A program made the translations under genes and the position numbers. A DNA stretch of 64,000 nucleotides from contig CAWDSK010000006.1 of NCBI GenBank assembly GCA_963804995.1, positions 1,472,001 to 1,536,000 of the forward strand. The letters run 5' to 3'. Source of the stretch: an uncultured Acidobacteriota bacterium (GTDB lineage: Bacteria; Acidobacteriota; Terriglobia; UBA7540). The notes under the pieces are model-generated. The model did not search any database. It was not told the DNA's origin and was given only the letters and a program-made list of their open reading frames with translations. Below, piece after piece: positions 1 through 64,000 of this stretch. Each line of letters opens with the position of its first letter. Positions within the stretch are counted from its first letter, which is position 1.

Positions 1-1
1 A

Positions 2-583
2 GAGCTCGAAATGAATGAGCTGATTGAAAACCTGCATCAGGAATCAAGGAAGCTGGGCGCCTACACGCTGGTGGGCCTTTCCTTCGTGCCGCCCACGCCC
101 TTTCAGTTGAAGGATTTTGAGCGCTGGGACGGAAAGCAAGAGCATGGCGCCGACTTGTATTCCTATCGTTGCATAATGGGAACGCCGCGCGGCTTCGAAG
201 TGATCGAGGATTTTGAATCGTATCTGGATTCCTTGCCCAGCCTTGAGGAAGAGCTCCGGCGGCTTCCCGTGGCCGACCCTGCGCACACCCTCGCCGTGAT
301 CCACGCGCCACCCTTTGACACTCGATGCGATGTGCTATTCGACGGCCGCCACATTGGGAGCAAGGCGGTCCGCCGTTGGATTGAGAAACACCAGCCAGTC
401 TTGAGCCTGCACGGTCATATCCACGAGAGCCCGAAGCTTTCCAAAAGCTTCTTCGACCGGATTGGGACAACGACCGTCATTAATCCAGGCTGCGACCACC
501 GCACGCCACATCTGGTTTTCATCGACCTCAACAACCTCACCGAACTGGAACATACCGTATACGGCAAGGAAGCTGTGCAATAA
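2..583 (+). CDS. Metallophosphoesterase (Icc-like), probably 5'-partial
   Basis: HAPP, GSKAVR, HGHIHE and NPG motifs; the frame is open back to the window start. Confidence 0.85.
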   Translation, partial: ELEMNELIENLHQESRKLGAYTLVGLSFVPPTPFQLKDFERWDGKQEHGADLYSYRCIMGTPRGFEVIEDFESYLDSLPSLEEELRRLPVADPAHTLAVIHAPPFDTRCDVLFDGRHIGSKAVRRWIEKHQPVLSLHGHIHESPKLSKSFFDRIGTTTVINPGCDHRTPHLVFIDLNNLTELEHTVYGKEAVQ

Positions 584-643
584 GGGTCTCCGCCTTCTCT
601 GCAAAGGAGTAGGGAATCTGCGGCGAGGGTACGTTGGCGCTCC

Positions 644-1033
644 TCACACCGCAGCCTGGACATCCGTCTTCTTGAAATCCTGCCCCTTGAATAACAGGGG
701 TTCTCCCGTGACCTTGGCGAGCGCGTAGGCGAAGCAATCTCCAAAATTCAGCGCGGCCGGGTGACGCCCCTTCCCGAAATCTGAGTAGGCTTGCCTGGCG
801 ACATGCGCCTGCTCTTCCGTGACCGGCTCGATGACGATCCCGGCGCGCCGGAAGAAGGCGTCGAATTGGCGGCTGCCTCCCTCTCGCGTTTGAGCTTCGA
901 CCACGATCGCGGCTTCCACGAAGCTGACGGCCGAAATCCGGCGCGATTCCGCCTCGCTAATGGCGCGTGCGTACGCCTTGGCGTCGTCTTCTTGGAACAG
1001 GATCGCGAGAACCGCGGAAGTGTCCAAAATCAT
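644..1033 (-). CDS. vapC: VapC PIN-domain toxin
   Basis: MILDTSAVLAIL, GKGRHPAALNFGDCFAYA and LLFKGQDF motifs. Confidence 0.95.
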   Translation of the reverse strand: MILDTSAVLAILFQEDDAKAYARAISEAESRRISAVSFVEAAIVVEAQTREGGSRQFDAFFRRAGIVIEPVTEEQAHVARQAYSDFGKGRHPAALNFGDCFAYALAKVTGEPLLFKGQDFKKTDVQAAV

Positions 1034-1281
1034 CGCGGTAACCCCCGATCATCGTAGAGTAGGGTCGCGTGGTCAACGGTGGGGCCTTTCAGGGCGTTCG
1101 CGCAACGCCGCCCAATGGCTAGAAGCTCCGCCATTGTCGCCTCCGGCTTGTGGCGTTTCCTAACTCGTTCCAAGCGTTCACGCAGGGACTCGGTGACGGC
1201 ACGCGTCATCGTCTCGCCGGTCTCCTGTGCGAGGGCTTTGGCCAGTTTGTGGGCTTCCCGGTCCTTGATGTTCAGGGGCAC
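1030..1281 (-). CDS. vapB: VapB antitoxin (Rv0623-like)
   Basis: LNIK..AHKLA..TGET.T.AV..LLYDDRGLP; GTG start with AGGAGG SD; 4-bp overlap with vapC. Confidence 0.9.
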   Translation of the reverse strand: MPLNIKDREAHKLAKALAQETGETMTRAVTESLRERLERVRKRHKPEATMAELLAIGRRCANALKGPTVDHATLLYDDRGLPR

Positions 1282-1297
1282 CTTTGATATCCTCCTA

Positions 1298-1315
1298 GGT
1301 AGAAAAATATCTACC
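1298..1315. promoter_or_regulatory. Palindromic operator upstream of vapB
   Basis: GGTAGA-aaaata-TCTACC inverted repeat just upstream of the SD. Confidence 0.55.
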
Positions 1316-1569
1316 ACTCTTTACTATACATCCACCGCACATCCCTGGAAAGCAGTTTCTTCGGAACGTTGGCTCAACTTACTATTCCGTGTTTTACGGA
1401 AAACATTCTCAAGCCAAAGGAGACAAGTGTCGCTCAAGCCCTGGCTCTCCCGCGATGATCGCCCATTGCGTCATAAACCCCAACCCTCCCCTGCCCATGA
1501 GGCGCGATGCCATGCCCTAGAAGGCATGTAACCATCTGAAACAAAGATAGTTAAGGCAACATCGACCGT

Positions 1570-1585
1570 TGGCCGTTTAGCTGCT
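1570..1585 (+). promoter_or_regulatory. Putative sigma-54 promoter
   Basis: TGGCCGTTTAGCTGCT (GG-N10-GC) ~35 bp before the ATG at 1622, with an AT-rich IHF-like tract at ~1530-1555. Confidence 0.45.
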
Positions 1586-1621
1586 GGTCCAGGTTACCGG
1601 CGAGGTGTCAGCTCTTCAGCC

Positions 1622-3301
1622 ATGACCCAGCAAAAGCTTCCCAAGCTCCGCAGGCTGTCGCAGATTCTGTTTCTGCTCTTCTTTCTCTTTCTGCTTCTCA
1701 AAACGGAATACCGCGGCTCGCTGCGCGCCGTGCCGGGCGATATACGGCTTCCTTACCCGGTGAGTTTCTTCCTCGAACTCGACCCATTGGCGGCAGTCAC
1801 GAGTGCGCTCGCGAGTCACACGCTTTACCGCGGCCTTCTCTGGAGTCTCGCCATTCTCATTCCTACTCTATTCCTGGGCCGCTTCTTCTGCGGTTGGATT
1901 TGCCCGCTGGGGACTCTCCATCACTTCCTGGGCAGTTGGAAGTCGGAGCGCAAGCGCGGTCCTCAGCGCCTCGATCGAAACCGCTACAAGAAATGGCAAA
2001 CCTGGAAGTATTACCTGCTGATTGCAGGGCTCGTCGCGGCGCTCTTCGGCAGCGGTGTGGTGGGAATCCTGGATCCCCTTTCGTTCCTCGTGCGGTCGCT
2101 GGGGGAGGCGATATTTCCCGGTTTGAATTACGGGTTGACGGCGGCGCTGGCAGCGGTTCATCACTCATCGGTCGCGCCCCTGCGAACCGCCGGGAACATC
2201 GCGCAACTCATCCTGAATGAAACCCTACTCAGTTTCCGGCAGGCGCATTTTCGCCAGGAGTTCTTCCTCGCCGCGATTTTCATTGCCATTCTCGTGCTCA
2301 ACCTGCGCATCACGCGTTTCTGGTGCCGCGCCCTGTGCCCCTTGGGAGCTTTGCTGGGCATCGTCTCGCGCTGGTCGATTCTGGGCCTCGAGAAACACCC
2401 CAGCCATTGCGACGACTGCAACCTCTGTTTGCTGCATTGCCAGGGCGGCGACGACCCGCTTCCCAACTCGAAGTGGCGGAAGGCGGAATGCCACCTCTGC
2501 TTCAACTGCGTGGGCGAATGTCCGGAAAGTGGACTCCGCTTCAAGTTCTTCCCGATGACGCCTACCACGACCGATGGTCCCAACTTGCAGCGGCGGCGTG
2601 CCCTCACAGGTGTTGCGGCCGGCGCCGCCTTGTTGCCCATTCTGCGCAGCACGCCGGGATTCGCGGTGGCCAACGACCCGCGCTTGATCCGCCCGCCCGG
2701 GGCCCTCGACGAGAAAAGCTTCCTGGCGCGCTGCATTCACTGCGGGGAGTGCATGAAGGTGTGCCCGAACAACGCCCTCCAGCCGGCGGGGCTCGAAGCG
2801 GGGCTGGAAGGCTTGTGGACGCCCGTGCTCACGCCGCGCATCGGCTACTGCGAACCCAGTTGTGTGCTGTGCGGGCAGGTGTGCCCGACGGGCGCTATCT
2901 GGGAAATTACCCAAGCCGAAAAGGCCTGGCTGCCCGCGAGCGCCGCTCGGGATTCCAAGCCTGTTCGGGTGGGTACGGCTTTCTACGACCGCGGCCACTG
3001 CCTGCCCTGGGCGATGGCGACGGAATGCATCGTGTGCGAAGAGTGGTGCCCCACCTCTCCTAAAGCGATTTACCTTCGCCCGGCGGATGTGACCGACGCC
3101 GCGGGGATCGCCAGGCAGGTCCGCCAGCCCTACGTCGATCCCGACCGCTGCGTGGGGTGCGGAGCCTGCGAGTTTGCCTGCCCTGTCAAGGACCAGCCGG
3201 CCGTCTACGTCACCAGCATTGGCGAGACCCGGTCGAAAACCAACCAGATTCTGCTGAACCGAGATGCCGCCGGCCCGTCGCAAAGGAGTGACAAACCATG
3301 A
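1622..3301 (+). CDS. Membrane 4Fe-4S protein (NapH/MauN-like domain + NapF/MauM-like ferredoxin)
   Basis: GRFFCGWICP, RFWCRALCP, several CxxCxxCxxxCP motifs, IRPPGA, TM helices. Confidence 0.9.
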   Translation: MTQQKLPKLRRLSQILFLLFFLFLLLKTEYRGSLRAVPGDIRLPYPVSFFLELDPLAAVTSALASHTLYRGLLWSLAILIPTLFLGRFFCGWICPLGTLHHFLGSWKSERKRGPQRLDRNRYKKWQTWKYYLLIAGLVAALFGSGVVGILDPLSFLVRSLGEAIFPGLNYGLTAALAAVHHSSVAPLRTAGNIAQLILNETLLSFRQAHFRQEFFLAAIFIAILVLNLRITRFWCRALCPLGALLGIVSRWSILGLEKHPSHCDDCNLCLLHCQGGDDPLPNSKWRKAECHLCFNCVGECPESGLRFKFFPMTPTTTDGPNLQRRRALTGVAAGAALLPILRSTPGFAVANDPRLIRPPGALDEKSFLARCIHCGECMKVCPNNALQPAGLEAGLEGLWTPVLTPRIGYCEPSCVLCGQVCPTGAIWEITQAEKAWLPASAARDSKPVRVGTAFYDRGHCLPWAMATECIVCEEWCPTSPKAIYLRPADVTDAAGIARQVRQPYVDPDRCVGCGACEFACPVKDQPAVYVTSIGETRSKTNQILLNRDAAGPSQRSDKP

Positions 3302-3849
3302 GAAAGCGAAACTCGAAACTCGAAATTCGAAATTGGCGCCAATTTTCGAATTTCGATTTTCGAATTTCAGCCGTCATCCTTGTTCTGGCCAGTGCCGTCG
3401 TAAGCTGCCGTTCCAAGGCCCCTGGGGGTGCATCCGATTTCTTTCCGGCCAGCAACGCGGTGACGGGTTGGGTGAAATCCAGCGAAACGCGAACCTTCGA
3501 GGCCAGCCGCCTCTGGGAATACATCGACGGCGATGCTGACAAGTACATTCAAGCCGGCGTTGTGAAGACGCTCACCAGCGACTACCGATTCAACAACAAG
3601 GTTGATGCCACCGCCGACGTCTACGTGATGGCCAAACCCGAAGGCGCGAAGAAGATCTACGATTCCCTGTCGGCTCCGGAAAGCCAACCGCTCGAAGTTG
3701 GCGATGCCGGCAGGATTAACAGGGGCGCCTTGACGTTCCACGAGGGACCATACTTTGTTCGCGTCGTCGCGTTCGAGGATTCGCCGGAGGTTGCGAAGGG
3801 TCTGACCGAATTGGCTCGCGTGGTTAGCAGCGCGCTCAAGGGGAAGTAA
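3298..3849 (+). CDS. DUF6599-like exported protein/lipoprotein
   Basis: LWEYIDGDADKY motif; lipobox-like AVVSC; N-terminus formed from a heptamer palindrome. Confidence 0.7.
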   Translation: MRKRNSKLEIRNWRQFSNFDFRISAVILVLASAVVSCRSKAPGGASDFFPASNAVTGWVKSSETRTFEASRLWEYIDGDADKYIQAGVVKTLTSDYRFNNKVDATADVYVMAKPEGAKKIYDSLSAPESQPLEVGDAGRINRGALTFHEGPYFVRVVAFEDSPEVAKGLTELARVVSSALKGK

Positions 3850-3910
3850 AACTCAAAACGCCCTGGCCCTCCTGTTTGGCAGGGGGCTAGGGATCCGCAA
3901 AGGAGGCCTC

Positions 3911-5128
3911 ATGAGTCGGAAAAGCAGAATTGGCCGTCGTGAATTTATCGTCACCTCCGCAGGAGCACTGGCAGCAGGTCTGGGCGCCGCCCGCGGCCGC
4001 GTGCCGGCGAGTGAAATCGAGCAAGCCGCCGCCAAAGTGGGCCGCCTTCCCCAACGCACCCTGGACCGCTCCGGCCGCAAGGTCAGCGTGCTGATCGGGG
4101 CGGGCGACTGGGCGCCCGAAGCACAGGAAGCCGGTGTCTTGTGCGGGATCAATTACTGGCACAAGAGCGATGCGTGGGACCGCCAGTCAGTCCCGCCAGC
4201 GATTCTGAAGAATCGCGAGGCCTTCTACTGCGAGGTGTGCATCGATCGCGCGCGCGGCAACCACGAAACCGGAGTGCTCGATGAGGAAGCCCACTACCAG
4301 TACGTCAAGCAAGCTCTCGAGCGCAGCGGGCTTCGCTACTTCGACGACATGATGTTTCACTTCGGCTACCACTCGACCGCGGAGCTGAAGGGCAATCGGG
4401 CGTTCATTCGGGCCTACGACCGGCTGAAGAAAGAGGGCCTGGTGCGTCACCTGTGCCTTTCACAGCACAGCTACAACGGCAATGCCAAGGTGCCGGGGGG
4501 AGAGGATCGGGCCGTGATCCTGACCGCCGTCGTAGAAGATGACTTGTATGAGCACGCCCAATTTCCCTTTACCTTCGGCGAGGGAGAAGCCCTTAACAAA
4601 TTCGTCAGCTTCGCCAAGACCAAAGGGTTCGGCACCACCGCCATGAAAACCGCGGCAGGCACGGCGCGCATGCAGGCCGATAGTGAGTTCATGAGCAAAT
4701 TCCCGCCGGGAACCACGCCCCACCACGCGCTGGCTCGCTGGCTGACCACCAGCACAGACCTCAGCGCTGCGGTAATTCGGATCCACAACCTTGAGCAATT
4801 CGTCGATACCTACTCGGGGGCCGGCAAGCCGCTGCGGGCCGCCGACGCTCACGCTATCGAGATGATGACGGCATACGCCAATCGTGAAGTCTGCCGGCTG
4901 TGCAACGAGTGCATGAGCCATTGCGCCGAAGGCGTGGCTGTGGCCGACATTCTGCGCTACGAGCGCTATGCCGTCGACTACGGTGATCGCGAGGGTGCGC
5001 GCCGGCTATACGCGCAGCTCGATAAACAGGCTGACGCCTGCCAGGTCTGCGGCACTTGCCTGCCGCATTGCCCGCAAGGAATGAAGATCCCAGCCAAGCT
5101 CCGAGACACTCATCGCCTGCTTAGCTAG
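3911..5128 (+). CDS. Tat-signal aldo/keto reductase-like oxidoreductase with C-terminal Fe-S domain
   Basis: GRREFI Tat motif; AMKT; CxxCxxCxxxC and CxxCxxCxxxCP; AGGAGG SD. Confidence 0.8.
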   Translation: MSRKSRIGRREFIVTSAGALAAGLGAARGRVPASEIEQAAAKVGRLPQRTLDRSGRKVSVLIGAGDWAPEAQEAGVLCGINYWHKSDAWDRQSVPPAILKNREAFYCEVCIDRARGNHETGVLDEEAHYQYVKQALERSGLRYFDDMMFHFGYHSTAELKGNRAFIRAYDRLKKEGLVRHLCLSQHSYNGNAKVPGGEDRAVILTAVVEDDLYEHAQFPFTFGEGEALNKFVSFAKTKGFGTTAMKTAAGTARMQADSEFMSKFPPGTTPHHALARWLTTSTDLSAAVIRIHNLEQFVDTYSGAGKPLRAADAHAIEMMTAYANREVCRLCNECMSHCAEGVAVADILRYERYAVDYGDREGARRLYAQLDKQADACQVCGTCLPHCPQGMKIPAKLRDTHRLLS

Positions 5129-5341
5129 TGTGGTGTCCCGCGTAATATTTGACGATGGCATATTGCACGGACCCCCTCACCCCCGGGCCCCTCTCCCCCA
5201 AGGGGGCGAGGGGAGGGTTGACTTTACTGCCCTCGCCCCCTTGGGGGAGAGGGTGGCTCGGCGAGGCGTTTCCATCAGCCGAGGCGAGACGGGTGAGGGG
5301 GTCTCGCCTATTGTCAACTCTAATATGGGACACCACACTAG
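5125..5341. mobile_element. MITE-like element with CTAG ends enclosing a CCCCTCACCC-type REP hairpin
   Basis: Perfect 15-bp inverted ends CTAGTGTGGTGTCCC / GGGACACCACACTAG; left CTAG overlaps the upstream stop codon. Confidence 0.75.
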
Positions 5342-5528
5342 AAGTAAGCTCTCACAACCCAGGGGGCGAGCAGAATCCTACCTGCCCCACCGCTCCCGCC
5401 GAATCAGACCTGCATCAGACTGAATTGACTTCTCCCCATGCCTCGGCTAGGCTGGAAATCTGGGCGAATCTCTGAATGATGCGCTGGCCGCAGTGGCGAA
5501 ATCGGACAACTGTAGACCCAAAGAGAAG

Positions 5529-6711
5529 ATGAAAAGAGTTTACCTCGACAACAACGCCACCACCCCCCTCGCGCCGGAAGTGTTTGAGGCGATGCGGCCA
5601 TATTGGCTTGAGGACTACGGCAACGCCTCGTCGATTCACTGGTACGGGCAGCGCGCCAAGGCCGCCCTGGAGAAAGCGCGTGAGCAGGTAGCGCGATTGC
5701 TCAAGGCGCGGCCGAGTGAGATCGTTTTCACCAGCGGCGGGACGGAATCCGACAACGCTGCCCTTTTCGGCATCGTTGAGGCAGCGCGCGGCGAGCACAA
5801 GCATGTGGTCACGACAGCTATCGAGCACCACGCAGTGCTGAACGCAGCGAAGGCGATTGAGAAGCGCGGCGTGAGCGTGACCTACGTGCGAGTGGGCGCG
5901 GGCGGTGTCGTTGATCCTGCCGAGGTCGAACGTGCGCTGCGGCCGGAAACTGTGTTGATCAGCGTGATGCACGCGAACAACGAGCTTGGAACAATTCAGC
6001 CGCTCGAGGAAATCGGCCGCCTGGCGCGCGAGCGCGACATCTACTTTCACACCGACGCGGTGCAGAGCGTGGGCAAGATTCCCGTGGACGTGGAGCGGCT
6101 GGGCGTGGACCTGCTCTCACTCTCCGCGCACAAGCTGTACGGGCCGAAAGGCGTGGGCGCGTTGTACATTCGCAAGGGAACGATCCTGCGGCCCCTGATG
6201 CACGGCGGCCATCACGAGCGCGACCGGCGGCCGGGCACGGAGAACGTGGCGGGCATCGTTGGGCTGGGCGCGGCCGCAGAACTGGCCCTCGCAGATCTGC
6301 CGGAAGAATCCGAACACGTAGCGGCGTTGCGCGATTGCCTGGAAGCGGGGATTCTTGAGAGTGTGCCGCTGGGTGACCGTGAACGGCGATCGCACGCGGC
6401 GTCTGCCCACCACCACCAACCTGGCATTTGACTACATCGAGGGCGAAGGGTTTGTGATCGCCATGGACCTGCGGGGCATCGCTTGCTCGACGGGCGCGGC
6501 GTGCTCGTCGGGATCGCTCGAGCCCTCACATGTGCTTTCGGCCATCGGCCTTAAGCCCGAGCAGGCGCGTGCCAGCATCCGCTTCAGCCTGGGACGCTTC
6601 ACCACGTCAGAAGACATCAAAACCACGCTCCACATCTTGCCTGCCATGGTGGAACAACTGCGCTCCGTCTCGCCACATTATCGAAGTGCAGTGACGAGTG
6701 ACAAGCCATGA
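5529..6711 (+). CDS. iscS: Cysteine desulfurase IscS/NifS, +1 frameshift near 6370
   Basis: YLDNNATT, FTSGGTES, SAHKLYGPKG in 5529-6431; catalytic STGAACSS in the 6355-6711 frame. Confidence 0.92.
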
Positions 6712-6843
6712 AAGGCCGAAATTCGAAAATCGAAACTCTGAAGATCGGGGCGAGTTTCGAATTTCGAGTTTCGATTTTCGTCTTTGGGTTGGTTGTCACA
6801 CATCTCTTATCACATAGGGAAAGCCTGAGGGGCATCAAAAGCA

Positions 6844-7989
6844 ATGACCATCGCTGTTGCCATGAGTGGCGGGGTTGATAGCTCGACCGCTGCTGCTCTG
6901 CTTACAGAAAACCATTCGGCCGACCCGGCGGGTGCGTCGCCGGCAGTAGTGGGGCTGACCATGCAGCTCTGGAATCAGCGCCGTCTGCCGCAATTGCTGG
7001 GTCTCGAAGCGGGCGAGGGCGGCCACGCGAGCGGACGCTGCTGCTCGCTCGACGACGTGTACGACGCCCGCGCCGTAGCCAACTTTCTGGGCATTCCTTA
7101 CTATGTCATCAACCTCGAGCAGCAGTTTGAATCGACCGTGGTGCAGCCTTTCGTCCGGCAGTACCTCGCCGGCGAAACACCCATCCCGTGCAGTCGGTGC
7201 AATACGGAAATCAAGTTCGAGCAGTTCATCACGACGGCGCGGCAGATCGGCGCGGACCGCATCGCCACCGGCCACTACGCGCGCATCCGCCAGGACCAGA
7301 GCACCGGCCGCTACCAGCTTTTGCGTGGGGCGGATCGCACCAAGGACCAGGCTTACTTCCTCTTTGGATTGACACAGACGCAACTGGCGCGCTCGGTGTT
7401 TCCGCTGGGTGAATTGAGCAAGCAGGAGGTGCGAGCCATCGCCCGTTCGCGGCGCCTGCCCGTGGCCGAAAAGCCGGAGAGCCAGGAAATCTGCTTTGTG
7501 CCCACGGGCAGTTACCGCGAGTTCATCGACGCCTATCTGGCCGAGCAGCATCGCCAGCCGGAAGCGCAGCCGGGCGAAGTGGTCTCAACCGATGGCCAGG
7601 TGCTGGCCGAGCACCAGGGTGTTCACAACTTTACGGTGGGCCAGCGCAAGGGTCTGGGCGTGGCGGTGGGCGCTCCACTCTACGTGATTGCGCTCGACCC
7701 GGCAAAGAATCGCGTCGTGGTGGGCGAAGACCGCGAACTGTTCCACAACCGCTTCCGGGTCCGTGAGGTGAACTGGATTCGGCCGCTCGCGCCGGGTGAC
7801 GCCGTGGAAGCGCACGTGAAGATCCGTCACAACCACCCTGGCTCTGCGGCGAGGGTCGAAGCGCAGGCAGGTTCAGAGGCTTCGGTCGAGTTCATCGAGC
7901 CGCAGCGCGCCATCACTCCAGGCCAAGCTGCAGTTTTCTATGATGGGGATGAAGTGCTGGGCGGCGGGTGGATTTCACACGTCCCTTAA
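6844..7989 (+). CDS. mnmA: tRNA 2-thiouridine synthase
   Basis: [39 protein letters not shown]. Confidence 0.97.
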
Positions 7990-8081
7990 ACTCGCAGGCT
8001 TGCGCTGTCGACTCGCCTACTCTTGGCGACAAATGAGCGACAACTCCCCACCTGCCGCACGGCCAAGCGCCGCTGAGAGCG

Positions 8082-8594
8082 TCAAATAAAGAGTTGCTCG
8101 TCCTGGGTTGCTTCGCTCACGTTGCTCACACGGCGACGCGAGAAAAGGAACTCCAGGCCGGAGCGCACCCCTTTGACGACCGCGGAGATTTCGCCGATGG
8201 GGCCAAGCACCCCGCGCTGGACCGCGTCCGCAGTGGTCTCAACCTTCTCGACCAAATCAGTAACCATCTGGTCCACGCGGACGACCTGCATCCGGCTCTT
8301 CTCCACCAGCTCGGCGGCCACCGCGTCCACGTTGCTGGTGCGGTCGCGCAACATCTGGCTGATCTCGGCAAGATTGTTGGTAATAATCCGCAACGGCTCG
8401 CGCGAGTTGTTGACGATCTCCAGGGCCGAGGCCGTCAGGGGATCGAGACGCTGCTTAACGTCGGAGCGCACGCTTTCAATCTGCTCGGGAATTTTGCGGA
8501 TGGCCAGCCAAATCCCCAGCATGGCTCCGGCCTGCATTAAGACCGCGATCGACACCAGAATGACAGCCACGGTCAGCGCAGTATTTTGCTCCAT
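8082..8594 (-). CDS. Membrane-anchored coiled-coil protein (DUF948-like)
   Basis: N-terminal TM then helical region; downstream of YtxH genes. Confidence 0.65.
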   Translation of the reverse strand: MEQNTALTVAVILVSIAVLMQAGAMLGIWLAIRKIPEQIESVRSDVKQRLDPLTASALEIVNNSREPLRIITNNLAEISQMLRDRTSNVDAVAAELVEKSRMQVVRVDQMVTDLVEKVETTADAVQRGVLGPIGEISAVVKGVRSGLEFLFSRRRVSNVSEATQDEQLFI

Positions 8595-8621
8595 GGTTCG
8601 CTCACATGAGGCTCAGCCGCC

Positions 8622-8927
8622 TCAGGCACCCGCCTTGGTTTTGACCTTCTCGTCCTGGTAGGCTTGCTTGCCCGCTTCGAGCGCTGCGGAAAGCAGTTCC
8701 TTTTGCTTGGTCACCAGGTCCTTGCCTTTTTCTACAGCCCCTTCGGCCTGCTTGCGAAGTTCATCCGTTTTGGATCGGACAAAATCCCGGCCCTCTTCCG
8801 CCTTCTCCGCAATCATGTCCCGGGTTTCTTGCCCCGAACGCGGTGCGAAAAGCAGAGCGAGAATTGCGCCGATCCCCAAACCCGCCAGGAAAAATCCTAT
8901 CGTTGATGCATGGTGCTCTTCACTCAT
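8622..8927 (-). CDS. YtxH-domain protein
   Basis: FLAGLGIGAILALLFAPRSGQETR; GGAGG SD. Confidence 0.9.
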   Translation of the reverse strand: MSEEHHASTIGFFLAGLGIGAILALLFAPRSGQETRDMIAEKAEEGRDFVRSKTDELRKQAEGAVEKGKDLVTKQKELLSAALEAGKQAYQDEKVKTKAGA

Positions 8928-8943
8928 TGGAATCCTCCCTCGG

Positions 8944-9234
8944 TTAGCGCGCGAAGGTTTCACGCGCCGCTTGCTTGCCCGCTTCCAAAACATCCGCCAG
9001 CCGGTCTTTCTGCTTGCTCACCAATTCCTTCCCTTGGCCGACCATCTCTTCTGCCTGGTGGCGAAAGTCGCGGCCCTTGGAAGCGACATATTCCTTGCCT
9101 TCTTCCGCCTTTTCGACAATCCGCTTGCGTGTTTCCTCACCCGACAGGGGCGCAAAAAGCAAGGCCACTATGGCCCCGATCCCTAGCCCCGCCAGAAAAT
9201 ATCCAACCTTCGTTCCGACACTGCAATTTGCCAT
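8944..9234 (-). CDS. YtxH-domain protein (tandem paralog)
   Basis: FLAGLGIGAIVALLFAPLSGEETR; GGAGG SD. Confidence 0.9.
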   Translation of the reverse strand: MANCSVGTKVGYFLAGLGIGAIVALLFAPLSGEETRKRIVEKAEEGKEYVASKGRDFRHQAEEMVGQGKELVSKQKDRLADVLEAGKQAARETFAR

Positions 9235-9346
9235 GAGACACCTCCGTCAATCGGAGTCTCTAATCTACCACTCTGCAGAAGCAGCGGCAAAGAAAAATTC
9301 ATTAATTTCTTTGTATTAATATTAGTCCGGCTAGACGGTGTATGAA

Positions 9347-11164
9347 TTACTTCCCTCCCCCTGAGCCCGAGAGATACTCAAAAACCTTCTTGGCCTGAGC
9401 GGGCTTTACCACCTGGCCAAGCTCCTCCTGGGAGAGGCCGCGCAGCTTGCTCAGGCTCCCAAACTGGGTGAGGAGCTTGCGGGCGGTCTTTTCCCCCACG
9501 CCAGGAATATTTACGAGTTCCGTACCGACCTCGCGCTTGGCGCGCCGCGCCCGGTGGAAGGTGACGGCGAAGCGGTGGGCCTCATCCCGAATTAGCTGGA
9601 CCAGATGCAGCGCTGGCGAGTGGTGATCCAGAACCACCGGCTCATTTTCGCGACCCTGTACGTAGAGGATTTCCTCTCGCTTGGCGATGCTCGCCAGCGG
9701 CTGGTTGATGATTCCCAGTTCCTCCAGCGCCGCCGCGGCCGCGTGAAGCTGACCGACGCCGCCATCAATGAGCACCAGATCCGGCATCGGCTTTTTCTCT
9801 TCTTGCAAGCGCCGATAGCGCCGCCCCACCACTTCCTTCATGCTGGCGAAATCATCATTCTGGGGCACGCTCTTGATGATGAATTTCCGGTAGTCGGATT
9901 TTTTCATCTTGCCGGCTTCCCAGACCACCAGGGAAGCAACGATGTCAGTCCCCTGGATGTGGGAAACGTCGAAGGCCTCGATGCGCTGGGGCGGATGGGG
10001 AAGGTCAAGCGCCTCCCGTAGGCTTTCCAGAACTTCGCGCGCTTGCGGCTTCATGATCCGGAATCGCCGTTCGAAGGAGTGGCGGGCATTGCGCGCCACG
10101 AGTTCAAGCAGCGCCCGCTTGCGGCCGGCCCGGGGCGTGAGGATGTGCACCGGGTGACCACGCTTTTCGGAAAGCAATTCTTCCAGAATCTCCCGGTCCT
10201 CGAAATCCACGGGCACATGAATCTCGCCCGGCAGATACTGCTGGTCCAAATAGATTTGCTTGAGCAGCGACGAGAAAAATTCGCGGGCGTTGAAATCTTG
10301 CAAGTCCTCCCAGAAAAACTCGCGCCGGTCGAGGACCCGTCCACCGCGCAGGTGAAACAAGTTGACGGCGGCCAGCGGTCCTTCCTGGTGGAATCCCAGA
10401 ATATCGGCTTCTTCCCCGGAATGCGCCGCCATCTTCTGGCGCTCGCGAAGTTCTTCCACGGTCTGAATCTGGTCGCGGTAGTGCGCCGCATCCTCGAACT
10501 CCAGCCTGCCGGAAGCCTCCGCCATACGGTCGTGCAGGCTGCGCACCAAATCGCTCTCCCGGCCCTCCAGCAACAGACGCGTGTCGCGGGCCGCTTCCGC
10601 GTAACGCTCGGGCGTGGTCAAGTTTTCGACACACGGTCCCAGACAGCGTTTGATGTAGAACTGCAAGCACGGCCGGGGGTGATAGCGCGTAAGGTCCACG
10701 TAGCAGGACGGAACCAGAAAGCGGCGGTGAATAAAGTCGACAATCCGATAGGCCAGATTCGCCGGGAAGTACGGCCCATAATAGACCGAGCCATCCTTCT
10801 TCACGCGGCGGGTCACATAAACGCGCGGGAATCGTTCGTAAGCGGTCAATTTGATGTAGGGGTAACTTTTGTCGTCGCGCAGCAGAATGTTGTAGCGCGG
10901 CTTGTACTGCTTGATCAGGTTGTTCTCAAGCGCGATCGCCTCGTGTTCGTTGTCCACGAGGATGGTTTCGAGATCGTACGCGGCCTCGAGCATGCGGTCG
11001 CGCTTCTCGTCTCCCACCCGCGAGTCCTGAAAGTAGGAGCGCACGCGGTGGCTAAGCGATTTGGCCTTCCCCACGTAAATGGGTTGCCCCGCCTCGTCTT
11101 TGAAAACGTACACACCCGGTTGCGCGGGCAGACCTTCCGCCTTTTCCTGAAGTGTGGGGTTCAC
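9347..11164 (-). CDS. uvrC: Excinuclease ABC subunit C
   Basis: GIY-YIG (PGVY..IYVGKAK), RIEAFDVSH, LIDGG.GQL, RDEAHRFA, HhH. Confidence 0.98.
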   Translation of the reverse strand: MNPTLQEKAEGLPAQPGVYVFKDEAGQPIYVGKAKSLSHRVRSYFQDSRVGDEKRDRMLEAAYDLETILVDNEHEAIALENNLIKQYKPRYNILLRDDKSYPYIKLTAYERFPRVYVTRRVKKDGSVYYGPYFPANLAYRIVDFIHRRFLVPSCYVDLTRYHPRPCLQFYIKRCLGPCVENLTTPERYAEAARDTRLLLEGRESDLVRSLHDRMAEASGRLEFEDAAHYRDQIQTVEELRERQKMAAHSGEEADILGFHQEGPLAAVNLFHLRGGRVLDRREFFWEDLQDFNAREFFSSLLKQIYLDQQYLPGEIHVPVDFEDREILEELLSEKRGHPVHILTPRAGRKRALLELVARNARHSFERRFRIMKPQAREVLESLREALDLPHPPQRIEAFDVSHIQGTDIVASLVVWEAGKMKKSDYRKFIIKSVPQNDDFASMKEVVGRRYRRLQEEKKPMPDLVLIDGGVGQLHAAAAALEELGIINQPLASIAKREEILYVQGRENEPVVLDHHSPALHLVQLIRDEAHRFAVTFHRARRAKREVGTELVNIPGVGEKTARKLLTQFGSLSKLRGLSQEELGQVVKPAQAKKVFEYLSGSGGGK

Positions 11165-11231
11165 AGACGCCTCAACATTCCATTATCACTGAGCGGCTGC
11201 AGTTCGGAAAGGGGCGAGCGGATGGTCGGCT

Positions 11232-11925
11232 GATTTGCGAATGGCGATTTGTGATTGGCGATTTTCGAAGTCAGCATTTGATTCATCTTCTCACCTGGCA
11301 CCGCCGATAACCGAAGCGAGGGAGTGTGTGCCGGCGGGGGCAGAGGATCGGGAGATCGGGTGATCCGGTGATCGGGCGATCGGGAGATTTGCGAATGGCG
11401 ATGGGTGATTGGCGATTTTCGAAGTCAGCATTTGATTCATCCTCTCACCTGGCACCGCCGATAACCGAAGCGAGGGAGTGTGGGCCGGCGGGGGCTGAGG
11501 ATCGGGAGATCGGGTGATCTGGCGATCGGGCGATCGGGAGATTTGCGAATGGCGATTGGTGATTTTCAAAGTCGGCATTTGATTCATCCTCTCACCTGGC
11601 ACCGCCGATAACCGAAGCGGGGGAGTGTGGGCCGGCGGGGGCAGAGGATCGAGAGATCGGGTGATCCGGTGATCGGGCGATCGGGAGATTTGCGAATGGC
11701 GATTGGTGATTTTCGAAGTCAGCATTTGATTCATCTTCTCACCTGGCACCGCCGATAACCGAAGCGGGGGAGTGTGGGCCGGCGGGGGCAGAGGATTGGG
11801 AGATCGGTTGATCTGACGATCGGGCGATCGAATCGTCGGACAGGCGAATTGCTGCCAATTTCCGGTCGGCCGAATTGGGCTCAGGTTCCGTCATAAACTT
11901 ACCGATAACCGAAGCGGGGGAGTGT
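11232..11925. repeat. Tandem repeat of ~4 units of 147-154 bp plus a partial copy
   Basis: Units start GATTTGCGAATGGCG at 11232, 11386, 11540, 11687; partial ACCGATAACCGAAGCGGGGGAGTG at 11901. Confidence 0.95.
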
Positions 11926-12389
11926 TCACGCTGGGGTTGGGGCGTGGGCGCCGCCCATTTCTCTGCCCTGGACCTTGGCTTTTTCTCGTCACTCATCACT
12001 CGTCACTCGTCACTGCTCTTTGAGTGCGTCACGGGCGGGCGGCATTCGGCCGGAGCGGTTAGCGGCTCGCCGCGGGGCTTCCGGGCCGTGGGGGTCTTTT
12101 GTCTCAGCCGTGACAACCGGTGGCCGAAGTAGGAGGCGGCAGGTCGGTTAGGGCAGCGGGCCTCAGCGCTTTTGACCTCCTGCCCCACCCTTTTCGTAAC
12201 TTCCAGCTTCGCCCCGATCATCGCGTCACCCGTTTCTTTAACCCTGTTCTCGATGGGGGTTCTTTCGTCTCCCAACTTGAACGCAGCGCCCCCAGCTTGG
12301 CGGCTCAATGCCGGCTGGAAGCAGACGCTGGTGCGAATGGCGACGGCTTGGTCCTTTTTTCTTCCCATTTTCTTAACTAACTACCTTTC

Positions 12390-12630
12390 TTTTCATAAAC
12401 ATCGTGGCAAAACAACCATAACTTACTTGTTTTCATAAACATCGCTAGACTTGCCAAATTGTCGCTTTTGTTTTCCTTTGTTTTCATACACATCGTTAGA
12501 CTATCCTGATTGAAATTATTTGCGCTTTTCTTCTTACCCGCAGTAAATGCAACTCATTTTATTTCAACTAGATAGGTTTTTGCTAAAAAATCCCTTTTCA
12601 CGCCTAACCCCCTTTATTTTCATGAACATC
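12390..12630. repeat. Four spaced TTTTCATRMACATC motifs in an AT-rich region
   Basis: Copies at 12390, 12430, 12481, 12617. Confidence 0.8.
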
Positions 12631-12756
12631 TTCACAAACAGCGGGCGCTGTGTTCCGAAAAAAGGAAGAACTTCAGCCACGTCTTGGCACGGCGCTCCGC
12701 TCCCCCAGAGCCTCTCCGTGACCTCTGCTCTTCGGGACGCAGAGGACACAGAGCGG

Positions 12757-13015
12757 CGGAGCCGCAACCAAAATGGAAAAGGCGCTGCTAGTTCCGTAGT
12801 TGGGTGCGGGTCTGCTCATCGGGTGTTGAAGTAACCCCTCACCCGTCCCGCCCCGGCTGATGAAAACGCCGGCGGCGGTCCACCCTCTCCCCTCGGAGAG
12901 GGTGGTTTGATTTCCAACCTTCTCCCAGGGGAGAAGGTGCTGAGGTACGAAGCGGATGAGGGGTTGCTTCGACGGAAGTCGCGACTTTCAATCCTTGCCC
13001 CAAAAGGTTTGCTAA
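12757..13015. repeat. Dispersed ~255-bp composite REP element, copy 1
   Basis: Aligns by eye with 55570-55824 (GCCGCAACCAAA..GAAGTAACCCCTCACCCG..GTCGCGACTTTCAAT). Confidence 0.85.
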
Positions 13016-13535
13016 AGAAACCGGCCTTCACGGTAGGGCATGGCAGATCCCCGATCTTGGGGCCCGCGGTTCTTCGAGGACTGCCTGGACACATCATGGC
13101 GCAACTCTTTCTCATCTCTATTGTGCGCTTAATCGACTGGGCTATGTCAATAGGCAATACACGCGTGCGGGCTACCGGTAGCCCAAAAATGAAATAAATC
13201 AATCAAATTGCCCGAACGAAGGGCGAGGGGAGGAGCCAAGGATGCAGAAGATGGAGTTAGAAGGCGGAAAGCAGAAGGCAGCGAGTGCCATTCGCACCAC
13301 AGATGCAGCATCAGGGATTTGCGGCGCAAATTCGTTGGTTTCCTTTGGGCCTCCCCTTTTGCCATTTGGTTTTCTTTTGCGGTTCGGCCGAGTTGCCCTA
13401 CCTGGCAGGAGCCACCATTCCGAGCCCAAAAATGTTCTTCCGAATGTGAGCAATATTGAACAGACAATTTACGTCCCCGGAGTGGAAAATACAGAATGCC
13501 TCCTAAGATGCTGAGGAGGCGACTCTGGTGGGACC

Positions 13536-14117
13536 TTGACGAATCGGCTCTTGTTGGTGGAGGACGAACCTCTTGTCCGAAAGTCCATCTCCGGACACTT
13601 GGTGGCGGAGGGGTATGTCGTTCGGGCGGCGGTGGACGGCCTGGACGCGATCGAGAAACTCCGCGGGGGGCTCCCGGACTTAATTATTTCTGACCTCAAC
13701 ATGCCCCGCATGTCCGGCTTTGAGCTTCTGGGCATCGTGCGCAAACGCTTTCCCCAAATCCCCGTCATTGTCATGAGTGCCCTAGCGGCCGATGAAATGC
13801 CGGAAGGAGTTGCGGCCGACGCATACTTACACAAGAGTGGATTCGGAATAGACCAACTCCTCGAAGCCATATCAAACCTGACCAGGAACCCTCCCCTGCG
13901 ATCTGCTGCGCCGCCCCTTTCGATCAAACCCGTCCAGGCAAAATGGGATGGGGACGGGCACTTCCTCCTCGCTTGCGAAGACTGCTTGCGTGTTTTCAGT
14001 GTCCCCCGCGCTCCCAACCTGGGGCGGAATCAAAAGTGGACGATTTGCGTTCACTGCGGGCAAGTCGTCCGGTTCCTGGTCGCTGACGCGGATCTGCCGG
14101 GCCCGCCACGTCCGTAA
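13536..14117 (+). CDS. Response regulator receiver with C-terminal zinc-ribbon-like domain
   Basis: LLVEDE, DLNMP, YLHK; CEDC...CVHC. Confidence 0.85.
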   Translation: MTNRLLLVEDEPLVRKSISGHLVAEGYVVRAAVDGLDAIEKLRGGLPDLIISDLNMPRMSGFELLGIVRKRFPQIPVIVMSALAADEMPEGVAADAYLHKSGFGIDQLLEAISNLTRNPPLRSAAPPLSIKPVQAKWDGDGHFLLACEDCLRVFSVPRAPNLGRNQKWTICVHCGQVVRFLVADADLPGPPRP

Positions 14118-14238
14118 TTTCGAGCGGCCAACCCCTTCGCCACCCGGCACCCACCCGCCATAATAATCCAGTCATCTCTTGTCACCCAGGCGCTGCCGCC
14201 TCGCGGTACAATAGCGCACGCCGGTCAAGGAGGGGGAC

Positions 14239-14709
14239 ATGTCCGAAATGATTATTCGTCCGACTATGAAGTTCATATACCTCGGCTACGTATTGGTGAC
14301 TTTGATTGCGGTGGCTCTGGTCATGGCGATGCTGCATATCGAAGGCCCGCCCTGGATTGGGACACCTTGGCAACATTGGATACCCTTGCTGCCCGTGCTC
14401 CTCCTACTGTGGCCCGTGAAACGCCATCTCCGCAACCGGCTGACCAAGATGACAATCCTGGAGGACCGGCTGCGCTATGAAACGGGGCTTCTGGGGAGGA
14501 CCACGCGCACCATCCTAATCTCGCGCGTACAGGATGTGACGGTTCATCAGCGCGTCGGCCAAAGAATTTTTGGAACGGGCGATCTTTCGATTGAGACAGC
14601 GGGCGAGTCGAGCCGGGAGACCATTTTTAATATCGACCGGCCGCAGGAAATCGCGGACCACATCAACGAACTCTCCCAGAGGGGACGTTCAAAAGAGCAA
14701 CTGACCTGA
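14239..14709 (+). CDS. Membrane protein with bacterial PH (bPH_2) domain
   Basis: Two TMs; GLLGR..RVQDVTV.Q..QRIFG.GDL.IETAG. Confidence 0.85.
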   Translation: MSEMIIRPTMKFIYLGYVLVTLIAVALVMAMLHIEGPPWIGTPWQHWIPLLPVLLLLWPVKRHLRNRLTKMTILEDRLRYETGLLGRTTRTILISRVQDVTVHQRVGQRIFGTGDLSIETAGESSRETIFNIDRPQEIADHINELSQRGRSKEQLT

Positions 14710-14800
14710 TGGCGCGGGGAGGCGGGGCCGCAACCAAAACGTGCCACGGCCGACCTGCCCCGATTCATCGGGGTCCTGGCCGTGCCGGTCACGGGCGGGA

Positions 14801-14928
14801 GAAGCTGTGAAAAAATCCCATCAAACCTTTCACCGCGGAGACGCTGAGGCGCAGAGGCTTGAAAACAAAGGGTCATTTCTCTGCGTCTCAGCGTCTCAGC
14901 GGTGAAAATGGTATTTTTTCACACCTTC
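14801..14928. mobile_element. 128-bp MITE inserted in a REP, GGA target duplication
   Basis: TIR GAAGCTGTGAAAAAAT / ATTTTTTCACACCTTC flanked by GGA on both sides. Confidence 0.8.
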
Positions 14929-15136
14929 GGACGCCCGTGCCACAACGTAGGGGCCAGCGGCGCTGGCCCGGACCGAACGGTCGCCCACCATTAAAATCTG
15001 CAGACTTCCAGCCGCGGCGACCCCTACAACGTTTGCGAAAATACTTGCTAAAAAGATTAGCGGTATTGCAATGCAGAGCGAGGGATCTGCCGGGGCACGG
15101 TGAGTCGTGCCCCGGGAACTTCGATCCGACTCAGGC

Positions 15137-16147
15137 CTAGCGCATGCCCGTCTTTAGTGAATACGAGCTCAGCACCTTCACGTAGTTAGCCCGCTGGAAG
15201 GCGGAGGGATCAGCCACAGAGCGCTGGCTCATGCTGCCTTGCATCTGCTGGATGGATTCGTACTCATGCTCTTCCATCCATTTCAAAAGCTCCGACCGCA
15301 CGGTGGCCAGGTGCCCGATCCCGTGTTTGTAGAGAGCGGAAGTCATCATGGCCACACGCGCTCCGGCCATCATGGACTTCACCACATCCACGCCGGTGTG
15401 CACGCCGCCCGTGATTGCCAAATCGGCATGGATTTTCCCGAAGAGCACGGCCACCCAGGTGAGGCGCAGCAGCAGCTCATGCGGCGTACTGAGGATGAGG
15501 TTGGGGACGACTTCCAGGTTCTCCAGATCAAAATCCGGCTGATAGAAGCGGTTGAACAGCACGAGGCCGGAAGCGCCCGCTTCAGCCAGCCGCTGCGCCG
15601 TGTGGGGCAGCGAGCTAAAATAGGCGCCGATCTTTACGGCTACAGGAATCCGCAGGCTGGCTTTTACTTTAGAAAGCAGGTCAACATACAATTGCTCGAC
15701 TTGCTCGCCGGAGGTCGCGGGGTCGGTTGAGATGAGGTAAATGTTTAGTTCCAGCGCGTCGGCGCCGGCCTCCTGAATTTTCTTCGCGTAGTCGAGCCAG
15801 CCGCCCGTGGAGCTGCCATTCAGGCTGCCGATGACAGGGATGCCGACGGCGCGCTTGGCAAGCCGCAGTTGTTCGAGATACCCCTCCGGGCCCATGTTAT
15901 ATCCCGTCAGATCGGGAAAATAGGTTAACGATTCCGCAAAACTCTCCGTGCCTTGATGCAGGAACTGGTCCAGCGTGTTACTTTCCACGTGGATTTGCTC
16001 CTCAAACAGGGAGGGCATCACGATGGCGGCGGCGCCGGAATCTTCCATGCGCCGGAGACTGCCGAGGTCTTCCGACAGGGGTGAAGCGGAGACCACCAGA
16101 GGGTTTTTGAGCTTCATGCCCAGATACTTTGTAGTCAGGTCGATCAT
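15137..16147 (-). CDS. Dihydroorotate dehydrogenase-like FMN protein (PFOR-associated)
   Basis: [41 protein letters not shown]. Confidence 0.9.
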
Positions 16148-19100
16148 CTACTTCACCTCCTTCGCGTCGCCATTCATCGGCATGGCGGCCATATTTTGAT
16201 AGATCCTCCAGCGCTTGTGCACATCCTCTTCCGCCAACTTCAGAAGTTTCTTGGCAGCTTCGGGATCACTGTGCGCCAGCATGGTGTAACGGGTTTCGTT
16301 GTAAATATATTTGTCGAGCGGCAACGAAGGCGCGCGCGAATCCAACTGCATGGGATTCTTGCCCAGCTTCGCCAGGTCCGGGTTGTAACGGTAGAGCGGC
16401 CAGTAGCCGGACTGCACGGCGGCCTTCTGCTGGTCGCAGCCGTGCACCAGGTCGTAGCCATGCGCTATGCAGTGGCTGTAGGCGATGATGAGCGACGGCC
16501 CATCGTAGGCGTCGGCTTCGAGGAACGCTTTCAGGGTTTGCATGTCGCTCGAACCCATGGCGACCTCAGCCACGTAAACGTTGCCGTAACTCATGGCCAT
16601 CATGCCCAGGTCTTTCTTGGGCCGCGGCTTTCCGCCCGCCGCGAACTTGGCGACGGCGCCACGTGGCGTGGATTTTGACATCTGCCCGCCGGTGTTGGAG
16701 TAGACCTCGGTGTCAAGCACCAGGACGTTCACATTGTGGCCGCTGGCCAGCACGTGATCCAGTCCGCCGTACCCGATGTCGTAGGCCCAGCCATCGCCGC
16801 CGAAGGCCCACACACTCTTTTTGACGAGCGTGTCGGCAATGTTCAAGAGGTCGCGCGCTTCGAAGGTTTTGAGCCCCGCGAGCTTGGCCTTGAGAGCCTT
16901 CACCCGCTCGCGTTGCTCGCGCTTCCCGGCTTCGGTGGATTGATCGGCGTTGAGCAAGCCTTCCACGAGTTCGCCGCCCAGGTTCTCCTGGAGCCTCTTG
17001 ACCAGTTCCCGCGCGTACCGATTTTGCTGGTCAACCGCCAGGCGCATGCCCAGAGCGAATTCCGCATTGTCCTCAAACAGGGAGTTGGACCACGAGGGGC
17101 CGCGGCCGTCGTGATTGACGGCATACGGCGTGGTGGGCAGGTTGGCGCCATAAATCGACGAACAGCCTGTGGCGTTGCCAATCATGGCGCGGTCACCGAA
17201 CAGTTGGGTGACCAGCTTGATGTAGGGCGTCTCACCGCAGCCGGCGCAGGCGCCAGAGAATTCGAACAGGGGCTGCAGCAACTGCACGTCCTTGACTTGA
17301 CCCAGGCTGAGGGTGCGCCGGTCGGCTTCCGGAATTCCCAGGAAGAAATCCCAGTTGGCGCTCTCGGGCTCGCGCAGGGGCAACTGGGGCGCCATGTTGA
17401 TGGCCTTATGCTTCACCTCACTCTTGGATTTGGCCGGGCAAATTTCCACGCACAGCGCGCAGCCCGTGCAATCCTCCGGCGCCACCTGGAGGGTGTACTT
17501 CATTTCCTTGAACTCTTTCCAGCGCGCCGCCGCCGACTTGAAAGTGGGCGGAGCCTTTTCGAGCAGCGCCGGTTCGTAAATCTTGGCGCGAATCACCGCG
17601 TGCGGGCAAACCAGTACGCACTTGCCGCACTGGATGCAGAGGTCCTCATCCCATACGGGGATATCGAGAGCAATGTTGCGCTTTTCCCACTGGGCCGTGG
17701 CGCTGGGGAAGGTGCCATCGCTGGGCATGGCGCTGACCGGCAAGGAATCGCCTTCGCCCTCGATGATCCTGGCCAGCACATCGCGCACGAAAGCAGGAGC
17801 CTGTTTCGGCACCGGCGGGCGCAGGTCAAAGGTGCTGGTGGCAGCGCCCGGAACCTTGACTTCGTGCAGGTGGCTGAGCGAGGCGTCTACGGCGGCGAAA
17901 TTCTTCTGCACCACCTTTTCACCCCGCTTGCCATAGGTTTTCTCGATGGCGTGCTTGATGGCGCCAATCGCCTCGTCGCGTGGCAGGACGCCGCTGATGG
18001 CAAAGAAGCAGGTCTGCATCACGGTGTTGATGCGCCTGCCCATGCCAGTCTCGGCGGCCACCGCGTAGCCATCGATGACATAGAAGCGTAATTTCTTCTT
18101 GATGATCTGCTCTTGCGTGGAGCGGGGAATGTGATCCCAGACCTCCTCTGGGCCGAAAGAACTGTTCAGCAGGAACGTGGCGCCGGGAACGGCCGCTTTC
18201 AGCACGTCCCGCTGCTCGAGGAAACTGAATTGGTGGCAGGCCACGAAATTGGCGTGGGTGATGAGATAAGTGGAGTGGATCGGCTGGGGGCCAAAGCGCA
18301 GGTGCGAAATGGTGACCGAGCCGGCCTTCTTGGAGTCGTAAACGAAATAGCCCTGCGCGTAGTTATCAGTGTCCTCGCCGATGATCTTGATGGAGTTCTT
18401 GTTGGCGCCCACCGTGCCATCGGAACCGAGGCCGTAAAAGATAGCGCGGACCGTCTTGGGGTCTTCCGTGGAGAAGGCGGGATCATACTCGAGACTGGTG
18501 TTTGTGACGTCATCGAGAATACCCACGGTAAAGTGGTTCTGCGGGGCCGGCTTGGCCATTTCGTCAAAAACTCCCTTGACCATGGCCGGTGAAAATTCCT
18601 TCGAGGAAAGGCCATAGCGCCCGCCGATAACGCGCGGAGCACTCTTAAAGGGCGCCTTGCCACTGGCCACACCTTCACTCAAGGCGGTTATCACGTCGAT
18701 GTACAGCGGCTCTCCGGGACTCCCGGGCTCTTTGGTGCGGTCGAGAGTAGCCAGGGTTTTGACGGTGGGAGGCAGCGCAGATAAGAAGTGTTCGATCGAG
18801 AAGGGCCGGTACAAGTGAACTTTCAGCGCGCCCACTTTCTCGCCTCGCGCGTTGAGATAGTCCACGGTCTCCTGCGCAGCCTCGGCGCCGGATCCCATCA
18901 GGATGATAACCCGCTCCGCATCCGGGGCGCCGATGTAGTCGAACAGGTGATACTGGCGACCGACCTGGCTCGCGAATTTGTCCATGGCGTTTTGGACCAG
19001 GCCCGGGCACGCGGTGTACATCGAATTCACGGTCTCGCGAGCCTGGAAGAATACGTCCGGGTTTTGGGCGGTGCCGCGAATGAAGGGATGGTCCGGCGAA

Positions 19101-19723
19101 AGCGCTCGCTCGCGATGCGCCTTAACCAGATCGGGACTTATCAGGGCGCGCATGTCGTCATCGGTCAACTGCTCAACCTTGCCGACCTCATGGGAGGTGC
19201 GGAAGCCATCGAAGAAATGAATAAAGGGAATACGCGATTCAAGCGCGGCCGCGTGGGCGATGAGCGCGAAGTCCATCGCTTCCTGGACGGAATTGGAAGC
19301 CAGCAGGGCGACGCCGGTGGTCCTCGTGGCCATCACGTCACCGTGGTCCCCGAAGATCGAGAGCGCGTGGGTGGCTACGGTGCGGGCCGTAACGTGCAGC
19401 ACCGTCGCCGTCAATTCGCCCGCGATCTTGAAAAGGTTGGGGATCATCAGCAGCAGACCTTGCGAGGCAGTGAAGGTGGTTCCCAGCGATCCGCCTTGCA
19501 GGGCGCCGTGCAGGGCCCCGGCAGCCCCGCCTTCGCTTTGCATCTCGATCACGTGGGGAATGGTGCCCCAGATGTTGGGCACGCCCTCGGAGGACCATTG
19601 ATCGGACCACTCTCCCATGGGAGAAGAGGGCGTAATAGGATAAATGGCAATCACTTCGCTGACGCGATAGGCCACATATGCCGCAGCCTCATTCCCGTCA
19701 ATCGTTACCTTGCTTCTAGTCAT
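16148..19723 (-). CDS. nifJ: Pyruvate:ferredoxin/flavodoxin oxidoreductase
   Basis: YPITPS, QSEGGAAG, FFDGFRTSHE, GSDGTVGANK, two ferredoxin motifs, GACAGCGE, GGDGWAYDIG. Confidence 0.98.
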   Translation of the reverse strand: MTRSKVTIDGNEAAAYVAYRVSEVIAIYPITPSSPMGEWSDQWSSEGVPNIWGTIPHVIEMQSEGGAAGALHGALQGGSLGTTFTASQGLLLMIPNLFKIAGELTATVLHVTARTVATHALSIFGDHGDVMATRTTGVALLASNSVQEAMDFALIAHAAALESRIPFIHFFDGFRTSHEVGKVEQLTDDDMRALISPDLVKAHRERALSPDHPFIRGTAQNPDVFFQARETVNSMYTACPGLVQNAMDKFASQVGRQYHLFDYIGAPDAERVIILMGSGAEAAQETVDYLNARGEKVGALKVHLYRPFSIEHFLSALPPTVKTLATLDRTKEPGSPGEPLYIDVITALSEGVASGKAPFKSAPRVIGGRYGLSSKEFSPAMVKGVFDEMAKPAPQNHFTVGILDDVTNTSLEYDPAFSTEDPKTVRAIFYGLGSDGTVGANKNSIKIIGEDTDNYAQGYFVYDSKKAGSVTISHLRFGPQPIHSTYLITHANFVACHQFSFLEQRDVLKAAVPGATFLLNSSFGPEEVWDHIPRSTQEQIIKKKLRFYVIDGYAVAAETGMGRRINTVMQTCFFAISGVLPRDEAIGAIKHAIEKTYGKRGEKVVQKNFAAVDASLSHLHEVKVPGAATSTFDLRPPVPKQAPAFVRDVLARIIEGEGDSLPVSAMPSDGTFPSATAQWEKRNIALDIPVWDEDLCIQCGKCVLVCPHAVIRAKIYEPALLEKAPPTFKSAAARWKEFKEMKYTLQVAPEDCTGCALCVEICPAKSKSEVKHKAINMAPQLPLREPESANWDFFLGIPEADRRTLSLGQVKDVQLLQPLFEFSGACAGCGETPYIKLVTQLFGDRAMIGNATGCSSIYGANLPTTPYAVNHDGRGPSWSNSLFEDNAEFALGMRLAVDQQNRYARELVKRLQENLGGELVEGLLNADQSTEAGKREQRERVKALKAKLAGLKTFEARDLLNIADTLVKKSVWAFGGDGWAYDIGYGGLDHVLASGHNVNVLVLDTEVYSNTGGQMSKSTPRGAVAKFAAGGKPRPKKDLGMMAMSYGNVYVAEVAMGSSDMQTLKAFLEADAYDGPSLIIAYSHCIAHGYDLVHGCDQQKAAVQSGYWPLYRYNPDLAKLGKNPMQLDSRAPSLPLDKYIYNETRYTMLAHSDPEAAKKLLKLAEEDVHKRWRIYQNMAAMPMNGDAKEVK

Positions 19724-19820
19724 CGTTTCACTCCGTTGTACGAAAGGTATTTTTGCAAATATCGATCCACTAAAACTTATTCCGACTGCGCGGATTGCGC
19801 CAGCCGTGCGCGCCTCCGCG

Positions 19821-21174
19821 TCATGACGATGCGACCCCTTCCCGGGCCAGGCGCCGTCCAATCTCAAGCGTTGCCGCCCATTCCCCCCGGCGCTCGGCGG
19901 GTTCTGCGGTGAGCACGGCCTCCCAGGCTTCCCAAGGCAAAACTGAGTTTTTCTTGAGCCAAGCGGCGATCGCCGCCAGAGCGGCCTGTTTGGGGTTGCC
20001 TTGCTGCCGCAATGGGAGCCTCACCAACCGGCCCGCCGGCGGGGTTCCCTCGATCTGAGAGTCCACGATCAGAAGAGTTTCCTTCCGGCAGGCCGCCAGC
20101 GTGCCGTTAGCTTCCAGTTCTTTCCATCCATCCTGGCTGGCCACCAAAACCACGTCCGGGCTTTCCATGCCGGTGTAGTCGATGGAGTTGGGGCTCAAGC
20201 AGATCTCTGAAAGTGAGAATCCCGAACCCTGCGTCACGGGATTATCGTTCTTCTGCGTACAGTAAAGTCCCGTCGCCAGCGCCACGCGGCAAAACAAGGA
20301 TGCTGCTGACTGAACTCTTTCGCCCGCCGTGCCCGCTACAACCACCCGCACTTCGCCGGCCAAATCAGACGTTGCGTTGATTCGTGGGGGCGTGGGTTTG
20401 GGACTCTTGGGGCGGAGGGATTGTAATTCGTGGCGGTACAATTCCCGGAAGGTCGGCCTTTCCATCTCGCATTGCATCTCGCCCAGGGCATACCCCTGGC
20501 GCATCGAGGATCTCCTGTAACGACCCACCCTTGACCTGGTTCCAGCGGGTTCCGTAGGCGGTGCAGAGTTCGACAATCTCCACCAGAGAGAACCCCGGAA
20601 AATCGATGGCGTCAGCAATCGTCGTGGCTAAATCAGGGCTGGTGGCAAATTGCCGTGCCAGGAAGCTGGCGTGGGCGGTCCGCAGCAGTGCCAGCAAATC
20701 GAGGGGCGGAATCCAATTGCCGTCGGGCGTGGTGGAGGTTACCCAGTTAAGAGGGCTCAAGGCGGAGTGCTGGCCCCCCGTCATGCCGAACATGAAATTG
20801 TTGTGGACCAGCACCGTGACATCCACGTTGAGTTGCGCCGCATGCACCAGGTGCAGCAGGCCGATCATCGCCCCGCCATCGCCAATCATCACGATGGGTT
20901 TGAGGCCAGAGGACTCCTCGGTCGCGTCCGCCAGGGCCATTCCTGTGCCAAAAGCTGTGGAGCGGCCGTGCGTGGTATGAACCGTGTGCAGGTAGGGAAA
21001 CAGCGAGTCGGCCAGACCCACGCAGCCGATATCCGTGGTCAGCACCACCGAGCGGGGCGGAAGTTTCAAGCGCTCGAGCGCATTGCTCAGTTGGCGCACC
21101 ACCAGCGCATGACCGCAGCCACGGCAGTAAGGGAGCTTGGCGTTGGGGGCGAGGTACTGGGCATCCGCCATCAC
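19821..21174 (-). CDS. 2-oxoacid:ferredoxin oxidoreductase beta-gamma fusion, +1 frameshift near 20505
   Basis: YCRGCGH, DIGC, THGR, GDGG, GMTGGQ, ELC (beta); AGTAGERVQ, VTQGSGFSLSE (gamma) in the next frame. Confidence 0.85.
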
Positions 21175-22307
21175 GCTATCGCCCCCCGCACAGCATCAGC
21201 GATTTCACCGGGGGAAATCAGCTTGCCGATTTTGTTGATTCCGTAAACCCGCTTTCCGGAAAGGAACGGAGCCAGGGCGGCGCGATACTGGCCGGTCAGG
21301 TTCTCCTCGGCGACGAATACGGTGTCCACGCTTGCCGCCGCCCAATCGAGCCAACTCCGCGGGATGGGGAAAAGCGTTTGGATCTGCAAGAAGGAGATTC
21401 GCGAACCCTCGCTGCGCAATTTGCTCACGGCCTGGCGAGCGGCACGCGCGGTTACACCATAACTAATGAGCAGGCAGCGCGCCTCCGGATCCAGGTCAGG
21501 TTTGACCAGGGCCATCTCCTCAGCGTGCGCTTCCAGCTTGCGTTGCAAGTGCTGGAGCACTTTGAGGACCTGCGGAGAATTCTTGAGCAGCCGCCCGCGA
21601 TGGTCGTGGGCTGAGCCCGTTACCGTAACCTTGATTTCTCCACCTACCGCCGCGAAACCGGGAACGTCGGCGGGATCGTCGAAACCATAGGGAGCGTAAT
21701 CGGCGTTGGCCGTGGCTTTCTTCCGGTTCACCAGGCTCGGGACCTCAAAGGCATCATCGTCGACAACCTCCGTGGTCATGCCAACTTCCTTGTCCGACAA
21801 GAGCACCACGGGAGTGCGCAGCCTTTCCGACCAGTTGAAAGCATGAACCGCGAGTTCATAGCACTCCGCCGCGTTGCTGGGGGAGAACATCGGCAAGGTG
21901 TAGCCTCCGGAATTGGAGAACTCCGTAAGCCAAATGTCGCCTTGCGCGCCTTGGGTGGCGCCGCCCGTGCTCGGCCCCAGACGTTGCACCATGGCCACCA
22001 CCACCGGCGTCTCGGTCATGAGGGCGTATTGGACGGTCTCAATCATCAACGCCCATCCCGGCCCGGAGGTGGCAGTCATCGCTTTCAAGCCACGCAGGCT
22101 CGCCCCAACGCAATAGCAAAGTGAGGAAATTTCATCGGGAGCAGAGAGGGCAAGACCCCCGCAGGCCAGCAACTCACGCATCATCACTTCGTAGATTTCT
22201 GAAGCAGGAGTTATGGGATAACCGGCGAAGAATCGGCACCCAGCAGCAAGCGCTCCTTCGGCGAGCATTCTATTTCCAGAAGAAAACGTCGTGTCATCGT
22301 GGCTCAC
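21171..22307 (-). CDS. 2-oxoacid:ferredoxin oxidoreductase alpha subunit
   Basis: GYPITPASEI, DEIS, TATSGPG, QRLGPSTG; start uncertain. Confidence 0.9.
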   Translation of the reverse strand: MSHDDTTFSSGNRMLAEGALAAGCRFFAGYPITPASEIYEVMMRELLACGGLALSAPDEISSLCYCVGASLRGLKAMTATSGPGWALMIETVQYALMTETPVVVAMVQRLGPSTGGATQGAQGDIWLTEFSNSGGYTLPMFSPSNAAECYELAVHAFNWSERLRTPVVLLSDKEVGMTTEVVDDDAFEVPSLVNRKKATANADYAPYGFDDPADVPGFAAVGGEIKVTVTGSAHDHRGRLLKNSPQVLKVLQHLQRKLEAHAEEMALVKPDLDPEARCLLISYGVTARAARQAVSKLRSEGSRISFLQIQTLFPIPRSWLDWAAASVDTVFVAEENLTGQYRAALAPFLSGKRVYGINKIGKLISPGEIADAVRGAIA

Positions 22308-22644
22308 GCCTTGATGAAGCAACAGGAGGGCCAAGAAGGGGGTTGCTGGTGTCAATCTAACTTATTGATATGGATTGGGTTGTATGTTCAGTGTTGAAAT
22401 CTTTAACTGGAATCAGGGACATAAGGGGCCAGAAGACACGGCCATGGCGCGAAATCCACCACGCTGTATGGGCAAATCTCTGACATAATGACCCAATTCG
22501 GCGGATTTGGCAGTGGGTCGGTTTGAGGTAGGGGCAAGCCTCGTGCCTGCTCTCCCCGTCGGCATGGCCGACTTCCGGGTACCCACGGGGTACCCCTACG
22601 ACACGTGCCATGGGCATCTTGCCCATGCCGGGTCACGGGCAGGA

Positions 22645-22773
22645 GAAGGTGTGAAAAAATCGTCTAAAACCTTCTCACCGCAGAGACGCTGAGGCGCAGA
22701 GGAATGAAAATAAAGGTCCTTTTCTCTGCGCCTCAGCGCCTCCGCGGTAAGGATACTATTTCTTCACACCTTC
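22645..22773. mobile_element. 129-bp MITE inserted in a REP, GGA target duplication (second copy)
   Basis: TIR GAAGGTGTGAAAAAAT / ATTTCTTCACACCTTC; GGA both sides; same host site as 14801. Confidence 0.8.
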
Positions 22774-22825
22774 GGATGCCCGTGGCACAACGCAGGGACC
22801 AGCGGCGCTCGGCCCCCGCGAAAGA

Positions 22826-23050
22826 ATGTCAAAGGGCAAGCCCCTCGATGCGGTGCTCATGGCGGTGGTGGATCTGCTCGCCACCGACGCGACGTTGCCG
22901 CACCGCAACTTCGATCATCCGCTTTCAGGAGCATGGGGCGATTTTCGCGATTGTCATCTCAAGCCCGACCTTATTCTTATCTACCGAAGGCCGGATGCCG
23001 CCAGTCTGGAACTGGTCCGCCTCGGCTCGCACAGCGAGCTTGGCCTGTAG
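22826..23050 (+). pseudogene. YafQ-family toxin, apparently N-truncated, no antitoxin
   Basis: DHPLSGAWGDFRDCHLKPDLILIY..LVRLGSHSEL; the usual N-terminal strand and helix are missing. Confidence 0.75.
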
Positions 23051-23496
23051 GCTAAGCGAGCGTTTATACCTCATGAACAAACACCCCAGATCAATCAGGT
23101 GGGTGGCCACGGTGTCGCCGCGGCCGAAAGTCCGCCAATCTTAATGGCGGGCGGCCTTTCGTGACCGTGGGCTTTACCTTCGATCACGAACCCACGGTCA
23201 ATTCTAAAGACGAATTGGCCGTAGCCAATCTCAGGGCTGGCTGGCGCAGAACCGGGTTTCAAGCTCTGCGACTTTCGGATCGGCCGGCTGGCGTAGAGCC
23301 GCCTTTCAAGCTCTGCGGCTATTAGGGGCACACCTGAGTGCCGCGGACATACACAACAGCGGGGTAGCCACGGTCACTGCTTTTGTGACCGTGGGCTTTT
23401 CCTTCGATGACGAGCCCACGGCGGGCTGGCGCAGAGCCGGGTTTCAAGCTCTGCGGCTCTTTCCGCGCCAATCGCTTCGACAGGATTGCCTCAGCG

Positions 23497-23931
23497 CTAG
23501 AGCTGGAGGGCGCGAAGCAATTCCAGATCGGACAGTATTTGAATCCCGCGCGCGGCGCTGAAACGTCGCACTTCTTCCGTGAAAAAATCCGCATCTCGGG
23601 TACAGATGATGTCGGCGTTTCCTGCCAGTGCGGTACCGAGCACGGGTTCGTCCGCTGGATCTCTCAGCAACTTCTCCGGCACGGGCAGAGGATGGACGAG
23701 GGTGGAAACGCGGGCCAGATAATCCAAATACTCGGAAATATCCAGGGAGGTCAGGCCAGAACTCTTCAGAACCCTTGGGTAGGCCAGAATCCGCCGCAGT
23801 TCTTGCAGCAAATACTGTGAAAGGATGAGAACATCAGAGCCTGTGGCCACGGAAAGTAATCCACGGCGGGCAGGACCGTGGGCCAATTGGTGGGCGCGGG
23901 CAAGGACATTGGTGTCGAAAACAATTCTCAC
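23497..23931 (-). CDS. PIN-family toxin (PIN_3-like)
   Basis: IVFDTNVL, RDPADEPVL.TA, ICTRDADF. Confidence 0.9.
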   Translation of the reverse strand: MRIVFDTNVLARAHQLAHGPARRGLLSVATGSDVLILSQYLLQELRRILAYPRVLKSSGLTSLDISEYLDYLARVSTLVHPLPVPEKLLRDPADEPVLGTALAGNADIICTRDADFFTEEVRRFSAARGIQILSDLELLRALQL

Positions 23932-24215
23932 TCGCGTTCCCGGTATCCGGGGCGCACGTTGCGAATGGCCTCGTCGAGGGACTCTTCCATTTCCTCAGGA
24001 GATGCGCCCTTTAGTTTTTGGTCAATCCGATGGAAGTGGTCCTCCAAATTGCGCCCCGCTTCCGTGTGAGCTTCTCCTGTGGGGGCGGCGTGGGGGACAA
24101 ATGTCATGATACTTACTTCCTCATCGTCTTGCAGGGAGCGTCCCAACTCCGCCTCCAAAGCGGCGCGAGTCTCGGTTTTAAGCTCACTGGCCCTATGGAT
24201 CAAAAGGCTCGGCAT
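23928..24215 (-). CDS. Putative antitoxin
   Basis: Small acidic ORF overlapping the PIN gene by 4 bp; GGAGG SD. Confidence 0.7.
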   Translation of the reverse strand: MPSLLIHRASELKTETRAALEAELGRSLQDDEEVSIMTFVPHAAPTGEAHTEAGRNLEDHFHRIDQKLKGASPEEMEESLDEAIRNVRPGYRERE

Positions 24216-24299
24216 GATTTCAACCTCCCTCCGGAGTCCGTCACTAAAGTTTAGCATGTCTTAAGGCCCGCAAGTAGCACTGACCTGCTGTTCAAGCTT

Positions 24300-24360
24300 C
24301 GGTCCGGCCGTAATGAGGATGAGATAATTCAGGGGGGGAAGTGTCCGCGATAACAATCAT
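24300..24360 (-). pseudogene. DUF3368 (PIN) toxin N-terminal remnant
   Basis: Reads MIVIADTSPLNYLILI if one G is removed from G7 at 24332-24338, then similarity stops; ATG overlaps the UPF0175 stop. Confidence 0.75.
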
Positions 24361-24611
24361 TGGCTGCTGAACTCGCGGCTCGTTTCGGTGTCGCGATCCA
24401 GGTCCTCGAGGGTGGAGTTCAGGTACACACCGTGCTCCTTGAGGAACCCGTCGACCTGCATTCTCGTTCCGTAACCCAGGATTTTCCTGACCTGCTCCTC
24501 GGTGAGTTTGCCGGAGCGATAGCCTTCCAGCGCGAAGCTCTCCAGGAGGGCGCGCGGCAAGTCCTTAAGTTCTCCGGCAATTTCGTCGGGCAGTTCCAAA
24601 GTGATTTGCAT
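24357..24611 (-). CDS. UPF0175-family antitoxin
   Basis: MQITLELPD..ALEGYRSGKLT..GFLKEHGV..EDLDRD; AAGGAGGT SD. Confidence 0.9.
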   Translation of the reverse strand: MQITLELPDEIAGELKDLPRALLESFALEGYRSGKLTEEQVRKILGYGTRMQVDGFLKEHGVYLNSTLEDLDRDTETSREFSSQ

Positions 24612-24978
24612 AGGCTGTGGTTACCTCCTTAGCTTCACAACCCTTGCTTCAGAACACCATTTTAGCATCTCGATTGCTCCTGCCCGCACAAAATTACTTG
24701 CGCGGGTAGCGATCATGGTCACTGCTATCGTGACCGTCGGTTTTCCCTTCGATCACAAACCCACGGTCAATTCCCAAGACGAATTGACCGTGGCTACCTC
24801 CGGGTCACACAACCTCAGGCGCCGATCGAAGGGGTGAATGCAATCAAAGGATGTAGGGGTAGGGCTCCCGACTTCGTCGGGACAGGTTGCCCTACCCGGC
24901 GTTCCGCAGGGTGAATGCGGAACCAGGGGGCGGCAAGCCGTCCCCCTACACCTTGCGCAACTCGATCACCAGCTGCGC

Positions 24979-25314
24979 TTACTGGGGCGTGTCATCGCTT
25001 TCTTTTTCGAGGATGTTATTGATGTCGCGTTTTCCGTGCAGTACCCGGACCACCCGAACCCCGCCCTCGTGAGCCAGGTAATAGACGCGCACATCCTCAA
25101 ATCCCTTGACGGGCCAGGATCTCAGACCCCGCAGAGCTTCCCGGGAGAAGCGCTTGGGCGCGCCGCCCTGCGGCGTCCGGATGATCGCCTCCATCGTTCT
25201 CCGCACGGCGCTTAGGAAGCGTTCGGCCACTTTCGCCTTGTCCTGCTCAACCAGGTAGTAGCGGAACTGGCGCAGGATGTCATCCCTCGCCGCTGGGAGG
25301 ATAATCGGTTTCAA
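24979..25314 (-). CDS. RelE/ParE-family toxin
   Basis: AARDDI..Y..AERFL..LRSWPVKGF..VVRVLHGKRDI. Confidence 0.9.
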   Translation of the reverse strand: MKPIILPAARDDILRQFRYYLVEQDKAKVAERFLSAVRRTMEAIIRTPQGGAPKRFSREALRGLRSWPVKGFEDVRVYYLAHEGGVRVVRVLHGKRDINNILEKESDDTPQ

Positions 25315-25580
25315 TGCTTTTTCCGCGCGCGGTGTTTACGTGCAATCACGGTGGCCTCGTTCTTAAGTTCCCTCCAGAACTCTTTGGTCAGCGGAATTTC
25401 TTCGCCGGATGTCAAGCCTTCAACCAGCAACGCTTCCAGCCTGGCATCCTCCTCCCTGGCCCGAGCTTCGCGCAACAGGGTGCGGAAGTACTCGCTGACG
25501 TTGCCGTAATCCTTGGTGGCAATCTGGCGCTCCACAAAGCCTTTAAGCGACTCGGGGAGGGAGATGGTCACGGTTTTCAT
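25311..25580 (-). CDS. ParD-like ribbon-helix-helix antitoxin
   Basis: TISLPESLK.FV..YGNVSEYFR.LLR..LEALLVEGL.SG. Confidence 0.9.
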   Translation of the reverse strand: MKTVTISLPESLKGFVERQIATKDYGNVSEYFRTLLREARAREEDARLEALLVEGLTSGEEIPLTKEFWRELKNEATVIARKHRARKKH

Positions 25581-25967
25581 CGGCGCGCCTCCAATCTTAT
25601 CCTCTTGGTGCATCGTATCCTACCTCTTAACTATTCCCAATAGATAAGATAGCACCGGGTCTGGTCGTTGTAAAGCCGTATCCATAGTTAGTGCATTCGT
25701 GACCGTAGGCTTTCCCTTCGATGGCGAACGCAATTCCCAAGACGAATTGAGAAGGGCAGTGGCGAGTGACAAGTGACGAGTGACGAGTCGAACCGCAAAG
25801 ATTCTTGTGTGAGGCGCCGATCGAAGGGTGAATGCAATCACGAGATGTAGGGGTAGGGCTCCCGACTTCGTCGGGACAGGTTGCCCTACCCGGCGGTCCG
25901 CAGGGTGAATGCGGAACCAGGGACGGTCCGTCGGTTGACGGATTCCCGTACAACCGCCCGCTGCCGC

Positions 25968-26297
25968 TTACGAGGTACAGCCGAGAGAGAAGCCCATGGC
26001 GGCGCAGATTTCTTTCATTCGCTCCGGGCTGAGCAGCGCCACACGACGGCCCAGATGGGCCTTTGACACGGTGACGACGTTGTGCAGATTAACGGCGCAC
26101 GCGCCCTTCATTCCATCCGCTTCGGTCAAGCGGACCTCCGACGGAACACCCCGGATGGTGGAAGTGATGGGGGCCACCGTGACGCCGGACAAGTACGCGA
26201 TCGCGCTCTCCCGCGTGAGCACGACCACGGGTCTCTGCTTGTCCGGACGGGGGAATTGATAGAGGCGAACTTCTCCGCGTGCTATCGCTCCGGCCAT
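25968..26297 (-). CDS. PemK/MazF-family toxin
   Basis: RGEV, DKQRPVVVLTR, VTVAPITSTIRG.PSEV. Confidence 0.92.
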   Translation of the reverse strand: MAGAIARGEVRLYQFPRPDKQRPVVVLTRESAIAYLSGVTVAPITSTIRGVPSEVRLTEADGMKGACAVNLHNVVTVSKAHLGRRVALLSPERMKEICAAMGFSLGCTS

Positions 26298-26515
26298 GCT
26301 GCCACCTGTTCCCAATCCGTCGACTCGGCGGAGACATCGGGATGCTCCGCGTAGCCCGTGCGGTCGCGGGCCTCAAGTTCTTGCGACTCGAGACGTTTCA
26401 GGTACAGGCGCAGCGCCTCGCGAACCAGCGCCGAACGGTTCACCCTCGCCCGCCGGGCGGCTCCGTCGGTAGCGCGGAGGAGTGTCGAACCCAGGACAAC
26501 TTGGATGGTTTCCAT
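26282..26515 (-). CDS. RHH antitoxin
   Basis: TIQVVL..LL..NRSALVREAL; upstream GTGGAGTATACTCCAC palindrome overlaps a -10 TATACT 7 nt before the ATG. Confidence 0.85.
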   Translation of the reverse strand: METIQVVLGSTLLRATDGAARRARVNRSALVREALRLYLKRLESQELEARDRTGYAEHPDVSAESTDWEQVAAWPER

Positions 26516-26949
26516 ACTGTGGAGTATACTCCACACTGGACTCAACAGTCTACAGGCGCGTGGGCGGTAGGGGGCTTTGCCACGCAGCGCTTGACCTTAT
26601 ATTCGCCTCCCTGTCGTCGTGACCGTGGGCTTTTCCTATGATGACAAACGCAATTCCAGCCGCTTGAGTTTGATGCGGTCGGCGTGAACCTGGGCAAGGT
26701 CGTAGTGCGCCTGCTGCGTAAGGTGGTAGCCACAGTCAGCGAATTTCTGACTGTGGGCTTTTCTCACACGTGCCTCCCCAATCCGAAGCGGCTGGCCCTC
26801 GCCGGAAGTTCATGTTTTTGGAAAGAAGAACCCGCGGTCAGGAAAGGTCGCCGCGGCGACACCGCGGCTACCAGCTATATCCGGGTCACACAATCTCAGC
26901 CGCCGTTCGAACGGGTGAATGCAATCCGCGTCAACCGACAGGTCCACTG

Positions 26950-27318
26950 TCATGCGGGGTGATAGAGCTTGACTCCTGCAGCTAACGCAGCCCGGGCAAG
27001 TCTTCCGTCCAGTGTCCATAACTGGCAGTTCGAAAGCAGCGCGGAAGCCAGGAGGTGCGCATCGATCCAACCGATGCCGAGGCCCCAAAGCTTGCGGGCT
27101 TCAACCAGCCGCACTACCTCCTCATGGGTTGCGGAAACAGCGGAGGGGAGAGCTTCGAGATCGCTCAGAATGCGCGCCCGGGCCTTCAAATTGCCACATG
27201 CCAGTTCACCCCTGACAAACGGATGCACCATGACGAGGGCCTGGCTGAGCAAATCGCCAAGCTTCGAACCACTTTTACGGAAGTGGGCAATCCAAACTGA
27301 AGTATCAACAAGAATCAT
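26950..27318 (-). CDS. vapC: VapC PIN toxin
   Basis: MILVDTSVWI, GELACG, GIGWIDAHLLASA, LWTLD. Confidence 0.93.
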   Translation of the reverse strand: MILVDTSVWIAHFRKSGSKLGDLLSQALVMVHPFVRGELACGNLKARARILSDLEALPSAVSATHEEVVRLVEARKLWGLGIGWIDAHLLASALLSNCQLWTLDGRLARAALAAGVKLYHPA

Positions 27319-27515
27319 CGCTTCGCCCCGGTCCTCCGCCTCGGCACGGAGCGCAACCCGGGCTCGGAGCCACCCAGCGCGGCCAAACGTCGAGCGGCTT
27401 CGCGCGCAATCAAAGCCTCTAACCCGGCCCGCACCAATGCGGTCTTTTTCCGGATCCCGGTCAATTGACTGGCGTGCTCCAACAGATTCTGATCGATAAT
27501 AAGTGTTGTCCTCAT
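27315..27515 (-). CDS. vapB: VapB antitoxin (DUF2191-like)
   Basis: MRTTL.ID..LL..A..TG..KTALV..GL; TTGACC-17-CATACT promoter 7 nt upstream. Confidence 0.9.
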   Translation of the reverse strand: MRTTLIIDQNLLEHASQLTGIRKKTALVRAGLEALIAREAARRLAALGGSEPGLRSVPRRRTGAKR

Positions 27516-27711
27516 ATGCCTGAGTATGCATGATTGATGCATATTGGTCAAACCCTATCGCGAGTTCGGCGGGCTGGCGTACCTGAGGCACTCCGGGTTG
27601 GGGACCATCAGAACCGGTCGGCGCTACTTGCTGGACGCCGCCAATTGGCGAGGCAGATTCGCCCCCTGAAGATCAAGGTGAACCGCTGTCGGGGATTTCG
27701 CTGCCGGGCTT

Positions 27712-28242
27712 TCAGGGACCGTCTTTGGAGATGACAAATACCGGCCTGCGCATCCGGGAGTCCGCCACGCGCGGGAAAGGTATCCAGTTGAAGGATGGAA
27801 TCAAACGGTGATACGGGCCAAATAACTTTACGACCAGCATGGCATACGAGAGAAGGATCTGAAAGCGCATGGTGAGCCAGAGCAGGCGCCAGCTCGCCAT
27901 GGAGTCGACCCCCGCCACCTCATCGGGCGCAAGCTCTGGCGACCGGATCAATTCACTGAACGATTCCTGCAAAGCTTTCAGCCAATGGAGTGCCAGTTGT
28001 TTGCGGGCGCGAGCCAAGGAATCCGCCAGCTTGGGGAAGGCGAGATCCTGGCGCAACCAGCGATCATCAGAGGGATCGAAGATGCGTTCCGAAAGATCCA
28101 GCCAGCGGGCATTCCCGAAATGCGGGGCGCAGTTCTTTTCGGGCACCCCCTCATCCCTTTTTTCAGTCCGGGTCCTGGTGAGTAACGCCAAGATCAGGAC
28201 GAGGAAGGCAATCGCAACGGTGACGTAGATTAGAGTTATCAT
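27712..28242 (-). CDS. Hypothetical membrane-anchored protein
   Basis: N-terminal TM and a second hydrophobic segment; ATAA overlap with the upstream gene. Confidence 0.75.
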   Translation of the reverse strand: MITLIYVTVAIAFLVLILALLTRTRTEKRDEGVPEKNCAPHFGNARWLDLSERIFDPSDDRWLRQDLAFPKLADSLARARKQLALHWLKALQESFSELIRSPELAPDEVAGVDSMASWRLLWLTMRFQILLSYAMLVVKLFGPYHRLIPSFNWIPFPRVADSRMRRPVFVISKDGP

Positions 28243-28994
28243 TTGTGTAGAAACCTGGACAGAGCGTTATTGAAACGTTCAAGTTCAAGACCCAAGGTTT
28301 CAGAGTTGCCTTCGGCCACTGCCGGCGCCGGGCGCGATCCCGGCATGGGCGCAAATTCCCAAAGTCCAACCATCCAGACCAGCAAACAGAGCGTGTAGGC
28401 CATGGGAGACATAACCCAAAGAATGCTGGTGTACAAATTCCCAAAGTACTCGACGCAGGCGAAATTGGCGATGTTCACCCCTAGGTAAATGGAAAATCCT
28501 AACATCAGGCCCGCCACGTTTTTGCCTAGCTTAAGACCAAAGTGGCGGGCTGCGTAGAAAAGAACGGCGAGAATTATAGCCTTTGTCAGCGAAGCCCGGA
28601 GAGCAAAATCGAGCAATGCCATTTGCATGCTGGGAGAATGCAAAATCGTCGGGAGAATGTAAACGGCGCCGAAGCCAATGGAAATCGCGATCGTTAGAGC
28701 GCGCCCCAAGTTTCGTATGGCCGGGAAGGGTTGGAAGATGTGGTCCGAGATTTCCGCCAGCACCGCGAACTCCACCACGATGCTAAGCACATAAGAAAAC
28801 CAGTAAACCGACGCGTGTAAATCCGGCCGCGTCCAATAAACTACGTACCCTGCAACTGTGCTACAGAACAGGAAAATCAGATACGAGTAAAAAAGCGGAA
28901 ACAGCTTGGCGTGCCGGTCCCCAACCCCTCTCACGAGGAGAAGAGTTACAAGCACCAGTGCGCCGAAGCTAGTTACGAATCCAAGAGAAACCAT
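28239..28994 (-). CDS. Hypothetical polytopic membrane protein (~7 TM)
   Basis: About seven hydrophobic helices; no cytoplasmic catalytic domain. Confidence 0.8.
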   Translation of the reverse strand: MVSLGFVTSFGALVLVTLLLVRGVGDRHAKLFPLFYSYLIFLFCSTVAGYVVYWTRPDLHASVYWFSYVLSIVVEFAVLAEISDHIFQPFPAIRNLGRALTIAISIGFGAVYILPTILHSPSMQMALLDFALRASLTKAIILAVLFYAARHFGLKLGKNVAGLMLGFSIYLGVNIANFACVEYFGNLYTSILWVMSPMAYTLCLLVWMVGLWEFAPMPGSRPAPAVAEGNSETLGLELERFNNALSRFLHK

Positions 28995-29057
28995 ACGCCT
29001 ATCCGGGATGGGCGGACCGCGAGTCCCGCTTCTGCCCATCCTCGAATAGAAGCAAAG

Positions 29058-29120
29058 TTAAGCCAAAGGGGGCATGGGCATCGGTCCGACACCTTCCGGA
29101 TTCCTACGTGAGCATAGCAT
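29058..29120 (-). CDS. 20-aa peptide MLCSRRNPEGVGPMPMPPLA
   Basis: AAGGAGGT SD 7 nt before the ATG; TTGGCA-17-GATAAT upstream; below the ORF-track cutoff. Confidence 0.7.
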   Translation of the reverse strand: MLCSRRNPEGVGPMPMPPLA

Positions 29121-29144
29121 AGTCGTTACCTCCTTTCCAGCGCG

Positions 29145-29173
29145 ATTATCTGCACTAAAGTACTGGGTGCCAA
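29145..29173 (-). promoter_or_regulatory. Putative sigma-70 promoter for the peptide operon
   Basis: -35 TTGGCA (29168-29173), 17-bp spacer, -10 GATAAT (29145-29150). Confidence 0.5.
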
Positions 29174-29795
29174 CTGCCCTGTGGATATTTCAAGGATGTT
29201 TGATAGGGGCAGGGTTCAGGACCATGTGGGACACGGCCGCTTTCCTGTTTACTAATCCGACAAATTCGTCTCCAGAATCTCAGGGTCGGAAGGCCTCAAC
29301 TTTACGGCCCAGTGGAAACCCCCGGAAGGCTGTCGGGATCGGCGCAGCCATCTTAGATGTAATAGGTTAGGAGGGACACGGATTTTCAGACGTCAGCCTG
29401 CCATTATGTCGGAAATTGGGCGGCCTCCCGTACCTATAAGTTTTCGGTAAGGGATTGTATTAAAAAATATTAATCGAGAACTGATTACCTTATGGTCAAT
29501 ATCCCAGAATTAGATAAAGGAAGTTTAACGTCCTGCGGATCACCACGTGGGACTGCCCTGCAAAATAGTATCACAATTGACAACTATCAATTTTCGGTTA
29601 TTTCGGGAGATTCTTAGTGAGGTCGGTCTTCATGGCAGACTTTTTGGCGCTTCCTGCGGCGGTCAGGAAACTCTGGATACTTACTATCCTAAATCTAACC
29701 CTATCAACACTTTTCAACTTCTTTCTCCCTTTAACGACCCCTATAAACCTTTGTCAAGCTGTAGCGTCGATGTCTGAATTAGCAATGTTGGGGTA

Positions 29796-31091
<1,296 letters not shown>

Positions 31092-31094
31092 AGT

Positions 31095-32018
31095 TCACCG
31101 GATCACCCGATGATTTACTTCCATTGCCTCTCTCAGCACTTGCGCAAGGCTCTTTCCTTGCTGATGTAACTCTAGAACCGCTTCCTGTCGCGTAATTTTC
31201 TTTACAACCATCAAGAGCGCTACAGGCAGGCTGCGACCCGAGTCCTTTAGGGCACTGGCGGCCGCGGCCGGGCTCGCACCGGTGAGTTGCACCAGAATTC
31301 CCTGGGCGCGTTCCCGCAGTTTCTGGTTGGTCAGTTGAACGTTGATCATACGATTGGAAAGTACGCACCCCAGCCGCACCATGGTGGCAGTAGAGAGCAT
31401 GTTCAATGCGAGTTTCTGTGCTGTCCCTGACTTCATGCGGCTGGACCCCGCAATGACCTCAGGTCCCACCACGGTCAGGATAGTGACATCCGCGAGCGCT
31501 TCGAGCGGGGCATCGGGGTTCGAGGTAAGAGCGGCAACCTTCGCACCGAGTCGTCGCGCATATCGCATCCCGCCCAGCACGTAGGGTGCACTGCCGCTGG
31601 CGGAGATTCCTACCAGAAGGTCGTGACGAGTGAAATGGATTTTCTTCAGGTCACGAACGGCCTGCTCAGGGTCGTCCTCAAAGTCCTCCGCCGAGCGGAG
31701 CAGAGAAACCGGGGCCCCTGCCAGGATAGCCACGATCTGATCCGACCCGAAAGTCGGCAGACACTCCGCGGCGTCGAGAGCCCCCAGGCGGCCACTGGTG
31801 CCGGCACCCAGGTAAACCACTCGCCCACCGTTTTTCAGGGCGTCCACCGCCAGGTCGACGGTGCGCGCGATCTGGGGGAGCGCCTTGCGAACTGCTGGCG
31901 CAACCCGGTGATCCTCGCGATTAATGATGCGCAGAATTTCCCGCGTAGGCTTCGTATCCAAGGCGGCCGAAGCCGGGTTCCTTCGTTCGGTAATGCGCTC
32001 ACGCGGTTTTGATTTCAT
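31095..32018 (-). CDS. murQ: N-acetylmuramic acid 6-phosphate etherase
   Basis: TERRN, GAGTSGRLG, DAAECLPTF, GPEVIAGSSRMKSGTAQK. Confidence 0.95.
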   Translation of the reverse strand: MKSKPRERITERRNPASAALDTKPTREILRIINREDHRVAPAVRKALPQIARTVDLAVDALKNGGRVVYLGAGTSGRLGALDAAECLPTFGSDQIVAILAGAPVSLLRSAEDFEDDPEQAVRDLKKIHFTRHDLLVGISASGSAPYVLGGMRYARRLGAKVAALTSNPDAPLEALADVTILTVVGPEVIAGSSRMKSGTAQKLALNMLSTATMVRLGCVLSNRMINVQLTNQKLRERAQGILVQLTGASPAAAASALKDSGRSLPVALLMVVKKITRQEAVLELHQQGKSLAQVLREAMEVNHRVIR

Positions 32019-32196
32019 CGGGGTTGATTTCGTCTCACTGCAGAGGCGCGGAGGCGCAGAGGAGTGAAGGTCAAGAGGCAAAACGCAAAATACAATGGCT
32101 AGAAGTCAAAGCCGATTTTGCATTTAGACTTTTGCGTCTTCCCTTTTGACCTTGTTCTACTCAGCTTCTCCGCGCCTCTGCGGTGAAATCCGTTTA

Positions 32197-33987
32197 TTAC
32201 TGCTTTCCCGAAAGGGTCTCCCACCCGCGCCGCGACAAATCCCAATAGATTGCATATCCGGAGAGGCCGGCAATGGTCAGGAACAAGACGCCTATGCCGC
32301 TCGAGCCCAACAGGAGTTTGCCAATGCCGAACAGTGTCATGTAGACCATGATGCAGCCGAGCGCCCAATCCATCAAATTATACCAGCCATCCTCCGTGGG
32401 AGCGACTTCCGGGGCGAGCTTGGCGATGTGCTTCCAGCCGGCCACGCCCGGCCGCACGCGGCGGTAAAACTGCAGGAGTTTCGTTTCGGGCTCCGGCTCC
32501 GTCAGGAACGTCGCCCCCAGCCACACGAGCGTCGTGACGGCCACGGTCAAGACCAGGTTTTTGCCAAACAGGTTCGGGTCGGAGGCGGCAAAGGGGCTCA
32601 CAAACCTGAGGGTGATGGAGGTCACGGCCGCCGTCGTCATCGCGGAAATTTCCGACCAGGCGTTGATTCGCCACCAGTACCAGCGCAGTAGGTATACGGC
32701 TCCGGTGCCCGCGCCAATGTTCACCACCATGTCCCAGCCACCCGCCACCGTCTGCATGATATAGGAAACCGCCGCGCCCAAAACCATAAGGCCCATGGTG
32801 GCAACTTTAGAAATCGTCACGTAATGACCTTCGGAACGTTGGCGTACCAGGAAGCGGCGGTAGAAGTCGTTCACGATATAAGACGAGCTCCAGTTCAATT
32901 GCGTCGCAATGGTGGACATGTAGGCAGCCGCAAAGGCGGCGAGCATCAGGCCGCGAAAAGCCGGCGGCATATAATCCACCCAGACTCGAATGAAGCCGCC
33001 CTCGGCGTCTGCGCCCGGCCGGCTCAGTTCCGGGTAAAGGACTACCACAGCCAGGGCCGTCAAAATCCAGGCCCAGGGCCGCAAAGCGTAGTGGGCGATA
33101 TTGAACCAGAGAGTGGCCAACAACGAGTTCTTCTCATCCTTGGCGCAGAAGATGCGCTGCGCTACGTAGCCGCCACCGCCTGGCTCCGCTCCGGGGTACC
33201 AGACTGACCACCAGTACACCCCGATGTAGACGAGGAAGGTCATGAGGGGCATCCAGGGCGAATGCAAATCGGGAATGAAGGAGAGGATGGATCCGGAGCC
33301 TCCTACCGCCGCGCCCCGGGCGGCATCGACGGCGGCAAGCTTGGTCTTCAGCATGGTCATGCCGCCCACGGCATGGACCGCGTAGAACGCCAGGACAATC
33401 AACATGGCCATCTTCAGGATGAACTGCACCAGGTCCGTCCACAGCACACCCCATAGACCGGATATGGAGGTGTAAATGGCTGTGATGGTCATGCAGATGA
33501 CCACGGCCCAGAATTTGGGAACGTTCAGTGATATCCCCAGGATTTTTTCCATGGCCAGATTGACCCAGCCCAGAATGATGCAATTAATAAGGAGGCCGAA
33601 ATAGAGCGCGCGAAAACCCCGCAGGAATGCAGCAGGCTTGCCGGCGTATCGCAACTCAACCAGTTCCACGTCGGTAATGATTTCGGCCCGGCGCCACATG
33701 CGCGCGAAAAAGAAGACCGTCATCATGCCGCTAAACAGAAAACTCCACCAGAACCAATTCGCGGCAACGCCGTGCCGCACCACCTGCCCGGTCACCCAAA
33801 GGGGCGTGTCGGCGGCGAAAGTTGTGGCCACCATGGAAGTGCCTGCCAGCCACCAGGTCACTTCGCGCCCTGAAACAAAGAAATCGCTCGTGCTGGCGCT
33901 TGCCTTCTTCCGGTAATAGAGCCCGATGAGCAGGTTGATCAGAAAATAGCCGGCTACCACAATCCAATCCGCTAATGTGAGTTTCAT
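32197..33987 (-). CDS. Sodium:solute symporter family protein
   Basis: WWLAGTSMVATTFAADTP, many TMs, AAYMSTI. Confidence 0.92.
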   Translation of the reverse strand: MKLTLADWIVVAGYFLINLLIGLYYRKKASASTSDFFVSGREVTWWLAGTSMVATTFAADTPLWVTGQVVRHGVAANWFWWSFLFSGMMTVFFFARMWRRAEIITDVELVELRYAGKPAAFLRGFRALYFGLLINCIILGWVNLAMEKILGISLNVPKFWAVVICMTITAIYTSISGLWGVLWTDLVQFILKMAMLIVLAFYAVHAVGGMTMLKTKLAAVDAARGAAVGGSGSILSFIPDLHSPWMPLMTFLVYIGVYWWSVWYPGAEPGGGGYVAQRIFCAKDEKNSLLATLWFNIAHYALRPWAWILTALAVVVLYPELSRPGADAEGGFIRVWVDYMPPAFRGLMLAAFAAAYMSTIATQLNWSSSYIVNDFYRRFLVRQRSEGHYVTISKVATMGLMVLGAAVSYIMQTVAGGWDMVVNIGAGTGAVYLLRWYWWRINAWSEISAMTTAAVTSITLRFVSPFAASDPNLFGKNLVLTVAVTTLVWLGATFLTEPEPETKLLQFYRRVRPGVAGWKHIAKLAPEVAPTEDGWYNLMDWALGCIMVYMTLFGIGKLLLGSSGIGVLFLTIAGLSGYAIYWDLSRRGWETLSGKQ

Positions 33988-34201
33988 AAGTACAGGTTCC
34001 TTTGATAATTTTCCAATCCTTGCATTGCTACGCGGAGCCCGCGAGTATATAGCAAAAGAGGTTCGGGCCGAAGGACAACTGCTGGCACTTCAACACAGAG
34101 GTCGCCGGGAGGCTCCGTGCCCTCTGTGCCCTTTACTGGTGAAATCCTTCTTGGGTTGCGGCCCACAGGCGCGCTAGGGTACCTTGTTGGTGAGGGAAAC
34201 C

Positions 34202-36646
34202 GTGATTCACAAACGAGGGTTCTTGCTTTGTATCTTGATCTCCGGCCTCTTGGCCAAATCCTGGATTGCCCCCTCGGCACCTTGGGCGGCCTCTGCCGAA
34301 GCCTCCGCGGGAATGGATGAGCAGCGGCTGGCGGGAATTGCCGCTCTGGCCGAGGCCTCGATTCAGGCCAAGCGCATTCCCGGCGCCGTCGTCCTGGTCG
34401 GCCATGAGGGCAAGGTGGTTTATCGTCAGGCTTTTGGTGATCGCTCGATTTTGCCCGAGCGGCGGCCGATGACTGTGGACACGATCTTCGATATGGCCTC
34501 CCTGACCAAGGTAATTGCCACCACGACGGCGGTGATGCAGCTTGTTGAGCAGGGGAAAATCGAGCTCAGCGCTCAAGTCGGCGATTACTGGCCGGAATTC
34601 AAGGAAAACGGCAAAGACCTGATTACCATCCGCGAACTGATGACGCACTATTCCGGCTTGCCTCCGGACCTGGAACTGAAACCCGCCTGGACGGGCTACG
34701 ACACGGCAATGCAGATGATAGTCGCGACCAAGCCAAACACGCCGCCGGGCACGCGTTTCATTTACAGCGACATCAATTTTGAAACGCTGGGTGAAATCGT
34801 CCACCGCGTTTCCGGCGAACCGCTGGAGGAGTACTGCGCGGAACACATTTTCAAACCGCTGGGTATGAAGGACACGCAGTTCAGGCCTCCGACTTCCTTG
34901 CGGCATCGTATCGCGCCCACGCAATACGAGCATGGCAACAGCGGACCGATTCTTTGGGGCACCGTGCACGATCCCACCTCACGTTTCATGGGTGGAGTGG
35001 CCGGGCACGCGGGTCTGTTTTCGACCGCCGACGATCTTTCCATCTTCGCGCAAATGCTACTGAACGGCGGCACATACAATGGCGTGCGCATCTTGAGCCC
35101 ACTCTCCGTGGAAAAGATGAGCACTCCGCAAACACCTCCAAACAAGATGGTGTTGCGCGGCCTGGGGTGGGACCTCGATTCTCCCATCGCTTCGAACCGC
35201 GGCGACCGCGTGGGCCCGATCTTCATTACCAACCGGGGGGATTTGTTCGATGTCGGCTCATACGGGCACACAGGGTATACGGGCACCTCCCTCTGGATTG
35301 ACCCGGTGACCAACACGTATGTGATCATACTAACCAACCGAGTGCATCCCGACGGCAAAGGCGAAGTCGTGCCGCTGCGCACGGGGGTCACGACGCTGGT
35401 GGCGGCGGCGCTGGGGCCGCTTTCCGCGCAGCAAGTTCTGGACAGCCGGCGGTCGCTGACCAGCTACTTTGAGCTGATGAAGAGTTACCGCGTACAGGGC
35501 CTGCGCAATGGCAGCGTGAAGACGGGCATCAACGTCCTGGCGGCGGAACACTTTGCCCCCCTGGCGGGGAAGCGCGTGGGGCTGATCACCAATCAGTCTG
35601 GCCTGGCAAGCGATGGGAGCCGCACCATCGATTTGCTGGCGCACGCGCCGGACGTGAAGTTGGTAGCGCTGTTCAGCCCCGAGCACGGACTGGCGGGCGC
35701 CGCGGAGGCAGGCGCCATGGTCGCTTCCACGCGCGACGCCTCGACCGGCGTGCCTGTCCACAGTCTGTACGGGGAGGTCCAGCGCCCCACCGACCAAATG
35801 CTGGAGGGCATCGATTCACTGGTCTTTGACATCCAGGATGTTGGCGTGCGCTTCTACACTTACATCACCACCCTCGGATATTGCCTGGAAACGGCGGGGA
35901 AGAAGGGTATTGACTTCTATGTGCTTGACCGGCCGAATCCAATCAACGGCGTGGACGTCGACGGGCCGGTGCTTGACCCGGACCTGCGCTCGTTCACCGC
36001 GTATTTCCCCATGCCCATTCGCCACGGCATGACTGTGGGCGAGCTTGCGGAAATGTTCAACCGCGAAAATCACCTGAACGCCAAGCTGCATGTGGTGAAG
36101 ATGCGCGGCTGGGAGCGGACGGATTGGTTTGACGAGACGGGCCAAGCCTGGATTAATCCATCCCCGAACCTGCGAAACCTGACGGAAGAAACCCTATATC
36201 CGGGTGTCTGCCTGGTGGAAGGCTCAAACGTCAGCGTGGGCCGCGGCACCGATACCCCCTTTGAAATCGTCGGCGCCCCCTGGATCAACGGTCGGGAACT
36301 GGCCGCGCATTTGAACGGCAAGAAAATTCAGGGAGTGCGCTTCTTGCCTATGGATTTCAAGCCGCTCTCGGACACTTTCGCAGGAGAGTTGTGCCATGGC
36401 GTACAGATCGTGCTGCTCGATCGTCAAGCCTTCGAGCCGACCGAAATGGGAGTAGAAATGGTTGCGGCGCTCAATAAGCTTTTTCCGAACGACTACAAAT
36501 TGGGTGAGGCGCTGCGCCTGATCGGCAGCCAGGCAGCCGTGGAATCGATTCGCGCCGGCGAAAGCCCCTCCCGTATTTGGTACGATTGGCAAGAAGGCTT
36601 GGAGAGATTTAAGAAGCTTCGCGCCCAGTACCTGCTTTATCCCTGA
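34202..36646 (+). CDS. Beta-lactamase-like serine hydrolase fused to NamZ (DUF1343) exo-beta-N-acetylmuramidase
   Basis: Signal peptide; SLTK, YSD, GHTGYTG; FSPEHG, DIQDVG.RFYTY, DRPNP, SPN, GRGT. Confidence 0.92.
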   Translation: MIHKRGFLLCILISGLLAKSWIAPSAPWAASAEASAGMDEQRLAGIAALAEASIQAKRIPGAVVLVGHEGKVVYRQAFGDRSILPERRPMTVDTIFDMASLTKVIATTTAVMQLVEQGKIELSAQVGDYWPEFKENGKDLITIRELMTHYSGLPPDLELKPAWTGYDTAMQMIVATKPNTPPGTRFIYSDINFETLGEIVHRVSGEPLEEYCAEHIFKPLGMKDTQFRPPTSLRHRIAPTQYEHGNSGPILWGTVHDPTSRFMGGVAGHAGLFSTADDLSIFAQMLLNGGTYNGVRILSPLSVEKMSTPQTPPNKMVLRGLGWDLDSPIASNRGDRVGPIFITNRGDLFDVGSYGHTGYTGTSLWIDPVTNTYVIILTNRVHPDGKGEVVPLRTGVTTLVAAALGPLSAQQVLDSRRSLTSYFELMKSYRVQGLRNGSVKTGINVLAAEHFAPLAGKRVGLITNQSGLASDGSRTIDLLAHAPDVKLVALFSPEHGLAGAAEAGAMVASTRDASTGVPVHSLYGEVQRPTDQMLEGIDSLVFDIQDVGVRFYTYITTLGYCLETAGKKGIDFYVLDRPNPINGVDVDGPVLDPDLRSFTAYFPMPIRHGMTVGELAEMFNRENHLNAKLHVVKMRGWERTDWFDETGQAWINPSPNLRNLTEETLYPGVCLVEGSNVSVGRGTDTPFEIVGAPWINGRELAAHLNGKKIQGVRFLPMDFKPLSDTFAGELCHGVQIVLLDRQAFEPTEMGVEMVAALNKLFPNDYKLGEALRLIGSQAAVESIRAGESPSRIWYDWQEGLERFKKLRAQYLLYP

Positions 36647-36807
36647 GGCAGGACCCCTTTCACGCTGCGCCCTGGATTGTTCCCATCTGCCAATTTTGGA
36701 ATTGTCTTGTTCTCACCCGGAGGAGTAGTATCATGCCGGTGGAGTTCAAGACAGGGCCTGAGCAAGTGGCCGTTTCGCTGGCAGGCTGAAGTTTCCAGGG
36801 AGGGGTC

Positions 36808-37380
36808 ATGAGAATCAATTCGCGTGCTCTCCGAATCATCAGCGGGATTATTCTGACGCTCCTGATCTTTGGGGGCAGCCGTACCATCCGTTTGGGAGCG
36901 AAGGATAAGACGCCTCCGGTCAGTTCAGACGACCCAACCCTCCGGCTTTTCGATCTTCTCGATTCAAAACTTGGCGGCAAGCTCGATAACTTCTACGTGC
37001 TGGCAGATGTTTTTAACGACCCCCAAAACCCCGAGCATGCGCTGCAGCACATTCTGCGCCTTGATTACGACAAGGGGCGGGCCTTTGGCAAACTCCGTAT
37101 TTATGTGCGGACGGTTGACAAGCTCTCCCCTGAACAGTTGAAGACTTACACCTCCAAGGAAATATTTGAGTTTGCCGAATCGGACAGCGAGAAGTATTCC
37201 AAGATTGAACCGGGCCCTTTTGGCCGTCCAGGGGATGTCTATTTTCAGCCCACGTCGCCGGGCGGGCCGCTGGGATCTTCTCCCATAACCGATGAGGTGC
37301 AGGCTCGCTACGACCGCTATGTGACGCAGTACATCAGGCCAGCCCTGGAGAAAAAAGCGGGTGGCGGCTCGGCTTCCTGA
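36808..37380 (+). CDS. Hypothetical exported protein
   Basis: Signal-like N-terminus; GGAGG SD. Confidence 0.7.
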   Translation: MRINSRALRIISGIILTLLIFGGSRTIRLGAKDKTPPVSSDDPTLRLFDLLDSKLGGKLDNFYVLADVFNDPQNPEHALQHILRLDYDKGRAFGKLRIYVRTVDKLSPEQLKTYTSKEIFEFAESDSEKYSKIEPGPFGRPGDVYFQPTSPGGPLGSSPITDEVQARYDRYVTQYIRPALEKKAGGGSAS

Positions 37381-37421
37381 GCCTATCTGCCTTGCTTTCT
37401 ACCCCGCGAGAATTTTTGGCC

Positions 37422-37583
37422 TTACAAGCAAATCCGCTCGCCTAGACCTGACCTGACGGTTTGTTCAGCGCCTCGAATTTGCGGCTCGCCATATAGCAGA
37501 ACTGCTTGACCGCCAATCACCATATAGGGCACTCGGCGCTCTTCAAGGGCGATCGCGATTTGTTCCAGGAGGCGGGCCAGCAT
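37422..37583 (-). pseudogene. Truncated nucleotidyltransferase (TA-associated type)
   Basis: MLARLLEQIAIALEERRVPYMVIGGQAVLLYGEP, then similarity is lost before the expected DxD motif. Confidence 0.7.
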
Positions 37584-37770
37584 GCAGTTTTCTCACCCAT
37601 TCAATCTTGTGTTCGATGCCCTCCAGGGGGTTAGAGGGAGGAAAGACTCCCATTGAGCGGGCATACTCCCGAAAGTCGTCCATGAGTTGCAGAGCATGCT
37701 CGAAATCCGGGGGCTCACGGAGTGGACCCCTCAACTCCCAAGCTTCCCAGTAGGCACGGTCTTTGATCAT
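37543..37770 (-). CDS. Small hypothetical protein, partner of the nucleotidyltransferase
   Basis: MIK..GVFPP.NPLEGIE..I; overlaps the NTase remnant. Confidence 0.7.
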   Translation of the reverse strand: MIKDRAYWEAWELRGPLREPPDFEHALQLMDDFREYARSMGVFPPSNPLEGIEHKIEWVRKLHAGPPPGTNRDRP

Positions 37771-37794
37771 TCTTCTTGGCTCCCGTAGAAATCC

Positions 37795-38937
37795 CTATGC
37801 CGTGCAGAACAAACGGGCCAGCTCTACGAGTATATCCCGGCACGCCAGCACCTGGTCTACGTAAACATACTCTTCTATGCTGTGCAGCCCTGCTCCACCG
37901 GGACCGAAGATGACAGTGGGGATTCCCGCGCGTGCCAGGATGGCGGCGTCCGTCCAAAAAGACACGCCCCCCTCCTGCACCTTCCGTCCCACGCGTGTCA
38001 CAGCTTCACAGAGCGTCTCCGGCAGGCAATGATCGCTGGATATTTCGAAGGGTGACTGTTCGAGCAGCAGTTCCGCAGAGGCCTCAAATTCCGCATCTTC
38101 CTGCTTCAAGGTTTCCAGGATATCGCGGATCTCACGGAGCGCGATGCCATCAGCCTCTGCACTCGTGGTACGGCGCTCGAACTGAAGAGTGCAGTTATCC
38201 GGGTAGCTGCTCAGTTCCCGGCCACCACTGATTAACGAGGCGTGCAGGGAGGCGGTTCCCTGGTGCGGGCGCAGGGGCTGCGCCTGTAACTGGCGATCCA
38301 AATCTGCCAGGCGATTCAGCACCTTTCCCATTCTGAAGATCGCATCCCGGCCGTCGCGAGGGCGGCTGCCGTGAGCCGCAACCCCCTTGGTGCTGATTTC
38401 GATCCAGGAAAAGCCCCGATGAGCGAGTGCCACTTGCAAATCCGTGGGCTCCGTGATGACCGCGCCATCGGCCTGCCAGCGCTTTACGATCTCGCGTGTT
38501 CCAAGACTGGCATGTTCCTCATCCGCGACTGCTGCAACCAGCAACTTCCCTGCCCGGAGCCCTCCGGAGGAGGCAATCTGCCGCGCCGCGCCGAGCATGG
38601 CCGCCACCCCACCCTTCATGTCTTGCGACCCGCGGCCATAGATTCGGCCCTCACGCTCCACAGGAGTAAACGGCGCCTGCATGCCTGCCACACCCACCGT
38701 ATCCATGTGGCCGCAAAACATCAGGGAGCGTCCAGGCGCTCGCCCTTCGAGCACCCCGACCACATTCGGGCGATGGGGTGCGACGTCGGTTAATTCCACA
38801 TCCATGCCGATTGAACGCATTTCGGCGGCAATGAGGTGAGCGATATTCTCCTCGCCCGCCCCCCCCGGGACCAACGCGGGGTTGACGGAATCAGTGGCTA
38901 TGAGGTCACAAAGGAATTTCAGTGTTGGATCCGGCAT
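37795..38937 (-). CDS. M20 ArgE/DapE-family deacylase
   Basis: GHMDTV, GRGSQDMKGG, DEE, EPT, AHG, FGPG..H. Confidence 0.93.
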   Translation of the reverse strand: MPDPTLKFLCDLIATDSVNPALVPGGAGEENIAHLIAAEMRSIGMDVELTDVAPHRPNVVGVLEGRAPGRSLMFCGHMDTVGVAGMQAPFTPVEREGRIYGRGSQDMKGGVAAMLGAARQIASSGGLRAGKLLVAAVADEEHASLGTREIVKRWQADGAVITEPTDLQVALAHRGFSWIEISTKGVAAHGSRPRDGRDAIFRMGKVLNRLADLDRQLQAQPLRPHQGTASLHASLISGGRELSSYPDNCTLQFERRTTSAEADGIALREIRDILETLKQEDAEFEASAELLLEQSPFEISSDHCLPETLCEAVTRVGRKVQEGGVSFWTDAAILARAGIPTVIFGPGGAGLHSIEEYVYVDQVLACRDILVELARLFCTA

Positions 38938-39032
38938 ATGCGTAACAATATGAATAATACGTTAGGGGGTTGAACTACTCTTAATTATATAACTTTACTT
39001 GATAGGCCTACTATAATCGGTTAACACCTGGA

Positions 39033-39105
39033 CCCCCTCACCCGTCCCGCCCCGGCTGATAAAAATGCCGGTTGCGGTCCACCCTCTCCCCCAAAGGGGC
39101 GAGGG
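39033..39105. repeat. CCCCTCACCCG-type REP hairpin
   Basis: Same family as 5172, 12836, 48228, 55647. Confidence 0.8.
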
Positions 39106-39953
39106 TTATGAATTCAGGTCAACCTCCCTCACTCATCCGCGTAAATTCAAATTAACTCCCCCCTCGGTCGCCGCGGCGACAGAGGGGCTGGGGGGAGGGG
39201 GTAGCATCACCCAATTCCACCACGCACATTGAATCTCCCCTACGGCTTGGCCTCCCTCAACACCAAGCGCGGGAAACTGGAAGGGTTCTTGGTGCTGACG
39301 CGGAACAAGGGATCCTTCTTGGACTGCAACACGATCCGTTGCAGATCTTCGACGTCCGTCGGCTTCGCGGGGCGAATGACCTTTCGGACGCTGAAGTCGA
39401 GGCCAATCTCGTATCCCAGAGTGAGCTTGCCGCCTTCGAAGTAGATATTCGGGATGGCGATGTCTCCCGAGTAGCCATGGGCGGTTTTCTTCCAGGCGGT
39501 AAAAATCTCCTGCATGTAGTTGTGAGGCTGGGCGCGCGGCGGCAGGTAATCCTCATCAGAGAAAATGCTGGGCTGGACATCGGCGAAGTTTCCGGGGCTG
39601 AAGTAGAACATATACTCATCGCCGGTGGGCTCCTTGGCAAAGTAGTTCTTGCGGAAGCCGGTCTCGAGGGTCAGCACGAAAGTGTCACCATTCTGAATCC
39701 CGCGCCCAAAGAAGGGCTGATAGAGGTAGGCGTCGGTCGCGTCCACGCCCACATAAAGAAAGCTCTCGTCCCAACCGAAGGCAACACGGGCTGACAGATC
39801 CTGCGGGCCCTGCCAGAGCTTGGCTCCGGTCATAACCTGCGCGGGTGCGTCAAGCCGGTAAACGGGGCCGCTTTGCCACTTGGCAAAATCGCCGTCCAAA
39901 TTGGGGCAATTATTTACTTGACACACAAGCAATAATGAGGTAGAATTCTCAAC

Positions 39954-40907
39954 ATGGTGAACACAAACACAAGACCTGAAACACTCCAAGAAGCGATTGC
40001 CTACTTTGCCGACGCCGAGAAGTGCTTCGCCTTCGCGGTGAACCTTCGCTGGCCTCATGGCAAGATTTCTTGTCCCCGGTGCGGCTCCAGGGAACACTCT
40101 TTTATTTCGACTCGCCGCATTTGGTACTGCAAGGGCTGCAAGAAGCAATTCACCGTGAAGGTTGGAACAATCTTTGAGGATAGTCCACTTGGAATGGACA
40201 AGTGGATGACCGCAATGTGGCTGATCGTCAACTGCAAGAATGGAATCAGTAGTTGCGAAGTCGCCCGTGACCTCGGCATTACTCAGAAGTCCGCTTGGTT
40301 CATGGTTCACCGCCTTCGCCTTGCATTGCAGAATAAGGACGGTGGAAAGTTGGGCGGGGAAGTCGAAGTTGATGAAACATTCATCGGCGGACTCTCCCGC
40401 AACATGCACGTCAGCAAGCGGCGTCAAAAGATCATGGGTACTGGGGGCCGGGATAAGGTTGCAGTCCTCGGCATCCTGAAACGGCAAGGGAAAGTCCGCA
40501 CCTCGGTTGTCCCTGACGTGACCCTCCAAACCCTTCGCAACAACGTCACCGAGAACGTGTTGGCTGGCTCGCAGGTTTTCACCGATGCTTGGGTTGGCTA
40601 CAACGGGTTGAACGCTGAGTATGTCCATAACGTCATCGATCATGCCAAAGCCTACGCGGTCGAGAACGTCCACACCAACGGCCTCGAAAACTACTGGAGC
40701 CTTTTGAAGCGTACCATCAAGGGGACTTACGTAAGTGTCGAACCTTTCCATCTTTTTCGTTACCTAGATGAGCAGGCATTTCGTTATAATACCCGCCAAG
40801 ATTTGACAGAATCCGAGCGGTTTGAGGAAGCCATGAAGCAAGTAGTTGGACGCCGCGTTACATGGAACTCTCTCACTGGCAAGCAGGTCACTCCGAGGCC
40901 GAACTAA
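39954..40907 (+). CDS. IS1595-family DDE transposase
   Basis: CPRC..CKGC zinc ribbon, VEVDETFIGG, TD..Y, HTN.LE.YW, YLDE..FRYN; TTGACA-17-TAGAAT promoter 7 nt upstream. Confidence 0.96.
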   Translation: MVNTNTRPETLQEAIAYFADAEKCFAFAVNLRWPHGKISCPRCGSREHSFISTRRIWYCKGCKKQFTVKVGTIFEDSPLGMDKWMTAMWLIVNCKNGISSCEVARDLGITQKSAWFMVHRLRLALQNKDGGKLGGEVEVDETFIGGLSRNMHVSKRRQKIMGTGGRDKVAVLGILKRQGKVRTSVVPDVTLQTLRNNVTENVLAGSQVFTDAWVGYNGLNAEYVHNVIDHAKAYAVENVHTNGLENYWSLLKRTIKGTYVSVEPFHLFRYLDEQAFRYNTRQDLTESERFEEAMKQVVGRRVTWNSLTGKQVTPRPN

Positions 40908-40946
40908 GAAAGAAATGAAGCGCCAAGGGCGGGGCAAGCGGAAACG

Positions 40947-41087
40947 CTAACTCTTCTTGCGCTTACGTTTTGCCTTATCCTTCTTCTCTGCTTTTGTTAT
41001 TTCTGTCTTCGAGACACTGAAAGCAGTTTTCATGGCGCTCTCGAAATTTCGGTGGGCCTGCTGACCTTCAATCATTTCTGGTTTCAC
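40947..41087 (-). CDS. 46-aa basic small protein inside IS1595
   Basis: GTG start, MKPEMIEGQQAHRNFESAMKTAFSVSKTEITKAEKKDKAKRKRKKS; convergent with the transposase. Confidence 0.55.
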   Translation of the reverse strand: MKPEMIEGQQAHRNFESAMKTAFSVSKTEITKAEKKDKAKRKRKKS

Positions 41088-41162
41088 ATTTATCTCTCTA
41101 GGGATTCTTTTTTGTCATCGCATAGACCGAGCGGCTTTGCTTATCGAGCATCCTTCCAACCA

Positions 41163-42056
41163 CTAAATGCATGAATTCTGAGAATAATTGAGCGCAGCCG
41201 ACGCTTCTGATTCATCGTATTTAACTCCTCTCCTTGCATGAGAGATTTCACGCCTCCATAGATGATTCATGCGCTCGCACCTATCAGCCGCTTTAGAATA
41301 AAACTCCAATCTCTCTTGTCTCTTTTGGGCTCTTGGCTTGTTGCGCTCCGACTTCAGCTTATCGTTAATAGCATTGATCAATTCCATCCAATCTGAATAT
41401 TCTATAGGGTGTTTAACCTTGACGCGAAACTCTTTCGCAAGGATTCTTAGTCCACGCTCAGCCACCCGCATGGAATGAAATATACATGCATCGTTACGCC
41501 CAAGCACATAAGAATAGACAGCCTCTTCGCTGTCAGCCCGGGCGTCTCCAATGTATTCCCAGACCAAGGACCATTCCTGCCCCATTCTGTCCAACACCTT
41601 GGCCCTTTCGGTGGGGACAAAAGCAAAGCGTTTGTGCTTAAGGTCTCCCTGTATCGCTTCTCTTAGCACTTTTGCCTGCTGACCAACTTCCTCAATAGTT
41701 GGATTTCCTTGCAGGCAAGCGCTGAAAAGACTACACCTTTCGAGTGAAGCTTCAAGTTCTATTGCCTCACATTGGCGTTGAATGTAAAGCAATTTAGATA
41801 TAGAAGTCGCCTTAAGTTCATCGGGCAACTGAAGTTTTTGTAGTTCTTCAACGGAAACCGCATTCGCCCCAAAGCGAGCTGTCACTGCGGCGCCGGTTTT
41901 CACTTGGAGTCCAGCGCTCTCCATTTCATGGAGAAATTCGATAGCCGTAACAAACTGCCAGCATAGGAAATCGTTCATAATCTGCCACAGGTTAACCAGC
42001 CCGTGAGGGTTCCAAGGCAATGGTAATCTATCCTTGGGCAGGCTACAGGAGTTCAT
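41163..42056 (-). CDS. HEPN-like passenger protein
   Basis: EEA..ACIFHSMRVAE.GL helix and Rx4H motif (WRREISH); lower GC than host. Confidence 0.7.
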   Translation of the reverse strand: MNSCSLPKDRLPLPWNPHGLVNLWQIMNDFLCWQFVTAIEFLHEMESAGLQVKTGAAVTARFGANAVSVEELQKLQLPDELKATSISKLLYIQRQCEAIELEASLERCSLFSACLQGNPTIEEVGQQAKVLREAIQGDLKHKRFAFVPTERAKVLDRMGQEWSLVWEYIGDARADSEEAVYSYVLGRNDACIFHSMRVAERGLRILAKEFRVKVKHPIEYSDWMELINAINDKLKSERNKPRAQKRQERLEFYSKAADRCERMNHLWRREISHARRGVKYDESEASAALNYSQNSCI

Positions 42057-43988
42057 TCTGCACCTCCGGTAGCCTGTGCGTCAAGTAAGTAATCGCCCAA
42101 ATTGGGAGACTGGGGCACGCGAGAGGCGGCAAGCGACTCATCGTTCTCATCCCACTCGAGCCGGCCGTCAGGGAGATGCCGAAACGCCGAGTCTGCCATC
42201 ACCTCGGGAAGTCGGTCGCTGGCCTGCTTGACCGCCGGGGCGATTTCTGTCAGAAGCGGCGCCATTCGTCGCTGGTTGGCAAGACGCGCCAGCGCTGAGT
42301 TCATGTCCGCCAGTTGCGACCGCATCTTTTCCACGTCGATGGGCCCATGCCGCTCCTGGAAGAGCGCCGTGAAATTCCCGTCATCCCAGTAATACGTTCC
42401 GTAGGTTTCGAGGAACGGGGCGAGGAGGCGGGGCGCTTCCTGGCCGTACTGGCTCACCACCGCGTGCTGTTCCGATTGGACCGGGTCGTAGGCACTGGCG
42501 TTCCAAAGATAATCGGCGACGGTCTGGAGCGGAATCAGGGAGGCGTGGGCTTCGCTCATGGGATTGGAAAACAGACCGCGCAGCGTGGAGGGCAAAGCGG
42601 CATCACGCCCGGTCATGGGGCCCAGGTAGCGGCACCAGCGCGTGGCGTCGTTCACCGGAAAATTATCCCAAACCAGCGGCGGTCGATGAATCAAGCTGCC
42701 CCACTCTCGCGCCTGCTGGGCCGTGATCGTTGGCGAAAACGTTTTCGGGCCGGTCCACACGATCGACACGCCGGGATCAACGCCCGCGCCCAGCTCCTGG
42801 ATGTAGTCGCGGCTGCCCCATTCGTTGGTGTAGGTCGTGGGCGTCAGCGCCAGGCGATTTTTCGGAGATTGCTCTTTCAAGTACTTGAAAAGTTTGTTGG
42901 TCAAAAAAATATGGGCCTGCGCCAACGTCTTGAACTGGGCCTTATCCTGCGGGTCCTGCATGTCCTGCGGCACGTCGTCAAGGAAAAGTGCGAAGCAGGA
43001 AACGCCTAGCTTACTGACGCTTGCCAGCTTATTGGTCAGCACGTGGAAATCCGGCTCGCTCAAGTAGGCCATGGTGAGGCTGGGACTGATGGCGAAGCAA
43101 AAATCCACAAAGTTGTGGTGGGCTGCATCCACCAGTTCGCCCAGGCGATGTAAGTCTTCGGGGGGGTAGTCTTGGCGCCAAAGCTTACGATGGTAGGGGT
43201 CGTCCTTGGGCGCATAGTAGTAAACATTCATGCTGTGCGCGCCTTCAAAACGCAGGACCTCGAGGCGGTCTTGCTGCGTCCAGGGCGTGCCGTAGAACCC
43301 TTCCACCACACCGCGCTCTGCAAAGGAAGGGAAATCCGCGATGACCACGGAGAGGCCGTTCCTCTCCACCCGCACAGTCTGCGGACGGGGGATGAGGGTA
43401 CTCGCAAGACTCAAGGGTCCGGCGGCCAGGACATCCGGGATGCGCAGCAAGGCGTTGTGGAACCCTTGTGCTGTTGCGGCAGTGATGCGGAAGCGGCTGG
43501 GCGCAGAGGCGCGGGGATAGGTGGCCTGAAGCAGATAACCCTCCCGCGCAAGTTCTGCGGTGGGCTCGACGGCGGTGGAACCAGCCTCGCGCTTTAAGGT
43601 GTCGAGGAAGGTCTCAATATTCTTCTCCTCGATCAGATCAATTGCGAGGCCGCCGGTGGGCGCGACAGCGTGTGGCCGGCTTGGTGTGCTGGGTCGGAAA
43701 ACGATCGCTGCCTGGTCCTGCACTGCCATTTGTTCGAGCTGGCGTTGGAGGCGAGGGTCGAGATCCCCTGGCGCGACCACCACCCAGGCATTCACCGCAG
43801 GACGAGCATCGACGACCGAAGTGATGAGAGCGAGAGCCGCCAGACTGAAAACTGCAAGGGTTCGCATCGTGTCTCCGTGGGAACGACCTCCCCTCGTGGA
43901 ACGTGCCGAGTGTATCAGTAAGCCGAGAACCATTCAAAGGGTAGGGAGAAAACCGGGCAGCCGTGTGCCGCGGCAGGCCGTTACAGTT

Positions 43989-45188
43989 TCACCTGGCCCG
44001 CAGAGCCTTCTCGTCACGGGTCATTTTTTCAACTTCTTTTCTCTCCTCCAGCGTCCAGAACGCCGGGTCCTCCACTCCCAGGCGCCAGGCAGCGAATCCC
44101 CGCAGGTGATAGCTCCGTACAAGTTCGAGCTTTTCGCCGAGACTGCGGGCGTCGTCGAACCACGCCGTATGCCGGGTTTCGCCGTCGCTGACTTGGAACC
44201 AGGTGGTCCGTGCGTTCTCATCCCATTGCGGCTCGCTGCCGGGACTCTCAAGAAAACGCCTCAGGTCTTTGTATGTCAAGCTGTGAGACGTAATCCCTTG
44301 CGAGGTTTCCACCCAATCGCGGCCATAGAACGGCACACCCAGCAGGAGCTTCGCGGGGGGCACGCAGCGGATGGCGTAGTCGAGCGCTGCCTTCACCCAG
44401 TCGTAGCCGGCCACGGGGCCGGGCGGGGTCACCGAAGAGTGTTGATCGTAAGTCATCAGTGTAAGGAAATCAGCGGCGCGCCCCAAGGCTCGGTAATCAT
44501 ATCCCGAGCCCCACTCGCCGGTTTGAAATTCTCCCGGCGGATCGTCAGGAAAGGAGTCAGAGAAGCGCGGCACGACGGCGACGCTCAACAAGCGACGATC
44601 GCGATGGAGGCGCGCCGCCACACGCTCCACGAAATTCGCATAGGCGAGCTTGTCGGCCGGGTCGAGGTTCTCCAAATCAAGTTGCCAGCCGAGATACTGG
44701 TCGCGCTTGGCCAGATACGCCAGATACATCGCCGCGTGTTGCTGCGCCTTGCGATTGTGCAAAAGAGCGTGAGCCGTCGCCCGGTCAAAGCTGGGATTGG
44801 CAACCAGTGGCATGAGGGCCAGGCCGGTGCGCCCCCTGACCTTCAGAATCTCGGGCCGAATCTGGCCGTGCACGAAGCCCTCGTGATCGAGCCAAAAGCT
44901 CTGTGGAGCCAGCAAGGTTATGGCGCCGGCATGGGTTTCGAGCGATTCGCGCCCCCGCGAGTCGTTTGCGTAATAGAACATGGCGAGTGGGTGCTCACCC
45001 AGCACGTGCCAGCGCATCCGCTCCAGGGGCAGATCTGCTGCCGGCGCAGCTTTAGCGGGGTCAGGTTTGGAGGGACTCTTTTGCGCTGCGGTCGCGCTGG
45101 CGGCAGCCACCCAGAAAGCGAGCAGCGTCCACGCCACAACCCGCGCGAGTTGCCTATATGGACGTTTCAAGAAGATCGACGTTGCCAT
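43989..45188 (-). CDS. Secreted GH18 glycoside hydrolase
   Basis: GWQLDLE catalytic motif, LMTYDQH, LGVPFYG, AAWRLG.ED. Confidence 0.92.
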   Translation of the reverse strand: MATSIFLKRPYRQLARVVAWTLLAFWVAAASATAAQKSPSKPDPAKAAPAADLPLERMRWHVLGEHPLAMFYYANDSRGRESLETHAGAITLLAPQSFWLDHEGFVHGQIRPEILKVRGRTGLALMPLVANPSFDRATAHALLHNRKAQQHAAMYLAYLAKRDQYLGWQLDLENLDPADKLAYANFVERVAARLHRDRRLLSVAVVPRFSDSFPDDPPGEFQTGEWGSGYDYRALGRAADFLTLMTYDQHSSVTPPGPVAGYDWVKAALDYAIRCVPPAKLLLGVPFYGRDWVETSQGITSHSLTYKDLRRFLESPGSEPQWDENARTTWFQVSDGETRHTAWFDDARSLGEKLELVRSYHLRGFAAWRLGVEDPAFWTLEERKEVEKMTRDEKALRAR

Positions 45189-46564
45189 GCCTTCCAAAGG
45201 AAATAAGCGGGGATGCCGCTGCCCACCATCACCAGTCCCCACATCGAATCCGCGCGTTGCTCCCGGAACGTATTCACCAGCAGAAAAGCCGACAGGATAA
45301 CAAAAAGCGCGGGAACCACGGGATACCCCCAGGTGCGATAGGGGCGTGGCAGGTCAGGCCGGCGGCGGCGCAGGATGAAAATTCCAGTGGTCACGAGCGC
45401 GTAAAAAAGGAATTCCGCGAAAATTACCTTGGTGTAAAGCGATTGATACTGCCCGGTCAAAGCGAACAGTCCGGCAATGACAGCTTGCCACTTGAGCGCA
45501 ACGGCGGGGGTGTGAAAACGCGGATGCACAGCGGCGAGCGCCTGGGGGAACAAGCCTTCGCGCGCCGTGGCGTAAGGAATGCGTGAGCCCGCCAGAATCG
45601 ATCCATTGAGGGTGGCGAAGGTTGAAACCAGCACCCCGACAGCAATGAAAGCCCCGCCAGCGTTGCCCAGAAAGCGGCGCGCGGCGTCGGAGGCCACGGT
45701 GCTTGTCCCCAGAATCTGGGAGGTGGGAAGCACGTAAAAATACGTGAGGTTGACCAATACATAGACCCCCAGCACCAGGAGCGACCCGCCGATCAGAGCG
45801 ATGGGCAGATTGCGCTGCGGGTTTTCAACTTCCCCAGCCACCATGCTGACATTGTTCCAGCCGTCATAAGCCCAGAGCGCTGAAACCGTAGCGACCCCGA
45901 AAGCCGCGAGCAGACCGCCATGACCCGCGGTCGCCATGATGGGCCGGAAATTTTCCCAGGAGCCGTGACCGAGCGCGAGACCGAGGATGATCAGAATCGC
46001 CAGGACCAGCAGTTTCGAGACGGTGAAAACCGTCTGCACAGCGCCGCTACGGCGTACGCCCAGAATATTGAGGCCGGAGAGCAACAGCACCATCAGCGTC
46101 GCGGTAAGCTGCATGCCGGTGATGCGCAGCGAGAGGAGATGGCCGCCGATGCCGAGCGCGCCTTCCCACAGGGTCGCCCGCAGGCTCGGGAAAAAGTAGG
46201 TGAGGTAAAGGGCCCAGCCGGTGGCGATAGCAGCAATCGAGGCTGTCTTGGCGACGATGGATTGTGTCCAGCCGTAAAGAAAACTCGCGAGCGGCCCATA
46301 AGCGCGGTTGAGGTAGACGAACTCGCCCCCCGCTTCCGGTATCGACGCGCCGAGCTCAGCGTAACCCAGCGCCCCGAACAGGCTCAGGACCCCGGCCGCC
46401 ACCCACACCAGCAGGACCAGGGCCGGCGTGCCCATCTGCTGCAACATGATGCTGGGAACCACGAAAATCGCAGTTCCAATCATGGTGCCGGCCACGACAG
46501 ACGTGGCGCCAAAAACCCCCAGGCCCTTCACTAACCCCGGCTTTTCTTGGTTCGGCATGGCCAT
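45167..46564 (-). CDS. APC-family amino acid permease
   Basis: GTMIGTAIF, YAELG..P.AGG, WAYDGW, GEVENPQRNLP, RPYRTWGYP. Confidence 0.93.
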   Translation of the reverse strand: MAMPNQEKPGLVKGLGVFGATSVVAGTMIGTAIFVVPSIMLQQMGTPALVLLVWVAAGVLSLFGALGYAELGASIPEAGGEFVYLNRAYGPLASFLYGWTQSIVAKTASIAAIATGWALYLTYFFPSLRATLWEGALGIGGHLLSLRITGMQLTATLMVLLLSGLNILGVRRSGAVQTVFTVSKLLVLAILIILGLALGHGSWENFRPIMATAGHGGLLAAFGVATVSALWAYDGWNNVSMVAGEVENPQRNLPIALIGGSLLVLGVYVLVNLTYFYVLPTSQILGTSTVASDAARRFLGNAGGAFIAVGVLVSTFATLNGSILAGSRIPYATAREGLFPQALAAVHPRFHTPAVALKWQAVIAGLFALTGQYQSLYTKVIFAEFLFYALVTTGIFILRRRRPDLPRPYRTWGYPVVPALFVILSAFLLVNTFREQRADSMWGLVMVGSGIPAYFLWKAWQRRSS

Positions 46565-46585
46565 TGCTTCTGAATTTACCACTTA

Positions 46586-48058
46586 CTATCCACTCTTGAC
46601 GATATCCTTGTCTCTAATACCTGTGCGTGGCCCCAATAGACTTATCAACAGCCCGACCCCGAACGTCACCATGGTCCCGATGGCGACATACCAGGTCCAG
46701 GCGATGCTGGTGCAGCGAATAACATAGCCCAGCGTGGCGAGGGCGCACAACGCTCCCACCAGAGCCCCGCGGCTGGTGGCGCGGCGGGTCAGCACTCCCA
46801 GCAGGAAAATTCCCAGCATGCTGCCATAGGGGACGCTGGCGATGGTGAGGGCAGACTCCAGGGCGCTGCGTCGCAGGTACTGTGCCGCAAGCGCTACGGT
46901 GATGATCACCACGCCCCACAGAAATGTCATCAGGCGCGAGACCCGCAGGTAGTGCCGGTCGTCGGCGCCGGGATGCAGGTAGGGTTTATAGAAATCCATC
47001 ACCGAACTCGACGCCAGGGAGTTCAGCGCAGCACTTAAATTGGCCATGCCGGCGGCAAGGATCGCGGCGGTCAGTAAGCCCGCGAGTCCTATGGGAAGCC
47101 GGGTGACGACGAAGGTGGGGTAGATCTGGTCCGGCCGGGCAAAGGGCGTGGTGGGCGGAAAGCGCTGGTAGAAGGCGTAGAGCACCACCCCCACAATCAG
47201 GAAAAGGCTGAATTGCAGGAGCACTACGACGCCGCTCGCCAGCAGCGCGCCCTGGCTTTGGCGGCGGCTGCGCGCGGCAAGCAACTGCTGCACAATCAAC
47301 TGATCGGTCCCGTGGCTCGCGGTATTCAGGAACATGCCGCCCACCAGGCCCGTCCAGAAAAGGTAGGGCTGGGTCCAATCGAAGTGGAAGTTGAAAATCG
47401 TGAATTTGCCGCCCGCCGCCGCGGCGACGCGCACCACCTCGCCCCAACCGCCGGGAAGGCCGTGCAGAGCCACGAAGAGCGCCACCACCGTTCCTGCCAG
47501 ATAAATACTTAATTGGATGACATCTGTCCAGATAACGGCGGTCAGTCCACCCTCGACGGTGTAAAGCAGGGTGAGGACGCTGATGATGACAAGCGAAGCC
47601 GCGATCCCGGTTTTGAAAATGATGGCGATGACGATGGAGATGGCGAAGACACGCACCCCCTCCGCCAACGCGCGCATCAGCAGAAACAGGCTGGCGGTGA
47701 AGACGCGCAGGCCGTGCCCGAAGCGGCGCTCAATGAGCTGATAGGCGGTGTAAAGCTCTCCCGCGAAATACCTGGGGATGAGGAGGAAGCTCACCACCAC
47801 ACGCGCTACCAGATACCCAAAGACCAGTTGCAGAAATCCCAGGTTCGAGCCGTAGGCGATGCCGGGGGTGCTGATGATGGTGAGGATGCTGGTTTCAGCG
47901 CAGACAATCGAAAAAGTAATCGCCCACCAGGGCAGCCGGTTGCCGCCCAGAAAGTAATCGCGCAGGGTGTGCTGGCCTTTGCGAAAACGCGCCCCGAAGG
48001 CAGTGATGGCGAGGAGGTAGGCAATGACAATCGCGAGATCAATCCAACTGAAGGCCAC
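46586..48058 (-). CDS. Sodium:solute symporter family protein
   Basis: DYFLGG, SIV.AETS..T, GGLTAVIWTD, SHGTDQ. Confidence 0.92.
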   Translation of the reverse strand: MAFSWIDLAIVIAYLLAITAFGARFRKGQHTLRDYFLGGNRLPWWAITFSIVCAETSILTIISTPGIAYGSNLGFLQLVFGYLVARVVVSFLLIPRYFAGELYTAYQLIERRFGHGLRVFTASLFLLMRALAEGVRVFAISIVIAIIFKTGIAASLVIISVLTLLYTVEGGLTAVIWTDVIQLSIYLAGTVVALFVALHGLPGGWGEVVRVAAAAGGKFTIFNFHFDWTQPYLFWTGLVGGMFLNTASHGTDQLIVQQLLAARSRRQSQGALLASGVVVLLQFSLFLIVGVVLYAFYQRFPPTTPFARPDQIYPTFVVTRLPIGLAGLLTAAILAAGMANLSAALNSLASSSVMDFYKPYLHPGADDRHYLRVSRLMTFLWGVVIITVALAAQYLRRSALESALTIASVPYGSMLGIFLLGVLTRRATSRGALVGALCALATLGYVIRCTSIAWTWYVAIGTMVTFGVGLLISLLGPRTGIRDKDIVKSG

Positions 48059-48239
48059 TCCCGCTCCTCGAGGTACGTTGCTGCCGGCATGCCGCTGGCT
48101 CTCGCCGCGGCTTTGAGCAAGCATACCGCATTTCCTTAAAATCGCGACCGGGGAATCAGCGGCAGCTTAGTTTGAATGCTGTTCACGCAAGCTTTGTCAG
48201 GGAGATTCTTCCCCCTCGACAAGAGGACCCCCTCACCCG

Positions 48240-48298
48240 CCTGCGGGCCGGAGCCGAAGTGGGTTACGTATCCGAGGTGCCCCTTCGGTGGGCGTAGG
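48240..48298. mobile_element. 59-bp mini-insertion inside a REP with CCCG duplication
   Basis: CCCG[CCTGCG..CCGAAG..CTTCGG..CGTAGG]CCCG; the REP copies at 12836 and 39034 lack it. Confidence 0.75.
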
Positions 48299-48454
48299 CC
48301 CGTCCCGCCCCGGCTGGTGAAAGCGCCGGCGGCGGTCCACCCTCTCCCCCACGGGGGCGAGGGCTATAAGTCTTCAGTGCTGGAATCACGCCGCCGATGA
48401 AGAGCGGGAGGGTCGCCGTGGAGCGCCGCGCCAAAGCTTCATTCCAGATAACAG

Positions 48455-49714
48455 CTACTGTGTGGGCGCGGGGCGCGCGGGCCAGCGGCTATTCACCGGC
48501 GGCGGCCCGCTCGGGCGCACCTGCGTGAGCATCTTTTGGATGGCGTGCCCGAGGTCGGTGGCAGATTGGATCTGGTAGACGGAGCCGTTCAAGTGCCTGG
48601 TCAGGCTATGAAACGTATCCGGATAGGGATAGTGCCGTAAATCGCCGGGGAGGTATTCGAAGTAGCAGAAGCGGGGATTGGGAGTCTCCCGCACCTTGAG
48701 CATCTCGCGCGGAACCGGCTGATTATAGCGCGAGTACGGCCCCAGAATGACGACGGCGTCCGCGGGGTTCGGCGCCACCAGTTCCTGGTTGGCAAAATCC
48801 ACCAGCATATCGAGCCAGCCCCGCCATTGTTGCAATACCTGGTAAGAAACCGTTCCCAGCTCCAGGGTCCGGAGAGCGTCGGCCAGCTTTTTGAAATCCC
48901 CATCCTCAAACTGGTCTTGGCGAAACACTTCGCGCTGCTGGTCGAGATTGAGGGCCACGACGCGCACCGAGGCACAAGGAATCTGGTCAAGCAGCGTGGA
49001 AAGCGAGCCAAGCAGAAAGATGCGATCCCACACCCGCAACTTCTGTTCGCGGGAATTGGTAGGCGCGGCGTTGAGCAGGATGGTGAGCCGCAAACCTTTC
49101 CCGCTGGTATCCAGTTTGAACGGTCGCGGGCGAACTCCCAGCGGCAGGACCGTGTGGGCCGGAACGGGCGCTTCCATACCCCGTTGCCCGTGACCCAAAG
49201 CGGTATGGACACTCCAGGCTTTTCGAGAGGTCCGCCGCGATTCCTGATCGATCACCAGGACTTCAACATTGTACTGTCCTTCTCCAACGGCAAATCCTCC
49301 GCTCACCTCAGTCTGCTGTTTCAGCTTCGCGGTGTTTTTAGTATCCTGCATCTCCGGCGGCAGGGCGGGTAGCGAGAAAGTTTCGCCTAAGAGTATCGGC
49401 TCTCGACCTTCCGGGGTGACTCGCGTGAAGGCCAACATCATGCTCTCGTGTCCTCCAAAACTGCCCAGAGGACAACTGACGATGTAACCCACATCAAAAC
49501 GGAAGGCAAAATCCAGGAAGGGTTTTTGCGGCTGGATTTGACAATTCAGGAGGTCCACGGTGTGATCACCGTCGAAAAGGCGCGACACCTTCTCGCGGTC
49601 GGCGGCGTTTACAGGCCCTTGCCCTCTGCCCGGCGGCGTGACCACAACCCAGACCAGCAGGCTTACGATCAGGAGACGGCCTTTCGGAGGTAAGCGATCC
49701 CTACCAGCGCCCAT
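48455..49714 (-). CDS. Hypothetical secreted protein, possible VWA-like C-terminal domain
   Basis: Signal-like LLIVSLLVWVV; alternating beta/alpha pattern; start uncertain. Confidence 0.7.
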   Translation of the reverse strand: MGAGRDRLPPKGRLLIVSLLVWVVVTPPGRGQGPVNAADREKVSRLFDGDHTVDLLNCQIQPQKPFLDFAFRFDVGYIVSCPLGSFGGHESMMLAFTRVTPEGREPILLGETFSLPALPPEMQDTKNTAKLKQQTEVSGGFAVGEGQYNVEVLVIDQESRRTSRKAWSVHTALGHGQRGMEAPVPAHTVLPLGVRPRPFKLDTSGKGLRLTILLNAAPTNSREQKLRVWDRIFLLGSLSTLLDQIPCASVRVVALNLDQQREVFRQDQFEDGDFKKLADALRTLELGTVSYQVLQQWRGWLDMLVDFANQELVAPNPADAVVILGPYSRYNQPVPREMLKVRETPNPRFCYFEYLPGDLRHYPYPDTFHSLTRHLNGSVYQIQSATDLGHAIQKMLTQVRPSGPPPVNSRWPARPAPTQ

Positions 49715-49876
49715 GCAGTTGATCCCAACCTCCTTCAGCGCTCTGACCGCCATATTAAGGGAGATGGCCCACTCCTGCAATACCGGGAAGAATTGATAAG
49801 CACTAGCTCCGGCCCCCCGAAATTTTCGATTTGCGATTTTGGACTGGAGAGGCGGGCGAAGGTGAAGGGTTGCATT

Positions 49877-50265
49877 CGGAGCGACTAATTTCAGAGTGGG
49901 CAGGGCTCCCGGCGAAGGTGGAGGCCCTACTTCCCTCAGTTCATCCCCCGCAACAATAAAGCTTGACACTAAGCGTTACTGATTGGTATAATCCGGCTGC
50001 GCCGACTGTCGGAAGGACTTGGCGTGGAGCCACCGTAGGGAGGTCCCGCGGCGAAGCGTAAATATGAGACCGAAAACGCACCGTCTGAGCTGTTCATTCT
50101 TAGTCGACAATGTGTCGCTGGATGCCCAAAATGCCCAAAGCTGAGAACATGTTGAAAACAAAGCGCGTCAACTCGCGATTTCTGTTTGCCAAAGCTGAGA
50201 GGTTATTGAAAAAAAATACGGTTAGCAGCATTATGATAAATGGTAGAACAGGATGACAATGTGTC
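49877..50265 (+). repeat. ~390-bp promoter-bearing element, copy 1
   Basis: Near-identical reverse complement of 60972-61351. Confidence 0.95.
49963..49992 (+). promoter_or_regulatory. Consensus sigma-70 promoter
   Basis: TTGACA-18-TATAAT with extended -10 TG. Confidence 0.8.
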
Positions 50266-50487
50266 AGTGTCCAGGAAATGGCTGGACAAATGTGTTGGCC
50301 GTAGCGCCAGCATCCTGCCGGCAAATGCCCCGACGGATCGGGGCGCTACGATATCCAGTTAATTACCTGACACTACACTAGGTTCTATCGAAGCGAGACT
50401 ACAGCCGCGCCTTGACTTCGGGCAACAGAGAAGCATAAGATTCGCCGGAGTAGGTCTCATTCCTCATTGGCCAAAGGATATTTTGCC

Positions 50488-51669
50488 ATGATGTTCGCTA
50501 AATTTTCCTTCTTGAAAACTTGTTGTGTAGCCCAGCTTGCTCTGTGCGCAGTGGTTGGGTGTGCCATGGCGTTCGGAGCACCACAAGCGGACGTTACTGT
50601 TGCACCCGACGAAATTCCGCAGGTTCAGCAAATCAGTCCCAATCAGGCCGCTCCGGGCGCCCAGGTGATGGTGGCCATTCAGGGGAGCAAGTTCGCCGTG
50701 GGGGTGTATGTCGCATCGGTTTCGCCCGCCATTCACGTCGATTCCTCCAAGCGGATCAGCGCCACCGAGATTGTGGCCCAACTGAGCATCAGTGCGACCG
50801 CCCAACCGATGACGGCGAGCCTGCTGGTCAGCAATCCCGCCAGCCGCGCAGCAGAGGCGGCATTCATGATCGTGGCCGGAGCGGCTCCCTCCGCTCCCCC
50901 GGCGCCTCCCGCCCCGCCGGCGGAAATCAAGCCTTCACGGCCTGCCACACCCGCAACTCCTCCCGCACCGGTCGCACCCGTCGCACCTGCTCTTCCCGCG
51001 GCGCCTGCCACACCTCCCGGACCGGAAGTGACCACGATCGAACCCGCGCGCGTGGCGCCAGGCTTTGAGATTGATTTGAAGGTCACCGGCAACAACTTTG
51101 TGAAGGGCGTAAAGGTGAGCTTCGCAAATCCGGGCATCCTGGTCAAAGGGGTCACCTTCAATTCAGCTTCGCAGCTTACGGTGTTCATTAAGGTGGAGCG
51201 TGACGCGGCGCGGGGCGCTACCAGTATGTATGTAATCAACGGGGGCGATCAGGAAGTGGAGGCTCCCTTCGAGGTGACGGGCAAGGTTTCAGCGCCCGTC
51301 GCCCCGGCTGCCCCGACGACGCCTGCGACACCGCCACAACCCGGTGCCCCTCCGGCTCCGGGGGCAACTCCAGTGCAGAGTTATCCTGCTTTCCATTTGG
51401 GAAACCCCACCGAGGTCTTTGAAACTCACGGCAAGGTAAAGGGCGCGTTGGTGGTTACAGCCGATACCCTGCAGTACCAAGAGGGAGGGAAAATCCTCAT
51501 TAACATTATGTTGAAGGATATCAAAGAGATTAAGGTTTCCACCATCGCCAACGCCACCTTCCACATCACAACGAATTACGGAAAGACTTTCCATTTTGCG
51601 CCAACCTCTTTGCGCCCTGCTGACGCTCGAAACATTGCGGATGGGCTGCGCAAGGCGCTGCCGCAATAA
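50488..51669 (+). CDS. Secreted Pro/Ala-linker protein with two IPT/TIG-like domains
   Basis: Signal peptide; ISP..PG..G..F..V.NP repeated; PAP-rich linkers. Confidence 0.75.
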   Translation: MMFAKFSFLKTCCVAQLALCAVVGCAMAFGAPQADVTVAPDEIPQVQQISPNQAAPGAQVMVAIQGSKFAVGVYVASVSPAIHVDSSKRISATEIVAQLSISATAQPMTASLLVSNPASRAAEAAFMIVAGAAPSAPPAPPAPPAEIKPSRPATPATPPAPVAPVAPALPAAPATPPGPEVTTIEPARVAPGFEIDLKVTGNNFVKGVKVSFANPGILVKGVTFNSASQLTVFIKVERDAARGATSMYVINGGDQEVEAPFEVTGKVSAPVAPAAPTTPATPPQPGAPPAPGATPVQSYPAFHLGNPTEVFETHGKVKGALVVTADTLQYQEGGKILINIMLKDIKEIKVSTIANATFHITTNYGKTFHFAPTSLRPADARNIADGLRKALPQ

Positions 51670-51933
51670 GGGATGGGTTGTGGGGGCTTCAGGAAACGCC
51701 CTCGCTGAAATGTCAATGAAATTTGACTCAGGCGGTTCCCTGCTCGATCAGACCGTCATCCAGGACAACAACATGTACGGCAATGGTACGGTCGGGCACG
51801 GCACGGCGTGGAACTCCGCCGCCGATGCGTTGGTGAAATCCAATCCCAGCCGCTTCGAAATTGTGGACACCCCCAATTTCTGGAGGGGCGTGGATTACTG
51901 AACCCGGGCCGAGGGCCTAGAATTCAGGTGCCT

Positions 51934-52581
51934 ATGAAGCGGATCGCTACGATTATTTTCATTGTCGCTTGCCTGGCAATGGTGGGTTATTGGGCATGGA
52001 CCGGCCACCGGAAAGTGAACCCCGTGGAAACGCCGGCTAAGGTTGAAGCGAACCTGCCGCCACTCACTCTGGAGCAAATTGCCTCTTTAGACCAGCAGAC
52101 CTTCGAACATTCTTTGCCGCAATTGCGGCAGGCGATCAGACCACCAGGCCCCCCATCTGGTGCGGACCAGGAAACGTTGGCAGCGATAGCTGGTAAATTG
52201 CGCCAAACCGGCGAGTCAACCCCGGATTATTGGCCAACGGTTCTGCGATTTATTGAATTCGAAAGTTCCAGGATGGCGCCGAACGCACCCCCGCCGGGGC
52301 AACCACCCAGGGTTTTAAGCAACATTCTATCGAGAGGCTTGATGCGAGGCATACGAGTAAAAGGTATCACCATGCTGTTCGACGGGGGAAACCTGGGAAA
52401 TGGCGAGCTTACAAATTGCCGGGTAATCTTCACGCAGGATCCGCTCCGGCTGAGAAATACTTTTTTCAAAAACTGTGTCTTTGAGTTTCCGGTTACCGAT
52501 ACGCCCAGCCCCTTCCTAAAAAAGTTCTGCCAGTTAGTGCTATCTTCAAACCTTGGCCTGGTTTCAATTGAATCACTCTGA
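51934..52581 (+). CDS. Hypothetical membrane-anchored protein
   Basis: N-terminal TM; C-terminal F.NC.F pattern. Confidence 0.65.
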   Translation: MKRIATIIFIVACLAMVGYWAWTGHRKVNPVETPAKVEANLPPLTLEQIASLDQQTFEHSLPQLRQAIRPPGPPSGADQETLAAIAGKLRQTGESTPDYWPTVLRFIEFESSRMAPNAPPPGQPPRVLSNILSRGLMRGIRVKGITMLFDGGNLGNGELTNCRVIFTQDPLRLRNTFFKNCVFEFPVTDTPSPFLKKFCQLVLSSNLGLVSIESL

Positions 52582-52645
52582 TTGGACCTGCCCCCGAAAA
52601 CTGTCCCCGTGGGTGGAGTGAGATGAAGTTTGCCTTAGTCTGTAC

Positions 52646-52734
52646 AGTTTGATGTAGAGGCGGCGGCATTCATCCCGATCTTATCGGTACGCCGCCCTAT
52701 GGCGAGGTAATCTCGCCGCTACATCATCAAACTG
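52646..52734. repeat. REPIN/MITE-like palindrome
   Basis: CAGTTTGATGTAG..CTACATCATCAAACTG with internal hairpins. Confidence 0.65.
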
Positions 52735-52893
52735 AGGCACTTCCAACCTGGCTGGCCACTTGCGCACGGAAGTGGTCTGGTCTAAGCTATAGACAGGGCA
52801 GTAGATTAAACAAATAAATCTTGCATCAGCGGTCCGAATTCGGGAATTCGGATACCTTTTGCTACCCGCGTGAAGACCGCGAGAGGAGAAGCA

Positions 52894-53268
52894 ATGCCGA
52901 CGAGTGCACAGAGGTTTGAATCGAGGAGCTTGAATTCACCGGACGAGGTGCGGAAGTTCGACAAGGGCAAGGTGGAGCTTGTGAAAGTGGCCGGAGCCAC
53001 CATCGGTCGCGCTACGTTTGAGCCCGGCTGGAAGTGGTCTACTTGCCTTAAACTGCTCGCCCAGACGAACAGTTGCCAGGCCGCGCATTTTGGCTACCAG
53101 GTCTCGGGGACAATGACCACACGGATGGATGACGGCACCGAAAGGATTTCGAAGGCAGGGGACGTCCTCAGCATTCCCCCCGGACACGACGCCTGGGTGG
53201 TCGGAAGCGAGCCGGTAGTGGTCGTCGACTTCCAGGGCATGGTCGATTACGCCAGACAGAGTAAATAA
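52894..53268 (+). CDS. Cupin-domain protein
   Basis: PGWKWS..CQAAH.GY..SG..IPPGHDAWVVG; GAGGAG SD. Confidence 0.9.
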   Translation: MPTSAQRFESRSLNSPDEVRKFDKGKVELVKVAGATIGRATFEPGWKWSTCLKLLAQTNSCQAAHFGYQVSGTMTTRMDDGTERISKAGDVLSIPPGHDAWVVGSEPVVVVDFQGMVDYARQSK

Positions 53269-53329
53269 GCGGGTCGCGGTGGCGCTGCGCTACCTGATGT
53301 GAGGGCTAAGCACGGGGTCACCGTGACGC

Positions 53330-54109
53330 CTATTTTTCTGGCGGCTTTTCCTTTTCGTATGCGGCCAGGGCTAGTATCGCCAACCGCCGGGCATCCTCAT
53401 CATCGGGATCGAGTTTGCTCGCCTTTTGCGCAAACAGCAGGGCCTTTCCGCGCGCCGCCCAGTTCATCTTCCCCCAGTCGATCCCCAGGTAAACGAGCGC
53501 GAGACAATAGTTGACCATGAAGTTGTCGGGAATAAGTTCGACCGCCGCCAGCAAGTGTTTCTCGGCCTTGTCCCACTCTTTCGCATCTGTGTAGATTGTC
53601 CCCAGGCGTGAATGCGCTCCCACCGCTTGCTGCGAACCCAGTTGGCCCGCCAGAGCCTTCTCATAATGGGCGGCGGCCTCCGTCCAGCGGCCCTGCTCCC
53701 AGTAGCTACCGGCCAGGTTGAAGTGAGCCTCCGGCCGCTCGGGGTCTGCTTCGATGGCTTGCTGGTATTCAGTTATCGCTTCATCCTCACGGCCCATCTT
53801 GGATAGCAGATTGCCCAGGCTGAAGTGAGAGTGATAATCGCGGGGATTCAAGCGCAGGGCTTCATGGTATTCACCGAGCGCTTCCTCGTGCTCTCCTTTC
53901 ATCGCCAGAGCAATCGCCAGGTTGCAGTGGAACATCTCATCCGAAGGTTTCAACCGGATGGCTTCATGATACTCAGCAATAGCCGCATCGAGCTTGCCCT
54001 GCTCCCGATAGGCGTTTCCCAGATTGTTGTGATAGTCCGGCTCGCCTGGCTTGCCATATTTTCTCGCCAGATCTTCAAATACGCTCCCGGCAGATTCCTC
54101 TTGCGGCAT
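53330..54109 (-). CDS. Tetratricopeptide-repeat protein
   Basis: Repeated H.NLG..Y..AI.L.P units. Confidence 0.9.
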   Translation of the reverse strand: MPQEESAGSVFEDLARKYGKPGEPDYHNNLGNAYREQGKLDAAIAEYHEAIRLKPSDEMFHCNLAIALAMKGEHEEALGEYHEALRLNPRDYHSHFSLGNLLSKMGREDEAITEYQQAIEADPERPEAHFNLAGSYWEQGRWTEAAAHYEKALAGQLGSQQAVGAHSRLGTIYTDAKEWDKAEKHLLAAVELIPDNFMVNYCLALVYLGIDWGKMNWAARGKALLFAQKASKLDPDDEDARRLAILALAAYEKEKPPEK

Positions 54110-54201
54110 TTCTTCCTACCTCCCTCATGGAATGGCGCTACCGGCTCAAACGGGAGTTGGACGCGGTTGGCGCCCCGATGCATCGGGGCGCCGCCCCTGC
54201 C

Positions 54202-54504
54202 TTATAGCAACTGCACGCTGAGCCCGGGTATTTTTGGGAAGCTGCGTTCGTCGCGGGTGGCCACGGTGGATTGCTTCGCCGTCAGGCGCTCCACGAGGGC
54301 CAGATACTCCTTATCCGGCTGGGGGAGTGAACGGAGCAGGTCAGCCAGCTCTCTGCCACTGAACTTCGCCAGCCGGGCCGGTAGAATTTCGCAGATGGGC
54401 TTTCCTCCGCGTTCCACCACAAAACTCTCGCCCCGGTAGTGGACCCTGTTCATCAACTCGGAAAATCTGCGAGCGGTTTCCGTCGCGGGAATACGTATTT
54501 TCAT
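54202..54504 (-). CDS. Phd/YefM antitoxin fused to a VapC C-terminal remnant
   Basis: ATE.AR.FSEL.NRV.YRGE.F..ERGG, then VATRDERSFPKIPGL. Confidence 0.8.
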   Translation of the reverse strand: MKIRIPATETARRFSELMNRVHYRGESFVVERGGKPICEILPARLAKFSGRELADLLRSLPQPDKEYLALVERLTAKQSTVATRDERSFPKIPGLSVQLL

Positions 54505-54822
54505 AAAATCTGATTTACATATTTCCCCCGAGGCTGTCAAGTCCCCGGGGTGGGCAAGGGACGCGCAATTTCCTTTTCCGGGTTCCTACCCATCGCCGAA
54601 AATGAGGCGCGCCCGGTGCTTCCTGGACGCCTGCGCCCGCCAGCCGTCTCAGCGATACTTGCGGGTTTGGAGTAGTGCTTTGACCTCATCGTGATTTCCG
54701 AGGAAGGAGACGAACAAGTCCAAGGGCCGGAGAGCCTTTATACAGTCTCTAGAGAGCCTCGTTAATTCCCTCCCACCCCCAGGGCAGTCCCGCCGGCAAT
54801 ATTTCTGTCACCGCGACCGGGA

Positions 54823-55248
54823 TCAGTGGGTTTGCCTCTTGCCCACCCAGAGGAGGTCGATGGGCTCGTGTTTTGAGAGTTGCCACAGCTCGGGGTCGCC
54901 CGTCACCAGGATGGCGTTCTGTTCCCGGGCTGTTTCCACAGCAAAGGCGTCCGCGTAAGAAATGGGGTAACGGCTCTTCAAACGCGCCGCCCCCAGAATC
55001 AATCTTCGGTCGGGGAGGAGCGCTTGAATCGGCATCATGGCGAGGTCGGCAAGGAAACGCTCCGCGGGTGCGGCGCCGTGGCGCTTCGCGATCAGGTAGA
55101 AGACTTCGCCGACGTTGATCAGCGAGATGCTGACCCTGGATTCGCCGCGCGCCGCCTGCTCCAGAAGATCGCGCACTTTGGCGCGGGCCGGCTCTTCGCC
55201 CTGGAGCCAACCCATCAGCGCCCAGGAATCAAGAACGCTTGCGGTCAC
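54823..55248 (-). CDS. vapC: VapC PIN toxin
   Basis: VLDSWAL, INVGEV, ISYADAF, LVTGDPE. Confidence 0.92.
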   Translation of the reverse strand: MTASVLDSWALMGWLQGEEPARAKVRDLLEQAARGESRVSISLINVGEVFYLIAKRHGAAPAERFLADLAMMPIQALLPDRRLILGAARLKSRYPISYADAFAVETAREQNAILVTGDPELWQLSKHEPIDLLWVGKRQTH

Positions 55249-55471
55249 GCGTCAACTCCTTTCGCCGGTTTCGTGCCAGATCCCCCAGGAGATCGGAACC
55301 TCTAAAGCGCCCCTCCCACGCCCGCCAGTCCCCCGTTTCCACTTTCCGCAAGATCACCTCATCGCCTTCAACTCTCACCGTCAGGGAAGCGCCCTCATCC
55401 AGACCCAATTGCTTTCGGACCTGTTTGGGAAGAGCGAGTTGTCCTCTCGAGGATAAACGGGCTTTCAGCAT
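55229..55471 (-). CDS. AbrB/MazE/SpoVT antitoxin
   Basis: LSSRGQLALPK.VR..LGL..G; GGAGG SD. Confidence 0.9.
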   Translation of the reverse strand: MLKARLSSRGQLALPKQVRKQLGLDEGASLTVRVEGDEVILRKVETGDWRAWEGRFRGSDLLGDLARNRRKELTRDRKRS

Positions 55472-55569
55472 GGCCTCTGCCTCCTGTCTTATTTTATTGT
55501 AAGACGGAAAATAATTCAAGATCTCTACGGAGTGTAGCGTGGGTACCTCATCAGAGGAGCGCAGCGCGA

Positions 55570-55824
55570 CGGGGCCGCAACCAAACTAGAAAAGGTGCTG
55601 CTAGTTCCATAGTTTGGTGCAGGTCCGCTCATTGGGAGGTGAAGTAACCCCTCACCCGTCCCGCCTCCCGATAGAATGCATCGGGACGGCGGTCCACCCC
55701 TCGGAGAGGGCGGTTTGACTTCCAACCTTCTCCCAGGGGAGAAGGTGCTGAGGTACGAAGCGGATGAGGGGTTCCTTGGATCGAAGTCGCGACTTTCAAT
55801 GCGCCCCCCAAAATGTTTGCCAAG
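55570..55824. repeat. Dispersed ~255-bp composite REP element, copy 2
   Basis: Aligns by eye with 12757-13015. Confidence 0.85.
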
Positions 55825-55902
55825 ACAACAAGAATCTACGACCTTGCAATGCAGAGTACGCGTAACCCTGGGATGCCCGAGACGGCCACACCCCAAGGCG
55901 AA

Positions 55903-56721
55903 TCACCATAGGTGATAATAGCCGTCGCGGCGCGCCACTTGTACGGGAAGACCAAACAGTTCGGTAAGGCGCTCCGTGGTCAAATGCTCGCTTTTGGGGC
56001 CATCGGCAAAAACGCGACCCTGGCGCAGCAGAATCACGCGATCAATTTCCGGAAGGATGTCCGGAAGATGATGCGTCACCATCACGATTCCCGTCCCGGC
56101 CTGCGCCAGTTTTCGCAAAATGTCCCGGAGTTCCAGGGCCGCGCGAAAATCCAGGCTATTGCTGGGCTCATCCAGCAACAGCGCCAGCGGATCATGCACC
56201 AAGGCGCGGCCGATGAGCAGTCGATGCGCCTCGCCCGACGACATCCCGGTCATCTCACGCTCGGCAAGATGCTGAGCCTCCAAAAGCTCCAGCACCTGCT
56301 GGGTTTTATCCAGCATCGCCGCGGTGACTTCGTGATAAGGCTGAGTCCCGATGCTGCCGAAGAACCCCGAGAGCACTATCTCCCGCCCGGTGATCTCTCG
56401 CGTGCAGCGCCACATTAATTCGTTCGAAACCACTCCCAACAAGGGGCGCAACTCGAAGATGTCCCAGGTATCGCGTCCCAGGATGGTCAGTGACGATTCG
56501 GGCTCTGCCAGCGGGTAGCACTCGCGCGTAATGGTCTTGATCAGCGTCGATTTTCCGCATCCGTTCGGTCCCAGGATCGCGACATGCTCCCCCGCCCCGA
56601 TCGTGAGGGTAATGTCGTCAAGCACGCGTTGGCCACCCAGCATGACGGAGACGTGATGAAAAGCGAGCAGCGCGGGAACTGGGGTGGGAATCACAGGTTT
56701 TGTACTCGGTGTCAGGACCAT
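55903..56721 (-). CDS. ABC transporter ATP-binding protein (ModF/YlmA-like)
   Basis: GPNGCGKST, SSGE, LLLDEP, VTHH; start uncertain. Confidence 0.9.
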   Translation of the reverse strand: MVLTPSTKPVIPTPVPALLAFHHVSVMLGGQRVLDDITLTIGAGEHVAILGPNGCGKSTLIKTITRECYPLAEPESSLTILGRDTWDIFELRPLLGVVSNELMWRCTREITGREIVLSGFFGSIGTQPYHEVTAAMLDKTQQVLELLEAQHLAEREMTGMSSGEAHRLLIGRALVHDPLALLLDEPSNSLDFRAALELRDILRKLAQAGTGIVMVTHHLPDILPEIDRVILLRQGRVFADGPKSEHLTTERLTELFGLPVQVARRDGYYHLW

Positions 56722-56914
56722 CCGAAAGTATACACGACGCGAAGCGCGAGACGGAAGCGCGTAGCGCGGGTGGTGCACCTACTGCCTTTTCGGTTTGCGA
56801 CCCACTAACCCGGGAAATATTTCTGTCACCGCGTCCTGTCTGTAACCTTTTGTTGGCTTTTTAATCGTCGCCGACATGATATGTCCACCGCGGCGGGTCG
56901 GCGCCAGGCTGTGG

Positions 56915-57262
56915 TCAGATGTACCGTATTTGGTTCTCGATCTCGTCCGCGGTCAGGGAGTCGAGGAGAATCAGAATGCGTTGAGATAATTCCTTGGGGG
57001 GCCGCCGAACCGCGATGATGATTCCGGCGTGAGGCTTCTTCTCCTCAAAGTATCTTTGCGCCAGAGCTTCGAAGTGCACCCGATTGTGCGTCAGAATCGC
57101 TTTCCCTTGGCTCGTGGCAAAAGCCAACTGATTTGCATCAGTTGTCCCTTTTTGTCCAGCCGCTTGCGTGGTCGTCACCTGAAAGCCCCGGGCGCGTAGC
57201 AAGTCCGCAATCAACACGTTCACGTCTTCGTCAAGGTACAAGTCGATGAAGAGCCGACTCAA
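56915..57262 (-). CDS. DUF5615 PIN-like toxin
   Basis: LYLDEDV, D..QL..A, ILTHN..F, HAGIII. Confidence 0.88.
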   Translation of the reverse strand: MSRLFIDLYLDEDVNVLIADLLRARGFQVTTTQAAGQKGTTDANQLAFATSQGKAILTHNRVHFEALAQRYFEEKKPHAGIIIAVRRPPKELSQRILILLDSLTADEIENQIRYI

Positions 57263-57540
57263 AGATTGGGCACCAGCGGATCAATTTGGTGGGGCGGAAT
57301 CCGGTTCCGTTCGATGTGGGCGTTGATTTCTTCCTTATGGTCGCTATAGTAACAGAGGGCATCGAAAACCTGTGCCAGAGTCAGATGGGGCAAGGCGCTG
57401 GGGATCTCTTCTGCGGCCACGCCCAACCGCCAAGTTTCGACAATCGCCCGGACCGGCGTGCGAGTGCCAAGGATGATCGGCTCGCCGCCCAGGATCTGAG
57501 GGTCATTAACGATGTATCGGTGCCCCGTTGCAGTCGTCAT
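57259..57540 (-). CDS. DUF433 antitoxin
   Basis: I..DP.ILGGEP.I.GTR.PV..PHLT.AQV.DAL.YY. Confidence 0.92.
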   Translation of the reverse strand: MTTATGHRYIVNDPQILGGEPIILGTRTPVRAIVETWRLGVAAEEIPSALPHLTLAQVFDALCYYSDHKEEINAHIERNRIPPHQIDPLVPNL

Positions 57541-57745
57541 TTTGTGCCTCGACAAATTATAACCTACCTGCGTATTGAGGAGAAATTGCTTTTCATTGTT
57601 CAGAATGGCACACAAAAGTCACAAGTCCCGAAGAGAACGCAGCGCGGACGTGTGCTGCCGCCTCATGCCGGGTAGCATGGAGTTTGTGTATCTTCAGAAG
57701 TAGCTGGGGAAGTAAGTCCTCGGAGTTTCGGTGTAGAATCCCCGC

Positions 57746-59509
57746 ATGGATTCCCCGCCGGCGGTGTGGAGTCGGATCAGAAATGGGATTTGGGAGACGG
57801 GGCTGCTCCTGGTCCTGCCTCTGGCATTCCATCGGGGATTTGCCGAGCAGTTTTCCACTCCTAAATTCTTCCTCGCGAAGTGCCTGCTCATTACCGGCCT
57901 GGCGGTTTGGGCCATCGGGTTGATTTGGCGGCCACGGACCCGGCCCAGAAGATTCCCTCTCGGATTGCCGCTGCTGGCCTTCAGTGTTGCGGCGCTGGTT
58001 TCTTGCCTGAACAGCCCCTCACCCCGTTTCAGTATTCTCGAAGTTGAATTTGCGCTTTGCGGTCCTGCCTGGGTTCTGCTGCTGGTTTCCTGGGAGAGGG
58101 GCGAATCAGCCGTGCGCAGAATTGCCATCCTGACCGCATCGGCCGGGGCACTGGTGGCGGCGATTACGTTGCTGCAACGATGGGGATACGACCCCGTGCT
58201 CCTCGGCGGCTATCAGGTCGAGTGGGGCACGATGGTCGCGCGCATGCGTCTGTACTCAACCTTCGGGAATCCCAACTTTGTGGGCGGCTACCTGATTGGA
58301 GCCGTCTTCCCCGCCCTGGCTCTGGGCACAGTCGCGAGAGCGCGTCGGGCTAAAGTCATTTGGTTCGGCCTCGCCTTGGTCATGGGGATTGCCGTACTCC
58401 TCACGGGATCGCGCGGCGCGTGGCTCGGGCTGGTCGCGGGCTTGTTGGTCGCGTCGCTGCTGCTGATTGCAAGGAGCGGATTATCGCGATTGCGGCCGCC
58501 CGTCAAACAGGCGTCCACGGGAATGTGTCTTTGGCCCTGGCCGACTGCGCTGCTGGCTCTCACCCTGGTGGAGCGCTTGGCGGCGCAGCTCCACGGCAGG
58601 GTCTACCTGTGGCGCTTCAGTTGGCCTCTGTTTTGGGAACACCCGATTCTGGGTTCGGGTTGGGGCGCTTACCAACTTCTCTATCTGGACCTTCAGGCAA
58701 AGTTTCTGGCTGCGCACCCTGAAGACGTTGGCTTTTGGACGAACAATCGGCTACTCCACAACGACCCGCTGCAATTGCTGCTGGAGGCGGGATTGGCCGG
58801 TTTCGCGGCGTTCCTCTGGATTCTTTGGAATTACGCGCGGGAGGCAAAACGCTTGCTGGTGCAATCCGATGAGCCTTGGACACGATACGCGATGGCCGCG
58901 AGTGCGGGTGGGGTGACGGCCATCCTGATGGACTCGCTCTTTAACTACCAGTTCGCGGTTCCACCCACCTTCATTCTGTTGTTCACGCTGCTGGCGTTTC
59001 CCGCTTTGCTTCGAGAGGTCAGCATGGGAAGCGCAGACCCGCCTGCAACGACCCTGGTTCTCAACCTTGGGTCTTGGCCATCGATAGTGAAGGCGGTGGT
59101 CTCGATGCTGATTTTGGCGGCGGCGGTGGGGCTCCTACAACATGAGACTCGCTGGCTGCTTTCGGAACGCGAATACGAGACGGCCACAGTCCTTGAAGAT
59201 CGAAATGATTTGAGGAGTGCGGAAGAAGCCTATCGACACAGTATCGCGCTTAACGTATTAAACGGGCGGGCGCACTTTGGCTTGAGTAGAGTGCTTTACC
59301 AGACCAATCATTTTCCGGAAGCGCTGCGCGAAGTCGTGCTGGGCGAGCAGACTTATGCCGACTTACATCAGGAGGTGCTGCGCGCTCGAATCCTGGACCA
59401 GATGAATAACCGCGTGGAGGCGCTCGCTGCTTACCGCCACGCCCTGTGGCTTGACCCTACCTTGACAACCCCCCAAGAGGGTATCCAAAGGCTTAGTAAG
59501 GAGCAATAA
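57746..59509 (+). CDS. O-antigen ligase family protein with C-terminal TPRs
   Basis: STFGNPN, TGSRGAW, HPILGSG.G, HND.LQ...E.G, TPR tail. Confidence 0.88.
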   Translation: MDSPPAVWSRIRNGIWETGLLLVLPLAFHRGFAEQFSTPKFFLAKCLLITGLAVWAIGLIWRPRTRPRRFPLGLPLLAFSVAALVSCLNSPSPRFSILEVEFALCGPAWVLLLVSWERGESAVRRIAILTASAGALVAAITLLQRWGYDPVLLGGYQVEWGTMVARMRLYSTFGNPNFVGGYLIGAVFPALALGTVARARRAKVIWFGLALVMGIAVLLTGSRGAWLGLVAGLLVASLLLIARSGLSRLRPPVKQASTGMCLWPWPTALLALTLVERLAAQLHGRVYLWRFSWPLFWEHPILGSGWGAYQLLYLDLQAKFLAAHPEDVGFWTNNRLLHNDPLQLLLEAGLAGFAAFLWILWNYAREAKRLLVQSDEPWTRYAMAASAGGVTAILMDSLFNYQFAVPPTFILLFTLLAFPALLREVSMGSADPPATTLVLNLGSWPSIVKAVVSMLILAAAVGLLQHETRWLLSEREYETATVLEDRNDLRSAEEAYRHSIALNVLNGRAHFGLSRVLYQTNHFPEALREVVLGEQTYADLHQEVLRARILDQMNNRVEALAAYRHALWLDPTLTTPQEGIQRLSKEQ

Positions 59510-59689
59510 GGTGCCCTGGAGGGGGGTTCCGCGCATGGACATTATGTCCGCGAGGGACAAGATATCCTGTCCCAGAAGTGCGCCTCCGCGGGGCATAGCG
59601 CGCGTTGTCCCACCACAAATCTGGGGTTCAGGTGAACATTGCGTCCCACCGCATTTCGCGAAACCACGGCCCCCAATTTTCAGAAGGCA

Positions 59690-60581
59690 TCACTTCTGAG
59701 CACTCAAAATCTTCCACATCGTACCAAAGAAGATATTGTCCTGCGAGGCCTTGGGCACGCCGCAGGCATCCAGCATTTTGTGGTAGCGCTCGAGTTCCCG
59801 ATCGAACTCCTCGAGCTCGCCATTGAAGACGTCGGAGCCGAAGACCAATCGCTCAAAAGCATTCGCGCCACCGGCTGGAGTGTGAGGACTCACCACGCCC
59901 GACCACCAGAAGATTGTCTTCCAGAAAGTAGGATCATCCTGTTTCTTGATCAGCGAGGAACCGGAGAGGTCGAAGTAGAGATTGAAATTCCAGCGCGAGA
60001 TCTTCCGCCGCCCAGGCGTAGTCGGGATTCCCCAAATGCGCGCCGATAATGGTCAGCTTCGGAAAGCGCCGGGCGATACCGTCGAGCGTTGTGGGTCGAA
60101 TGCGGTCCACGCTGATGTCCGAGGGGATTTCGGGAGTGGGCCGGGCCAGGATTCCGGTATGAAAGAGAAGGATCATCCCGTATTTTTCCGCGCGCTCGTA
60201 AATGGGCCAGTAACTGCGGTCGTCATAATTTTTAAGCGTGCCGGATAGCTCGCCCAAGCCCCGGAAGCCCGCCTCGTGAAAGACATCCACCAGTTGCACG
60301 GCGAGGGGATCATCAAGCTGGATCTCTCCCATTCCCACCAGCCGTTTGGGATGCTTGGCGATGAAAGATTTGGTCATCTCGAGGTCTCTGGGCTGCGTCA
60401 AGAGAAGCGCCATCCCATCCACGGAATCGAGTTTGGCGACGACTTTTTCGAGGAATGCGGGATCACCATTATTATGGAAATGGGCGTCAATCAGACGAGG
60501 CGGACTACTCTGCGCCAGCAACGATCCAAGGCTGGCCAGGAAGATCGTCAGAACAAACGAAAGGCGACAACGTAGATTCAT
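59690..60581 (-). CDS. Secreted amidohydrolase_2 family protein, +1 frameshift near 60003
   Basis: IDAHFH, FHTG, AHLG; continues ISRWNFNLYFDLSGS..VFGSD in the next frame. Confidence 0.85.
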
Positions 60582-60971
60582 AGGGCACCTATTTCAAAGT
60601 TGTATTTGTGTTCACGTCCATTACCCGGCGCGAAGCCACCTATTGTGGTCACGACACGTAGCGATTGCAAGCTCGAAGTGACGGAAGATTTTCCACGCCG
60701 CCCCCCTGACCTCGTCAACCCCGAAGTGTTGAGCCAGGGCGAGTAGGCAGTAACGACTCCCGGGTAGCATCGGCGCGCTGGTTGGAACATTGGGGCAGTT
60801 TGATTTGCGGGGTCTTCTTCGGGCCGGGGAGGGGCGCCGGGATCCGCTGCCCGGACTTGGGGTAGTTGGCTCCCGACTGGCATTCTCTTCATTCCAATTG
60901 CCAGCCACCGTCTTCCGAATTCTCCTTCGTCGCGAAGCGGCTGTTCTGGGCTTTTCGGCCCTTACCAACTG

Positions 60972-61351
60972 GACACATTGTCATCCTGTTTTACCATTTT
61001 TCATATCGTTGCTAACCGTATTTGTTTTCAATAACCTCTCAGCTTTGGCAAACAGAAATCGCGAGTTGACGCGCTTTGTTTTCAATATGTTCTCAGCTTT
61101 GGGCGTTTTGGGCATCCAGCGACACATTGTCGACTAAGAATGAACAGCTCAGACGGTGCGTTTTCGGTCTCATATTTACGCTTCACTGCGGGGCCTCCCC
61201 ACGGTGCGTTCCACGCCCAGTCCTTCCGACAGTCGGCGCAGCCGGATTATACCAATCAGTAACGCTTAGTGTCAAGCTTGATTGTAGCGGGGGTGAACTG
61301 AGGGAAGCAGGGCCTCCACCTTCGCCGGGATCCCTGAAATCAGTCGCTCCG
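60972..61351 (-). repeat. ~390-bp promoter-bearing element, copy 2 (inverted)
   Basis: Reverse complement of 49877-50265; TTGACA at 61270-61275 and TATAAT at 61246-61251 on the minus strand. Confidence 0.95.
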
Positions 61352-61380
61352 GCGGCAAACTGCACCACTACCTCGCCGGG

Positions 61381-61492
61381 GGTAGTGGTGTCATTTGGTG
61401 TGGCATGGCCGACCTGCCCCGATCCATCGGGGTCTTGGCCGTGACCCTTCACGGGCGGGACGCCCGTGGCACTTCCAAATGACACCACTACC
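61381..61492. mobile_element. 112-bp MITE enclosing a REP doublet, 9-bp TSD
   Basis: Perfect 18-bp TIR GGTAGTGGTGTCATTTGG; CTCGCCGGG on both sides. Confidence 0.85.
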
Positions 61493-61579
61493 CTCGCCGG
61501 GCCCTCCCTTCCGCTCTCGCTGAGCCTGTGATAGACTTTCATATTTCCGACATGGAAGCTTAACCTTTGGAGTACCTTC

Positions 61580-62266
61580 ATGAAACGGTACGGTGAGCAT
61601 CGCTTTCCCGGCAAGCTCTTTGTGGTTGAGGGAATCGATGGCTCAGGAAAATCCACCCAGCTCATGCTTTTACACCAGTGGCTGCAAGGGGAAGGCTACG
61701 GAGTGGTGTTTAGCGAATGGAACTCCTCACCGCTGGTCCGCGAGACGACCAAGCGGGGCAAGAAGAAGCAAATGCTTACCCCCGCGACCTTCTCCTTGAT
61801 TCACGCCACCGATTTCGCCGACCGCATGGAGCACAACATCCTTCCCTTGCTGAAGGCGGGCGCTGTGGTGTTGTGTGACCGATACATTTACACCGCCTTT
61901 GCGCGTGATGTGGTGCGCGGCATGGACCCCCTGTGGGTGCGCGAGCTTTATAGCTTCGCCGTCAAACCCACCGCGGCCTTTTACTTCCGCGTGCCGCTGG
62001 ATGTGGCCATGAAGCGGATTCTGGATGGGCGCAGCAGCGGCGTCAAGTTCTACGAGGCCGGATTGGATCTGGGCCTGAGCGGAGATTCTGAAGAGAGTTT
62101 CCGCATCTTTCAGGGCCGCATCCTCGACGAATACGAAAAAATGGTTCCGGAGTACGACCTGACCACCATCGACGCCACCCTTCCCATCGAAGAACAGCAG
62201 GTGGAGATGCGTGGGATCGTGAAGGCCAAACTGGCGCAAGCGAAGAGACTGAGGGTAGCGCCGTGA
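61580..62266 (+). CDS. Thymidylate kinase-like protein 1
   Basis: EGIDGSGKSTQ, ATDFADR, CDRYIYT. Confidence 0.9.
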   Translation: MKRYGEHRFPGKLFVVEGIDGSGKSTQLMLLHQWLQGEGYGVVFSEWNSSPLVRETTKRGKKKQMLTPATFSLIHATDFADRMEHNILPLLKAGAVVLCDRYIYTAFARDVVRGMDPLWVRELYSFAVKPTAAFYFRVPLDVAMKRILDGRSSGVKFYEAGLDLGLSGDSEESFRIFQGRILDEYEKMVPEYDLTTIDATLPIEEQQVEMRGIVKAKLAQAKRLRVAP

Positions 62267-63120
62267 GAGAAACGTATGGGGTCGCCCTGCCCGGCATGAA
62301 CCTGGCGGAAATGACCGGTAAGTTGATCGTTGTCGAGGGCACCGACGGGGTAGGCCGCTCGACGCAGATCCGCCTCCTGCGGCCATGGCTCGAGCAGCAG
62401 GGCCGCGCCGTGCTGGATACCGCCATCAAACGGTCCGAGCTGGCTGGAAGGGGGATCCAGCAGGCGAAGGAAGGACACACCCTGGGGCGCCTCACCTTGA
62501 GCCTGTTCTACGCCACGGATTTTGCCGACCGGCTCGAACACGAAATCATTCCCGCGCTGCGGGCGGGATTCGTCGTGTTGACGGACCGCTACATCTATTC
62601 CCTGATGGCACGCGCCATCGTGCGGGGGGCCGACCCCGCCTGGATTCGCAGCGCCTACAGCTTTGCACTGAAGCCGGACGCGACCTTCTATCTGCGCATC
62701 GGCGTGGACGACCTGATTCCGCGGGTCGTGTTTTCGCGCGGCTTCGACTTCTGGGAATCCGGCATGGACATTCATCCCAGCGAGGACATGTACGACAGTT
62801 TCCGGAAGTACCAGACGGAGCTGCTGGGTGAATTTGAGAATCTGGCAAAGGAATACAACTTCGAAGTGATTGACGCTTCAGCCGACGTGCGCATCGTGTT
62901 TGAGCGCCTGCGCGCCGGAATCGCCCGGGTGTTGAGCGGAGAGCCTCGTGAGCCGCTGTTCTCCGTGCCGTCCCCAACCGTGGAAGCAAGTGCGGAGGCG
63001 CCCTTGAAGAAAGTGCTGGAAATGCCCGCCCCGGCAAAGCCCGTGATTTCTGCTGAAGAGGAAACTCCGCCCGTGGCTCAGGCTTTGGCGAAGAGCGCGG
63101 AAGGCGATTCAAGCAGGTAG
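62263..63120 (+). CDS. Thymidylate kinase-like protein 2 with variant P-loop
   Basis: EGTDGVGRSTQ, ATDFADR, TDRYIYS; GTGA overlap with the upstream paralog. Confidence 0.9.
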   Translation: MRETYGVALPGMNLAEMTGKLIVVEGTDGVGRSTQIRLLRPWLEQQGRAVLDTAIKRSELAGRGIQQAKEGHTLGRLTLSLFYATDFADRLEHEIIPALRAGFVVLTDRYIYSLMARAIVRGADPAWIRSAYSFALKPDATFYLRIGVDDLIPRVVFSRGFDFWESGMDIHPSEDMYDSFRKYQTELLGEFENLAKEYNFEVIDASADVRIVFERLRAGIARVLSGEPREPLFSVPSPTVEASAEAPLKKVLEMPAPAKPVISAEEETPPVAQALAKSAEGDSSR

Positions 63121-64000
63121 GAAACCCACTCCTTCAATTTGCGCATTTCGTGGGATTCCTGCGACATGCGGAAGTACTTTTCTTCGAACCCCACCTTGTT
63201 GACCCGATTGCGCAAAATCAGCTTTTCGATTTCCATGGCGAGGGGCACGTGCGCGCGCAGGAATTCCGGCCGGGCGAGCATTTCGATCATCATCTGCTCC
63301 AGCACTTCCAGGTCGTGCCATTCCCCCAACTGCCGCTGAAGCTGGCGGAGCCACGCCAGGGCATCGGCGCTGCCGGCCACTTTGAAGTCGTAGAGGACCT
63401 CCAGTAAATAGCGCAGCCGCTTGGTGGCAAGGCGCGCGCCATGGATCACGGCCGGGCGCGTGTCGCGATGCGAGAGCATGACCTGATCTTCAAAAGCGTC
63501 CCATAGGGGATGGAGCGCCTGCCGGAGCTGCTTTTGGAATACGGGGCGGTCCGCGAGCGTAGCCTGGTGATGGCGCTCGGCGACGTATTCGTGTGTCTTC
63601 TCGCGGGCCAGGAATTCCTTCAGGTTCACATAGAAGATGGCGAGGTTCATCTTGCTGATTTTTCGCGTGGCGCGGTGGAAGCAATCAGACCGGCGAGCCT
63701 GCAAGTATTGCTGCACGCCCGTCCAGGCCTCGCGGCGCGCGGCGCGTTTCCGGGCGAGCGAGCGGTCCACATGTTCCAGCAAAACGTCGCAGTTGCGGAT
63801 GTCTCCCAGGAGTTGGCGGCAGCCGCGAATCTGGCGGCGCAGCTTGCGAAGTTCTTGCGGCCGGGGCTTGGGATAGAGGAGATCGAGCACCTGCTGCAAC
63901 CGGCGGCTGGCCACGCGCATGTCGTGGATGGCGTCGGGATCGTCGCCTCTTAATACCTTGGGCTCGTAGGCCATGAAGCGATTGAGTTGGCGCAGAGCCA
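63078..64000 (-). CDS. CHAD-domain (polyphosphate-binding) protein, 5'-partial
   Basis: HDMRVASRRL, LGDIRNCDV, H.AR...KRLRY..E, Q..LGEWHD; frame open to the window end. Confidence 0.92.
   Translation of the reverse strand, partial: ALRQLNRFMAYEPKVLRGDDPDAIHDMRVASRRLQQVLDLLYPKPRPQELRKLRRQIRGCRQLLGDIRNCDVLLEHVDRSLARKRAARREAWTGVQQYLQARRSDCFHRATRKISKMNLAIFYVNLKEFLAREKTHEYVAERHHQATLADRPVFQKQLRQALHPLWDAFEDQVMLSHRDTRPAVIHGARLATKRLRYLLEVLYDFKVAGSADALAWLRQLQRQLGEWHDLEVLEQMMIEMLARPEFLRAHVPLAMEIEKLILRNRVNKVGFEEKYFRMSQESHEMRKLKEWVSYLLESPSALFAKA

Follow-up and report, generated by a model that had tools for sequence, protein, structure and literature searches.

A gene encoding only 20 amino acids, on the minus strand of the 64,000-nucleotide stretch of DNA from an uncultured Acidobacteriota bacterium analysed here (the window), heads a three-gene unit that we read as the sensing part of a peptide-signalling circuit without a kinase: a proline-rich peptide devoid of a signal sequence is predicted to bind a periplasmic pocket of a GPCR-shaped 7TM protein. 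We put the probability of this reading at roughly 0.6. The sensors known for characterised bacterial peptide signals are histidine kinases or cytosolic RRNPP proteins, and most are from Gram-positives. If the reading is true, a stand-alone GPCR-shaped peptide receptor wired without a kinase to a transcription factor would represent a new signalling route and, the receptor family being present in 67 of 121 genomes of the class, would bear on the origin of peptide-sensing 7TM receptors. The locus would be its smallest version, comprising a synthesisable 20-mer, a five-gene set, a candidate operator and a covarying residue pair (phi/181), and the missing signal peptide opens the exit of a leaderless signal from a diderm cell to direct test.

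The earlier note had offered two explanations of the locus, a signalling module of peptide, membrane receptor or maturase and partner, loosely like AgrD/AgrB, or a polyproline-stalling leader peptide acting as an attenuator. The module is supported by a conserved three-gene unit, the predicted fold of the 7TM protein, homologous secreted precursors, clade support and peptide-receptor covariation; the Agr likeness and the attenuator both fare badly, as set out below. The peptide and the 7TM protein together likely constitute an undescribed acidobacterial signalling system, one in which the peptide would need an unusual exit route.

Layout of the locus

The Shine-Dalgarno element (SD), the 20-aa ORF, the hairpin and the ORFs of the 7TM and partner proteins all lie on the minus strand where the earlier note had placed them (Table 1), and the upstream DNA, described there as AT-rich and non-coding, has a GC content of 46.5% against 58.7% for the whole window. 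The promoter proposed there, TTGGCA-17-GATAAT (29173-29145, minus strand), is present in the window, but only its -10 half stands up to comparison: GATAAT is kept in relatives, whereas the -35 hexamer TTGGCA (29173-29168) is not.

Table 1. Features of the peptide-receptor locus (positions in the window)
Feature	Position	Strand	Remarks
Candidate palindromic operator	29187..29205	none	family consensus TTCAA-N6-TTGAA
Promoter core, AGTAC element and -10 hexamer GATAAT	29145..29164	-	conserved in relatives
Shine-Dalgarno AAGGAGGT of peptide gene	29128..29135	-	conserved in relatives
Gene of signal-less 20-aa peptide MLCSRRNPEGVGPMPMPPLA, core P-x-P-phi-P-P; predicted ligand	29058..29120	-	conservation, motif, covariation
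GC-rich hairpin filling the intergenic space	28999..29049	-	lacks a U-tract; the SD-less 7TM start follows a few nt later
251-aa 7TM protein, N-out/C-in, with C-terminal cytoplasmic helix; predicted peptide receptor	28239..28994	-	predicted GPCR-like fold
176-aa partner, N-terminal TM helix and helical hairpin; predicted transducer	27712..28242	-	start overlaps 7TM stop (ATGA)

Upstream of this promoter, 81-86 nt 5' of the peptide ATG, lies a palindrome that is found at all 38 loci from which the motif was derived and at 10 of 11 held-out loci (48/49 together), against a background rate of 53 in 5000 random 130-mers. It is perfect in other genera, and the copy at the peptide promoter is the top PWM site of the genome; the palindrome is likely the site of a dimeric regulator. 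A wider regulon was not found, the 45 pattern matches in 30 family genomes falling mostly within coding sequence, and no operator-led gene is common to the 30 loci that were read. Nor was the operator found 5' of XRE genes (one match with one mismatch among 10), and 40 distant loci yielded only five one-mismatch matches.

The surroundings of the locus can be described separately. Between the partner gene and genes resembling pyruvate/2-oxoacid ferredoxin oxidoreductases lie about 5 kb of small toxin-antitoxin-like genes (window 22400-27600), among which Pfam confirms a vapBC pair at 27551-26950; in most relatives of the genus the oxidoreductase-like genes follow the partner directly, and the region is an insertion hotspot. 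On the other side (29796-36646) are murA (EPSP_synthase family), a murQ-like SIS protein, a sodium:solute symporter and a beta-lactamase-fold/NamZ fusion. These genes form a cluster resembling one for peptidoglycan recycling, which is linked to the locus within the genus and not in other genera.

The peptide gene

The check suggested in the earlier note, namely to collect homologues of the 7TM protein and scan upstream of them for small ORFs, turned up an SD-led Pro-rich peptide gene at 49 of 51 orthologous receptor copies from the Terriglobia family to which the host belongs. Such an ORF precedes 38 of the 40 copies in the first set (from which duplicates and three metagenome loci identical to L001 had been dropped), the remaining two being second copies of tandem duplications, and it precedes 11 of 11 copies at held-out loci fetched after the pattern was set. 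In the first set it lies 56-67 nt 5' of the receptor gene except at the broken L037, and across leaderless loci its product is either 18-24 aa long or multi-core, tandem arrays of two to four cores occurring in six of the 49 leaderless precursors. PxPxPP is present in 45 of 49 peptides from 10 genera (36/38 in the first set, 9/11 in the held-out set), and among the 249 SD-led ORFs of 12-35 aa in the genome it occurs in one, the 20-aa ORF of the window. Across the peptides, every one of the four conserved Pro positions is encoded by all four Pro codons, and pS is 0.57 against a pN of 0.28 (27 single-core peptides, genus-level set). On this comparative sequence evidence the 20-aa ORF is a real, conserved gene. 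Receptor orthologues are present in 22 of 24 genomes of the same genus and in 21 of 61 of the family.

Two other ways of reading the ORF were considered and rejected. Readthrough of the stop codon, which would fuse peptide to receptor and is in frame in the window, is ruled out by relatives, in which the two genes stand in frames 0, 1 and 2. An upstream extension with a hidden leader, open in L001, L018 and L076, needs one extra G, is non-hydrophobic and is closed at most loci.

Some individual loci depart from the common layout. In L008 and L007 receptor and partner are tandemly duplicated, and the second copy, which has no peptide gene, is near-identical to the L013 receptor. In L037 (genome G013) stops interrupt the receptor and the peptide ORF runs on to 34 aa, through decay or assembly error, and the second module of that genome likewise contains stops.

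The 7TM protein and its partner

The earlier note could place neither membrane protein in a characterised family, and this holds: neither has a Pfam or NCBIfam family, the receptor's failure to match one extends across 131 members, and the receptor has no match among PDB sequences. Searches of the Atlas with the family returned only unnamed Acidobacteriota clusters, PHROGs has no entry for receptor, partner or XRE-type regulator (see below), and no phage match was found. Three homologues of the 7TM protein come with source names of Terriglobia or Acidobacteriia, which points to an Acidobacteriota host. The AlphaFold model of the receptor comprises seven helices and a C-terminal helix (pLDDT 90, pTM 0.86). 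Its best VIA structural match is the designed GPCR fold GLF_18 (Z 15.8, rmsd 3.8, 211 residues aligned), followed by LYCHOS (Z 14.8), TAS1R (Z 14.1) and the oxytocin receptor (Z 12.9), values to be read in the knowledge that Z scores of 13-14 can arise for helical bundles. Foldseek returns GPCRs throughout, none with E below 0.068, with Ste2 (7ad3) in row 2 at E 0.074; rhodopsins match too. By the positive-inside rule, Lys/Arg counts place the N-terminus on the outer side and loops 1, 3 and 5, together with the tail, on the inner side. At fold level the predicted model has both the helix arrangement of a GPCR and an N-out/C-in bundle. Sequence homology to any GPCR family was not found in Pfam, among PDB sequences or by Foldseek (E >0.06), and as far as the model goes the resemblance of the 7TM protein to GPCRs is one of fold only.

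Conservation is higher in the cytoplasmic half of the receptor (0.71) than in the periplasmic half (0.59), and this is so in the leaderless and the secreted groups alike, as is the possession of the periplasmic aromatics Y60, Y64 and W65. The family stands alone, in that no longer forms were seen among 7999 candidates, which is weak evidence.

The second membrane-anchored protein was correctly described as translationally coupled, the 7TM and partner ORFs overlapping by ATGA. Its gene is present at 49 of 49 leaderless loci; a fold search gave a best Z of 7.0, which is uninformative.

Covariation of peptide and receptor

For covariation we used 47 peptide-receptor pairs, leaving out L037 and L217, whose receptors are broken. 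The variable residue phi of the P-x-P-phi-P-P core goes together with receptor residue 181, which lies where TM6 is predicted to end on the periplasmic side: Ala181 accompanies an aromatic phi in 27 of 33 pairs and a non-aromatic phi in one of 14, the pair in the window being Met at phi and Val at 181. Each of the two positions changes 11-12 times on the tree. Against 1500 simulated traits on the tree, with the best association taken over 667 features, the familywise p is 0.002, a value to be read with the post hoc choice of label in mind; the aromatic label was one of six tried after inspection, and after correction p is about 0.012. With three of the six labels, no column reached significance.

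An independent-pairs scan puts position 181 at the top of 563 features, with 61, 186 and 124 next, all of them predicted to be periplasmic; the independent-pairs sign test for 181 itself (5:1 of 8 pairs, p 0.22) is not significant. A contrast test on residue volume favours 174, 123 and 124 and does not rank 181, and the enrichment of the top eight columns for periplasmic positions reaches p 0.08-0.11 only. We regard this as moderate evidence that the peptide contacts the outer face of the receptor.

Secreted relatives and an apparently divided cassette

A profile built from 131 receptor homologues finds the family in 67 of 121 class genomes and in 16 of 151 phylum genomes. Outside the leaderless clade, the ORF upstream of the receptor usually encodes one to six Pro-rich cores behind a hydrophobic signal peptide; 15 distant receptor rows have no precursor passing the filter. 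In a tree of 85 rows the 39 leaderless-type receptors form one branch with support 100/99. Hydrophobicity is at most 1.0 in 37 leaderless rows and at least 1.9 in 31 signal-bearing rows, with no overlap; the maximum over nine residues does not exceed 1.1 at leaderless loci, and a signal peptide is absent at all 49 of them. We infer that the leaderless peptide is homologous to secreted, ligand-like precursors and that the signal sequence was lost in one clade, where "loss", the tree being midpoint-rooted, is argued from the signal-bearing neighbours.

The secreted loci differ from the leaderless ones in their neighbours as well. An XRE-type regulator (weak XRE/HTH matches) sits beside the receptor at 26 of 34 signal-peptide loci and at none of 49 leaderless loci, and the gene of a protein that we call X does so at 25 of 34 and none of 49, respectively. 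Protein X is about 165 aa long (L120:7050-7556, G000 C3), has no Pfam or NCBIfam family and no credible PDB match, and carries invariant D, R, Y, H, G and H residues that are suggestive of a metal site or an enzyme. The genome of the window also holds XRE and X, still convergent, at C3:754326-755555, with XRE at 754326-755084, and among 61 family genomes both occur in 21 of 21 with the module and in four of 40 without it, counts that come from kin, some of them incomplete; the co-occurrence of XRE could also reflect other partners. Since the pair flanks the receptor at signal-peptide loci and is unlinked yet co-occurring here, an ancestral cassette of five genes seems to have come apart into two pieces, with XRE and the His/Asp protein X now elsewhere. 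XRE would be the protein that binds the palindrome. Judged from recurring neighbours, the leaderless clade has neither a linked kinase nor a linked response regulator.

The same genome carries a second module of the family on contig C9 (L118:5516-7006), whose precursor is secreted and has three cores and whose partner protein is a different one; this module is found in 23 of 24 genomes of the genus and also in family members devoid of the leaderless module. Its cores, IGxxPxPxPP, are unlike the leaderless core, and the idea that one ligand serves both modules was dropped, the cores differing, by eye, within genomes. Elsewhere (L119:4545-6439, G000 C5) a phage-repressor-like XRE gene diverges from one for a signal-less 18-aa peptide with a PMPWPP core, accompanied by a hairpin and by a membrane protein of 176 aa that weakly resembles the N-terminus of the receptor; this set may be a separate leaderless version carried by a mobile element.

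Proposed mechanism and alternatives

In the mechanism that we favour, the strong SD and the stable hairpin would yield much peptide and little receptor. The peptide would cross the inner membrane independently of Sec, by a general exporter or upon membrane damage or lysis; neither an exporter nor a protease gene recurs near leaderless loci. Its PxP(phi)PP core would dock near the TM3 aromatics and the end of TM6 (residue 181), whereupon the conserved cytoplasmic face may relay the signal to the translationally coupled partner and from there to the X/XRE pair, and XRE, acting on the palindromic operator, would close a feedback loop. One can go further and suppose a genetically encoded danger signal: the GPCR-fold receptor would read a kin-specific, protease-resistant cytoplasmic peptide, which would gain access to the periplasmic pocket only through a breach of the inner membrane or the lysis of a sibling. 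The arrangement would have a single origin in a secreted pheromone system that lost its signal peptide, and would run beside the second, secreted system in the same cells. We consider this fuller version rather unlikely. Full-text searches for the system or for a lysis signal, in a library with few subscription papers, turned up no description of the system.

The attenuator explanation turns on the intergenic hairpin, whose arms GGATGGGC (29041-29034) and GCCCATCC (29013-29006) are extended by an outer stem reaching 29049/28999. The whole 171-nt region folds no better than shuffles (z -1.2), and the hairpin itself is conserved, with double-sided changes in eight of 12 consensus pairs (33 sequences). 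Were the ORF a cis-acting, mgtL-like polyproline leader on which stalled ribosomes govern how the two membrane genes are transcribed or translated, one would understand why Pro-Pro falls close to the end of so short an ORF, why its spacing to the receptor gene is fixed, and why the hairpin ends 0-9 nt before the SD-less 7TM start (37 loci); upon termination the accessibility of the start region does rise by more than 0.2 at six of 37 loci, and PMC5021804 describes a precedent. However, none of the 37 loci has the U-tract of an intrinsic terminator after the hairpin, and RNA switching by ribosome position is not seen in our models: with the ribosome footprint masked at the last Pro (stalled) or at the stop (terminating), mean hairpin pairing is 0.91 and 0.91, respectively, against 0.83 for naked RNA, so that within this equilibrium treatment of 37 loci the hairpin forms alike in all three. 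Multi-core variants, a core matching that of homologous secreted precursors, covariation of the peptide with a receptor residue, and downstream genes with no link to proline or Mg supply all speak against it too, making it very unlikely. It is more likely that the hairpin damps translation of the receptor and protects the peptide message, and it likely sets a high ratio of peptide to receptor.

An AgrB-like role for the 7TM protein, in which it exports or matures the peptide instead of or besides acting as its receptor, would account for the exit of a signal-less peptide, and covariation establishes contact, not direction. Yet no Cys, His or Ser is conserved in the 7TM family, the lack of Cys and His arguing against a protease or maturase; its 131 members include no match to AgrB or a protease family; and it accompanies Sec-exported precursors, which need no exporter, and in other families is linked to the regulator pair. 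We judge this role clearly improbable. The peptide might, on the other hand, never leave the cell and give feedback from within, its target being the cytoplasmic face, the partner, X or XRE. The lack of a signal peptide throughout the leaderless loci, the more conserved cytoplasmic half of the receptor and the reported precedent of S. mutans ComS (PMC6211226) would allow this; the best covarying receptor positions are nevertheless predicted to be periplasmic, and Y60/Y64/W65 are retained there in both groups, which leaves such a signal distinctly improbable. Least credible is a peptide gene that is the decaying relic of a secreted precursor, left behind while the receptor came to sense something else. 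The signal sequence is indeed gone, and L037 combines receptor stops with an extended peptide, but the motif persists across 10 genera along with the synonymous excess, the strong SD and the operator, and we hold decay to be extremely unlikely.

Comparison with known systems

The Agr system comprises AgrD, AgrB, AgrC and AgrA, with a small peptide gene adjoining membrane-protein genes, and the locus resembles it in just this adjacency. The likeness to AgrD/AgrB drawn in the earlier note ends there. An Agr peptide closes its ring at a conserved Cys (or Ser) with a charged tail behind it, whereas position 3 of the peptide here is C, S, Q or another residue and the core has no Cys, so that no peptide Cys is conserved; the 7TM protein lacks conserved Cys/His and catalytic residues; and no histidine kinase, response regulator or LytTR regulator is linked. 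Fungal alpha-factor and Ste2 are a peptide and its class D GPCR, and here, too, a peptide that is multi-core in relatives is paired with a 7TM protein that stands alone and whose predicted fold is GPCR-like. The differences are that the locus is bacterial and without sequence similarity to Ste2, that precursors of its clade have no signal peptide, and that its output appears to be the membrane partner and X/XRE, not a G protein. The SHP/Rgg systems of streptococci combine a short peptide precursor and promoter feedback with a cytosolic receptor and have no 7TM protein.

In ComS/ComR, as PMC6211226 describes it, a short peptide precursor and promoter feedback recall the locus, and release of ComS/XIP in S. 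mutans is reported to need lysis, but the streptococcal receptor is cytosolic and no 7TM protein features there. In the LCP class, to which SIP/RopB belongs, a tiny ORF has no secretion signal, the route of export is given as unknown and the regulator binds a palindrome in the peptide promoter (PMC10518010), much as the locus has a signal-less ORF and a palindrome in its promoter. According to the same source, SIP has 8 aa, LCPs are described in Firmicutes and the receptor is a cytosolic RRNPP protein reached after re-import; the peptide of the locus, by contrast, is 18-24 aa or multi-core, Pro-rich, made in a diderm host and paired with a membrane 7TM protein, and at leaderless loci the neighbours are the 7TM protein and its membrane partner, with no adjacent cytosolic RRNPP receptor.

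The HdrRM/BrsRM LytTR systems (PMC6193735) link a membrane protein to a transcription factor with no kinase between the two and have an autoregulatory site 5' of the -35, features matched by the coupling that we propose and the candidate site upstream; the locus differs in having an XRE-type HTH rather than LytTR, a palindrome rather than direct repeats, and a genetically encoded peptide. E. coli DgcT and CdgI (PMC10760455) likewise present bacterial 7TM domains structurally like GPCRs, there fused to cyclases and with no encoded peptide ligand, whereas the 7TM protein of the locus stands alone with its peptide encoded beside it. The system fails membership in Agr, the attenuators, the LCP class and the LytTR systems, and the locus would be a leaderless, split variant of a new one.
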